Positions 1 to 64,000 of a stretch of DNA of 64,000 nt are shown here, piece after piece. The translations under genes and the position numbers were made by a program. The notes beneath the pieces were generated by a model. The model was not told the origin of the DNA, ran no database searches, and worked only from the letters and a program-made list of their open reading frames with translations. The stretch's first letter is position 1. The number at the start of each line of letters is the position of its first letter. The DNA comes from Rhizobiaceae bacterium (GTDB lineage: Bacteria; Pseudomonadota; Alphaproteobacteria; Rhizobiales; Rhizobiaceae), in the NCBI GenBank assembly GCA_965247225.1, contig CBDFGT010000030.1, forward strand, positions 17,456 to 81,455, in the 5' to 3' direction.

Positions 1-1
1 G

Positions 2-1618
2 CAGACGGCAGCCCTGCGTCCGCCCGCGCTGAAAGCGGTGATCTCGATTGCCTCGACTGTTGACCGCTACAATGATGATATCCATTACAAGAACGGCACA
101 CATCTGTCTGCACAGCTCTCCTGGGCGTCCACCATGCTGGCCTATCAATCGCGTTCGCCCGATCCGGCACTGGTGGGCGATTTCTGGAAAAAAATGTGGC
201 TGGAGCGGCTCGGCAACGAACCGTTTTTCATGGAGGAATGGCTTCAGCACCAGACCCGGGATGCCTTCTGGAAACAGGGTTCTGTCGGCGACAATTTCGA
301 TGATATCCAGATACCTGTCATGGTTATGGCAGGCTGGGCCGACGGCTACCGCAACACGCCCATCAAGCTTCTGGAGGGGATGGGACCAAAAGCCAAGGCC
401 CTGATCGGACCATGGGTCCACAAATACCCGCATTTTGCCTGGCCAAAGCCACGGGCGGATTTTCTGGGCGAGGCGATAGCGTTCTGGAACCTGTGGCTGC
501 GCAATGTTGCCAATAACAATGACAACAGGCCGCAAATGCGGGCCTATATACTGCAAAGCCCGAAACCGGAGCGCCGTCGCGAGACTGACCCGGGCTACTG
601 GATCGCCATGGATATCTGGCAGCAGCCGGAGATGGAGCTGATGCATGTTTCCAATGGCAACAGACTGGAAAAGGGTCCGCAGACCGGCAATGCCATCCGC
701 GATTTTCAGCTGAAATCGGCGCTGGATACCGGCACAACATCCGGTGAATTCTTCACACTGAAGCCGGATGCGGAAATGGCCGGTGACCAGAGGGTGGATG
801 ATCTGGCCTCGCTTGTCTTCGACAGCGCACCTCTCTCAGAAGCGGAAGCCTATCTTGGCTTCCCGGTTCTCGAACTGGAACTGGCGAGTGACCAGCCGCT
901 GGCCAATCTATGCGTCCGCATTGTCGATGTGCATCCCGATGGGGCCGCCACCCGCGCCACATTCGGCGTTCTCAATCTGGCCCACCGCAACGGCAATGAA
1001 TTTCCCGAACCGCTGGTTCCGGGCGAAAAGACCCGCATCTGCCTGCAACTGGATGCCTTTGGCTATGAATTCCGGCCGGGTCACAAGATCCGTCTTGCCC
1101 TTTCAACAGCATACTGGCCCATGATCCTGCCACCGCCGGTCAATCCGGTTCTGACGCTGGATCTGGCCAGCATCTCGCTGCGCCTGCCGAAGCTGGGGGA
1201 TCACCACAAGATTGCGGTCAGGGAACCGGAAAACCCGGACCCGCTGCCCCGGTATATCGAACACAGGCCATCGGCCACGCGCCGGGCCGTCGAACGCGAC
1301 CTGACAACGGGCCTCACACACTATTCTGTTTATGAGGACACCGGCCTTTTTGAACATCCGGCAACCGGACTGTCCACCGGGCAGGTCCGCGATGAAATCT
1401 GGACCATCGACCCGGAGAATCCGCTGTCCATGACAGGCGTGTCCACCTGGACCAGCGAGATGGCGCGTCCCGGCTGGAACGTCTGCACCATCACCACCTG
1501 CTGGATATCCTGCACGAAGGGCGATTGGGTGATTGCAGCGCATATAAGGGCATTTGAAGGAGAGACAGAAATCTTCTCCAAAGCCTTCAGCAAAACCGTT
1601 CCGCGCCACATGATGTAG
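2..1618 (+). CDS. CocE/NonD-family (X-Pro dipeptidyl-peptidase-like) hydrolase; 5' end lies outside the window
   Basis: The frame is open from the window edge (the listed ORF 38..1618 starts at an internal GTG). Hydrolase segment 'IPVMVMAGWADGY' is followed by a long beta-rich C-terminal domain typical of this family. Confidence 0.6.
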   Translation, partial: QTAALRPPALKAVISIASTVDRYNDDIHYKNGTHLSAQLSWASTMLAYQSRSPDPALVGDFWKKMWLERLGNEPFFMEEWLQHQTRDAFWKQGSVGDNFDDIQIPVMVMAGWADGYRNTPIKLLEGMGPKAKALIGPWVHKYPHFAWPKPRADFLGEAIAFWNLWLRNVANNNDNRPQMRAYILQSPKPERRRETDPGYWIAMDIWQQPEMELMHVSNGNRLEKGPQTGNAIRDFQLKSALDTGTTSGEFFTLKPDAEMAGDQRVDDLASLVFDSAPLSEAEAYLGFPVLELELASDQPLANLCVRIVDVHPDGAATRATFGVLNLAHRNGNEFPEPLVPGEKTRICLQLDAFGYEFRPGHKIRLALSTAYWPMILPPPVNPVLTLDLASISLRLPKLGDHHKIAVREPENPDPLPRYIEHRPSATRRAVERDLTTGLTHYSVYEDTGLFEHPATGLSTGQVRDEIWTIDPENPLSMTGVSTWTSEMARPGWNVCTITTCWISCTKGDWVIAAHIRAFEGETEIFSKAFSKTVPRHMM

Positions 1619-1641
1619 AGCCTGTCGTCAAAAGGCAACAG

Positions 1642-2826
1642 TCAGGCTGCAGCTTTTGCCGCCATGCGTGCAGCCAGATTGGCAATGCGGTCACAGGCTG
1701 TTGCAATCTGTTCGTCCGGAACCGTGAGGCTGAGACGGATGAGATTTTCTGCCTGTTTGCCAAAGGACGAGCCGGGCATGACAGCCACTTTTTCCTCGCG
1801 CAGCAGCGCCCAGGCAAAGTCAAGACCGCGCATGCCGGTCTTTCGCACGTCTATCAGCGTAAACATGCCGGCCTGTGTCGGCAGCACATCCACATAGGCA
1901 TTGCCTTTCAGGGCTCCGGCAATCACCTTTGCGCGGCGGCTGAAGGTCTGGCGCATGATACCGGCGGTCGGAAACGCACGGCTGAGCGCCAGCGCCGTCA
2001 TATCGGAAATGAAGGGCTGCACACCAAACAGCATGGTTTCGGAAACCGGCAGCAGCCGGTTGGTAAATTCCACCGGGCCAATGGCCCAGCCGCTGCGAAA
2101 GCCGGGGGCTGCATGGGATTTGGAAATGGACGAAACAACAATGGTCCGCCCGGCCAGTTCCGGCTCGTCAAAGGGCGAGGCAAAACCGCCGTCAAACACC
2201 AGTTGCTCATAGACTTCATCGCATATGATCCACAGGTCATGCTTTTGTGCGATTGCGCCAATGGCCAGAATATCGGCGCGCGACAAAACCGCCCCTGTCG
2301 GATTGTGCGGCGTATTCAGCAGCAGCACACGGCATTCCGGTGTCATGGCCGCTTCCAGATCGGTCGCCTGCATGCAGAACCCGTTTTCGGCCCGCAGCGG
2401 CACATAGACCGGATGTGCGCCTGTTGCGGCAATCACCCCTTCATAGGTGGCATACAGCGGATCGCCGACCAGAACCCCCTGCCCGTGTTCCACCAGCCCC
2501 ATCATGACGGCAAACAATGCCGTCTGTGTTCCCGGAAAAACCATCACATTTTCCATCACCACATCTGCCCGGCGCCTGGCGTATTTCTCCACGAGTGCCT
2601 TGACCACGCTCGGCTCGCCCCGTCCATTGGAATAGCGGGTTCGCCCGGCATGCAACGCGCGGGAACACTCTTCCAGAAGGGCCGGATCGGGCTGCACATC
2701 CGGCTCGCCGATGGTCAGCTGGATGATCGGTTCACCCTGCCCCCCCATCTGGCGTGCGGCCATATGCACGGCCCATTTCTCGGAACCAAGGTCAGACAGG
2801 CGGTCAGTGATGGAAGCATAGCGCAT
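1642..2826 (-). CDS. PLP-dependent class I/II aminotransferase
   Basis: Motifs 'LNTPHNPTGAV' and 'SSISKSHAAPGFRSGW' (Schiff-base Lys). 394 aa. The layout is reminiscent of arginine:pyruvate (AruH-type) transaminases, from memory and unverified. Confidence 0.85.
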   Translation of the reverse strand: MRYASITDRLSDLGSEKWAVHMAARQMGGQGEPIIQLTIGEPDVQPDPALLEECSRALHAGRTRYSNGRGEPSVVKALVEKYARRRADVVMENVMVFPGTQTALFAVMMGLVEHGQGVLVGDPLYATYEGVIAATGAHPVYVPLRAENGFCMQATDLEAAMTPECRVLLLNTPHNPTGAVLSRADILAIGAIAQKHDLWIICDEVYEQLVFDGGFASPFDEPELAGRTIVVSSISKSHAAPGFRSGWAIGPVEFTNRLLPVSETMLFGVQPFISDMTALALSRAFPTAGIMRQTFSRRAKVIAGALKGNAYVDVLPTQAGMFTLIDVRKTGMRGLDFAWALLREEKVAVMPGSSFGKQAENLIRLSLTVPDEQIATACDRIANLAARMAAKAAA

Positions 2827-2840
2827 GGAAAACAGTCCGT

Positions 2841-3473
2841 TCAGGAGTTGGAATTCAGCGGCAGGCCGATCATGGCCTCAACCGATGTCAGGGCCACGGA
2901 GGCAATTTCAGAATCAGCAAACATATCTGGAGCCAGGCATGCCTCCAGCCACAATCCGTCTATCAGGCCATTGATGGCAATGGCCAGCCGGTGGGTTTCA
3001 TGTGCACCGGCCACACGATTGTGCTTGGCAAACAAGGCGATCACCAGATCTTCAATCACCTTCCTGAAGGCAAGATACCCCTCTCGGTGAACCGCCGCAA
3101 GGGCCGGATCCACGCGGACCTGGCTGATGAACGACGCCCAGAGCGAAAGCGACCGGCTGTCGGTAACCGGGCCGCTGAGATTGGCCAGGACGAAGGCTTT
3201 CAGCCGGTCTGCCGCATCATCACCGGCACCATTCACAGCCTCGACAGCCGTGGCGGTCATGCCGGTCATGGTCTCGCGAAAGGCCGCCTGAACCATCTGC
3301 TCCTTGGATTCGAAATAGTGCCGTATCAGGCCGCCTGTCACACCGGCGCGAATGGCAATCTGCCGCACTGTTGCCCCGTGCAGGCCAAATTCCGCGATAC
3401 AGTCATGCGTCGCCTCGATCAGCGCCCTGCGGCGCTCGTCCAAAGAGGCGCGATGATAGACCCGGCGTGTCAT
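2841..3473 (-). CDS. TetR/AcrR (BetI-like) transcriptional regulator
   Basis: N-terminal HTH 'ATVRQIAIRAGVTGGLIRHYFESKEQM'. Start is set at the inner ATG 3473, which overlaps the upstream gene's stop (ATGA), implying translational coupling. Confidence 0.85.
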   Translation of the reverse strand: MTRRVYHRASLDERRRALIEATHDCIAEFGLHGATVRQIAIRAGVTGGLIRHYFESKEQMVQAAFRETMTGMTATAVEAVNGAGDDAADRLKAFVLANLSGPVTDSRSLSLWASFISQVRVDPALAAVHREGYLAFRKVIEDLVIALFAKHNRVAGAHETHRLAIAINGLIDGLWLEACLAPDMFADSEIASVALTSVEAMIGLPLNSNS

Positions 3474-4348
3474 GCGGCACTCCGCAGGATCGGACGGTTG
3501 AGACAGGTTGGGCCCCCTTCGCAGGCAATGCACAGGGCATCACCCTCAAACGTCTCCACCACACAGCCCGCGGCCTCCATCACGGCACGGGTTTTGTCAA
3601 AACCTGCCACCATGATCACCTGTTTCGGCGCAACCGGCAGGACATTGAGATTAAGGCCCATGGAGGCATGAAACTCGTCTTCAGGTGCTACCAGTAACTG
3701 AATGCCACGCGATTTCAGCAATTGATAGAAAGGGGCAGGCAGCAGGGGCGCATGCACCAGCGCCAGATCCGGAGCCAGCGGGCTGATCACGGACATCAGA
3801 TGCAGGCACGCCTCCTCCCCCAGCCACAGGGGCAGGTCAAAGCCCAGAACCTCTATTCCGGCGGGAGCCAGCATCTGGCGCACCTGCGCGATACCCGCTT
3901 CATTGGAACGCACGCCGCGCCCGATCACCAGTGTTTTTGCATCAAGCCAGAGACAGTCTCCCCCCTCGACCGCACCGGGGGCCTGAACCCGCCCGACAAC
4001 AGGAATGCCGGCAGCCCGGTAGGCAGCCTCATGCAGGTCCGGCTCGCCGGCACGCAACGGCTTGCCCATGCGCAGGATCACGGCACCTGCATCGGTCATC
4101 AGCGACGGATCCTGGGCAAACATCGCATCGGCAAGGCCGTCTCCCCTGTCTTCCATCCAGAGGATCGTCACACCTGCCTTTTCCACAAGATCCGTGAAAG
4201 CCTGATACTGCACCAGCGCCTTTTGCGCATGGAATGCCGGCCCGTAATGCCAGAGCGCAGGATCAGCGGCAAGAAGACTGGCACCCGGCCGTCGCATCAG
4301 CACGCTTTCAAGCTTCCCCGACATGTCCTGCGAACCATAAGCTTTCAT
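3470..4348 (-). CDS. Dimethylarginine dimethylaminohydrolase / amidinotransferase-fold hydrolase
   Basis: C-terminal 'CEGGPTCLNRPILR' (nucleophile Cys context) and 'EGGDCLWLD'. Start is uncertain (ATG 4348 versus TTG 4405). Confidence 0.65.
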   Translation of the reverse strand: MKAYGSQDMSGKLESVLMRRPGASLLAADPALWHYGPAFHAQKALVQYQAFTDLVEKAGVTILWMEDRGDGLADAMFAQDPSLMTDAGAVILRMGKPLRAGEPDLHEAAYRAAGIPVVGRVQAPGAVEGGDCLWLDAKTLVIGRGVRSNEAGIAQVRQMLAPAGIEVLGFDLPLWLGEEACLHLMSVISPLAPDLALVHAPLLPAPFYQLLKSRGIQLLVAPEDEFHASMGLNLNVLPVAPKQVIMVAGFDKTRAVMEAAGCVVETFEGDALCIACEGGPTCLNRPILRSAA

Positions 4349-4559
4349 TCCCGACCCCTGATGAAATGGACTGCCCTGAAAAGCGAAGCCAAAAACATGC
4401 GACAATTCCGTATTATACGCTTGAATAATTCATGGACTAGTGCAACGATACTGTCAACAGCAGGATGCGCCAGCAGCATACCTGCAGATGCAACCAATGC
4501 TGGGGGAACAGAGTATATGAAATGTGTGCTGCCTTTGCACGTGTTGAAAGTGCATAGCT

Positions 4560-5333
4560 ATGGACGATAGGGCTGAAGCCATCGCAGTGTCGGATTTGCA
4601 CAAACGCTTTGGGCCGATCGAGGTTTTGAAAGGCGTTTCGCTTTCTGCCAGGGAAGGGGACGTGATTGCCATCATCGGCGGGTCAGGGTCCGGCAAGTCT
4701 ACATTCCTGCGCTGTATCAACATGCTGGAATTGCCGACGTCCGGCTCGGTGACCGTGCACGGTGAAACGATTTGCATGAAAAATGACGGTTCTGGCGGCC
4801 AGATGCCTGCTGACAGGAGACAGGTGCAGCGCATCAGAACCCGTCTGGGCATGGTGTTCCAGAGTTTCAATCTCTGGCAGCACATGACCGTGCTGCAGAA
4901 TGTCATGGAAGCTCCCGTACATGTTCTGGGCATGAAAAAGGACGAGGCCCTTGCCATTGCCGAAAACCTGCTGAAGCGTGTTGGCCTCTATGAAAAGCGC
5001 GATGCCTATCCTTCCTTCATGTCCGGCGGCCAGCAGCAGCGCGCAGCCATTGCCCGTGCGCTCGCCATCCAGCCGCTCGTCATGCTGTTTGACGAACCGA
5101 CATCGGCGCTCGACCCTGAACTGGTGGGCGAAGTGCTGACGGTTATCGGCGATCTGGCCAGGGAAGGCCGCACGATGATCCTGGTAACACATGAAATGAA
5201 ATTTGCCCGCGAAGTAGCCAGCCATGTTGTGTTCCTGCATGGTGGCAAAATCGAAGAGCAAGGCCCGCCCGAGGAACTGTTCGGTGCGCCAAAATCGGAA
5301 CGTCTGAAAAAATTCATCAGCTCCATCCATTAA
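4560..5333 (+). CDS. Polar amino-acid ABC transporter, ATP-binding protein (HisP/OccP-like)
   Basis: Walker A 'GGSGSGKST', signature 'MSGGQQQR', Walker B 'VMLFDEPTSALD'. Confidence 0.95.
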   Translation: MDDRAEAIAVSDLHKRFGPIEVLKGVSLSAREGDVIAIIGGSGSGKSTFLRCINMLELPTSGSVTVHGETICMKNDGSGGQMPADRRQVQRIRTRLGMVFQSFNLWQHMTVLQNVMEAPVHVLGMKKDEALAIAENLLKRVGLYEKRDAYPSFMSGGQQQRAAIARALAIQPLVMLFDEPTSALDPELVGEVLTVIGDLAREGRTMILVTHEMKFAREVASHVVFLHGGKIEEQGPPEELFGAPKSERLKKFISSIH

Positions 5334-5357
5334 AACGTCAAAAGCAGGGGAATATTC

Positions 5358-6137
5358 ATGAACAAGACTGTCAAAATTCTGTCGCTCGCGCTGGCACTCG
5401 GCCTTGCAGGAACCGGTGTTTCGCTGGCTGCAACCGTCAAGATGGGTGTAGCCGCCGAACCTTATCCGCCATTTTCCGAGCCTGATGCGTCCGGCAAATG
5501 GATTGGCTGGGAAATCGAATTTGTTGATGCTGTCTGCGCTGAAGCCAAGATTGAGTGTGAAATCACGCCGGTTGCCTGGGACGGTATCATTCCGGCCCTG
5601 ACATCGGGCAAGATCGACGCGATCTCCTCTTCCATGTCGATCACCGAAGAGCGCCTGAAAACCATTGATTTTTCACACAAGTATTACAACACCCCCACCG
5701 GCATCATCGGCCCCAAAGACGCCACTTTTGACGCAACACCGGAAGGTCTGACCGGCAAGATCCTCGGCGTGCAGGTTTCCACCATTCACCAGGCCTATGC
5801 CACGGCCCATTTCGCCGGAAAGGTAGCAGAAATCAAGGAATACCAGACCCAGGACGAAGCCAACCAGGATCTGGCAGCCGGTCGTCTTGATGCCGTCCAG
5901 GCCGACAGTATTACACTGGAAGCCTTCCTCAAGTCCGATGCCGGCGCATGCTGCAAGATGATCGGCTATGTGGAAGACGATCCGGCAATCCTGGGAGCAG
6001 GCGTTGGCTTCGGACTGCGCAAGGGAGACGAAGAGCTGAAAGCCAAACTCAATGCTGCCATTGATGCCGTTCGCGCAAATGGAAAATATGCAGAAATTTC
6101 AAAGAAATACTTCTCCTTTGATCCGTACGGCAAATAA
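5358..6137 (+). CDS. Periplasmic substrate-binding protein, family 3 (Lys/Arg/Orn/His/opine type)
   Basis: Signal peptide 'MNKTVKILSLALALGLAGTGVSLA', size 259 aa, and position inside the ABC operon. Confidence 0.85.
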   Translation: MNKTVKILSLALALGLAGTGVSLAATVKMGVAAEPYPPFSEPDASGKWIGWEIEFVDAVCAEAKIECEITPVAWDGIIPALTSGKIDAISSSMSITEERLKTIDFSHKYYNTPTGIIGPKDATFDATPEGLTGKILGVQVSTIHQAYATAHFAGKVAEIKEYQTQDEANQDLAAGRLDAVQADSITLEAFLKSDAGACCKMIGYVEDDPAILGAGVGFGLRKGDEELKAKLNAAIDAVRANGKYAEISKKYFSFDPYGK

Positions 6138-6202
6138 GCCTGTCCTTTTATCCTGCCGGCAGTTTATGCTGTCGGCAGCCCTCTGCAAAAGGTTCATGGA
6201 AC

Positions 6203-6931
6203 ATGGATGTCGATCCGGGCTTGATCAACTGGAGTCTGCTGGCGCTGGATCCGCCTGGTTGGGGTGGAGTCTTGCTTGCGGGTCTTGTCAACTCCATTGA
6301 AATCGCTCTGGGCGGATATTCTCTCGGTCTGGTGCTGGGTATCGCAGGTGCCTCCGGAAAACTCTATGGCGGACCTGTTATCCGCGATCTTCTGGATGTC
6401 TATACAACGCTGGTTCGTGCCGTACCGGAACTCGTTCTCATTCTGCTCCTCTATTATGCCGGAACAGATGCCCTGAATGGCATTCTCGAATTTTTCGGAG
6501 CAGGCCCGGTCGATATTTCCGGTCTCGTGGCGGGTATTTTCGTCATTGGTGTCGTCCAGGGCGCCTATACAACCGAGGTTCTGCGGGGTGCCATCAAGGC
6601 CATCGCCCCCGGCCAGATCGAGGCGGCCAAGGCCTATGGCATGCCGCCGCTGATGATCCTGAAACGGATTACACTGCCCGCCATGCTGCCTTTCGCGCTT
6701 CCGGGCCTCTCCAATCTCTGGTTGATTGCCACCAAGGATACGGCTCTTCTGGCTGTTGTCGGCTTCAACGAGCTGACATTGGCAACGCGACAGGCTGCGG
6801 GCTCGACAAAGGCCTATCTGATGTTCTTCCTGGCGGCAGGCTTCCTCTATCTGATGATTACGCTGGTTTCCAATGTCCTGCTGGGCTTTCTCGAACGCTA
6901 TTCCCGTCGCGGCATGGCAAGGTCGGTGTAG
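6203..6931 (+). CDS. Polar amino-acid ABC transporter permease (HisQ-like)
   Basis: Multi-TM protein with EAA-type loop 'IEAAKAYGMPPLMILKRITLP'. Confidence 0.9.
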   Translation: MDVDPGLINWSLLALDPPGWGGVLLAGLVNSIEIALGGYSLGLVLGIAGASGKLYGGPVIRDLLDVYTTLVRAVPELVLILLLYYAGTDALNGILEFFGAGPVDISGLVAGIFVIGVVQGAYTTEVLRGAIKAIAPGQIEAAKAYGMPPLMILKRITLPAMLPFALPGLSNLWLIATKDTALLAVVGFNELTLATRQAAGSTKAYLMFFLAAGFLYLMITLVSNVLLGFLERYSRRGMARSV

Positions 6932-6934
6932 GAT

Positions 6935-7753
6935 ATGAAGCGGGTCAAGGCTGCCAACGACAATCCAAACCCGAAACTGGCTTTCCTGAGCTTTTTCAGA
7001 CCACATCGCATTGTCCTGATCCTGCTGGGCCTTTTTCTGGTTGCCTATATTGCGGTCACCATGCGCTGGGACTGGCTGCCGCGCTATATTCCCAGATTGA
7101 CAGCGGGCATAGGCGAAACATTGCTGATGCTGTTTTCGACGGCGGGCGTCGGCTTCCTGCTGGCTGTGCCGCTGGGCCTTGCCCAGGTCACCGGACCAAA
7201 ACCGCTCAAATGGCTGGCGGGCGGCTTTTGCACGCTGATCCGCGGTACACCGCTTCTGCTCCAGCTCTGGCTGCTCTATTATGGCCTCGGCTCTCTTTTT
7301 CCGCAATTTCCCGGCATTCGGGACTCTTTCCTCTGGCCCTGGCTGCGCCAGGCCTGGCCCTATGGCTTCACGGCGCTGATGCTATCCTTTGCAGCCTATG
7401 AAGGCGAAGTCATGCGCGGTGCCTTTGCAGGCGTTCCAAAGGGTGAGCTTGAAGCTGCCCGCGCCTTCGGCATGAGCCGTTGGAAGGTTTTCCGCCGGGT
7501 ATGGTTGCCGCGTGCCGTTCACCGCGCACTGCCAACCCTTCTGGGCGAAACCGTCCTGCAGCTGAAATCCACGCCGCTGGTAGCCACCGTCACCGTGGTC
7601 GATGTTTACGCCGTCATTTCCAGGGTGCGGCAGGAAACCTTCCTCACCTATGAGCCGCTGTTCCTTTTGGCATTGATCTATATGTGCCTGACAGGTATTC
7701 TCGTTCTGGCTTTCCGGTATCTGGAAAACCTTGTTCCAACACGCGGTGTCTGA
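6935..7753 (+). CDS. Polar amino-acid ABC transporter permease (HisM-like)
   Basis: Multi-TM protein with EAA-type loop 'LEAARAFGMSRWKVFRRVWLP'. Confidence 0.9.
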   Translation: MKRVKAANDNPNPKLAFLSFFRPHRIVLILLGLFLVAYIAVTMRWDWLPRYIPRLTAGIGETLLMLFSTAGVGFLLAVPLGLAQVTGPKPLKWLAGGFCTLIRGTPLLLQLWLLYYGLGSLFPQFPGIRDSFLWPWLRQAWPYGFTALMLSFAAYEGEVMRGAFAGVPKGELEAARAFGMSRWKVFRRVWLPRAVHRALPTLLGETVLQLKSTPLVATVTVVDVYAVISRVRQETFLTYEPLFLLALIYMCLTGILVLAFRYLENLVPTRGV

Positions 7754-7757
7754 TAGC

Positions 7758-8924
7758 ATGTTTCTGACCGACCAGCTGAAAAACACCATGCCTGAACTCG
7801 TGGCCATGCGGCATGATCTGCATGCCCACCCGGAGCTCGGCCTGTCGGAATTCCGCACCTCAAACCTTCTGGCAGAAGAGCTGGAAAAACTGGGCTATAC
7901 AGTAACTCGCGGACTGGCCACCACCGGCCTTGTTGCAACATTGAAAAACGGGACCAGTCCACGGTCTGTCGGCATTCGCGCCGATATGGATGCCCTGCCG
8001 ATCCTGGAAGAGACCGGTCTGGACTATGCCTCGAAAACACCGGGCCTGATGCATGCCTGCGGCCATGACGGACACACGACCATGCTGATGGGGGCGGCCA
8101 GAATGATTGCCGGACGCCGCAATTTTGACGGCACGGTTCACCTGATTTTCCAGCCTGCGGAGGAGAATTTCGGCGGCGGCAAGATCATGATTGAAGACGG
8201 GCTGTTTGAGAAATGCCCCTGCGATGCGGTCTTTGCCCTGCACAATGAACCCGGCCTGCCCTTCGGACAGTTCGCCTTCCGTGATGGCCCGATCATGGCG
8301 GCCTGTGACGAATGTACCATTACCGTTCATGGCCGTGGCGGCCATGGTGCCGAGCCGCAGGAAACGCTGGACCCGATCATTGCCGGTGCCAGCATCGTCA
8401 TGGCACTGCAATCGATCATTTCGCGCAACCTGCATCCGATGGACCCGGCCGTCATCACGGTCGGCGCATTCCATTCCGGTTCCGCCTGCAACATCATTCC
8501 GGAGCGGGCGGAACTGGTCATCGGTATCCGTTCCTTTGATGACAAGGTGCGCGACGGGCTCGAAGCCCGCATCACGCAGATCGCCAGAAGCCAGGCCGAA
8601 AGCTATGGCATGAGCGCAACGGTGAACTATGTGCGCAGCTATGATGCAACGATCAACCACCCGGAAGAAACGGCTTTCGCCCGTGATCTGGCGGTGCGCT
8701 TTGCAGGCCGGGAAAATGTTGTGGATCTCGCCCGCCCGTATATGGGGTCCGAGGATTTTGCCTATCTCCTGAAAGAACGCCCCGGAACCTATTTCTTCCT
8801 CGGTGCGGGGGTTTCGGGCGATGAAAAGCCGCTGCACCACCCCGCCTTCAATTTCAACGATGACCTGCTGCCCATAGGTGCCGCCTTCTGGACCGAACTC
8901 GCCGAGGAATATCTGAAGGCGTGA
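7758..8924 (+). CDS. M20-family amidohydrolase (N-acyl-amino-acid / hippurate hydrolase type)
   Basis: Metal-site motif 'MHACGHDGH' and 'FQPAEE'. Start is set at ATG 7758, just after the upstream stop. Confidence 0.9.
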   Translation: MFLTDQLKNTMPELVAMRHDLHAHPELGLSEFRTSNLLAEELEKLGYTVTRGLATTGLVATLKNGTSPRSVGIRADMDALPILEETGLDYASKTPGLMHACGHDGHTTMLMGAARMIAGRRNFDGTVHLIFQPAEENFGGGKIMIEDGLFEKCPCDAVFALHNEPGLPFGQFAFRDGPIMAACDECTITVHGRGGHGAEPQETLDPIIAGASIVMALQSIISRNLHPMDPAVITVGAFHSGSACNIIPERAELVIGIRSFDDKVRDGLEARITQIARSQAESYGMSATVNYVRSYDATINHPEETAFARDLAVRFAGRENVVDLARPYMGSEDFAYLLKERPGTYFFLGAGVSGDEKPLHHPAFNFNDDLLPIGAAFWTELAEEYLKA

Positions 8925-9043
8925 AAGTTCAACGCCTTGGCTCTGGAGGATGAATCAAAGTCTCCGCGACAGGACTTTTGACGGCCAGGCCGATTCAAAA
9001 AGCCAAAAAGAGAGCTTAAAATATTGGTTTGGAACACAATTCG

Positions 9044-10327
9044 TCAAAACCGCGCCTCAATGGCATGAACAATCTGCGCACCGGCCTCATAATAGAGCTC
9101 GCGTGCGGAAAGCAACGCCTGCCTTTCCGGAACACTTGCCGCCAGGGGCAATGCGTCCAGACCCTGATTGCCGGTAATATGGTCCGCCAGCACCTTGCCA
9201 AACACGGTTCCCGGTGCAATGCCACGACCATTATAGCCGGAGAAACTGATAATCCGCTCTGCCAGCTGGTGGAATTTCGGCAGGCTGTTGCCGGTCATGC
9301 CAATTTTGCCATACCAGCCGGATTCAAAAGTCACATTCCCCAGTTGCGGAAAAAGCCTGGCCATGGAGCGTCTGGCCCAGGCTTCGTGAATGCCGGTGCC
9401 AGGCCCGCGCAACGCGCCGACACTGCCAAAGACCAGTCGCCCGGCCTGGTCCATACGGAAAGAGGTCAGCACCTCTTTCGTATCCCATGCACCCTGGCCT
9501 TCCGGCAGAATGGAACGCCGCAGATTATCGCCGAGCGGTGTTGTCGCAAAGTTGAAATAGGGCAGATGCAGGATCTCCTGCCGCAACGCCGCAAACGGAT
9601 GCACGGTATAGGCATTCGTGGCCACCACCACCCAGTCGGCCAGAACATGGCCGGATGGTGTCTGCACCCGCCATGTGTCCCCCTGCTGCACAACATCATC
9701 CACAGGGCTTCCTGTATAAATCGCTGCGCCTGCAGCCATTGCCGCATGCGCCAGCCCGCGCGCATAGGAAAGCGGCTGAATGGTGCCTGCCCGCAGATCC
9801 AGAAGCGAACCGGAATAGGCTCCGGTTCCGGTTTTCTGGGCTGTCTCTGCTGCCGACAGCAGATGCACAGGAGCCCCGCGCGCCTGCCATTGCCTGGCAC
9901 GATCCTCAAGCTGTTTCAGCCCACCTGCCCCGACGGCACAATGCAATGTCCCCGTCCGCATCGGTTCGCAGGCAATATTGTGTTTTGCAATCAGTTCAAA
10001 CACCAGATCCGGCGCGTTGCCCAGCAGGGACAAGAGGCGCTCGCCATGCACGGGCCCCAGCGCTTGGGGCAGATCCTCCGGCATCACCCACATGCCGGCA
10101 TTGACCAGCCCGACATTGCGGCCCGACCCGCCAAAGCCGACATCCGCCCCTTCCAGAACCACAACATTGCGCCCGGCCTCGCACAGATGCAGCGCGGCAG
10201 AAAGCCCGGTATAGCCCGCACCGATAACAACGACATCGGCACGAACATCCGTATCGAGAACCCGTGTCACTGGCGCGGCAATAGCGGTTTTTTCCCAAAG
10301 CCCGTGGGAGCGAGGATCATTCAGCAT
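9044..10327 (-). CDS. FAD-dependent oxidoreductase (DAO family, PuuB/OrdL or pipecolate-oxidase-like)
   Basis: Dinucleotide fold 'DVVVIGAGYTGLSAALHL' and 'GGSGRNVG'. Start is set at the inner ATG 10327, preceded by AAAGAGA. Confidence 0.85.
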   Translation of the reverse strand: MLNDPRSHGLWEKTAIAAPVTRVLDTDVRADVVVIGAGYTGLSAALHLCEAGRNVVVLEGADVGFGGSGRNVGLVNAGMWVMPEDLPQALGPVHGERLLSLLGNAPDLVFELIAKHNIACEPMRTGTLHCAVGAGGLKQLEDRARQWQARGAPVHLLSAAETAQKTGTGAYSGSLLDLRAGTIQPLSYARGLAHAAMAAGAAIYTGSPVDDVVQQGDTWRVQTPSGHVLADWVVVATNAYTVHPFAALRQEILHLPYFNFATTPLGDNLRRSILPEGQGAWDTKEVLTSFRMDQAGRLVFGSVGALRGPGTGIHEAWARRSMARLFPQLGNVTFESGWYGKIGMTGNSLPKFHQLAERIISFSGYNGRGIAPGTVFGKVLADHITGNQGLDALPLAASVPERQALLSARELYYEAGAQIVHAIEARF

Positions 10328-10492
10328 GGATATCTCTTTCGTGCGGCAGGTCCAAACAGGCAGGCCAGTGCCATTCTGCACCAGACCATACCGCATTTAC
10401 ACCCGAAAAATCAGTCCATAAGCAAATATGATTGGCGATATGGCAACAAGGTTTGATAAAGGAAACCAATCAGAAATTCAGGAAGAACGCGA

Positions 10493-18296: not shown

Positions 18297-20666
18297 GTGC
18301 AAAACCCATCGCTGAAATTTCCTTCGGCACAAGCACCGCGTGCCAGCCAGATTCTGCGTGCCGGCATGCCGGCGCTGGCCGCAGGGACAGAGCGCTACCG
18401 CATCCGTGGCGGTGGAACCACAGTCGTGCGCATGGCTGAAGGTGACACTTTCACCATCAGGGATATGGAAGGCGGCCAGCTTTGCGAACTGTCTTTTGTA
18501 GACCGGTCAGGCCAATTCAACGGGAGCGCACTGGGCAGTGCCTTCCCGGACGCCGGTGACGGCCTCAGGGCTATACTTTCCTCCGGTGAGGCCAGTGCCA
18601 AGCGCACCCTGGCGGCCCTCCTGCGCCGCAATGTCGATATGGCGAGGATCGCCTGTCTCACACTCTTCGGAACGCCATCGCCTGCAGGAAATCGTGTGTC
18701 CTTTTCCGTCGCCCTTGATGGCCTGCTGATTGTCTGTGCACCCGGTCTGGCCATGCATCCCGGCAGGCAGGATACGGCCACACCTCTGGAACTGGTTGTC
18801 AAAAGGTCTTCGCTTGTGCGCTCCTGTGAAAGCCTTCTGCCGGAACCGCTGGCGGACCCGCTGGAAGATATCCGCATAGCTGCGGCAACGGCCAGGGCCT
18901 ATCTGGTCAGGGCGGGCGACTATATCCAGGTTATCGATGTGCAGGGGCGTCAATGTACCGATTTTCAGGCATTTTCCGCCCGCAAGATCGACAGGGGCCT
19001 TGATCTGGCGCTGGATTCCACGGTCACCCGCACCCTGCTGGGTCGCTCCTACCCCACACCCGGCCTGCCCTCAAAAGCGTTTGACAGGGAGTTTGAGCCG
19101 CTGATTGAAATCGTGCAGGATACGGTCGGGCGTCACGATGCTTTTGCCACCGCCTGCAATGCGCGTTACTATGATGACATGGGCTATCCCGGCCACATCA
19201 ATTGCACAGACAATTTCAATGCCGCACTCGCGCCCTACGGCATCGCCCCCCGCAAGGGCTGGGAAGCCATCAACTATTTCTACAACACACGGATCGATGA
19301 CAACAATCAGCTCTATCTCGATGAGCCCTGGTCGCGGCCCGGCGATTATGTGCTGATGCGCGCGCTGACAGATATTGTCTGCGTGTCCTCATCCTGCCCG
19401 GATGATATTGATGCAGCCAATGCCTGGAACCCGACAGACATCCATGTGCGCACTTTTTCGTCCAAGGAAACTTTCACAAGAGCGGTGGCTTATCGAATGA
19501 CCCCGGATTCAGATGCAGAACTGACAAAGGAGACCGGCTTTCACACCCGGTTTGGTGCGCTCACGCGCGATTTTGCCGAGTATCGCGGCTTTTGGCTGCC
19601 GAACAGGTTTGGCGGTGAAGGGCCTGTGGCCGAGTATTGGGCCTGCCGGGAAGCGGCCGTGGTGATAGACCTTTCACCCCTGCGCAAGTTCGAGATTACC
19701 GGGCCGGATGCGGAAAGCCTCATGCAATATTGCCTGACGCGCGACATGCGCAAACTCTCCGCCGGTCAGGTTGTCTATTCCGCCATGTGCTATGAGCACG
19801 GTGGCATGATAGACGATGGCACGGCTTTCCGCCTCGGGGATAACAATTTCCGCTGGATCGGCGGAGACGACTATTCCGGTATCTGGTTGCGCGAACAGGC
19901 CGGGAAAATGGGCTATAAGGCCTGGGTGCGATCTTCGACAGACCAGATGCACAATATCGCGGTTCAGGGACCGAAAAGTCGCGAGATCTTGAAGGAGATC
20001 CTCTGGACGGGCGCACGCCAGCCGACACTGGACGAACTGGAATGGTTCCGCTTTTCCGTTGCCCGGATCGGCCATTTCGAGGGTGCACCCGTTGTCGTGT
20101 CGCGCACCGGCTATACGGGGGAACTGGGCTACGAAATCTTCTGCCATCCCCAAAACGCATCCGAGGTCTTTGATGCGGTTTACGGGGCCGGTGAAAAATA
20201 TGGGCTGAAACCCATGGGGCTGGAAGCGCTGGACATGGTGCGTATTGAGGCCGGGCTGATCTTTGCCAATCACGAATTTGACGACCGGACAGACCCGTTT
20301 GAGGCCGGCATTGGCTTTACCGTGCCGCTGAAATCGAAACAGGACGATTTTATCGGCAGGGATGCCCTGATCCGGCGCAAGGAAAACCCGCGCCACATCC
20401 TCGTCGGCCTTGATATTGACAGCAACGACCACATCGGCCACGGCGACACAATCCACATCGGTCGTGCACGGGTCGGCGTCGTAACGTCGGCCACCCGCTC
20501 GCCTGTCCTGAAAAAAACCATCGCGCTGGCCCGCATGGACGTGATGCATTCGGCTGTCGGCACGAACGTGGAAATCGGCAAACTTGACGGATTGCAGAAG
20601 CGGCTACCCGCAGTGATCGTGCCGCTCTCCCATTACGACCCGAAGAAAGAACGTCCGCGAAGCTGA
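18297..20666 (+). CDS. tdm: Trimethylamine-N-oxide demethylase (DUF1989 domain fused to a GcvT-like THF-binding domain)
   Basis: N-terminal half 'YIQVIDVQGRQCTDF...HINCTDNF' (DUF1989 type). C-terminal half 'VVSRTGYTGELGYEIF' (aminomethyltransferase type). GTG 18297 with GGGAGGA upstream is chosen as the start. Confidence 0.8.
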   Translation: MQNPSLKFPSAQAPRASQILRAGMPALAAGTERYRIRGGGTTVVRMAEGDTFTIRDMEGGQLCELSFVDRSGQFNGSALGSAFPDAGDGLRAILSSGEASAKRTLAALLRRNVDMARIACLTLFGTPSPAGNRVSFSVALDGLLIVCAPGLAMHPGRQDTATPLELVVKRSSLVRSCESLLPEPLADPLEDIRIAAATARAYLVRAGDYIQVIDVQGRQCTDFQAFSARKIDRGLDLALDSTVTRTLLGRSYPTPGLPSKAFDREFEPLIEIVQDTVGRHDAFATACNARYYDDMGYPGHINCTDNFNAALAPYGIAPRKGWEAINYFYNTRIDDNNQLYLDEPWSRPGDYVLMRALTDIVCVSSSCPDDIDAANAWNPTDIHVRTFSSKETFTRAVAYRMTPDSDAELTKETGFHTRFGALTRDFAEYRGFWLPNRFGGEGPVAEYWACREAAVVIDLSPLRKFEITGPDAESLMQYCLTRDMRKLSAGQVVYSAMCYEHGGMIDDGTAFRLGDNNFRWIGGDDYSGIWLREQAGKMGYKAWVRSSTDQMHNIAVQGPKSREILKEILWTGARQPTLDELEWFRFSVARIGHFEGAPVVVSRTGYTGELGYEIFCHPQNASEVFDAVYGAGEKYGLKPMGLEALDMVRIEAGLIFANHEFDDRTDPFEAGIGFTVPLKSKQDDFIGRDALIRRKENPRHILVGLDIDSNDHIGHGDTIHIGRARVGVVTSATRSPVLKKTIALARMDVMHSAVGTNVEIGKLDGLQKRLPAVIVPLSHYDPKKERPRS

Positions 20667-20673
20667 TCATACC

Positions 20674-21438
20674 CTATCCGGCAGGGGTCATCGGCCTCTG
20701 CTGCAGTGTGGTGCCGTCGGAACCCTCGCTGGGAACATCCGACAGGCGGACAAAACGAATGTGCTTTTGCTTCAGGTCCAGAATCCCCTTGATCACGCCG
20801 GCACCGGAAGCATGGCTTGGCTGGTTGATATGGGCCAGAATCACATCGCCGTTATGCGCTGCGGAGATCCGCTTTTCCGTCAGTCCGGGAAGAAGGGTAG
20901 CTCCGAAATCCGCATTGAGAGAATACCCCGCCACCTGCATGCCGGTGCTGCGGGCAATGGCAATGGCCGATGCAGTATATTTGGCCGTGGCACCCCGAAA
21001 CCAGCGGGGCGCAGGCAACCCTGCCGCCAGCATGGCCTGTGCACCGCCTTCAATTTCGTGGCGGACTGAACCGGCTGATCCGGCAGCCGGAATGCCATAG
21101 ACTTTCACGGGACGGTCAACCGCCGGAATATGGCTGAGACCATGATCCTCGACTTCAAACAGATCCGGATTGTCCCGCAGGATTTTCACAGAATCCGGGT
21201 TCCTGGCAATCCAGCGTCCGGTCACAAAAATCGTCGCCGGAATACGGTCCGCCAAAAGGACATCGAGAATCCGGTGGTCGACAGCGCCGCTGCAGGCATC
21301 AAATGTCAGCGCCACATGCGCAACAGGCTCCTTTGCCGTCAAAAGCGTGAGCTGTGGCTCAACCAGACGTACAGAATCTGCGGCAATGGCCGTGTGGGCA
21401 GAGAGGCTGAGGACGAGGAAAAGACCTGGAAATTTCAT
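20674..21438 (-). CDS. Secreted polysaccharide deacetylase (NodB-homology) family protein
   Basis: Signal peptide 'MKFPGLFLVLSLSAHTAIA', plus 'LTFDAC' and 'DHGLSH' segments. Confidence 0.65.
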   Translation of the reverse strand: MKFPGLFLVLSLSAHTAIAADSVRLVEPQLTLLTAKEPVAHVALTFDACSGAVDHRILDVLLADRIPATIFVTGRWIARNPDSVKILRDNPDLFEVEDHGLSHIPAVDRPVKVYGIPAAGSAGSVRHEIEGGAQAMLAAGLPAPRWFRGATAKYTASAIAIARSTGMQVAGYSLNADFGATLLPGLTEKRISAAHNGDVILAHINQPSHASGAGVIKGILDLKQKHIRFVRLSDVPSEGSDGTTLQQRPMTPAG

Positions 21439-21685
21439 GGGACGGTTTCCATTGGCAGAGGAAAACGTGAAGCACCTGCGAAGTGGCGGTTTTGTGGCCA
21501 CCGGCTTCAATTCTCTCCAGATATTCCGGTTCCCGAACCGTCTGTCCCATAGCCTGCCTGTCTTTACAGGATCTCACCGCATCAATCTGAACTCCGGGTT
21601 TGAGGCACAGGGTGCTTCAATGCCTGATAACCCCGGCATGGTCCTGTCCAGACCGGGGCACCCTGCGGGAAAGTCCCTGTCCGGA

Positions 21686-23026
21686 TCAGTTCTTCAGATA
21701 TTCTTCCAGTGTGTCGTCCAGCGCATCCACCCAGGGTGTATGATGTTTGGGCGACATGGTGCCTGTCATCAGCGAGCGATAGCAATTGTCCCGGAAGCCC
21801 ATGATGCTTTCCTGCTTGTGATGCTCCCACTCCATGAAGGTCCGGTTGGTGCCTTCAATGTCGAATTTCGGGTAATCGGTGACCGCAAGCAGATCCAGAA
21901 CATAATCGCCCTGAAACCAGATCATGTCCTCTGCAGTTTCCAAAGTCTCTTCGCGGGCACGCCACGCATCAAAATCGGCCTGCATATCCGCATCGGAAGG
22001 CAGCTTTATGCGGCCCAGCATGATATCGCGCGCAAACCAGGCCTGGGCATCGAACATATTGAACGTGTAGAACTGGTCCTGCATGCCAAGATAGAACAGT
22101 TTGTGGTTCGGCTGGAACACAACACCCTTCCAGAGACTGTCGGTCCACATACGGTTTGCCGTCTTCAGCCGCAGGTCTTCCGGCAGGAACGGAAAGGAAT
22201 GCTGATATCCTGTGCACAGGATCAGCACATCCACATCATCCTTCGTGGAGCCGTCCCGGAAATGCGCCGTCTTCCCGTCCAGCTTCATCAGCAGCGGGCG
22301 CTCTTCAAACCGCTCCGGCCATGTCCAGCCCATCGGCTTGGAGCGGTAGGAGGCTGTCACGCTCCTTGCACCATATTTCCAGCATTGCGAGCCGATATCT
22401 TCTGCCGAATAGGACCGGCCGACAATCAGCACATTCTTGTCCCTGAATTCCAGTGCATCGCGAAAATCATGCGCATGCATGACGCGGCCGCCAAAACTCT
22501 CGCAGCCTTCAAAATAGGGAACAAACGGTGTGGAGAAATGGCCTGTCGCCACGACCACATAATCAAAAACCTCGTCATACATGACATCCCGCACGAGATC
22601 ATGCGCGGTGACCGTGAAGGTTCCTGCCGCCTTGTCATGGCGCACCATACGCACCGGCGTGGAGAACCGCACCCATTTGCGGACATCGGCCTTTTCCACC
22701 CGGCCCTTGATATAGTCCCACAGCACGGCCCGCGGCGGAAAGGAGGCAATGGGCTTGCCGAAATGTTCCTCAAACGTATAGTCGGCAAATTCCAGGCATT
22801 CTTTCGGTCCGTTGGACCAGAGATAGCGGTACATCGATGAATGAACCGGTTCGCCATAGGCATCAAGACCCGTACGCCAGGAATAATTCCATTGTCCGCC
22901 CCAGTCGGACTGTTTTTCAAAACAGACAATTTCCGGAATATCGGCACCTTTTTGCGCAGCCGACTGGAACGCTCTCAATTGCGCTGTTCCCGATGGTCCG
23001 GCTCCGATTACTGCAACTCGTGTCAT
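21686..23026 (-). CDS. tmm: Trimethylamine monooxygenase (bacterial flavin-containing monooxygenase)
   Basis: FAD 'VIGAGPSG'; FMO motif '[11 protein letters not shown]'; NADPH 'VGRSYSAED'. Start ATG 23026 is preceded by GAGGGAA. Confidence 0.9.
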
Positions 23027-23099
23027 GTCAGTTCCCTCGTTTTTATAAGTCTGCGGAGGCTTTGGGGCGTGTCGAAGGGCGGGAGGGGGTTGTACGCAC

Positions 23100-24141
23100 T
23101 CAGTCCGGCCATATGCCCGGGCTCGTCGGCGCCCCGTCATCATGTTTCGACAGCCAGTCCACCGTCATGCCATGGAAAATCGACAGCCCCTTGTAATCCA
23201 CCAGTTCCGGGGGCAATGTCCTGAGAACACGATGGAACCGTCTGCCCCATTTGGGAACCGTCACCAGCTCGTTCATGTTCATCAGGTAGCAGCGGATCAC
23301 AAACAGGATGGCGTTGGAGCGCGGCAACCGCCAGAGGCTCTGCAACTCTACCCGCAGATGCACTTTCTCGCCGATATTCTCCGGCGTTACGGTTTTGCGG
23401 TCCTTGCCCCAGAGATGGTATTTTTCCGGTGATGTATCCAGACGCGGATTGATGGTCATGGTCCAGTTGAAACGGCGCGTCGGCTTGCCCTGCTGCAGGT
23501 TCAAAAGGAATTTCAGGGCCCGGTCGAACACGCCTGCCTGGTGGGCCAGCGGCACCGGCCCGTGCCATTCCATGAAATTCATGCCGATATCAAAATCGAG
23601 CGACCAGTCGGCCTGGGTGGTCACCATGCCGGCATCCATCCACAGATTGTTGTCCCGCTGGTCAACAATGCAGAAATCGCCCTGGGCCTGCCGCGTGATA
23701 TATTCCAGCGGTTCAAACGGCAGGGTGGCCCGGTCACCGAAGGTAAATGTATCATCTATTCCCAGAGGCCGGTTCTGCCAGCGCCATTGATCCCCGTTTT
23801 TCGTGAGGGTGAAATGTTCGGGATATCCTGCCGCCTGTTGCTCCATGATCAGCTCCAGCGTGTCCCATTGCGCCGCCATCATATGCGGCAAGCGCCTGGT
23901 AGCGCAGCGGATCTTCCTTCAGGACCAGGGCCCGTTCCGCCATTTCCGAAACATAATGCTCGTCAACATCAATCAGGCTTTCATAGACCGTGCCGGGCTG
24001 CCCGTGCACATGCGGCTCCATATTGACCGAATACATGTAGCTGTCTTCGGAAAACGGAAAGGGAAACCGCCTTATATTGGCAGTGGAGTTGCGATAGGAA
24101 AAATCATCGCGAAAGGTTTCCTGTCTGAACATGATTGCCAT
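23100..24141 (-). pseudogene. dmmC: Dimethylamine monooxygenase subunit DmmC (DUF3445, haem-PAS type), frame broken near 23892
   Basis: ORF 23752..24141 reads '...LKEDPLRYQA'. The family sequence continues as 'LPHMMAAQWDTLELI...' in ORF 23100..23891 after one extra nucleotide. Confidence 0.75.
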
Positions 24142-24171
24142 TTCGCCGTGTCCTTCACATCTGGTATCAGG

Positions 24172-25137
24172 TTAGAGATCAAGGGTGAGTGCATTGCCCG
24201 AAAACCGGGAAACACAGATCATGATTTTCCTGCCGGAGACCCGGTCCCCGGGTTCCAGAAAAATATCATTGTGCTCAAGCGTTCCGTCACAGGCGATAAC
24301 AGCCGTCTCGCACATGCCGCAGGCCCCGCCCCGGCACATGTAAGGTGCATCAATGCCCGCCTCTTCCACCGCTTCCAGCACGCTTTGATGTTCACCGACA
24401 GAAACCGTCCGGCCTGATCTGGCAAGCGCCACATCAAACGGCCTGCCCGGCGGCGGTGCCAGAAACCGTTCCGAATGCAGATTTTCCTTCGGCCATCCGG
24501 CATCGCGCCCGGCAGCCAGAAACGCATCAATCATGCCGGATGGTCCGCACACATACATATGCGTGCCAAGCGGCTGGTTTTCGAGAATGGTAGCAACCGG
24601 AATGAACATCTTTTCGTCGTCAAAATAGACCTTTACCCGTGCCGGACCATAGGTTTCGACCAGGCTCTGCCAAAAAGCCCCGTGACGGCGCGAACGCATG
24701 GCATAATGCAGCTCGAACGGCGTATGCTCGTCAGAAAACTGGGCCATCATGGCCAGAAACGGGGTAATGCCGATACCACCGGCAAAAAGGATATGTTTCC
24801 TGCCGCGCCGGTCTGCGGGAAAAAGATTGACGGGCTGACTGACAACAAGCGCATCGCCGGTGCGCACGCGGTCATGCAGGAAATGCGATCCGCCGCGCGA
24901 CTGCGGCACACGCAACACGCTGATTTCATAGCCGGATGTGTCTGTCGGCGACGACATCAGCGAATAGGGATTGCGCCGCAGCCGTCCCTCGTCATGCATG
25001 GAGACAACAACATGGGCACCGCCGGAAAACACGGGCATGGGGCCGCCGTCGGCACGCTCCAGCCGAAACTGTTTGATCGTCTCGCAAACCTGGGCAATGC
25101 GGGTCACCCGCACCGGAATTTCAGTATTGATGGTCAC
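24172..25137 (-). CDS. dmmB: Dimethylamine monooxygenase reductase subunit (phthalate-dioxygenase-reductase type, FMN/NAD/2Fe-2S)
   Basis: 'RNPYSL', 'FAGGIGITP' and a C-terminal plant-type ferredoxin motif 'CRGGACGMCE'. Confidence 0.85.
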   Translation of the reverse strand: MTINTEIPVRVTRIAQVCETIKQFRLERADGGPMPVFSGGAHVVVSMHDEGRLRRNPYSLMSSPTDTSGYEISVLRVPQSRGGSHFLHDRVRTGDALVVSQPVNLFPADRRGRKHILFAGGIGITPFLAMMAQFSDEHTPFELHYAMRSRRHGAFWQSLVETYGPARVKVYFDDEKMFIPVATILENQPLGTHMYVCGPSGMIDAFLAAGRDAGWPKENLHSERFLAPPPGRPFDVALARSGRTVSVGEHQSVLEAVEEAGIDAPYMCRGGACGMCETAVIACDGTLEHNDIFLEPGDRVSGRKIMICVSRFSGNALTLDL

Positions 25138-25733
25138 ACGAACATCTCCTCTGGTTCAGGGGCAGTGCCGGGCTCTTCGGCATCGATACACACGCCCTGA
25201 AAGGCTCCCAGCCTGCGGGAATAGTGATCGCGCACCAGAAGCGACAATCCGCAATGCGAACAGATGACCGGGCTTGTGCGCACATTGTCTGTAAATCCCT
25301 TGCAATGGACACATTGCACCCGGCGCATTTCCGGGCCCCTGTGCTCCGTCGGGATGGAATTGAAATCCATGCCCAGATCCAGCGCGATCTGCATGGCCTG
25401 ACCAATGAAGCCTTCCGTTCCGGCGATATAGAGCCGTGTGCCCATGGTGGCCCTGGCAAGCGAGCCCCGCAGGCGGAACAGCAGGGTTTCAATGCTTGGC
25501 CCGGTCCAGAACATGTCCGGCCCAAGACCGGCCAGCGCAACGTCCAGCCCTTTGGGTGCGGCACCGCCCGCCACATACAGAACCTCGCTTTTTGCCATGA
25601 TTTCGGGAGAGGGCACCTGCTCGAGAAGCGCCGGGGCACCCTCGCCTTCCAGTACAAAAAGGTGGCTCCTGGCAAAAACATCAATCGCGATGCCCCTGTA
25701 GACCGGACGGCTCTTGATTCCCTGTACCAGCAT
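25134..25733 (-). CDS. dmmA: Dimethylamine monooxygenase subunit DmmA
   Basis: 199 aa with a Cys cluster 'CVHCKG...CSHCG'. Sits between the GcvT-like and reductase genes, as in dmmDABC. Overlaps dmmB by 4 nt. Confidence 0.7.
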   Translation of the reverse strand: MLVQGIKSRPVYRGIAIDVFARSHLFVLEGEGAPALLEQVPSPEIMAKSEVLYVAGGAAPKGLDVALAGLGPDMFWTGPSIETLLFRLRGSLARATMGTRLYIAGTEGFIGQAMQIALDLGMDFNSIPTEHRGPEMRRVQCVHCKGFTDNVRTSPVICSHCGLSLLVRDHYSRRLGAFQGVCIDAEEPGTAPEPEEMFV

Positions 25734-25745
25734 CAGCCCGCCCCC

Positions 25746-26880
25746 TCAGCCCTGCGCCGTGCGCTTGGTTTTTTTCGGATCATCAAAGGTGATCGTGTGG
25801 GCAATCGCACCGGCATTGACTGTCTTGCCGCGAACAGACAGCGGCTTGCCCTGCACGGCACAATCCACATCCAGACGGGCAATCGCCATGGAACGGCTGG
25901 TCAGCCTGGAATAGCTCGGGCAGGTTATGACACCCACCTTTTTGTCGCCATCATAGACTTCATCGCCCAGATCCGTCGGACCATCGGCCTCAATCAGCAG
26001 GCCGAAGATCTTGAACCGCTCCCTGCCCTTGAGCCGGGCATGTTCTTCCGCACCGCGAAATCCGGTCTTGCCGGGGCTGACGGTGAAATCGAGCCCCAGC
26101 TCCCACAGGCTGTCGCCGGGCTGCTCGTTGGCAAAAGGATACATCTGCGAATTGTCGTAAGGATAAAACAGCAGATAGCTTTCCACCCGCAGCATATCGA
26201 GTACGGAAAAACACACCGGAATGATCCCCATCGCCTTTCCCTCGTCAAGGATCCGGTCCCAGACCATGCCGGCATTCCTGTCCGCGCACGAAAATTTCTT
26301 AGCCGCGCTCGCCTGTGTAGCCGGTGCGCGAAATCATCACCGGAGCGCCGAAAAGCGTGGTCTGCATATGGTGGAAATATTTCAGATCCCGGATACCGGG
26401 AACATGGTTTGCAAGATAGTCAACAGCCACAGGCCCCTGCAGCGACAGGTCATGCAGGTCATCATCAAACAGCACCGCGCAGTTGCGGCCCGCAGCCTGC
26501 TTGACAATCTCCTCATGGCCGGAACCGGACCCATGCACCAGCATCCAGGAATTGGGGCCATTGCGGTAAACGATGCAATCATCGGTAAAATGGCCGCGAT
26601 CATTCAGCATGCAGGCATAGACCGACTTGCCGGGATAAAGCTTCGACATGTCGCGCGTGGTGATGTAATCCAGCACGTGGATGGCATGCGGCCCCACGAG
26701 ATGCACCTTCTTCAGTCCTGACACATCCATGAGCCCGGCCCTGGTGCGAACCGCAATATGCTCCTCATAAATATCCTTGGCATAGGTCCATGCGGTTCCC
26801 ATGCCGCTCCAGTCCTCAAGGTTTGATCCCAATGCCCGATGCCGGTCTGCAAGGGCGGAAAAGCGCCAGCTCAATGCCAT
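25746..26880 (-). pseudogene. dmmD: Dimethylamine monooxygenase THF-binding subunit DmmD (GcvT-like), with a nonsense codon plus a frameshift
   Basis: 'ISRTGYTGERG' is followed by TAA (26299..26301) where the family has an aromatic residue (compare tdm 'TGYTGELGYEIF'). It then reads 'EIFV', and a +1 shift near 26281..26289 leads into 'ADRNAGMVWDRILDEG...'. Confidence 0.8.
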
Positions 26881-27039
26881 GTTCGTCCCCTCAATGTTTA
26901 CTCTCTGGAATATTTATTTCTTGAGTATAGGCAATGTTTTCGCCGTTTGGCAAGCGGGATTTGCGGGTAAAGAGGATGCGAAGGTCACAAGGCGTGGCCT
27001 TCTCCCCGCAAGCGGGACGACGGGAAATCCGGAAAAATC

Positions 27040-28347
27040 TCAGATATCGAGCGTCGTCTCGTTTTCCCAGGACGTGAAATGCGAAGCATAGGCATTCCAT
27101 TCGCGGTGCTTGAGCTTGAGATAGGCCGCAGAGAATTCGGTCCCGAGAGCCGCCTTCAGGCCCTCGTCCTTGTCGAATTCGCGCAGCGCATCCAGAAGGT
27201 TCAGCGGCAGGCGTGGCGCGTCCTGTCACGGTATGGCCCTCTGTATACATGTCGATATCGTGGTGACGGCCGGGATCGGCCTGTGTGCGCATGCCTTCCA
27301 GCCCCGCCGCAATGATGATCGATTGCAGGAGATAGGGATTGACCGCACCGTCCGGCAGCCGCAGCTCGAACCGCCCGGGCCCCGGCACACGCACCATATG
27401 GGTGCGGTTGTTGCCGGTCCAGGTGACGGTATTGGGTGCCCATGTCGCGCCGGAAATCGTGCGCGGTGCATTGATGCGCTTGTAGGAATTGACGGTCGGA
27501 TTGGTAATGGCGGCAAGTGCGGAGGCATGTTTCATGATACCGCCGAGGAAATGCTTGCCCTGCGCGGAAAGCCCGAACGGCATGGCCTTGTCGGCAAAGG
27601 CATTGACCTTGCCGTCGACATCCCAGACCGAGATGTGGCAATGGCAGCCATTGCCGGTCAGCCCCTTGAAGGGCTTGGGCATGAAGGTGGCGCGCAGCCC
27701 GTGCTTTTCGGCAATGGATTTGACCATGAACTTGAAGAAGGAATGCTTGTCGGCCGTCTTCAGCGCATCATCATAGTCCCAGTTCATTTCAAACTGGCCA
27801 TTGGCGTCTTCATGGTCGTTCTGATACGGACCCCAGCCAAGCTCCAGCATGGCATCGCAGATTTCCGCAATCACATCATAGCGCCGCATCACCGCCTGCT
27901 GGTCGTAGCACGGCTTTTCTGCCGTGTCATATTCATCGGAAATCTGTTTGCCGTCACTGGTAATCAGGAAGAATTCGGCCTCAACGCCGGTCTTGACCGC
28001 AAACCATCCCTTGCAGCATCCGCAATCTGCTTTTTCAGCATCACGCGCGGTGCCTGTTCCAGCGGCTGGTCGTCCATCACCAGATCGGCAGCCACCCAGG
28101 CAACATCGCGTTTCCACGGCAGTTGAATGACCGAAGACGGATCGGGAATGGCAAACAGGTCCGGGTGCGCGGGGGTCAGATCCAGCCATGTGGCAAAACC
28201 GGCAAAGCCCGCGCCATCTTTCTGCATGTCGGCAATCGCCTGTGCCGGCACCAGCTTGGCCCTTTGCGCTCCGAACAGGTCGGTATAGGAAATCATGAAA
28301 TATTTGATGCCGTTCTTGACGGCGAAATCTGCAAGTTCAGTGGTCAT
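27040..28347 (-). pseudogene. gmaS: Gamma-glutamylmethylamide synthetase (glutamine-synthetase type III-like) with two frameshifts
   Basis: Frame A 'MTTELADF...LKKQIADAARDG' is followed by a -1 shift in a T-run (28001..28003). Frame B 'FAVKTGVEAEFFLI...DMYTEGHTVT' is followed by a +1 shift (27222..27223). Frame A resumes with 'DAPRLPLNLLDALREFDKDEGLKAALGTEF...NETTLDI*'. Confidence 0.8.
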
Positions 28348-28497
28348 TGACGTTCCCCTTTGTATTTCTTGAACGCATGTCGCTGGACGGCCGGTCTGCC
28401 TGTGCCGCCCTTGCCCCGGGGTGGCCTCTGGATGCAATCCAGAGGGCCTCGAAGGGTCATTTCGCCCCTGTCTGTGCAGATAAGGGGCACTCCAGGA

Positions 28498-29826
28498 TCA
28501 AAACCCGCCCTTGCCCGGATACCAGTTCGTCCCCGCCAGCGGCACCTGCGCCATGGCGGCGGCTTCCAGTGTCAGGGCGCAGAGATCTTCCGGCTCCAGA
28601 TTATGCACGTGGTTCTTGCCGCAGGCCCGTGCAATCGTCTGGGCTTCCAGCGTCATGACCTTGAGATAATTGGCAAGGCGACGGCCGGCGGCCACCGGGT
28701 CCACCCGTTTCATCAGTTCGGGATCCTGCGTGGTAATGCCGGCCGGATCCTTGCCCTCATGCCAGTCATCATAGGTTCCGGCTGTCGCACCCAGCGCCTG
28801 ATATTCGCTTTCCCACTTCGGATCATTGTCACCGATGGCGACCAGAGCCGCAGTCCCGATGGAAACGGCGTCCGCACCCAAAGCAAGGGCCTTGGCCACA
28901 TCCGCGCCGTTGCGGATACCGCCGGACACGACCAGCTGCACCTTGCGGTGCATGCCCAGATCCTGCAACGCCTGGACAGCCGGACGAATGCAGGCAAGGA
29001 TCGGCTGGCCGACATTTTCGATAAACACTTCCTGTGTGGCTGCCGTGCCGCCCTGCATGCCATCGAGCACCACGACATCCGCCCCGGATTTCACCGCCAG
29101 CGCCACATCATAATAGGGCCGCGCACCACCCACCTTGATGAAGATCGGCTTTTGCCAGTCGGTAATTTCGCGCAATTCGAGGATCTTGATTTCCAGATCA
29201 TCCGGGCCGGTCCAGTCGGGATGGCGGCAGGCCGAACGCTGGTCAATGCCCTTGGGCAGGGTGCGCATCTCTGCCACCCGGTCCGAAATCTTCTGGCCCA
29301 GCAGCATGCCGCCGCCGCCGGGCTTGGCCCCCTGGCCCACCACAATCTCAATCGCGTCTGCCCGCCGCAGGTCACGCGGGTTCATGCCATAGCGCGACGG
29401 CAGATACTGATAGACCAGCGTCTGAGAGTGGCCGCGCTCTTCCTCCGTCATGCCGCCGTCGCCGGTCGTCGTCGACGTGCCGGAGAGTGTGGCACCACGG
29501 CCCAGCGCTTCCTTGGCAGGACCGGACAGCGAACCGAAGCTCATGCCGGCAATGGTGATGGGGATTTTCAGATGGATCGGCTTTTTGGCAAAGCGGGTGC
29601 CGAGCACCACGCTCGTGTCGCATTTTTCGCGGTAACCTTCCAGCGGATAGCGGGAGATCGAGGCACCCAGAAACAGCAGGTCGTCAAAATGCGGCACCTT
29701 GCGCTTGGCACCGCCACCACGGATGTCATAAATGCCTGTGGCCGCAGCCCTGCGGATTTCCGACAGGGTGTAATCGTCAAACGTTGCCGATTTGCGGGGC
29801 GTGGTCGGCGGATTGTGATAGCTCAT
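28498..29826 (-). CDS. mgsC: N-methylglutamate synthase subunit C (GltB FMN-domain-like)
   Basis: 'LDGMQGGTAATQ' and 'SGGIRNGADVAKALALGADAV'. Start ATG 29826 is preceded by GAGGGCAAGAG. Confidence 0.85.
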   Translation of the reverse strand: MSYHNPPTTPRKSATFDDYTLSEIRRAAATGIYDIRGGGAKRKVPHFDDLLFLGASISRYPLEGYREKCDTSVVLGTRFAKKPIHLKIPITIAGMSFGSLSGPAKEALGRGATLSGTSTTTGDGGMTEEERGHSQTLVYQYLPSRYGMNPRDLRRADAIEIVVGQGAKPGGGGMLLGQKISDRVAEMRTLPKGIDQRSACRHPDWTGPDDLEIKILELREITDWQKPIFIKVGGARPYYDVALAVKSGADVVVLDGMQGGTAATQEVFIENVGQPILACIRPAVQALQDLGMHRKVQLVVSGGIRNGADVAKALALGADAVSIGTAALVAIGDNDPKWESEYQALGATAGTYDDWHEGKDPAGITTQDPELMKRVDPVAAGRRLANYLKVMTLEAQTIARACGKNHVHNLEPEDLCALTLEAAAMAQVPLAGTNWYPGKGGF

Positions 29827-29837
29827 CTCTTGCCCTC

Positions 29838-30525
29838 TCAATATGCGTCGGCGTTGTCGATGTTGAAATTGTAAAGTGTGCGGCCAGATCCGTAACGGGT
29901 AAACTCTTCCGGCTTCACATCAACTATGCCTGCCTTGTCGAGAAGATCCTGCAACACCGTAATATGCTCGGGCCGCATCTCTTTTTGAATGCAGTCGGGC
30001 TCCGAGGCTTTTCACCTTGCCGCGCACAAACAGCCGGGCCTCATAAAGGCTGTCGCCAAGGGCTTCCCCGGCATCGCCCAGCACCACCAGATTGCCCGAT
30101 TGCGCCATGAAGGCCGACATGTGGCCGATATTGCCCTTCACGACAATATTGATACCTTTCATGGAAATGCCGCAGCGCGACGAGGCATTGCCCTCGATCA
30201 CCAGCAGGCCGCCCCGGCCTGTGGCCCCGGCATACTGGCTGGCATCACCCTTGATGATGATGGCACCCGACATCATGTTTTCACCGACACCCGGACCAGC
30301 CGATCCATGCACGATAATAGTCGCGTCCGTGTTCATGCCGCCGCAGTAATAGCCGACCGGCCCATGGACATCGACTGTCACCGCAGCATCAATGCCCACC
30401 GCAACCGAATGGCTGCCGCGCGGATTGAGCACTTCAAAACGGGTTTCATTGGTTCCCGGCATAATGGCGTGCAAAGCCTGGTTCAATTCCCTCAGGGGAA
30501 CTTTTGACAGGTCAAATGTTGGCAT
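29838..30525 (-). pseudogene. mgsB: N-methylglutamate synthase subunit B (GXGXG-repeat domain), frameshift at the CCC run 29997..29999
   Basis: Repeats 'HGPVGYYCGGMN / GSAGPGVGENMMSG / GDASQYAGATGRGG / GNASSRCG'. After 'KVKSLGA' the family tail 'DCIQKEMRPEHITVLQDLLDKAGIVDVKPEEFTRYGSGRTLYNFNIDNADAY*' is in the +1 frame. Confidence 0.8.
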
Positions 30526-30584
30526 GTCTGTTTCCTTCATTCACTATTGGGATAAAAGCGCAATGGACAGAAAATTCCGCCGGA

Positions 30585-31481
30585 TCAATGCTCCCAGAAA
30601 TAGACTGTTGCCGGTTCCGGTTCCCAGACGCGGGCCGTTTCAATACCGGGCAGGTTGACCAGCGCGCGATATTCGGACCCGAAGGCCACATAGCGGTCCG
30701 TCTCGGCCATGACGGCAGGCTTGCAGGCAATGGGATCGCGCACCACGCCGAAGCCGGACCTGGTGCCGACCACGAAAGTGAAGAATCCGTCAAGATCGGA
30801 TACGGCACCCGTCAGCGCCTCGCCCAGGTTCTTGCCCCTGGCCATCTGCGCGGTCAGATAGGCGGCAGCCACTTCCGTGTCATTCTCTGTCTCGAACGTT
30901 ATGCCGTCACGCTTCAGTTCACGGCGCAGGTTATTGTGGTTCGACAGCGATCCGTTATGGACAAGGCACTGGTCGGAGCCGGTGGAAAACGGATGTGCGC
31001 CCATGGTGGTCACCGCAGATTCCGTGGCCATGCGCGTGTGGCCAATGCCATGCGTACCGGACATCTGTGTCACGCCGAAACGGGCAGCCACATCCTTCGG
31101 CAGGCCCACTTCCTTGTAAATCTCGACACTCTCGCCCGAACCCATGATCCGGATGGACGGACGCACAGCGGTCAATTCGGCCCGAACGGCATCCAGGGCA
31201 TGATCGGCCATTTCAATCACGGCGTGGCTGCTCTTGACGGTGACCCTTGCGCTGCCGCCCGAAACCCCGTCCAGCAAGCCTTCCAGACCGGCAAAATCCC
31301 GGGCAGGATCGCCGGACTGGACCGTCAGCTTGGCCTTGCCCTCTGACGGTGTTCCATAAATGGCAATACCGGCACTGTCCGGCCCGCGATCCGTCATGAT
31401 CACCAGCATGTCCGACAACATCGCCCCGAGATCGGGCTCAAGGCTTTTGTCCTTCAAAAACAACCCGACAATTCCGCACAT
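30585..31481 (-). CDS. mgsA: N-methylglutamate synthase subunit A (class-II glutamine amidotransferase)
   Basis: Ntn start 'MCGIVGLF'. 298 aa. First gene of the minus-strand operon. Confidence 0.9.
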   Translation of the reverse strand: MCGIVGLFLKDKSLEPDLGAMLSDMLVIMTDRGPDSAGIAIYGTPSEGKAKLTVQSGDPARDFAGLEGLLDGVSGGSARVTVKSSHAVIEMADHALDAVRAELTAVRPSIRIMGSGESVEIYKEVGLPKDVAARFGVTQMSGTHGIGHTRMATESAVTTMGAHPFSTGSDQCLVHNGSLSNHNNLRRELKRDGITFETENDTEVAAAYLTAQMARGKNLGEALTGAVSDLDGFFTFVVGTRSGFGVVRDPIACKPAVMAETDRYVAFGSEYRALVNLPGIETARVWEPEPATVYFWEH

Positions 31482-31813
31482 GGCTGAAAATCTCCATTTT
31501 GATATGTATCACAATGACTATCAGGTTCAAAACCAGAATTCAACTCGTAAGAAACATTTTTTCTTGAAAAGCAATAAACCTGTTGAGCTATCCTGAATTT
31601 GGCTTTAAACAGGGATGATCCGGACAGGGATGCGGCATTCCGTGTCGGGAATTGTCCGGCTCCATACCGGATTGGATGTTTAACTGGATGTTCAAACGGG
31701 TAAAGGCTGCCGGTATTGCGGCCAGAATCCGTCCGGAGCGATCGGTCTGGCTTGAAATGTAGACATGCCGTACCAAGTGAATGCCAAACTGCTGCTGATC
31801 TGGATCAAATCCC

Positions 31814-33064
31814 ATGCGCTATTCTGCTCTGTCCATTTTCCTGAAAGCACTGTCCGGCAACAAGGGCTGGACACCGGCCTGGCGCTCCCCGGCCCCGAAG
31901 CCGCATTATGATGTGATCATAGTCGGCGGCGGCGGTCATGGTCTGGCAACAGCCTATTACCTGGCCAAAAATTTCGGCATTACCAATGTGGCCGTTCTGG
32001 AAAAGGCCTATATCGGCTCCGGCAATGTCGGTCGCAACACCACCATCATCCGCTCCAACTATCTGCTGCCCGGCAACAATCCGTTCTACGAACTCTCGCT
32101 GAAACTCTGGGAAGGCCTGGAACAGGATTTCAATTTCAATGCCATGGTCTCGCAGCGCGGTGTCCTGAACCTGTATCATACGGACGGCCAGCGCGACGCC
32201 TACACCCAGCGCGGCAATGCCATGCGGCTGCACGGTGTCGATGCCGAATTGCTCAACCGTGAGGAAGTGCGCGAAATGCTGCCTTTCATGGATTTTGACA
32301 ATGCGCGTTTCCCCATTCAGGGCGGCCTGCTGCAAAAGCGCGGCGGCACCGTTCGCCATGATGCCGTTGCATGGGGCTATGCCCGCGGTGCAGACAGCCG
32401 CGGTGTCGACATTATCCAGAATTGTGAGGTCACCGGCATACGCCGTGAAAACGGTATCGTTATTGGTGTCGAAACCAGCCAGGGCTTTATCGGCTGCGGC
32501 AAGCTGGCGCTGGCGGCTGCCGGAAACTCCTCCACCGTTGCCAAAATGGCAGACCTGCGCCTGCCCGTCGACAGCCATGTGCTGCAGGCCTTTGTGTCCG
32601 AAGGACTGAAACCCTTCATCGATTGTGTTGTCACCTTTGGAGCGGGGCATTTTTATGTCTCGCAGTCCGACAAGGGCGGTCTGGTTTTCGGTGGTGATAT
32701 TGACGGCTACAATTCCTATGCCCAGCGCGGCAATCTCGCCATGGTCGAACATGTGGCCGAGGCCGGTGTCGCCATGATCCCGGCACTGTCACGGGTGCGG
32801 GTGCTGCGCTCATGGGGCGGCATCATGGATATGAGCATGGACGGCTCGCCCATTATCGACCGCACCTCTGTTGACAATCTCTATCTCAACACCGGCTGGT
32901 GTTACGGCGGCTTCAAGGCAACACCGGCATCCGGCTGGTGCTTTGCGCATCTGATCGCCAGGAACGAACCGCATGAAACCGCAACCGCCTTCCGTCTCGA
33001 CCGCTTTGAGCGCGGCTATATGATTGACGAAAAGGGTGTCGGTGCCCAGGCAAACCTGCATTGA
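31814..33064 (+). CDS. mgdA: N-methylglutamate dehydrogenase / sarcosine-oxidase beta-like subunit
   Basis: 'YDVIIVGGGGHGLATAYYLAK'. 416 aa. Confidence 0.9.
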   Translation: MRYSALSIFLKALSGNKGWTPAWRSPAPKPHYDVIIVGGGGHGLATAYYLAKNFGITNVAVLEKAYIGSGNVGRNTTIIRSNYLLPGNNPFYELSLKLWEGLEQDFNFNAMVSQRGVLNLYHTDGQRDAYTQRGNAMRLHGVDAELLNREEVREMLPFMDFDNARFPIQGGLLQKRGGTVRHDAVAWGYARGADSRGVDIIQNCEVTGIRRENGIVIGVETSQGFIGCGKLALAAAGNSSTVAKMADLRLPVDSHVLQAFVSEGLKPFIDCVVTFGAGHFYVSQSDKGGLVFGGDIDGYNSYAQRGNLAMVEHVAEAGVAMIPALSRVRVLRSWGGIMDMSMDGSPIIDRTSVDNLYLNTGWCYGGFKATPASGWCFAHLIARNEPHETATAFRLDRFERGYMIDEKGVGAQANLH

Positions 33065-33101
33065 GGATGTGTGAATGGATTTTCAAACGCTTGGCGCATT
33101 C

Positions 33102-33276
33102 ACCCCTCCCCAACCCTCCCCGCAAGGGGGAGGGCTTAACCAGGCCGCACCTTCGACTGTAAATACGTACATCGAGACCAGAATTTTTGACCCGGATATT
33201 TACATGATTGAAACATTGAGCAAGCAGCGAGCACAGACCTGCTCCCTCCCCCTTGTGGGGAGGGTTGGGGATGGGT
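33102..33276. mobile_element. MITE-like element: 34-bp GC-rich terminal inverted repeats (31/34 match) around a 105-bp AT-rich core
   Basis: Left arm 33102..33135 is 'ACCCCTCCCCAACCCTCCCCGCAAGGGGGAGGGC'. The reverse complement of the right arm (33241..33276) is 'ACCCATCCCCAACCCTCCCCACAAGGGGGAGGGAGC'. Each arm is itself a hairpin. Confidence 0.55.
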
Positions 33277-33316
33277 TTTTCTACTTCAAAACATTTCCCA
33301 TAAAGGAGATGCGCCC

Positions 33317-33586
33317 ATGGCAAGCCTGATCACCTGCCCCCATTGCGGGCAACGCCCCAGAGAAGAATTCACCATTCGCGGCGACGCTTCGCTCATCCGC
33401 CCTGCCCCGGATGCGCCACAGGCAGACTGGTATGCCTATGTCTATCTGCGCGACAATCCGCGCGGCCTGTTTGCAGAGCACTGGCATCATTCCGGCGGTT
33501 GCCGCCGCTGGCTGGTGGTCACCCGCGATACCGTGACCCACGAAGTCTACAAGGTGGCAGATGCTGCCGGAGGAGCGGCAGCATGA
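33317..33586 (+). CDS. mgdB: Sarcosine-oxidase delta-like subunit
   Basis: 'MASLITCPHCGQRPREEFTIRGDA...WHHSGGCRRW' (Zn-Cys motif). SD AAAGGAG upstream. Confidence 0.85.
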   Translation: MASLITCPHCGQRPREEFTIRGDASLIRPAPDAPQADWYAYVYLRDNPRGLFAEHWHHSGGCRRWLVVTRDTVTHEVYKVADAAGGAAA

Positions 33587-36546
33587 GTTCCTTTCGCCTG
33601 CCCCATGGCGGTCTTGTGGACCGTTACCTGCCCCTGAACTTCACCTTTGATGGCAAGGCCATGACCGGCCTGACCGGAGACACGCTGGCCTCCGCCCTCC
33701 TGGCCAATGGTCAGCAACTGGTGGGCCGCAGTTTCAAATATCACCGCCCGCGCGGCATTCTGACCGCCGGTGCGGCAGAACCCAATGCGCTGGTCACCCT
33801 GTCTGCCGGGGGACGCACCGAACCCAATACCCGCGCCACCGTGGTGGAACTCTGCAACGGCCTTTCGGCCCGCAGCCAGAACCGCTGGCCTTCACTGGCT
33901 TTTGATATCGGCGCGGTCAACAGCCTCCTGTCGCCCTTTCTCGGTGCCGGTTTCTACTACAAGACCTTCATGTGGCCTGCCCCCCTGTGGGAAAAGCTCT
34001 ATGAACCCTTCATCCGCAAGGCAGCAGGCCTGGGCAAGGCCACCTGTGAAGCAGACCCGGACACATTTGAAAAATGCTGGGCGCATGCCGACCTTCTGGT
34101 GATCGGCGCAGGCCCGGCGGGCCTTGCAGCCGCACTGAGCGCGGCGCGGGCCGGAGCGGATATCATTCTGGCGGATGAGGGATCCGCCATCGGCGGTTCG
34201 CTCCTGTCCGAGACCGCACGGATCAACGGGATGGCGGCACAGGCCTATGCCGAACAGTGCCGTGCCGAACTCTCCGCAATGCCCAATGTCCGCATTCTGC
34301 CGAAAACCACAGTCTTCGGCTGGTATGATGACAATGTTTTCGGTGCCGTCGAGCGTGTGCAGAAACATATGGCGATTGTCGACAGCAACCGCCCTGTCGA
34401 GCGCGTCTGGCGCATTGTTGCCAGACACGCCATTCTGGCCACAGGTGCTGAAGAGCGGCCTCTGGTGTTTGGCGGCAATGACCGGCCGGGCGTGATGATG
34501 GCAGGAGCCATGCGCAGCTATGCCAATCGCTATGGCGTGGCTGCGGGCAAGAGAATTGCCATTTTCACCACCAATGCCGCAGGCTATGCCACGGCGGCCG
34601 ATCTGGAAGCCCATGGTGTCGAAGTCGCCGCCATCATCGACAGCCGCAAGGATGCCGAAACACCCTGGAGCGGCAAGGCACGCCGCATGGCAGGCGGCCA
34701 GCTGGCCGATGTGACCGGCGGAAAATCCGTTTCCGGTATCATGATCCGTATCGACGGCAAGGTGGAAAAGCTTGATGTCGATGCTGTTGCCATGTCCGGC
34801 GGCTGGAGCCCGATCATTCATCTGGCCTGCCATCGCGGCGGCAAGCCGCAATGGAATGAACAGAAATCCGCCTTTATGGCACCGGACGGACTGAAGGGCC
34901 TGAGCGTTGCGGGCTCTGCCGCAGGTCATGAGGATATTGCATCCTGCCTGTCTTCCGGCATCAGCTCCGCCAATGCGGCACTGGAAGCCCTGGGCTATCG
35001 CACAATGCCTGCCGCCACACACACCGTGACAAACAGTTTTTCACCGGAAGACAGCCGTCCGCTCTGGGCTGTAAAGGGCATCAGGGGCAAGGCCTTTGTC
35101 GATTACCAGAATGATGTTCACCTGAAAGATCTCGGCCAGGCGGTGATGGAGGGCTATGCCCATGTGGAGCTGGCCAAGCGATACACAACCAGCGGCATGG
35201 CAACAGACCAGGGAAAACTGTCCAATATCAATGCCATCGGCATTCTGGCCGAGGCCCGCGGCGTCTCGCCCGCAGATGTTGGCACCACAACATTCCGGCC
35301 CTTCTATACGCCGGTTTCCTTTGGTGCGCTGACAGGGGCCAGCAAGGGTTACCATTTCCAGCCGGTGCGCAAATCCCCCTTGCACAACTGGGCCGCCAGG
35401 AATGGTGCTGTCTTTGTCGAGACCGGCCTCTGGTATCGCTCGAGCTGGTTCCCGCGTGATGGCGAGACGACATGGCGCGAAAGCGTCGACCGGGAAGTGA
35501 TCAACACGCGCACGCATGCCGGTCTCTGCGATGTGTCAACTCTTGGAAAAATAGAGATTTTCGGAAAGGATGCCGCAGAATTTCTCAACCGGGTCTATTG
35601 CAATGCCTTTCTGAAACTGCCTGTCGGCAAGGCCCGCTATGGTCTGATGCTGCGCGAAGATGGCATGGTCTATGACGACGGCACGACAAGCCGCCTGTCG
35701 GAAAACCACTATTTCATGACCACCACAACAGCACTGGCCGCCGGTGTCATGACCCATCTGGAATTCTGTGCGCAGGTGCTCTGGCCCGATCTGGATGTAC
35801 GCCTTGCATCCTCCACCGATCAATGGGCGCAGATGGCCATTGCCGGACCAAAATCCCGCGCCATTCTGCAAACCATTGTGGATGACGACATTTCCGGTGA
35901 AGCCTTTCCCTATCTGGCAGCCCGTGAAATTTCCCTGTTTGCCGGCAAGGTTCAGGGCCGGCTTTTCCGGATTTCCTTCTCCGGCGAACTGGCCTTTGAA
36001 CTGGCGGTACCGGCCGGATCGGGCGAAGCGGTAGCCGATGCCCTGATGGAAACAGGCAGGGACAAGGGCCTGCAACCCTATGGCATTGAGGCACTGGGTG
36101 TCATGCGCATTGAAAAGGGGCATGTCACCCACAATGAAATCAATGGCCGCGTGACACCCGGCGACCTGGGTTTTGCAAAAATGGTCTCGCACACAAAAGC
36201 GGATTTTATCGGCAAGGCCATGTTGCAGCGCGAAGGTCTGCAAGACCCGGAACGGCCAAAACTGGTGGGCGTCCGGCCCTTGAACCCGCACCAGACCTTC
36301 AGGACAGGATCGCATATTCTGGGCAAGGATGCGACCCCGACGCTGGAGGCAAGCCAGGGCCATGTCACCTCATCTGCCTTTTCACCCGAATGCGGCCATA
36401 CCATCGGCCTTGCGCTGGTCAGGCACGGGCCGGACCGTCACGGCGAGGAAGTGCATGTCTGGAATGCGCTGCGCAACGAGTTCACACCGGGCATTCTGTG
36501 CGATCCGGTGTTCATTGATCCGGAAAACAGGAAACTCCATGTCTGA
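33583..36546 (+). CDS. mgdC: Sarcosine-oxidase alpha-like subunit (FAD/NAD plus THF-binding GcvT-like C-terminus)
   Basis: Start ATG 33583 overlaps the delta-subunit stop (ATGA). 'DLLVIGAGPAGLAAALSAARAG', and a GcvT-like tail 'ISFSGELAFEL'. Confidence 0.9.
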   Translation: MSSFRLPHGGLVDRYLPLNFTFDGKAMTGLTGDTLASALLANGQQLVGRSFKYHRPRGILTAGAAEPNALVTLSAGGRTEPNTRATVVELCNGLSARSQNRWPSLAFDIGAVNSLLSPFLGAGFYYKTFMWPAPLWEKLYEPFIRKAAGLGKATCEADPDTFEKCWAHADLLVIGAGPAGLAAALSAARAGADIILADEGSAIGGSLLSETARINGMAAQAYAEQCRAELSAMPNVRILPKTTVFGWYDDNVFGAVERVQKHMAIVDSNRPVERVWRIVARHAILATGAEERPLVFGGNDRPGVMMAGAMRSYANRYGVAAGKRIAIFTTNAAGYATAADLEAHGVEVAAIIDSRKDAETPWSGKARRMAGGQLADVTGGKSVSGIMIRIDGKVEKLDVDAVAMSGGWSPIIHLACHRGGKPQWNEQKSAFMAPDGLKGLSVAGSAAGHEDIASCLSSGISSANAALEALGYRTMPAATHTVTNSFSPEDSRPLWAVKGIRGKAFVDYQNDVHLKDLGQAVMEGYAHVELAKRYTTSGMATDQGKLSNINAIGILAEARGVSPADVGTTTFRPFYTPVSFGALTGASKGYHFQPVRKSPLHNWAARNGAVFVETGLWYRSSWFPRDGETTWRESVDREVINTRTHAGLCDVSTLGKIEIFGKDAAEFLNRVYCNAFLKLPVGKARYGLMLREDGMVYDDGTTSRLSENHYFMTTTTALAAGVMTHLEFCAQVLWPDLDVRLASSTDQWAQMAIAGPKSRAILQTIVDDDISGEAFPYLAAREISLFAGKVQGRLFRISFSGELAFELAVPAGSGEAVADALMETGRDKGLQPYGIEALGVMRIEKGHVTHNEINGRVTPGDLGFAKMVSHTKADFIGKAMLQREGLQDPERPKLVGVRPLNPHQTFRTGSHILGKDATPTLEASQGHVTSSAFSPECGHTIGLALVRHGPDRHGEEVHVWNALRNEFTPGILCDPVFIDPENRKLHV

Positions 36547-37111
36547 TTTTGCCATCCTGTCGCGCCCTGCCCTTGCCGCTGTTACCCCTGGCCATTTCGG
36601 CACAAGGTCAGATGTTCCGGGCATCGTCCTGACCGCATTGCCGGAAGGCCATGTGCTGCACATTCTGGGGGCAGCCGGTGCCACGCACCATCTCCAGCAA
36701 CTGGCACAGGAAGCCGGAAAACTGGGCAGTTCCGTGCCGCGCTTCACAGCGCCCGGCCAGTGGTTCATCGTTGGCGACACCGTGTTGTCCCCGGCCGGCA
36801 TAGCGCAGTTTGCTGCTGCCATTGGCAATTTTGCAGCCGTGTCAGATCAGAGCCATGGCCGCGTCCGGATCAGGGTTGAAGGCGGCAAGGTGGAAACCAT
36901 GCTGGCCAAAGGCATCGCTGTCAACCTTGCGGTCAGGGCATTCCCGCCCGGCACCTCGGCCACCATGATCTGCGGCCATGTGAGCGTGCACGTCACCCGG
37001 TTGTCGGAGACGGAATTTGAACTGATGGTTTTGCGCGGCTTTGCAGAAGACCTCTGGCACAGCCTGGTGCAGATGGGGCTGGAATTCGGCGTGGAATGCC
37101 GGCGCGCCTGA
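36539..37111 (+). CDS. mgdD: Sarcosine-oxidase gamma-like subunit
   Basis: ATG 36539 overlaps the alpha-subunit stop. 190 aa. Assigned from position and size. Confidence 0.7.
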   Translation: MSDFAILSRPALAAVTPGHFGTRSDVPGIVLTALPEGHVLHILGAAGATHHLQQLAQEAGKLGSSVPRFTAPGQWFIVGDTVLSPAGIAQFAAAIGNFAAVSDQSHGRVRIRVEGGKVETMLAKGIAVNLAVRAFPPGTSATMICGHVSVHVTRLSETEFELMVLRGFAEDLWHSLVQMGLEFGVECRRA

Positions 37112-37142
37112 ATTTGCAGGCGGCCTTGCTATGCTGTCAGGA

Positions 37143-37775
37143 TCACAGCACCATTCCATGTTCTTCCCAGATGGGCCCGATCACCGGATGGGAAACCAGC
37201 CGGTCCATAAGCCGGGCGATTCTCGGATTTTGCGTGCGAAAACCGGCAAGGTCATCCCGCCAGAAGGCCAGCATTCCGGCATAGATGTCCACCGCACTCA
37301 ACCTGTCGCCAAGCAGCAGACCGGCCTCATCCAGAGCCTGCTCATAGACCGACCAGGCTTGCACAATGCGCTGGTCGGCAGAAGCCTTGATCCCTGCCGC
37401 TGCCGAAGGATCTGTCGAATAGCGCTCACTATAATAATAATTGAGCGCATTCATGTAGATATTCGCCGAAAGATAGACCATCCAGCGCAGATGAACAGGC
37501 CGCTTTGCACTGTCGACCAGCGGTGCCAGACCGGCATGCGGCGCAATATCGGCAAGATAGAGAATGATGGCAGCCGATTCGGTCAAAATCTTGCCGCCGG
37601 GCAGAACGAGGGTCGGCACCTGGCCGAGCGGATTGATGGCCATGAATTCGGCAGGCGGCCTTCCATCCGCCGCTTTTTCAACCTCCACCACTTCATAAGG
37701 CAGGCCCGACAGGGCCAGCACTGCCTCGCAGGCAGCCGAACCCGAACCCGATCGGCCATAAAGCGTATATGTCAT
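37143..37775 (-). CDS. Glutathione S-transferase family protein
   Basis: Thioredoxin-like N-terminus 'MTYTLYGRSGSGSAACEAVLAL...NPLGQVPTLVLPGGKILTESAAIILYL'. SD AAGGAGA upstream. Confidence 0.8.
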   Translation of the reverse strand: MTYTLYGRSGSGSAACEAVLALSGLPYEVVEVEKAADGRPPAEFMAINPLGQVPTLVLPGGKILTESAAIILYLADIAPHAGLAPLVDSAKRPVHLRWMVYLSANIYMNALNYYYSERYSTDPSAAAGIKASADQRIVQAWSVYEQALDEAGLLLGDRLSAVDIYAGMLAFWRDDLAGFRTQNPRIARLMDRLVSHPVIGPIWEEHGMVL

Positions 37776-37838
37776 GCGCGTTCGTCTCCTTTTTGGAGAC
37801 ACTATCGCAGCCTGGTCCCCGGGCAAGGGAAAATACGC

Positions 37839-38915
37839 TCAGGATTGCAGATATTTTGTCAGCGGTGCTGAACGGTCCGGCACGCTCAGGGTCAGGGCAT
37901 AGACCGGCGCATGGGTGATTTTTGTCAGACCCAGCAGGCTCTTGATGGCTGTATGCCGGAGAGCCGCAGTCGGACAGGCTGTCAGCCCGTGGTCGGTCGC
38001 AGACAACATGATATTCTGGCCGATATGCCCGGCCTCGATCAGCACCACACGATAGGCATTGGCATCGACATATTTCCACATCGTGCGTTCCAGATGGGCG
38101 CACAGAAGAATCATGCAGGGCTTGTCATCGGCCCATTCCTGGCCGCCGGTCAAAGCTGCAAACGACACATCCGCAATGTCACCATGGACAAAACCCAGCG
38201 AATGTTCCATGGCCGAATAGTGATAGACGCCCGGCTCCAGACCGGACACATGTCTGGCAATGATATAGGCTTCATAGGGGTTTCGCGCACCGCCCGAAGG
38301 CGTCATCGAAAGCGGAAGCCGGCCAACACAATTTTCCGTTTCGCCGGTAATACCAAGGCCTGCAAACAGGCAATCCGACAGCTGTTGCAGCGAAACAGGC
38401 TCGGCCAGGGCCTTGCGCACGGTGCGCCGCGCCGCCATGGTTTGCAGCAACGGCCTGCTGGACAGCGAATGCGGCAGGGATACCTGTTTGTCATAAAGGA
38501 CATTGGATTGGTGCAGGGCAATTTTGCCGCTGTGTTCAACCTTTTCAACTTGCAGGTTTTCAGCCTGTTCCAGCGACATGAAATCATTGTCCTGAACGGA
38601 ATAGTGCATCAATGCGGCCGGAATGCCCCAGCTCCAGGAGCTTTCATAGTCAGCCTCACGGGCGGCCAGATCCGTTCCCTCGCGCACCAGCGCAGATATG
38701 GACACAAGATTGTCGATGGCATCCTGCAACTCACCGGCTTCAAGGTCCGGAATCATCGTGGAAAGTTCGGAAAAATCTTTCCACTCATCCATCCTGGCAA
38801 GCAGGCTCAGGACATCCTGACTGCAATGGAAAACCGACTTTGTCAGAAAATTGCAGGCAGTGATCATGCCGTCCGACTGAGAAAAGACAAGGGATTTGGC
38901 AGCTTTTACACGCAT
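37839..38915 (-). CDS. SagB/ThcOx/McbC-type nitroreductase-fold dehydrogenase with an RRE-like (PqqD-like) N-terminal domain
   Basis: C-terminal half: 'RRTVRKALAEP', 'MTPSGGARNPYEAYII', 'IEAGHIGQNIMLSA'. N-terminal ~95 aa, 'SLVFSQSDGMITACNFLTKSVFHCSQDVLSLLARM...ELQDAIDNLVSISALV', has a beta3-alpha3 pattern. Start is set at ATG 38915 (AAAGGTG upstream). Confidence 0.65.
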   Translation of the reverse strand: MRVKAAKSLVFSQSDGMITACNFLTKSVFHCSQDVLSLLARMDEWKDFSELSTMIPDLEAGELQDAIDNLVSISALVREGTDLAAREADYESSWSWGIPAALMHYSVQDNDFMSLEQAENLQVEKVEHSGKIALHQSNVLYDKQVSLPHSLSSRPLLQTMAARRTVRKALAEPVSLQQLSDCLFAGLGITGETENCVGRLPLSMTPSGGARNPYEAYIIARHVSGLEPGVYHYSAMEHSLGFVHGDIADVSFAALTGGQEWADDKPCMILLCAHLERTMWKYVDANAYRVVLIEAGHIGQNIMLSATDHGLTACPTAALRHTAIKSLLGLTKITHAPVYALTLSVPDRSAPLTKYLQS

Positions 38916-39010
38916 GGTCACACCTTTGAAAGGCCGGACCTGAACCTGTGGTCCGGAAAGGGGAAATGTGGTGCAGGAAGCGGATCGGACGCTTTGCATC
39001 TGCGATCTTC

Positions 39011-39037
39011 AAAGAAAAGGCACTGGCAAGACGTGCC
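39011..39037 (-). terminator. Weak hairpin plus U-rich tract between the short ORF and the dehydrogenase gene (possible attenuator)
   Basis: Minus-strand GGCAC-N9-GUGCC followed by UUUUCUUU. A second hairpin, AACGCU-UGC-AGCGUU, lies at 39046..39060. Confidence 0.3.
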
Positions 39038-39118
39038 GGAACAGGAACGCTGCAAGCGTTACGGTCGCGCCGCCGTGCGGCACGACCCTGCCCGTCGATG
39101 CATCATGGACGACCTGAA

Positions 39119-39223
39119 TTACTCGGGACGAAACATCATGCCGGGAGTTACGAAGGAACCCTTTGCGGCAACGGCGGCAACGGCTTTCAGGTCGGGCTTC
39201 TGCTTGGCTGTAATCTGCATCAT
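39119..39223 (-). CDS. Short ORF (34 codons; 33 from the second ATG): candidate precursor peptide MMQITAKQKPDLKAVAAVAAKGSFVTPGMMFRPE
   Basis: Not in the supplied ORF track (too short). SD AAAGGAG lies 3 or 6 nt before the tandem ATG ATG. By hand count about 70% of third codon positions are G/C, unlike the adjacent spacer. Sits directly upstream of the SagB-like gene on the same strand. Confidence 0.45.
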   Translation of the reverse strand: MMQITAKQKPDLKAVAAVAAKGSFVTPGMMFRPE

Positions 39224-39488
39224 ATGCTCCTTTTGGTTGGGCCACTCACTTGGCACAGGGCAATCATTGGCAAAAACAGTTAAAAATCTGTAAAAACAAA
39301 AGTAAATTTGAATATATTTTAACTAGAGAATTACGCTATTTATTTTAAATTCTTTCTCTATTTAATTTAAATCAGCTTAAAATAACATAACAAGCAGTAC
39401 AGAGTATTTTATTTCAGGAATATTGATTAAAATGTGATTTTACATCATGTTGCAGTCCATACAAACATGCAGGGGAAGCATAGGGACT

Positions 39489-39698
39489 ATGGAATCAACG
39501 AGTTTCGACTTTGACGTCACACTTCAGGCAGCAGGAAAAAACAACGCGGATGTGGCAAGATGGATCTTTGAATCTCTCAAGCCGCTGCGAACGGCCTGCA
39601 TGGAAAATCAATATGATTTCATGGCTTACCTTATCGAAATGACAGAAGTGGAAGCCTTCAGGGTCATGACCGAACAGCAAAAACAACGTTCTATATGA
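39489..39698 (+). CDS. Small acidic hypothetical protein (69 aa; 83 aa if started at 39447)
   Basis: Open frame only, with no recognisable motif. Divergent from the peptide/dehydrogenase unit. Confidence 0.35.
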   Translation: MESTSFDFDVTLQAAGKNNADVARWIFESLKPLRTACMENQYDFMAYLIEMTEVEAFRVMTEQQKQRSI

Positions 39699-39706
39699 GA
39701 TAACGC

Positions 39707-40498
39707 TTATATATTCGGGTATATATTTCCAAGATCACGCTTTTGTTGATCGATACAGGCAACGATGTATTTCTCGACAAAAGGATCATTCACAGAAAAA
39801 ATTTTGGAATTTTTCAAGGCCGAGCGAATGTCGGTACCCTGTTTTGCAGGGTGCATTGCAACCGCAACGACAGATGGTCCATTTTGGGTAAGCACCATAC
39901 CATGTCCGGACAACACCGGCAGTGACAGGGGAACCCAGCGCAAACGAATAAGAGAGGGTTCCTTTGTGCCTGTCTGGTTTATGCCTGTCAAAAGAAAGGA
40001 GTTCAGGCGTTCCAGAATGACACCCTTGTGGTTGCCGACAATATGAGACCAGTGTGATCCTTCTTTTGTCGCGAACCCGGTCATTCTGCGGAAGGTGACC
40101 ATATCCCCTTCCCGTTTGATAAAAATCGCTGTGCACATCAAGAAGTCATGCATCCCTGGAATGGCAATCCACAAATAATAGATCCCCGGATTGAGCGACG
40201 GTGCCGGAAGATCGAAAAGCGGCTCCAGTGTTTCCTTGCAGCTTGCAAGCATGCGCGCGCTGGATTTGTTGCCGGTCTTCAGATCTATTCTGGGCGGATC
40301 GGCAAACAGCTCCTGTTCCTCGACATTGAAATAACGGCACAGCGTTTTCAGCGTCGTCAGGCTTGGTGTCGACTGCATGGTGAGATAGCGTTCAAACTGC
40401 TGCCGGTTGAGCCCCATATCCCTGCATGCTGAATTGATGCTTCCCCTGGCAAGACACAGGCGTCGCAAATTCTCCGCCAGATTACCGCGTACCGACAT
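39707..40498 (-). CDS. XRE-family HTH regulator with an uncharacterised ~200-aa C-terminal domain
   Basis: HTH 'LARGSINSACRDMGLNRQQFERYLTMQSTPSLTTLKTLCRYFNV'. Start ATG 40498 is preceded by GGGGGA. Low GC. Confidence 0.7.
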   Translation of the reverse strand: MSVRGNLAENLRRLCLARGSINSACRDMGLNRQQFERYLTMQSTPSLTTLKTLCRYFNVEEQELFADPPRIDLKTGNKSSARMLASCKETLEPLFDLPAPSLNPGIYYLWIAIPGMHDFLMCTAIFIKREGDMVTFRRMTGFATKEGSHWSHIVGNHKGVILERLNSFLLTGINQTGTKEPSLIRLRWVPLSLPVLSGHGMVLTQNGPSVVAVAMHPAKQGTDIRSALKNSKIFSVNDPFVEKYIVACIDQQKRDLGNIYPNI

Positions 40499-40664
40499 TG
40501 TGGTCCCCCATGACAAGCAACGCCATTGCGCTACAAAACAGGAATGCAAACATTCCGCAACGCAAAATAGGGAACTGGTTCACAACGTCCACCATATAAA
40601 GCTGTTCTTGCGCTATTTTTGATCTGCCGAATCGCATCGCGGCCCAAGGCATGATGGATCATGA

Positions 40665-41711
40665 TCACGTCACAAGGTGGAAATCATCACTTTCGCCCGG
40701 AACCATTTCCAGCGGCCATATGGTGTTGCGTGCCCCGTCAGGATAAAAATCGGCAAAGGCCGGGATCTGGGCCAGCAACGCTTCACCTGTAGCAAGTCCC
40801 AGACCGCGCAGGGACATGCGATGGCATGTCAGTGTCGGCGAAAGGAACCGGGACGCCGGTCCTTCGCGAAAACCGATCACGGCAATGTCGCGCCCGGGCT
40901 TTACACCGGCCTCTGTCAGACGGCGGTAAAGACCGAACGCCATCAGCTCATAATGCAGGAGAACAGCGGTTGGCCGGTTTTCCATGGCCAGAATATGATT
41001 TGCAACCTCTGCACCGCCGTTTTCGGCAGAATGCGCCCTGAAAACCAGCGCCGGGTCAAAAGCGATACCATGCCTTGCCAGCGCCTTTTTGTAACCCTCC
41101 AGAAACAGATATCCCAGATTGATCGCATTTGACGGCAGGGTGATCGCAATCCTGCGATGTCCGTGCGCAACAAGCCGGTCAATCGAACCGCCGGAAACAC
41201 CTTCAAAATCAAGGTCAATCCACGTATGTTTCGGTGTCGGCCCGCTGCGCCCGAGCGCGACAAACGGAATCCTGGCCCTGGTCAAAAGGTCGATGCGCGG
41301 ATCCCTGTACATTGTGGCAGAAAGGATAACGGCATCCACAAGTCCGCGTGAAACAATGCGCTGCAAATATTCATTCGGATCGTCATCCACAGAGCAGGGC
41401 AACAGGATGAGATCAAGCTTGTGCCGTGCGAAGGCACTCTTGATACCGTCCACCACACCTACGAAAAAATTGTCATAATTGTCGAGATTTTCGGTACTCG
41501 TTCCACCGGATTCCATCATGAATCCAACAGTATTCGTCACCCCCTTGCGCAAGGAGCGGCCAGCCTGATTGGGAACATATCCAAAATCCAGCGCAGCCTG
41601 CTGCACGCGCTTGCGGGTTTTTTCACTGACGCCGGGATGATCGTTCAGTGCCCGTGATACCGTACAGGTTGAAACATTCAGTTGCTCCGCAAGCTTGCGT
41701 ATTCCCTTCAA
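40665..41711 (-). CDS. LacI/GalR-family transcriptional regulator
   Basis: HTH 'IRKLAEQLNVSTCTVSRALND' plus a periplasmic-binding-protein-like effector domain. Confidence 0.9.
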   Translation of the reverse strand: MKGIRKLAEQLNVSTCTVSRALNDHPGVSEKTRKRVQQAALDFGYVPNQAGRSLRKGVTNTVGFMMESGGTSTENLDNYDNFFVGVVDGIKSAFARHKLDLILLPCSVDDDPNEYLQRIVSRGLVDAVILSATMYRDPRIDLLTRARIPFVALGRSGPTPKHTWIDLDFEGVSGGSIDRLVAHGHRRIAITLPSNAINLGYLFLEGYKKALARHGIAFDPALVFRAHSAENGGAEVANHILAMENRPTAVLLHYELMAFGLYRRLTEAGVKPGRDIAVIGFREGPASRFLSPTLTCHRMSLRGLGLATGEALLAQIPAFADFYPDGARNTIWPLEMVPGESDDFHLVT

Positions 41712-41784
41712 GGCTCACGCCCCCCACCCTGAAATTGAATCTTCAATGCGACCTATTGACACAAACAAGGATCAAAGCATAGTC

Positions 41785-41800
41785 TGCTAAACGTTTAGCA
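41785..41800. promoter_or_regulatory. Perfect 16-bp palindrome TGCTAAACGTTTAGCA: LacI-family operator overlapping a putative promoter
   Basis: Matches the generic LacI/GalR operator shape (TGnAAnCGnTTnCA). TTGACA at 41756..41761 and a -10-like CATAGT lie just upstream. Confidence 0.65.
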
Positions 41801-41841
41801 TTGATGCAATGCAACATAATGTAGCTCTGGGAGGAGGTTTT

Positions 41842-42873
41842 ATGCTGAAAGCCGTTTTGTGCGGATGCGGCGCCATGGCCAGGGGCTGGTTGCGTGCCAT
41901 TGATTCCACACCCGCCATTCGCGATGCGATCGGGATTGTCGGTCTTGTTGACCTCAACCTGGAGGTGGCAAAAGACCTTGCCAGGGAATTCGGGCTTGAC
42001 CCTTCGCTTTGCGGTACAGACCTTGATGCTGTCCTGAAGGAAACCGGCGCCGATATCCTGTTTGATGTGGTTGTGCCGGCTGCACGCCGCAATGTGGTTG
42101 AAACGGCCTTGCGCAACGGTTGCCACGTACTGAGCGAAAAGCCTATGGCTGTTTCCATGGAAGATGCCCGCCATTTGCTGGCCATGGCAAGGCAATACGG
42201 CAGAATTCACGCCATCGTGCAGAACCGCCGTTTCATTGCAGGTGTTCGCAGCCTCAGGGCGGCTATTGACGCCGGCATGATCGGCGACCTGACCGGCCTG
42301 CATTGCGATTTCTTCATCGGTGCGCATTTTGGCGGTTTCCGCGAGGACATGGACAATGTGCTGCTGCTTGACATGGCCATTCACACCTTTGATGCGGCCC
42401 GGTTCATGGCAGGCAAGCAGCCGCTTGCCGTCTATTGTTTTGAAAACAATCCGCAAGGATCGTGGTATCGCACCGGATCATCCGCCAGCGCCATTTTTGA
42501 GCTGTCCGACAATGTAACCTTCACCTATCGCGGATCGTGGTGCGCCGAAGGGGCCAATACAAGCTGGGAATCGCAATGGCGCATTATCGGCACCAGGGGC
42601 ACCATCCTGTGGAACGGCGAAGACACATTTACCGCCAACCGCGTCACGGGCGATACAGGCTTTTTCCGTGATCTGGAACCCATGGAGATTCCGCCGCCGC
42701 CATCCATGAGTGAAACCCATGGCCACGCTTCCGTCATCGCCGGTTTCATATCTGCAATCCGCTCGTCCGGCACGCCCGAAACGGCAAGCCACGACAATAT
42801 CAAAAGCCTGGCAATGGTTTTTGGCGCCATTGAAAGCGCCGCGACCAAAACCCGGGTCAACATCGCACATTAG
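41842..42873 (+). CDS. Gfo/Idh/MocA-family NAD(P)-dependent oxidoreductase
   Basis: N-terminal Rossmann segment 'MLKAVLCGCGAMARGWL'. SD GGGAGGAGG upstream of ATG 41842. Confidence 0.85.
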   Translation: MLKAVLCGCGAMARGWLRAIDSTPAIRDAIGIVGLVDLNLEVAKDLAREFGLDPSLCGTDLDAVLKETGADILFDVVVPAARRNVVETALRNGCHVLSEKPMAVSMEDARHLLAMARQYGRIHAIVQNRRFIAGVRSLRAAIDAGMIGDLTGLHCDFFIGAHFGGFREDMDNVLLLDMAIHTFDAARFMAGKQPLAVYCFENNPQGSWYRTGSSASAIFELSDNVTFTYRGSWCAEGANTSWESQWRIIGTRGTILWNGEDTFTANRVTGDTGFFRDLEPMEIPPPPSMSETHGHASVIAGFISAIRSSGTPETASHDNIKSLAMVFGAIESAATKTRVNIAH

Positions 42874-42885
42874 GAAACAGACGTC

Positions 42886-43785
42886 ATGAACCCTGCAAAT
42901 TCCATCCGGATCGGTACCATGGTCAGTGCATCTGACGGCACGGCCGCAGACAGGATTGCCAAAATCAGCCATCTGGGCTTTGAAAGTTTCGAGCCGTTCT
43001 TCTGGCAGACCACAAACGGACAGAATCTCGCCGATCTGGGCAAGCGCTGCATGGATGCCATCGGTGACCGCGATATCACCATCTCCACTATCGGCGTTTT
43101 CGGAAATCCCCTGGAACAGACAGAAACGGATCTGGAAACCCTGCGCTCCTGGAAAGATGCCATTGACAACGCCCGTCATTTTGGCGCGACCTGTGTGGCG
43201 GGCTTTACCGGCCGCATCCGCAACCAGCCCATTGAGGCAAGCCTGCCGCGCTACCGGGAAATCTGGACCGAACTTGCCGCCCGTGCGGCTGACAAGGGCA
43301 TCAGGATTGCTTTTGAAAACTGCGCCATGGACGGTAACTGGGCAACAGGCGACTGGAACATTGCCCATAATCCGGATGCCTGGGAGCTGATGTTCAATGA
43401 AACACCGCAGGAAAATATCGGCCTGGAGTGGGAGCCTTGCCACCAGATGGTTTATCTGATCGATCCCATGCCGCAAATCCGCAAATGGGCCCACAAGGTT
43501 TTCCATGTGCATGGCAAGGATGCCACCATCCGCCGGGACGTGATCAGGGAACACGGCATTTTCGGCAAGGAAAAATTCGTGTTCATGCGCACGCCGGGTT
43601 TTGGCGACACCAACTGGACCGACGTGATTTCCGAATTGCGCCTGGCAGGCTGGAGCGGGTCGATTGACATCGAAGGCTGGCATGATCCGGTCTATCGCGA
43701 TGCGCTGGAAATGACAGGTCAGGTGCACGCGCTGAACTATCTCAAGAATTGCCGGGGCGGAGACTTCGTCGTCGATCCGGCATAG
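42886..43785 (+). CDS. Sugar-phosphate isomerase/epimerase (xylose-isomerase-like TIM barrel)
   Basis: 'IRIAFENC' and 'DIEGWHDP' segments typical of AP-endonuclease-2/TIM-barrel sugar isomerases. Confidence 0.75.
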
Positions 43786-43849
43786 CAGAAGCTTTTGGAC
43801 GTATGGCCCGGGAAGCCTGCCAGAAGTGCAACGTCAACAGGAGGAAAAC

Positions 43850-45085
43850 ATGAAAAAAATCAAATTTTCAATACTCGGTGCCTTGGCTATGGCCTCGGTT
43901 TCGTTCATGGCAATGTCGGCCCATGCCGAAGATGTAACGATTACCGTCTGGTCGCTGGACAGCGACAATCAGCCGGCCGCTGTACTGGCCAGGGAATTCA
44001 ACGAGAAGAACACCGGTATCAAGATTGAATACCGGCAGATCCAGTTTGATGATGTGGTCAGCGAAGCCATGCGCGCCTATTCCACAGGCCAGGCGCCGGA
44101 CATTATCGCGGTAGACAATCCGGAACATGCACTGTTTGCATCCAGGGGTGCATTTCTCGACCTGACAGACCGGATTGCCGCTTCGTCGGTCATCAAGAAA
44201 GAGAATTATTTCCCCGGACCGCTGAATTCGGTCACCTGGGACGGCAAGCTCTTTGGCGTTCCAAAGGCCACGAATACGATTGCACTCTATTATAACAAGG
44301 ACATGTTCAAGGCCAAGGGTCTGGACCCCGACAGCCCGCCAAGGACATGGGACGAACTGGTGGCGGATGCCCGCAAGCTCAACGATCCTGCGGCCAATAT
44401 CTATGGTCTGGCTTTCTCGGCCAAGGGCAATGAGGAAGGCACATTCCAGTTTCTGCCATGGGCACAGATGGGCGGCGGCAGCTACGACAATATCAACACG
44501 CCCGGTGCTGTGAAGGGTCTTGAGACCTGGAAAACCATCATGGATGAAAAGCTGGCCTCCCCGGACACCCTGACCCGCGGCCAGTGGGATTCCACCGGCA
44601 CCTTCAATTCCGGCAATGCGGCCATGGCCATTTCCGGCCCGTGGGAGCTCAACCGCATGCTGGAAGAGGCCAAGTTTGACTGGGGTGTTGCCCTTCTTCC
44701 GGTTCCGCAAGAAGGTGCAGAACGCTCCTCGGCCATGGGTGATTTCAACTGGGCCATTTTCTCCACATCCAGGCATCCGGACGAAGCCTTCAAGGTGATT
44801 GAATATTTCGCATCGCAGGATAACCGCCTGTTCCCTGACTTCGGCCAGTTGCCTGCCCGCTCCGACATCGCCATTCCGCCAACCGGCAATGCCCTGAAAG
44901 ATGCGGCCCTCAAGGTGTTTGTCGAACAGCTGAAATATGCCAAGGCCCGCGGCCCGCATCCGGAATGGCCAAAAATCTCCAAGGCCATCCAGGACGCCAT
45001 TCAGGCAGCCCTGACCGGCCAGTCCACTCCGAAAGACGCGCTTGACCAGGCAGCAGCCACCATCAAGGGTATCCTTGGTTCCTGA
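43850..45085 (+). CDS. Sugar ABC transporter substrate-binding protein (family 1)
   Basis: Signal peptide '[26 protein letters not shown]'. SD AGGAGGAAAA upstream. Confidence 0.9.
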
Positions 45086-45097
45086 CAGGCGGACATT

Positions 45098-45166
45098 CCG
45101 GTGCTTTCGTAAAAGACAGCACCGGCCTCCCGGACCGGACACTCCGCCAGAACAGCAGGGTGTCCG
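45098..45166 (+). promoter_or_regulatory. Two intercistronic hairpins after the binding-protein gene
   Basis: CCGGTGCT-N12-AGCACCGG (45098..45125) and CGGACAC-N17-GTGTCCG followed by TTT (45136..45166). Likely an mRNA stabiliser or partial terminator. Confidence 0.4.
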
Positions 45167-45198
45167 TTTCCGGCTATCGTTTAAGGAGGAGGACTATA

Positions 45199-46104
45199 AT
45201 GCTGATGAGATTTGTCGCCCATTTTCGAGATGGCACAGGCTTTGACAAGGCGCTGGTCGCCTTTCCGATGGTCTTTTTGCTGCTCTTGTCCGGTCTGCCC
45301 CTGATTTACAATATTCTGATGAGCTTTCAGGAGGTCGACATGTTTTCGCTGGCCTCGATCATCAGACCTTTTGCAGGCATCAAGAACTACATCTGGATTT
45401 TGACACGTCCGGAATCCATGAAGATTTTTTCCAACACCGCCATTTTCGTCGTGGCCTCCATTGCGGGCCAGTTTGTGATCGGTTTTGCACTGGCACTGTT
45501 CTTTCAAAACATCTTTCCCGGATCCACCTATATTCGCGGGCTGTTTCTGGTCTCCTGGGTCATGCCGGGCCTTGTGGTCGGTGCCATCTGGAACTGGATC
45601 CTTTCGGGTGATTTCGGCGTTTTCAACTATGTCCTGAAATCCCTGCATATCATTGATGCCAATATCTTCTGGCGATCCGATCCAAAATATGCGCTCTGGG
45701 CCATCATCATGGCCAATATCTGGCTGGGAACAGCCTTCAACATGATCATGCTCTCTGTGGGCCTTGCCGCCATTCCCAAAGACATCAACGAGGCCGCATC
45801 CCTCGATGGTGCCACGGGCCTGCAGCGCTTCTGGACCATGACACTGCCGATGATGCGCTCGACCATAGGCGCACTCATCTCGCTGGGCCTGATTTTCACC
45901 CTGCAACAGTTTGACCTTGTTGCCTCCATCACTTCGGGTGGCCCCAACAACGCTTCCAATCTGGCGCAATACTGGGCCTGGGATCTGTCTTTCAAGCAAT
46001 ATGACTTTGCCAAGGGGGCCACCATTTCCGTGGTCATGATCCTGCTGGTCATGGTCGCCTCCGTTGTCTACGTGCGATCCACACGTCATGAGGTGCGCGG
46101 ATGA
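45199..46104 (+). CDS. Sugar ABC transporter permease
   Basis: Polytopic protein with EAA-type loop 'INEAASLDGATGLQRFWTMTLP'. SD AAGGAGGAGG upstream. Confidence 0.9.
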   Translation: MLMRFVAHFRDGTGFDKALVAFPMVFLLLLSGLPLIYNILMSFQEVDMFSLASIIRPFAGIKNYIWILTRPESMKIFSNTAIFVVASIAGQFVIGFALALFFQNIFPGSTYIRGLFLVSWVMPGLVVGAIWNWILSGDFGVFNYVLKSLHIIDANIFWRSDPKYALWAIIMANIWLGTAFNMIMLSVGLAAIPKDINEAASLDGATGLQRFWTMTLPMMRSTIGALISLGLIFTLQQFDLVASITSGGPNNASNLAQYWAWDLSFKQYDFAKGATISVVMILLVMVASVVYVRSTRHEVRG

Positions 46105-46928
46105 GCAGCACAGCAAGGAACCGCATGCTGTTGGCCATCGCCATTCTGATGGCCGCACTTTACCTCTTCCCCCTTTACTGGATGGTGATCACCAGCCTCA
46201 AATCCGGATCGGAAATGTTTGCCACCCCGCCGACATTCCTTCCGGCAGACCCGCAATGGCAGACCTATGCCACCGTGTGGAAAACCCGCAACATGGGCGA
46301 ATACATGTGGAACTCACTCGTCATCGCCTTCGGTTCAGTGGCTTTCATTGTGGTGCTGGGCACAGGCTGTGCCTATGTTCTGGCACGCTACCGCAATGCC
46401 TGGGTGGATCTGGGCCTGTTCATGATCCTGATGTTGCAGGTTCTGCCTGCCAGCCTGATGATCACACCGATCTTCGTCGGTTTCAATCAGCTCGGCCTCC
46501 TGGACATGCCGCGTCTTTCGGTCATCCTGGCCCTCTCTGCCAAGGCCATGCCTTTCTTTGTGGTTCTGGTGCGGGCAACCTTCATGAATGTCCCCCAGGA
46601 GCTGGAGGAGGCAGCCCTTGTTGACGGCAATTCCCGTATCGGCGCTTTCTGGAACATTGTCCTGCCGCTTGCCCGCAATGGCATCCTGGTCAGCGCAATC
46701 CTGATTTTCATGCAGGCCTTTGGCGAGTTTGTCTATTCCAAGTCAATCATCCAGGAAAGCAATCTCCAGCCGGCCAGTGTTGGCCTGAACACGTTCATGG
46801 GCCCCAATACCAATGAATGGAACAAGATCATGGCCTATTCCACCATCTATGTCCTGCCTATTCTTGCAGCCTTTGTCCTTTTGCAGCGGCGCATTGTTGC
46901 CGGCTTGACGTCTGGAGCTCTCAAATGA
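46101..46928 (+). CDS. Sugar ABC transporter permease
   Basis: EAA-type loop 'LEEAALVDGNSRIGAFWNIVLP'. Overlaps the upstream stop. Confidence 0.9.
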   Translation: MSSTARNRMLLAIAILMAALYLFPLYWMVITSLKSGSEMFATPPTFLPADPQWQTYATVWKTRNMGEYMWNSLVIAFGSVAFIVVLGTGCAYVLARYRNAWVDLGLFMILMLQVLPASLMITPIFVGFNQLGLLDMPRLSVILALSAKAMPFFVVLVRATFMNVPQELEEAALVDGNSRIGAFWNIVLPLARNGILVSAILIFMQAFGEFVYSKSIIQESNLQPASVGLNTFMGPNTNEWNKIMAYSTIYVLPILAAFVLLQRRIVAGLTSGALK

Positions 46929-47989
46929 ACACGCAAATCGCGCTCACCAATATCAACAAGCATTATGGCAGCTATCACGCCCTGAAAAACGTCAATCTGG
47001 AAATTCCCAAAGGCCAGTTTGTAGCCCTTGTCGGCCCTTCGGGATGCGGAAAATCAACGCTCCTGCGCGCGATTGCAGGTCTGGAGACCATAACCTCCGG
47101 AAACCTGACCATTGCGGGTGCGGACATGACCCGCATGCCGCCGCGCAAGCGTGATGTCGCCATGGTCTTCCAGACCTATGCGCTTTACCCGCATCTGACC
47201 GTGGAACAGAACCTCACCTATTCCATGCGCATTCGCGGTGCCAGCAAGGAAGCCATGCACAAGGCTGCCCGCGAGGTCGCTGCCACCACCGGCCTGGGCG
47301 ATCTTCTGGGCCGCTACCCGCGCGAACTGTCCGGCGGGCAGAGACAGCGCGTCGCCATGAGCCGTGCCATTATCCGCGACCCCAAGGCCTTTCTGTTTGA
47401 CGAGCCGCTCTCCAATCTGGATGCCGCCCTGCGCGTGCACATGCGCAAGGAAATCCGTTCCCTGCACGACCGCCTCGGCGCAACCTCTGTCTATGTCACC
47501 CATGACCAGATCGAGGCCATGACCATGGCAGACCATGTTGTGGTTATGCGCTCGGGCATTGTCGAGCAGCAGGGCTCGCCCCTGTCGCTCTATGATCGCC
47601 CGGTCAACAGGTTCGTGGCAGGCTTCATCGGTTCACCGGCCATGAACTTCATGCCCGGCACCATTGGCGCTGACGGCATGTCCGTCATAATCGGAGCCGG
47701 TGCAACCCTGCGTCTGCCAACAGCACAGGAGCCGGGCCGCAAGGTCATTGCAGGCCTTCGTCCCGAACATATGGTACCCGCCCCGGCCGGTGAAAATACA
47801 CTGTCCTTGACGATCGGCTTTGTCGAATCCACAGGCTCGCTGACCTATTACACGACAAGGACACAGCCCGAAATGACGGTGGTGGAAACCGGACGCGGAA
47901 CCTTTGGCGCAGGACAAACCCTGACACTGACCATCAGGCCGGAAAACATCCACCTGTTTGATGCCGCAACAGAAAACCGTCTGGACTGA
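46925..47989 (+). CDS. Sugar ABC transporter ATP-binding protein (MalK/UgpC-like)
   Basis: Walker A 'GPSGCGKST', signature 'LSGGQRQR', Walker B 'FLFDEPLSNLD'. The ATG overlaps the upstream TGA. Confidence 0.95.
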   Translation: MNTQIALTNINKHYGSYHALKNVNLEIPKGQFVALVGPSGCGKSTLLRAIAGLETITSGNLTIAGADMTRMPPRKRDVAMVFQTYALYPHLTVEQNLTYSMRIRGASKEAMHKAAREVAATTGLGDLLGRYPRELSGGQRQRVAMSRAIIRDPKAFLFDEPLSNLDAALRVHMRKEIRSLHDRLGATSVYVTHDQIEAMTMADHVVVMRSGIVEQQGSPLSLYDRPVNRFVAGFIGSPAMNFMPGTIGADGMSVIIGAGATLRLPTAQEPGRKVIAGLRPEHMVPAPAGENTLSLTIGFVESTGSLTYYTTRTQPEMTVVETGRGTFGAGQTLTLTIRPENIHLFDAATENRLD

Positions 47990-48248
47990 ACCGTCTGGCC
48001 CGGAAACGGCCGGCACCGGGATGCAGATTCCGGCGCCGGCATTCAAACAGCCGCGCAACAGCAGCCGCGAATTTTCTGTACGGTCCTGAAAAGCCTCTGG
48101 ACCTTGTCGCAAAAACCTGACAGGCGTTTCTGCACAAAACTGGATTACAGAACCGTAATACTATTGTATGAAGGCAAACTGTTGACCATCTCAGGCCGGC
48201 CCCCCGGTTTGTTTCCGTCTTGTGCAGAGAGAAAGTCTGGAATTTTAA

Positions 48249-49391
48249 ATGGCCCGTATTCGTTTTCACAAAGTCGCTTCGATTGTGGTACTGGCAGCCG
48301 CAGCAGGCTGGATTTTGACCGGAGAGTTCTCCTTTGTGGGCAGTGCCGCTTCGGAAGAAGCAAAACCGGAGGCGGCACCTGTTGCCCAGGCGGGCGAAAA
48401 GGCATTGCGCGTCGTTTCTGCCGTTGCGGTTCCCATCATCGATCATCGGCTGACAATCCGTGTTTCCGGCCAGACAGAAGCCGACAAGCGGGCCGAACTG
48501 GCCGCACGCGCAAGCGGCACCATCACCACCCTCCCCTTCCGGCAAGGGGAACGGGTAAAGGCCGGAGATGTTATCCTGGCAATGGATTCCGAAGAGAAGA
48601 AAATTGCGGTGGATGCCGCAGCCCAGCTGGTATCCCTGCGCCAGGCCCAGGCCGACGCAACACAGAAGCTGGCCAATACCGGAAATGTTGCCAAACTGCA
48701 GCTGGATGCCTCGCGCTCCGACCTGCAGGCGGCCCAGTCGCAATATGAAGCTGCCAAGGCCGAACTGGAACGCACACAGGTGATTGCCCCTTTTGATGGC
48801 ATTATTGACCGCATCAACGTTCAGAACGGTGCATCCATACAGCTCGGTTCACCTGTTGCCACCCTGCTGGCGCTCGACCCGATCGTGGCGACCGGTGAAA
48901 TCTCCGAACGCAATCTCAGCGCAATCAAGATTGGCAGCCCCGCCAATATTCGCCTCGTCAATGGCGATACGGCAACAGGTACGGTGCGCTATATCAGCCG
49001 CGAGGCAACAACGGCTACCCGCACCTACCGCGTGGAAGTGGCCGTGGCGAACCCGGATGCCGCAATCCCCGCAGGCATGACAGCCGAAATTGACCTGATG
49101 TCAGACCCGGTCAAGGCGATCAAGCTGCCGCGCTCGGCTGTAACACTCAATCTCGACGGTGCACTGGGCGTCCGCACGGTCGACAAGGACAACAAGGTCG
49201 TGTTCCTGCCGGTGGATCTCATTGATGATGCAACAGACGCTATCATTCTGACAGGCGTGACCGAAGGCACAAAAATCATCATTTCAGGTCAGGATTTCGT
49301 CACGGATGGCGAGACTGTAACGGTTGTTGCGCCGGACCCGGCAACATTGAAGAAGCTGGCAGCACAGTTTTCCGGCGCGATAACCAGGTAA
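48249..49391 (+). CDS. RND efflux periplasmic adaptor (membrane-fusion protein)
   Basis: N-terminal anchor followed by coiled-coil and barrel segments ('VIAPFDGIIDRINVQNG'). Confidence 0.85.
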   Translation: MARIRFHKVASIVVLAAAAGWILTGEFSFVGSAASEEAKPEAAPVAQAGEKALRVVSAVAVPIIDHRLTIRVSGQTEADKRAELAARASGTITTLPFRQGERVKAGDVILAMDSEEKKIAVDAAAQLVSLRQAQADATQKLANTGNVAKLQLDASRSDLQAAQSQYEAAKAELERTQVIAPFDGIIDRINVQNGASIQLGSPVATLLALDPIVATGEISERNLSAIKIGSPANIRLVNGDTATGTVRYISREATTATRTYRVEVAVANPDAAIPAGMTAEIDLMSDPVKAIKLPRSAVTLNLDGALGVRTVDKDNKVVFLPVDLIDDATDAIILTGVTEGTKIIISGQDFVTDGETVTVVAPDPATLKKLAAQFSGAITR

Positions 49392-49407
49392 GGCGGGAGC
49401 AATTCAA

Positions 49408-52400
49408 ATGGGTCACCTTATTGATCTTGCAATCCGCAATGCGCGGCTGACGATTTCCATCCTGTTCTTTTTCCTGATTTCCGGTGCACTGGCCTACCAG
49501 TCCATTCCAAAGGAAGCCGAACCGGATATCCAGATTCCGATTATCTATGTTTCTTTGTCCTATCAGGGCATTTCTCCGGAAGATTCCGAACGGCTGCTGT
49601 TGCGACCGATGGAAACAAGGCTGAAAACCATCAAGGATATCAAGGAAATGCGGGCTGCAGCCTATCAGGGCGGCGGCTATGTTCTGGTGGAATTCAATGC
49701 CGGGGCCGATCTGGCCAAGGCATTGGACGATGTGCGCTCGAAAGTCAGTGATGCCAAGCGCGACCTGCCGAACGGGGCGGATGAACCAAGCATCAACGAA
49801 GTCAACCTCTCGGAATTTCCGGTTCTGGTTGTAACCTTGTCCGGCGATGCGCCGGAACGTCAGTTGCTGGAAGCGGCCCGCGAACTGAAAAAGCAGATCG
49901 ACGAGGTTGACGGCGTTCTGGAAGCCAAATTGCAGGGCGCACGCGATGATCTGGTCGAGGTGATTATCGATCCCGTCAAGCTCTCCTCTTACGGTCTGAA
50001 GCTCGACCAGCTGGTCGGCGCTGTTGCCGGCTCCAACAGCCTTGTGGCGGCAGGCGCACTGGAAGGCACCGAGGGCCGTTACGCGGTAAAAGTTCCCTCC
50101 CTCATCGAAACGGTGGAAGATGTTGCCAATCTGCCGATTGTGGCCGGGGCCAGCGCCGTGGTGCGCGCCCGTGATCTCGCCACCATCCGCTCGACCTACA
50201 AGGACGCAACCACAATCACCCGCCTCAACGGCAAACCGGCCATTGCCATTGAAGTGTCCAAACGCACCGGTTCCAATCTCATCAATACGGTGGACGCGGT
50301 AAAGAAGGTAGCCGACGCTTACAAGGCGAAGCTTCCGGGCGGCGATATTACCTACAGCCAGGACAAGTCTGAAAACATTCGGCAGATGTTGCACGACCTG
50401 CAGAATTCCGTTCTGACCGCCGTCATTCTGGTGTTCATCGTGATTCTCTATGCGCTTTCGGGCCGGGCATCGCTTTTTATCGGCTTTGCCATTCCGGTCT
50501 CGTTCCTGATGGGGATCCTGTTCCTTTCTCTCGCCGGGTATACGGTCAACCTGGTGGTGCTGTTTGCCCTTATCCTCGCCGTCGGCATGCTGGTGGATGA
50601 TGCCATTATCGTCACCGAATATGCCGAACGGCGCATGAGCGAAGGCATGGACAGGGTGGAGGCCTACAGAACAGCCGCAAAGAAGATGACCGGGCCGGTG
50701 TTTGCCGCCACGCTCACCCGTGTGGCGGCCTTCTCGCCGCTCCTGTTCTGGCCGGGCATTGTTGGCGAATTCATGAAATATATGCCGATCACCCTGATCG
50801 CAACCCTGTCGGCATCCCTTGTCTATGCGCTGGTGTTTACACCGACCCTGGGAGCCATGTTTGCCAAAAAGCCGGATCATGAGGAAGTGCATCGTGATGG
50901 CTGGTATATGGCAACCGTCAAGACGGCCGTGCGCTTTCCCAAAACGGTGCTGATCCTGTGTGTTGCCCTGTTGTTCGGTGTGCAGTTTGCCTATACGAAA
51001 ATCGGCTCCGGTGTTGAATTCTTCCCCAATGTCGAACCGGATTACGGCCTTCTTTATGTCCATGCCCGGGGAAACATGTCGCTGGAGGAAAAAGACACCT
51101 ATGTTCGTATGGCGGAAAGCCGTATTCTCGGCTGGCCGGGTATCAAATCGGTCTACACCCGCGTTGGTGAAGCCGGCGGACAGGGAAATGATGTGGCACC
51201 GGATGTGATCGGCACCATCCAGTATGAATTCATCAACTGGCGTGAACGCAAGCCGGCAGACAAAATTCTGGCCGACCTTCGTGTTGCCATGGCGGGCATT
51301 CCCGGTGTCGATATCGAAGTCTCGGTTCCGGCTGCCGGTCCGCCAACCGGCAAGGCCGTGCAGGTTCGTCTTTCCGCCGCAGACCCGGCGGGCATTGAAG
51401 ATGCAGCCCGCAAGGTGGCCGCCATTCTCAGGGCCGACAATGACATTATTGACATAACCGACGGCCTTCCCATTCCCGGCATAGACTGGGAACTGAAGGT
51501 CAACCGTGCAGAAGCGGCCAGATATGGCATTGGTCCGGCCTCCGTGGGAACCGTCGTGCAATTGGTCACATCAGGTCTGAAACTGTCGGAATATCGCCCG
51601 GCCGGTTCTGACGACAGCGTTGACATCCGCCTGCGCCTGCCGGAAGACCGCCGTACACTGGGAACGCTGGACCAGTTGCGGGTGGAAACCACGCAGGGCT
51701 CGGTTCCGATTTCCAATTTTGTCACCCGCGAGGCGGCCCATTCTGTGGGAACCCTGAACCGCATTGATGGCGAACGCACCATCACCGTCCAGGCCAATGT
51801 CAGGGAAGGCGTCCAGGCTTCCGTTGTCCAGGACAGGGTCAGGGCCGCGCTGGAAAAAGAGGATTTTGGCAAGATCGGCTGGCAACTGGTAGGCTCGGAC
51901 AAGGAAAGTGCCGATGCATCGGCTTTCCTGTCCAAAGCCTTTGGTGCAGCCATTTTCCTCATCTTCGTGGTTCTCCTGGCCCAGTTCAACAATTTCACCT
52001 CTGTGTGGCTGGTCCTGTCTGCCGTGCTCATGTCGACAATAGGCGTGTTCCTGGGTCTGATGATCACCGGCAAGCCCTTCTCGATTGTCATGTCGGGGAT
52101 CGGGGTCATTGCGCTGGCAGGTGTCGTGGTCAACAACAATATCGTGCTGATCGATACCTATGACACGCTGCGTCACGAGGGCATGGCAAAGCTGGACGCC
52201 ATTCTGCAAACCTGCCGCGAACGCGCAAGGCCGGTGGTGCTGACGGCGGCAACCGCCATTCTGGGCGTCCTGCCGATTGCCTTTGGCATCAATCTGGAAA
52301 TCCTTTCGCATGAGACAACCATTGGAGCGCCATCCACCCAATGGTGGATTGCCCTTTCGAGTGCCATCGTCTTCGGTCTGGCCTTCTCGACCATCCTGAC

Positions 52401-52533
52401 GCTGATTGTCACGCCCTCGGCCCTGATGGTGTTTACCCGCGGCGCTCCGCGAAAGCCGGGGGAACCCGGCTTCTGGGCCCGCCTGTTCCGCCGCAAGCCC
52501 AAACCTGCGCTATCGGCACAGCCTGCGGAGTAA
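49408..52533 (+). CDS. RND efflux transporter permease (AcrB/AcrD/AcrF family)
   Basis: 1041 aa with a duplicated 6-TM/large-loop architecture ('LAVGMLVDDAIIV'). Confidence 0.9.
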   Translation: MGHLIDLAIRNARLTISILFFFLISGALAYQSIPKEAEPDIQIPIIYVSLSYQGISPEDSERLLLRPMETRLKTIKDIKEMRAAAYQGGGYVLVEFNAGADLAKALDDVRSKVSDAKRDLPNGADEPSINEVNLSEFPVLVVTLSGDAPERQLLEAARELKKQIDEVDGVLEAKLQGARDDLVEVIIDPVKLSSYGLKLDQLVGAVAGSNSLVAAGALEGTEGRYAVKVPSLIETVEDVANLPIVAGASAVVRARDLATIRSTYKDATTITRLNGKPAIAIEVSKRTGSNLINTVDAVKKVADAYKAKLPGGDITYSQDKSENIRQMLHDLQNSVLTAVILVFIVILYALSGRASLFIGFAIPVSFLMGILFLSLAGYTVNLVVLFALILAVGMLVDDAIIVTEYAERRMSEGMDRVEAYRTAAKKMTGPVFAATLTRVAAFSPLLFWPGIVGEFMKYMPITLIATLSASLVYALVFTPTLGAMFAKKPDHEEVHRDGWYMATVKTAVRFPKTVLILCVALLFGVQFAYTKIGSGVEFFPNVEPDYGLLYVHARGNMSLEEKDTYVRMAESRILGWPGIKSVYTRVGEAGGQGNDVAPDVIGTIQYEFINWRERKPADKILADLRVAMAGIPGVDIEVSVPAAGPPTGKAVQVRLSAADPAGIEDAARKVAAILRADNDIIDITDGLPIPGIDWELKVNRAEAARYGIGPASVGTVVQLVTSGLKLSEYRPAGSDDSVDIRLRLPEDRRTLGTLDQLRVETTQGSVPISNFVTREAAHSVGTLNRIDGERTITVQANVREGVQASVVQDRVRAALEKEDFGKIGWQLVGSDKESADASAFLSKAFGAAIFLIFVVLLAQFNNFTSVWLVLSAVLMSTIGVFLGLMITGKPFSIVMSGIGVIALAGVVVNNNIVLIDTYDTLRHEGMAKLDAILQTCRERARPVVLTAATAILGVLPIAFGINLEILSHETTIGAPSTQWWIALSSAIVFGLAFSTILTLIVTPSALMVFTRGAPRKPGEPGFWARLFRRKPKPALSAQPAE

Positions 52534-52556
52534 AACCCGGATTCAAACGTGTAAAG

Positions 52557-52581
52557 ACAGCGGCCGCAGCGCCGCTGTTTT
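52557..52581 (+). terminator. Rho-independent terminator after the RND gene
   Basis: ACAGCGGC-CGCAGC-GCCGCTGT followed by TTT. Confidence 0.7.
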
Positions 52582-52746
52582 CATGTCTTGCCAGGGCGTC
52601 GGGCACGCCGGATCGTTTATGACAGCCCTTTGCGTCATCAGTATTCGCTATTGACCGGCTAAAACCGCGAGTTTTTAATTTTTCTTTAGAAGTTTTAAAT
52701 ATGTATATTCTGTAAACGCAGCCATTGGTGCAATAATGCCCAGGGT

Positions 52747-54726
52747 TTGACACATAAACGAAAGAAGTGGGCACCATTCATGCTTGTTCGTTTGATGCGT
52801 GCAACAACATTGCGGCGGGATCAACCAAAACTGTTGTTTGCGCAGGTTGAAGCATTGAAAGTTCGGGTGCCTATTGTCTACGTGTTGCTGATCACCAACG
52901 CAGCGGCAGTCTCGGCAACCCATATCGGTACAGCGCCTTTCTGGCTGGCAGCCTATATCCCGGGCATTATCGGCCTTCTCTCTGTCATGCGGATTTTCTG
53001 GTGGAAAAAGCTGAACCTCTTTGGCATCAGTGTCGATGAGGCCTGTGACATCCTGAACCGGACGACGAGGCTGGCTGTAGGTCTGACGATCATTTTCGCT
53101 GCCTGGGCTGTTGCCCTTTATACTTACGGAAATGCCTATCAGCAGGGTCAGATCGCCTATTTTCTGGTAGTGGCCGGTATTTCGTGCGTTTTCTGCCTGA
53201 TACATCTGCCCGCGGCGGCTATCCTGACAGCGGCGATTACGTTCAACGCCATGATCTTCACATTCCTGTTTTCAGGAAACACCGTGTTCATTGCCACGGC
53301 GCTGAGCGTGATCTTCCTGTCCTATTCGTTTTATACCGTCATTTTAAGCTATTACGAAAACTTTGCCTCGCTGGTGGAACTGACAGAGACACTTGAAAAA
53401 AAGCACACTGAACTGGAAATACTCAACGAGGTCAACAGCTACAATTCACTGCATGACCAGCTGACGGGCCTGCTCAACCGGCGTGGCTTTTTTGAGCACC
53501 TGGACACGATCCTGAACAGTCCGGATGCAAAGCCCACTGTAGCCCTGGTGGATCTGGATGGTTTCAAACCCGTCAATGATACATTTGGCCATGCCGCAGG
53601 TGACCATGTTCTTCAGGAATCCGCCAGACGCTTTCAGGAAATCATCGGCAACCGCGGACTTGTGGCAAGGCTCGGCGGCGATGAATTCGGCTTTATACTG
53701 TCGGAGGAGCTTGATCAGGAAACCGTGGCAAGGCTGGCAAGCGGGTTGTGTGACGCGCTTCGTGCGCCTTTCGATATACCTGATGGTTCTGTCACCATTT
53801 CCGGCTCCTGTGGCGTGGTCTATTCAACATCAAAAATGCGCACCAGCGAAGACATGTATGACAGTGCGGATTTCGTTCTCTATCAGGTCAAGGAAAAATC
53901 CGGCGGATCCGTGGAATTCTTCTCGCAATCCCATCAGGAAATCCTTGGCCGCAACCAGGCCATTGAGATGGCGCTCCAGTCAGACCAGCTTTCACGGGAG
54001 CTCTCCCTGGTGTATCAGCCGGTGCTGGACCTGCGCACAGGCAAGGTTGTCGGTTTCGAGGCTTTGGCGCGCTGGTTCAACCCTGATCTGGGCCATGTGG
54101 CACCGGGTGAATTCATTCCGCTGGCAGAGCGCAACGGCGTGATCAACCGTATCACACTGCTCTTGCTGGATCAGGCGCTGGATGCCCTGAAAGCAATTCC
54201 TGCCGGTCTGCGCATGTCCTTCAATCTGTCCGCCCGTGACATATCCGACAAGAATGCAGCCATCGCCATTCTCGCAGCCATCCACGCAAAAGCGGCAGAT
54301 GCAGGCAGGCTGGATCTGGAAATCACCGAGACCGCGCTCCTGTCCAATTTTGAGAACTGTTCGGAAAATATCCATCTTCTGCGCTCTGCAGGCATTTCAA
54401 TCTCGCTGGATGATTTCGGCATAGGCTTTTCCAGCCTCAGCCACATCCACCAGTTTGAATTCGACAAGCTTAAAATTGACCGCAGCTTTGTCATGGGCGT
54501 GGACACCCACGTCAAGAGCCGCAATATCATCCGCTCGATTGCCAGCCTGTGCAAGGGGCTGAAAATCACATCTGTGGCAGAAGGCATTGAAACCGAAGAG
54601 GCGCTTGAAAAAATCAGGACGCTCGGCGTCAGGCACGGCCAGGGCTATTATTTCTCAAGGCCGCTGCAACTGGCCGATGCCATAAAATTTGCCACTGAGC
54701 ATCAGGGTGTTCAGGACGCGGCGTGA
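52747..54726 (+). CDS. Membrane-anchored GGDEF-EAL (diguanylate cyclase/phosphodiesterase) protein
   Basis: Hydrophobic N-terminal third. 'RLGGDEFGFIL' and 'GFEALARW', both motifs intact. Start is uncertain (52747 or 52780). Confidence 0.85.
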   Translation: MTHKRKKWAPFMLVRLMRATTLRRDQPKLLFAQVEALKVRVPIVYVLLITNAAAVSATHIGTAPFWLAAYIPGIIGLLSVMRIFWWKKLNLFGISVDEACDILNRTTRLAVGLTIIFAAWAVALYTYGNAYQQGQIAYFLVVAGISCVFCLIHLPAAAILTAAITFNAMIFTFLFSGNTVFIATALSVIFLSYSFYTVILSYYENFASLVELTETLEKKHTELEILNEVNSYNSLHDQLTGLLNRRGFFEHLDTILNSPDAKPTVALVDLDGFKPVNDTFGHAAGDHVLQESARRFQEIIGNRGLVARLGGDEFGFILSEELDQETVARLASGLCDALRAPFDIPDGSVTISGSCGVVYSTSKMRTSEDMYDSADFVLYQVKEKSGGSVEFFSQSHQEILGRNQAIEMALQSDQLSRELSLVYQPVLDLRTGKVVGFEALARWFNPDLGHVAPGEFIPLAERNGVINRITLLLLDQALDALKAIPAGLRMSFNLSARDISDKNAAIAILAAIHAKAADAGRLDLEITETALLSNFENCSENIHLLRSAGISISLDDFGIGFSSLSHIHQFEFDKLKIDRSFVMGVDTHVKSRNIIRSIASLCKGLKITSVAEGIETEEALEKIRTLGVRHGQGYYFSRPLQLADAIKFATEHQGVQDAA

Positions 54727-54786
54727 GAGCGGGCCCATGATGATGGTTGGCTCTCTCATGGTCGGGTCGCCAGCATATTCGATTTC

Positions 54787-54816
54787 ATACCCGATTATAC
54801 CCGATTATACCCGATA
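54787..54816. repeat. 10-bp tandem repeat ATACCCGATT x3
   Basis: Read directly from the sequence. The last base of the third copy differs. Confidence 0.9.
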
Positions 54817-55009
54817 CTTCCACCTCCTCCGAACATCGCAGGCAGAAAATCATGCCCCGCACCTCCAGGCTGGCACCGACAGGCTGGGACGCCCGGGATA
54901 GCAACAGCCGTAACGCACCTTGACGCGAAATGCAGAATCGAACAGTTCAGTGCGCTACACTTGGATATTTCACCGAAATATCCATGCAAGTCATTGATTT
55001 TATTAAGTT

Positions 55010-55085
55010 TGGTAGGCCCGGAGGGACTCGAACCCCCAACCAAGCGGTTATGAGCCGCTGGCTCTAACCATTGAGCTACAGGCCC
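55010..55085 (-). tRNA. tRNA with CAU anticodon (Met, or Ile2 if lysidine-modified)
   Basis: The 76-nt cloverleaf folds by hand: GGGCCTG/TA/GCTC-AATGGTTA-GAGC/C/AGCGG-CTCATAA-CCGCT/TGGTT/GGGGG-TTCGAGT-CCCTC/CGGGCCT/A/CCA. The D-loop and variable loop resemble E. coli ileX (from memory). Confidence 0.9.
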
Positions 55086-55246
55086 ACGGCGAAACGAGGT
55101 TTCGCAGTTGCAAGGCAATGGTACAGTGCAACGGTGCCCGTCTAGCCCAATTCGTGCGCCACGACAAGCCTTTGCCGTAAAAGCTACACAATCAATTGGG
55201 AAGAAGACTCGTATACCATATTGAAATGCCATAGGGGAGAGTTGCC

Positions 55247-55999
55247 ATGCGCTGCGAACGGAACAAGAAATGGATGATGGCCACGGTTATTGGCCTGTCG
55301 GCGCTGGGCGCGGTCTCAGCCCCGGCATTCGCCGAAGACAAGCCGCCGCGCGAGGCTGTCATCATTGTCTCGGGCGAGGGTGAGGCCAGCGTCACCCCCG
55401 ATATGGCCCTGGTGAGCCTGAGCGTCGTGCGCATGGAAAAGACCGCCCGCGCCGCTCTTGACGCCAATAATGCGGCCATGTCCGCCGTGATCGATGCCAT
55501 GAAAAAGGCAGGCATTGCCCCGCGTGATATCCAGACATCCGGCTTTTCCATGGATGCGCTCTATGATTATCCGCAGGATGACAAGGGCGTTGCCCTGCCG
55601 CCGGTTCTGCGCGGCTATCAGGTTTCCAATGGCCTGACACTGCGCATCCGCGATCTCACCAAAATTGGCAACATCATGGATCAGGCCGTGACACTGGGTG
55701 TCAACCAGGGCGGCGGCATTGCCTTTACCAATGACAATCCGAAAGCAACGATTGAAGCCGCGCGCAAGGCCGCCATGGAAGACGCCATGGCCAAGGCCAG
55801 GCTTCTCACGCAGACAGCCGGGGTGAAACTGGGTCGGGTGATCGAGATTTCCGAAGGCGGCCCGCCCCCGATGCCACAGCCGGTCGCCATGGCAATGACG
55901 AAGATGGCAGCAGCCTCCGAGGCAGACCGCGTGCCTGTGGAAGCCGGTGAAAACCGCTACCACATCACCGTCAATGTCACATTCGGTATCAATCAGTAA
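55247..55999 (+). CDS. SIMPL-domain periplasmic protein (BP26/Omp28-like, DUF541)
   Basis: Signal peptide, then 'VSGEGEASVTPDMALVSLSV...GYQVSNGLTLRIRDL'. SD GGGGAGAG upstream. Confidence 0.85.
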   Translation: MRCERNKKWMMATVIGLSALGAVSAPAFAEDKPPREAVIIVSGEGEASVTPDMALVSLSVVRMEKTARAALDANNAAMSAVIDAMKKAGIAPRDIQTSGFSMDALYDYPQDDKGVALPPVLRGYQVSNGLTLRIRDLTKIGNIMDQAVTLGVNQGGGIAFTNDNPKATIEAARKAAMEDAMAKARLLTQTAGVKLGRVIEISEGGPPPMPQPVAMAMTKMAAASEADRVPVEAGENRYHITVNVTFGINQ

Positions 56000-56008
56000 T
56001 CCTGCGCA

Positions 56009-56029
56009 GCGCCCGGTGCAACCGGGCGC
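56009..56029. terminator. GC hairpin GCGCCCGG-TGCAA-CCGGGCGC between convergent genes
   Basis: Perfect 8-bp stem with no clear U-tract on either strand. Confidence 0.35.
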
Positions 56030-56040
56030 GGATTCATGGA

Positions 56041-56487
56041 TCAGCGATAGGCAACCGGGCAACCCGGTACATTGCCAAAAATGATACGGGCACGTCCGCC
56101 ATGCTGGCGGCCTTCCACCACAAGCTTGCGCCGGTCAATGGACACGACACCGGGACGGCGCAAACCATAATCGCGGGCTATATCTACAGCCTCTTCCGGG
56201 TCGCAGCCGCCACGCGGACGACGGCGATAGACCTCATCCCCACCCTGATTGCCGAAATAACGGCGATCATCACCGCGTGGTCGGTAACGGGGATCATCAC
56301 CGCGTGGTCCGTTGCGAAAGCCCGGATCATCGCCCAGAAAGACCTCTCTGTCGCCAGGAACCTCTGGCCCGCCCCCGATGATCATTCCAAAGGAAAAATC
56401 ATCGGCAGAGGCCGTCATTGGCAGGCAGGTCATGAGGCCAGCGCCCATCATCGTGGCAAGAACGGTGTTTTTCACAAAAGTCTTCAT
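56041..56487 (-). CDS. Secreted hypothetical protein, paralogue 1 (Cys-bracketed C-terminal domain)
   Basis: Signal peptide 'MKTFVKNTVLATMMGAGLMTCLPMTASA'. The C-terminus '...CDPEEAVDIARDYGLRRPGVVSIDRRKLVVEGRQHGGRARIIFGNVPGCPVAYR' is shared with 56682..57047. Confidence 0.65.
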   Translation of the reverse strand: MKTFVKNTVLATMMGAGLMTCLPMTASADDFSFGMIIGGGPEVPGDREVFLGDDPGFRNGPRGDDPRYRPRGDDRRYFGNQGGDEVYRRRPRGGCDPEEAVDIARDYGLRRPGVVSIDRRKLVVEGRQHGGRARIIFGNVPGCPVAYR

Positions 56488-56681
56488 GTCGCTCTCCGGT
56501 CCTGCCAAGGGCAGGGCGTGTGTTTGAATGGGGTCATCAGGCAGATATACCATCACACTACCATAGCTTTGCGTGCGCAACAGCGCCATGGCCATGATGG
56601 CAGCACATTTATTCTGTCATCCGCCATTGGCAGGAAACGGCGGAGGAAACCGGCAGGCAGGCAGTTTCAAAAAAAAGACGC

Positions 56682-57047
56682 TCAGCGATAGACGACAGGG
56701 CAACCGCGCACATTGGCAAACACGATTCTGGCCCAGCCGCCGCGCTGGCGGCCTTCCACCACAACCTTGCGCGGGTCGGCGCGCACAACACGCGGATGGC
56801 GGAAACCATAGTCGCGTGCGGTTTCCACGGCCTGCCATTCGTTGCAGCCGCGACCCGGACGTCCAAAGCCCGGACGGTCATAGTCATGAAAAGAACGACC
56901 GTCGCCCCAATGATGCAGGCGCGGGCCACCATTGCCAATGCCGAACTCGAAGGAGAAGCCGTCAGCCGAAGCCGTGGCAGGAAGGGCAGCCAGAGCCGAA
57001 AGGCCGATCAAACCGGCCACGACCGTTTTCTTTACAAGGTTCATCAT
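56682..57047 (-). CDS. Secreted hypothetical protein, paralogue 2
   Basis: Signal peptide 'MMNLVKKTVVAGLIGLSALAALPATASA'. C-terminus '...CNEWQAVETARDYGFRHPRVVRADPRKVVVEGRQRGGWARIVFANVRGCPVVYR'. Confidence 0.7.
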   Translation of the reverse strand: MMNLVKKTVVAGLIGLSALAALPATASADGFSFEFGIGNGGPRLHHWGDGRSFHDYDRPGFGRPGRGCNEWQAVETARDYGFRHPRVVRADPRKVVVEGRQRGGWARIVFANVRGCPVVYR

Positions 57048-57396
57048 GTCAAGCTCCTGTCCGTTGAGGTCAATACCTCTTGTTGCGATGCTTGTGAAAA
57101 TAGACCCGTGAAGCTGAACCGGACCGGAATCCCCCGTTCATGTGACGTTCAGGAAAGTGGTGCAAACACGCCTGCCCCCTGGAGGAAATGTAGAGCTAAA
57201 ACAGAACAATAGCCCCGGGGCGCTTGCAAGCGGGTTGCGGACGGTGTCTTGCTGAAAATATCGTCATCAGGCATTGTGCATATCCAAACTGTCGCTTGGA
57301 TTCGGCATACCGTCCCAAAACACGCGACTTAGCGCCCGTAGGGAATTTCACGATGTCGTCCGGATTACGAACAGACCAAACGTTGCTGGAGAGTCG

Positions 57397-57882
57397 CTAC
57401 CGCCAGAATCCTTCATGCACCTGCGCAGCCTCATCCTCAAGCAAAGGGCCAACAATCTCGACTGCGCGACGGCTATGCCGAAACATTTCACGGCAGGTGA
57501 AGTCGTTCGGGGGCAGTGGCGGGCCGTTGTTGCCAATATTCCGCAGCCTTGCCTGCGAGAGGCCATAGACGATTCGCCCCACTCCGACCCAACGCGCGGC
57601 AGTCGCACACATGGAGCATGGCTCGGTACTGGCATACATAGTCGCCTTCGACAACATTTCTTGATCAAAACGCATTGAGGCAAGTGACAAGAGATTTCTC
57701 TCCGCGTGCCCGGTCAGATCGCCGGAAAGAACGACTGTGTTTTCAGCTTCCAGAAGCGTTTGTCCAGTAACCGAAATCAAGACAGCTCCGAACGGGTGAT
57801 TTCCCTTTTCTCTTGACGTTCGCGCAAGTCCAAATGCCTTGCGAAGATCTCGCGCATCGTTCTCATCGGTCCAGCAGCGCAT
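57397..57882 (-). CDS. CMP/dCMP-type zinc deaminase (nucleoside/guanine deaminase family)
   Basis: 'HAERN' and 'PCSMC' zinc motifs. Start is set at the inner ATG 57882; the listed ORF extends to 58083. Confidence 0.75.
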   Translation of the reverse strand: MRCWTDENDARDLRKAFGLARTSREKGNHPFGAVLISVTGQTLLEAENTVVLSGDLTGHAERNLLSLASMRFDQEMLSKATMYASTEPCSMCATAARWVGVGRIVYGLSQARLRNIGNNGPPLPPNDFTCREMFRHSRRAVEIVGPLLEDEAAQVHEGFWR

Positions 57883-58131
57883 CAGATTATTTCTTTCACA
57901 GAACGTTTCATAAAACCCTGAATATCGCCCGAAATCTCTCTGAACGATTCCTGACGTTGATCGCACATGATAGATTCCTGGCATGGCAAATCTTTTGGGA
58001 ACGGATTGGTCGCAATTGCCCCCTCTTCGTTCCAAGCCCTTGGGTAATACTGATAGCCGCAATCGGCAAATGCTGATTGTCATATTGGCGATGCGCCCAG
58101 TGCGTAACGCCTTTCATCACTGACGCAATTG

Positions 58132-64000: not shown

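Follow-up and report, generated by a model that had tools for sequence, protein, structure and literature searches.

SagB-type FMN dehydrogenases belong among the modifying enzymes of ribosomal peptides, and several described systems bear on the locus reported here. PqqA, with PqqD, and MftA, with MftB, are very short precursors that carry an invariant aromatic residue near the C-terminus, are recognised through an RRE and have a conserved core; their pathways run on radical-SAM enzymes together with dedicated peptidases. TIGR04511 is a bioinformatically defined, YcaO-less family. Melby et al. 2014 reportedly assigned roles to the FMN-binding arginines and the Lys-Tyr pair of such dehydrogenases. 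Roles for the SagB-type FMN and active-site residues are also given in the BmdC study, in which BmdC's N-terminal domain is RRE-like by crystallography (PMC8795117). The flavoenzyme AlbAB, a cyclodipeptide oxidase, carries out C-alpha/C-beta dehydrogenation on the side chains of Phe and Leu (PMC10557607). For the tiarins, the proposal is that RRE-fused FMN dehydrogenases introduce a modification other than an azole. The group needs an adjacent TfxB+TfxC pair and a conserved X-Gln-Gly core, often comes with an exporter and with immunity genes of the GNAT or aaRS kind, and is set against 'stand-alone' SagB homologues as an outgroup only (bioRxiv 10.64898/2025.12.02.691738). An earlier sequence-only reading of our locus had taken trifolitoxin to be made without a YcaO, which conflicts with this preprint, where TfxE is YcaO-like (bioRxiv 10.64898/2025.12.02.691738).

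The locus lies in a 64,000-nucleotide stretch of Rhizobiaceae DNA, here called the window. With moderate confidence we read it as an instance of an uncharacterised RiPP-like cassette that moves as a unit in Hyphomicrobiales. Neither the pairing of a short ORF with a dehydrogenase, singled out by the sequence-only reading, nor the cassette as a whole matched any publication or curated family in the literature and the family databases.

Gene layout and conservation of the cassette

ORF calls recovered all five genes of the sequence-only reading in their places (Table 1), with the GST starting 63 nt beyond the end of SagB, and the XRE gene convergent with the small acidic ORF at a distance of 8 nt. 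The 'low-GC islet' held only in part. GC across the span is 0.52, compared with 0.59 and 0.56 in the flanks and a window average of 0.57. The divergent intergenic region, at 0.31, accounts for this drop together with the small ORF (0.45) and XRE (0.50), whereas SagB (0.55) and GST (0.58) are level with the window average.

Table 1. Features of the locus, in window coordinates
Feature	Position	Strand	Basis
Glutathione S-transferase, 210 aa	37143..37775	-	GST_N + GST_C domains; 63 nt downstream of SagB
RRE-like/SagB-type FMN dehydrogenase, 358 aa	37839..38915	-	TIGR03605, PF00881, AF2 model, Foldseek
GC-rich hairpin, 11 bp, GGUCGUGCCGC-ACG-GCGGCGCGACC	39063..39087	-	Folding of spacer
Putative precursor peptide, 33 aa, MQITAKQKPDLKAVAAVAAKGSFVTPGMMFRPE	39119..39220	-	ORF, GGAG Shine-Dalgarno site, homologous ORFs
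AT-rich (31% GC) divergent promoter region	39221..39488	.	Between small-protein and peptide genes; GC
21-bp block ATAGCGTAATTCTCTAGTTAA	39319-39339	-	Within promoter region; 98 nt upstream of peptide ATG
Small acidic helix-loop-helix protein, 69 aa (83 aa from 39447)	39489..39698	+	Locus-derived profile
Dedicated regulator, 263 aa	39707..40498	-	PF13443; AF2 model; conservation

The neighbourhoods (±5 kb) of 83 related loci from Hyphomicrobiales, all root and soil bacteria, were compared. The only families shared across genera were SagB and the XRE-barrel regulator; the peptide and the small protein were found separately from this comparison. Counted locus by locus, the peptide ORF occurs in 83/83, the XRE regulator in about 82/83 and the small helix-loop-helix protein in 57/83, with exactly one SagB gene per locus throughout. 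Since the genes flanking the cassette differ from genus to genus, we conclude that it is a conserved unit. The XRE and small acidic genes, treated as bystanders in the sequence-only reading, are in fact conserved partners. TonB/ExbBD and ABC genes accompany the Mesorhizobium loci as genus-specific synteny.

As noted earlier for the window, no YcaO, protease or exporter is present as a conserved family within ±5 kb of the 83 loci, nor was any YcaO found among their Pfam-annotated neighbour genes. Of the features generally expected of a RiPP cluster, a precursor gene beside a modifying enzyme was found in all 83 loci, and no leader peptidase or exporter was conserved across them. The absence of a conserved protease or exporter to release a product counts against the RiPP-like reading. 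The co-conservation of peptide, hairpin, RRE-like enzyme and XRE-barrel regulator, as judged by sequence comparison, counts for it.

The GST had been included in the module, yet a GST gene follows SagB in just three cases, the window and the two relatives nearest to it (L083 and L001), where the sox genes next to it are likewise syntenic; the remaining 81 loci of the survey lack it. No equivalog model was reached by the GST. By this gene-order comparison it is a clade-specific neighbour outside the conserved cassette, and it is probably co-transcribed with SagB.

A SagB-type dehydrogenase with a putative RRE-like domain

HMM searches upheld the SagB assignment (TIGR03605, 99.6 bits with a cutoff of 78.4; PF00881, E = 1e-20), and homologues fall into more than 1,100 protein clusters. 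The protein consists of an N-terminal winged-helix domain (~1–95), a linker (~96–150) and a nitroreductase-fold oxidase (~153–345). Its FMN motif, R163-R164-T165-x-R167, and its W280-K281-Y282 motif align to ThcOx (tRRSIRE, WKY) and to 3eo7, and 68 homologues show no variation at R163, R164, R167, K281 or Y282. The best Foldseek matches of the AF2 model (pLDDT 88.6, N-terminal domain beta/alpha) were BmdC, ThcOx, McbC and AlbAB, and the presence of AlbAB in a comparison of predicted folds argues for the RiPP-like reading. A full-length paralogue, 33% identical, sits on a plasmid in a non-peptide cluster that also encodes an AMP-binding enzyme and a PPTase, which argues against it.

The proposal that the N-terminus is RRE-like stood by predicted fold and not by sequence profiles. 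Strands at residues 3–5, 9–14, 17–22 and 27–30 and helices at 33–40, 48–54 and 60–72 (AF2, pLDDT >90) give a small beta-sheet followed by three helices, the winged-helix arrangement of an RRE, and the full-length model aligns to BmdC and ThcOx, both of which carry RRE-like domains. Searching PDB and Pfam with a profile of residues 1–98 turned up no RRE, neither PF05402 nor a solved one, even when matches with E ≤ 10 were admitted; because RRE sequences diverge strongly, this negative is weak evidence. The domain retains 43% pairwise identity and its invariant residues, indicating that it is not decaying. From the model, we regard it as a putative RRE-like peptide-binding element. It may also be a relic, as in BmdC (PMC8795117), and this precedent, together with the failure of profiles to detect an RRE, counts against the RiPP-like reading.

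The short ORF encodes a conserved peptide

A single-copy ORF of 21–40 aa lies upstream of SagB in all 83 loci, well beyond what chance would give, so that the short ORF survived, as a conserved partner of the dehydrogenase, the refutation test that the sequence-only reading had set itself. A Shine-Dalgarno site precedes it in 81/82 cases, including the window, where the canonical site claimed earlier is GGAG. In the window, an additional in-frame ATG at 39223 would give a 34-aa version; the L083 gene has only the second ATG. Public records label the peptide 'hypothetical protein'. Variable sites are distributed 13/6/18 over the three codon positions and synonymous changes make up 53% of codon differences, a coding-type pattern that indicates purifying selection on the codons. 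Two segments are conserved separately and arranged like leader and core: a leader motif, (K)xN[LI][ST]V, and, in a logo anchored at the C-terminus, a core F[VF][ST][PQ]GMx[YF][NR]K-x. The corresponding window segments are KQKPDLKAV and FVTPGMMFRPE.

The composition reported for the window peptide (no Cys, one Ser, two Thr) is correct there but is not a family trait. Ser/Thr at -9 is found in many family peptides, Cys at -5 in some, and the enzyme is canonical in its SagB domain, FMN motif and W-K-Y motif, all of which would suit a conventional azole (TOMM/LAP-type) pathway in which a cyclodehydratase encoded elsewhere in the genome forms azolines for SagB to oxidise. However, neither position is kept family-wide, and no Cys/Ser/Thr position is conserved throughout the family. 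Eleven of 65 distinct peptides have no Cys, Ser or Thr in their last 10 residues, and the azoline-to-azole role, already judged a misfit in the sequence-only reading, therefore does not fit. Moreover, the cassette shifts between genomic contexts as a unit, with no conserved YcaO family within ±5 kb of any of the 83 loci. We consider an azole pathway very improbable. Since SagB is not accompanied by the ring-forming partner enzyme that such dehydrogenases usually require, the modified peptide predicted from these sequences would probably be made by chemistry new to the field.

A conserved hairpin follows the peptide gene

The sequence-only reading had described a spacer of ~200 nt with small hairpins between the peptide and SagB genes. 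It measures 203 nt (38916–39118) and folds into the 11-bp GC hairpin of Table 1; it is unusually long for a family whose gap is mostly 50–80 nt, and it is not a repeated element. Of 79 distinct spacers, 76 carry a hairpin of at least 8 bp behind the peptide stop (median 13 bp, 77% GC, median z = -3.3). The sequences differ and the structure is the same: the hairpin begins ~8 nt past the stop and ends ~27 nt before the SagB ATG.

This arrangement raises the main rival explanation, namely that the short ORF is a cis-acting leader peptide working by ribosome arrest or attenuation, and not a substrate. Inside the exit tunnel the nascent chain would respond to a metabolite, a pause at or near the stop would block the hairpin and thereby turn SagB on, SagB would act on a small molecule, and the RRE-like domain would be a relic, for which BmdC is the precedent (PMC8795117). 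The ORF length (26–40 aa) suits the exit tunnel, there is one copy per locus, and the closest paralogue, on the plasmid, stands in a non-RiPP context. The conserved residues sit at fixed distances from the stop (-4, -6, -7 and -11) and the hairpin lies inside the footprint of a terminating ribosome, and both features would suit a regulatory leader peptide too. The last three residues, though, are the most variable and the family logo has no conserved C-terminal Pro, unlike arrest peptides of the TnaC and SecM type. A U-tail is present on just 11/78 hairpins, the SagB Shine-Dalgarno site is left uncovered, and no alternative antiterminator pairing overlapping the short ORF was found. Beyond the spacer, the N-terminal leader motif is conserved as well, the RRE-like domain is clearly constrained, and the cassette already owns a dedicated transcription factor. 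We hold a leader-peptide function to be unlikely.

The XRE-barrel regulator and the small protein

The regulator comprises an XRE-type HTH (~1–64), a helix (80–95), an 8-stranded antiparallel beta-barrel (~105–217) and a C-terminal helix (AF2, pLDDT 82.5). It lies upstream on the same strand in 79/83 loci. In a Rhodobiaceae locus (L085) it is divergent; that locus shares a contig with L003, and its divergent regulator fits the gap in the survey at L003–L005. Searching 1.84 billion proteins with the barrel alone gave just 86 representatives; nearly all are 245–280 aa long and have the barrel at ~95–260, which indicates that the barrel occurs almost only in the XRE-barrel architecture.

The small protein carries the motif W/Y-I-x-E-x-L-(x10-13)-F-M/L-x-Y-L-I/L-x-M-x-x-x-E-A. 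It has no Pfam, NCBIfam or PADLOC family, and its database matches are close relatives only, all 'hypothetical'. In loci of the window type its gene is divergent, between the XRE and peptide genes, and in Mesorhizobium it comes immediately downstream of SagB, in the same orientation; thus it stays associated with the cassette though placed differently by clade. Within the divergent promoter region, the 21-bp block of Table 1 is (nearly) invariant in the window, L083 and L001 despite diverged flanks and is absent from the other clades of the survey; we propose it as a putative operator. A promoter-like match at 39371–39342 was not above chance.

These features could also belong to a peptide-signal or stress circuit, a regulatory switch in place of a secreted natural product, in which the intracellular peptide, modified or unmodified, is the ligand or antagonist of the XRE-barrel or the helix-loop-helix protein. 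In favour of such a circuit, no exporter or protease is conserved, the divergent promoter contains the conserved putative operator block, and the high conservation of the core resembles that of cofactor and signal precursors, as opposed to hypervariable antibiotics. The barrel, exclusive to the cassette, resembles calycin-type ligand-binding barrels, but its fold matches (designed barrels, lipocalins, nitrophorins) are weak, with E of at least 4e-3, and ligand binding is putative. In addition, the idea overlaps with the RiPP-like reading, as SagB would still modify the peptide; the two part only over what becomes of the product. We give it a low probability.

Proposed mechanism

Under the RiPP-like reading, the 33-aa peptide would be translated from its own Shine-Dalgarno site, and the hairpin past its stop may stabilise or partly terminate the transcript, yielding more peptide mRNA than enzyme mRNA. 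The leader motif would add as a strand onto the RRE-like domain of a dimeric FMN enzyme. A two-electron oxidation, in which the tyrosine of W-K-Y would serve as base and FMN N5 would take up the hydride, would then occur in the core G-M-x-[Y/F], most likely as C-alpha/C-beta dehydrogenation at the aromatic residue or a neighbour. SagB enzymes carry out this formal reaction on azolines, and the related cyclodipeptide oxidases on Phe and Leu. Against the proposal, no SagB-type enzyme is known to us to desaturate an unactivated residue within a linear peptide. The XRE-barrel protein would control the divergent promoter, its barrel probably sensing a small ligand, possibly the product, and the helix-loop-helix protein may be an accessory factor. 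The GST stands outside the core components.

Comparison with known systems

Compared to PqqA/PqqD and MftA/MftB, the cassette has by analogy a short precursor and a conserved core with an aromatic residue; no sequence homology to either pair was found. The nearest curated full-length family is TIGR04511, 'putative peptide maturation dehydrogenase' (NCBIfam), which aligns over most of SagB. The window and Mesorhizobium proteins score 141 bits against its cutoff of 240, well under it, which leaves the window protein outside the family. The partner peptide and cyclase of TIGR04511 have no counterpart in the cassette.

ThcOx, the cyanobactin oxidase (PDB 5LQ4/8PZ5), and BmdC, the bacillamide oxidase (PDB 7LY7), are the best full-length structural matches and share with SagB the FMN nitroreductase-fold oxidase, motifs of the RRxxR and W-K-Y type, and the N-terminal RRE-like winged helix with its linker (PMC8795117), although sequence identity is just 16–20%. 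The thiazolines that they oxidise come from a YcaO or from the Cy domain of an NRPS, whereas the cassette has no cyclodehydratase and many of its cores are devoid of Cys, Ser and Thr. AlbAB (PDB 8UC3/9EXV) is a distant fold match (E ~5e-7) among nitroreductase-fold flavoenzymes, and its chemistry is a precedent for the reaction proposed on the conserved Y/F/L. It acts on diketopiperazines as a two-subunit filament without an RRE; the putative substrate in the cassette is a linear ribosomal peptide.

Trifolitoxin and the tiarins, RiPPs of rhizobia, resemble the RiPP-like cassette in having a precursor directly upstream, a strong Shine-Dalgarno site and a Lys-rich leader (bioRxiv 10.64898/2025.12.02.691738). 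Membership is ruled out by the single SagB per locus in 83 loci, with no TfxB+TfxC pair, and the X-Gln-Gly core by the lack of a conserved Gln in the core logo. Unlike the tiarins, the cassette has no immunity or export gene, and it has a single enzyme and a dedicated XRE-barrel regulator.

Layout and conservation of the cassette

The short peptide gene lies upstream of the gene for the SagB/ThcOx-type dehydrogenase (SagB), with a GST gene beyond the latter and an XRE-type regulator gene and a small acidic ORF on the other side. Domain searches found GST_N and GST_C domains in the GST and an HTH in the regulator, and returned no domain match for either small ORF. The region had been described as a low-GC islet; the drop in composition is present in the divergent intergenic region, the small ORF and the XRE gene, but SagB and the GST lie at the window average of 0.57.

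Features of the cassette region and its surroundings, with GC fractions
Feature	Coordinates	Strand	Length	GC	Remarks
Left flank				0.59	
sox-like operon	33343-37111				
Whole span, GST to XRE gene	37143-40498			0.52	
GST	37143-37775	-		0.58	63 nt beyond SagB
SagB-type dehydrogenase	37839-38915	-	358 aa	0.55	
Peptide-SagB spacer	38916-39118		203 nt		
Hairpin stem in spacer	39063-39087				
Short peptide ORF	39119-39220	-	33 codons		GGAG Shine-Dalgarno site
21-bp block	39319-39339		21 bp		98 nt upstream of peptide ATG
Divergent intergenic region				0.31	
Small acidic ORF	39489-39698	+	69 aa	0.45	divergent from short ORF, convergent with XRE gene
XRE-type regulator gene	39707-40498	-	263 aa	0.50	
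Right flank				0.56	

Homologues of SagB fall into more than 1,100 protein clusters, the closest being from Rhizobium and Mesorhizobium, and about 195 relatives occur in a one-genome-per-species collection. Our survey covered 83 loci, from Hyphomicrobiales plus a few lineages close to them: the best 80 of the 195 relatives, two loci found via a protein index and the window itself. Mesorhizobium and Rhizobium symbionts are frequent among the hosts. In all 83 loci the SagB strand carries a single ORF of 21-40 aa, which usually stops 50-80 nt short of the SagB start; a recognisable Shine-Dalgarno (SD) site precedes it in 81 of 82 cases. Since this ORF is homologous throughout, its proposed status as a conserved partner of SagB is upheld. 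The encoded peptides share a Lys-rich N-terminal leader motif, (K)xN[LI][ST]V(K)P, and a C-terminal core, F(-11)-[VF]-[ST]-[PQ]-G(-7)-M(-6)-x-[YF](-4)-[NR]-K-x (numbered from the C-terminus), which the window peptide matches with KQKPDLKAV and FVTPGMMFRPE, respectively. Where public records annotate the ORF it is a "hypothetical protein", and no NCBIfam model covers it. Among 32 distinct Mesorhizobium nucleotide versions, variable sites number 13, 6 and 18 at codon positions 1, 2 and 3, synonymous changes account for 53% of codon differences, and the ORF retains 92.5% nucleotide identity whereas the region upstream is not alignable. The codon-position pattern, the synonymous share and this conservation argue that the short ORF is a translated, selected gene. 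Long proteins grouped with the peptides at 90% identity (clusters P0154-P0217) were considered as gene fusions and rejected as a clustering artefact of very short sequences: the same clusters hold 30-33 aa peptides and unrelated D-Ala-D-Ala ligase-like, FtsH-like and ankyrin-repeat proteins.

When all ORFs within 5 kb on either side of the 83 loci were clustered, only the SagB and XRE families crossed genus boundaries. Around the cassette, neither a YcaO nor any peptidase or exporter is conserved, extending to the whole survey what had been noted for the window. Since the flanks vary by genus, the cassette is the unit of conservation. The GST, previously counted with the module, does not belong to it: it lies 3' of SagB only in the window and in the two closest loci, L083 (SagB 92% identical; GST found by gene calls) and L001 (66% identical; the only locus in which tblastn found it). 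Since it is restricted to these three loci, where synteny extends to the adjacent sox genes, we regard it as a clade-specific neighbour. The operon on its far side had been read as mgd; it looks instead like a heterotetrameric sarcosine-oxidase-type (sox) operon, with syntenic L001 and L083 genes carrying DAO, SoxD, SO_alpha_A3/GCV_T and GCV_T domains. The 1067-aa ORF listed for this operon uses a TTG start far upstream of the probable one.

Several neighbourhoods deserve separate mention. The sugar genes flanking the cassette in the window share only ~75% identity with Sinorhizobium pSymB in a plasmid megablast. In Mesorhizobium (seen at L084, Mesorhizobium sp. INR15; 7138-9001 and 8051-10413), two small ORFs without family (92 and 104 aa) follow the gene for the small helix-loop-helix (HLH) protein, and beyond them lies a convergent TonB-ExbD-ExbB set along with an ABC exporter; conservation of these genes does not reach past the genus. 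A complete cassette (HTH regulator, 77-aa divergent ORF and SagB at 56% identity) is present on a 734-kb plasmid deposited as "UNVERIFIED_ORG: Roseateles sp. XES5" (L088, NZ_CP084754.1). Judged by its content, this replicon, labelled betaproteobacterial, is probably a mis-assigned Rhizobiales chromid or plasmid.

The SagB-type enzyme and its N-terminal domain

The window protein belongs to the SagB/ThcOx family, as proposed from sequence: it scored 99.6 bits against TIGR03605 (cutoff 78.4) and also matched PF00881. TIGR04511, the closest full-length curated family, gave 141 bits against a cutoff of 240, and membership was rejected on that score. The AF2 model (pLDDT 88.6, pTM 0.84) places four short strands followed by three helices at residues 3-72, then a linker and a nitroreductase-fold domain. 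Its best structural matches over the full length were BmdC (7LY7) and ThcOx (5LQ4/8PZ5), with McbC next and the cyclodipeptide oxidase AlbAB more distant. In the BmdC crystal structure, a 96-residue winged-helix RRE-like domain is joined through a 45-residue wrapping loop to the oxidase domain, FMN is bound by Arg145, Arg146, Ser147 and Arg149, and Tyr260 has been proposed as the base (PMC8795117). The window SagB shares this domain layout. Across 68 homologues, its residues R163-R164-T165-x-R167 and W280-K281-Y282 do not vary, and they align with ThcOx.

Predicted fold and architecture thus suggest that the N-terminal domain is RRE-like, as the sequence-only reading had it, but sequence profiles do not bear this out: a PDB profile search and Pfam (E <= 10) with residues 1-98 detected no known RRE. 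Pairwise identity is 43% in this domain versus 68% in the oxidase domain, and ten N-terminal positions are invariant, which argues against a decaying relic.

A full-length RRE-SagB paralogue (33% identity over 97%) occurs on conjugative rhizobial plasmids, at L089 1-8841 (Sinorhizobium medicae pWSM1115_3) and at L087 5932-7823 (an R. leguminosarum plasmid, where the region upstream of the paralogue is broken by an IS element). Its gene lies immediately 5' of a 4'-phosphopantetheinyl transferase gene, and other neighbours encode an AMP-binding protein, a cobalamin-dependent protein, 3-dehydroquinate synthase II and an HpaB-like hydroxylase. Such a neighbourhood is more suggestive of small-molecule synthesis on a carrier protein than of a RiPP pathway.

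A regulator and a small protein confined to the cassette

An XRE gene lies upstream on the same strand in 79 of the 83 loci. The locus L085 (Rhodobiaceae) has a distant XRE homologue in divergent orientation, and L003-L005, the first of which is on the same contig as L085, have no upstream XRE gene in the survey. In the AF2 model of the regulator (pLDDT 82.5), the HTH and a long helix precede an up-and-down antiparallel barrel of eight strands (105-217), after which the chain ends in a helix. Structural comparison of the barrel gave weak matches (E of at least 4e-3), all of them to ligand-binding barrels, namely designed beta-barrels, nitrophorins, lipocalins and fatty-acid-binding proteins. 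Searched alone with no word filter, the barrel matched only 86 proteins among 1.84 billion representatives, nearly all of 245-280 aa with the barrel at about 95-260. The barrel is therefore confined essentially to this XRE regulator, which makes the regulator a dedicated component of the cassette.

A profile seeded with the small acidic protein of the window detected a 45-residue HLH motif (Y-I-x-x-M-…-F-L-x-Y-L-L-x-M-A-x-x-E-A) in 57 loci. In window-type loci the gene is divergent and lies between the XRE and peptide genes, whereas in Mesorhizobium it is immediately 3' of SagB on the same strand. Since the association is kept while the position changes, there is good evidence that the HLH protein is functionally linked to the cassette. 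It has no family assignment, and no relatives were detected outside the cassette. Within the divergent intergenic region upstream of the peptide gene, a 21-bp block, ATAGCGTAATTCTCTAGTTAA, is near-invariant among the window, L083 and L001, in which SagB is down to 66% identical, making it a plausible candidate operator for the XRE-barrel protein. The block is absent from the other clades, and no family-wide operator was found.

The spacer hairpin and a possible regulatory role for the short ORF

Of 79 distinct peptide-SagB spacers, 76 contain a GC-rich stem of 8 bp or more behind the peptide gene (median stem 13 bp, 77% GC), which starts ~8 nt past the peptide stop and ends ~27 nt before the SagB ATG. 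The structure is kept between clades while the sequences differ, and the spacers fold more stably than shuffles (median z = -3.3; 89% below -2). Only 11 of the hairpins carry a U-tail. A hairpin between precursor and enzyme genes is the usual layout of RiPP operons. The proximity of this one to the peptide stop, together with conserved residues at a fixed distance from that stop, would also suit the main rival explanation, in which the short ORF is a regulatory leader peptide; the 33%-identical paralogue in a non-RiPP context points the same way. Against such a role, the hairpin leaves the SagB SD unmasked, the last three peptide residues vary and the C-terminus has no conserved Pro. A conserved leader motif and a constrained RRE-like domain likewise count against it.

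The window spacer is exceptional: its 203 nt compare with 69 nt in L083, the 92%-identical relative, and with 50-80 nt in almost every other locus. Its extra ~130 nt are unique, with no repeat elsewhere in the window or the loci, and supply an in-frame upstream ATG (38999) that inflates the SagB ORF to 386 aa. The spacer was rejected as a structured RNA, being barely more stable than shuffles (z = -1.7) and not a repeat.

A proposed leader-guided oxidation

SagB-type dehydrogenases are textbook azoline oxidases. The earlier objection that an azoline-to-azole role does not fit holds for the family: the last ten residues are free of Cys, Ser and Thr in 11 of 65 distinct peptides, and none of these residue types occupies a position conserved family-wide, which excludes azole chemistry for the family as a whole. 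The most economical reading is that the cassette is RiPP-like, with leader-guided oxidation of the peptide. The leader would dock onto the RRE-like domain of SagB, the FMN domain would oxidise the conserved C-terminal core and the product may be detected by the regulator barrel. In formal terms, SagB enzymes canonically catalyse a C-alpha/C-beta dehydrogenation, and on this ground we propose that the same reaction may take place at the invariant aromatic core residue (rarely Leu) or next to it. A second reason is that the related cyclodipeptide oxidases are described as dehydrogenating Phe and Leu (PMC10557607).

A more far-reaching version appears unlikely to us as a whole: a new class of ribosomal product, in which a lone RRE-SagB without cyclodehydratase carries out leader-guided oxidation (e.g. 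alpha,beta-dehydrogenation of Tyr/Phe in G-M-x-[Y/F]) and a dedicated XRE/beta-barrel receptor senses the product, the two making up a hitherto unrecognised circuit, for a peptide signal or a cofactor, that is widespread in rhizobia. On this version, the electrophilic dehydro-residue would in the window clade be a plausible substrate for the GST, which is probably co-transcribed.

Should the peptide prove to be modified, the cassette would represent new flavoenzyme chemistry on ribosomal peptides and one of the smallest RiPP gene sets known, and both an orphan regulator fold and an orphan small protein would gain a function. Were the ORF a regulatory leader peptide instead, alphaproteobacteria would have a new system of arrest or attenuation.

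Comparison with known systems

Searches of full-text literature, NCBIfam, Pfam and PADLOC turned up no description of the peptide, the small protein, the barrel or the peptide-dehydrogenase pairing, and RefSeq names for the proteins are generic. Membership of anti-phage defence or toxin-antitoxin systems was rejected, as PADLOC gave no matches. Tiarins, the trifolitoxin-like RiPPs, need both a TfxB+TfxC pair and an X-Gln-Gly core; stand-alone SagB homologues served only as an outgroup in their description (bioRxiv 10.64898/2025.12.02.691738). With its single enzyme and no Gln-Gly, the cassette is not a tiarin. The TfxB/TfxC pair has a non-azole role that is still only proposed (bioRxiv 10.64898/2025.12.02.691738), and we found no other such proposal for a SagB in the literature. 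Set apart from TOMM/LAP systems by having neither YcaO nor a heterocyclisable core, the cassette is a real, widespread and experimentally tractable orphan.
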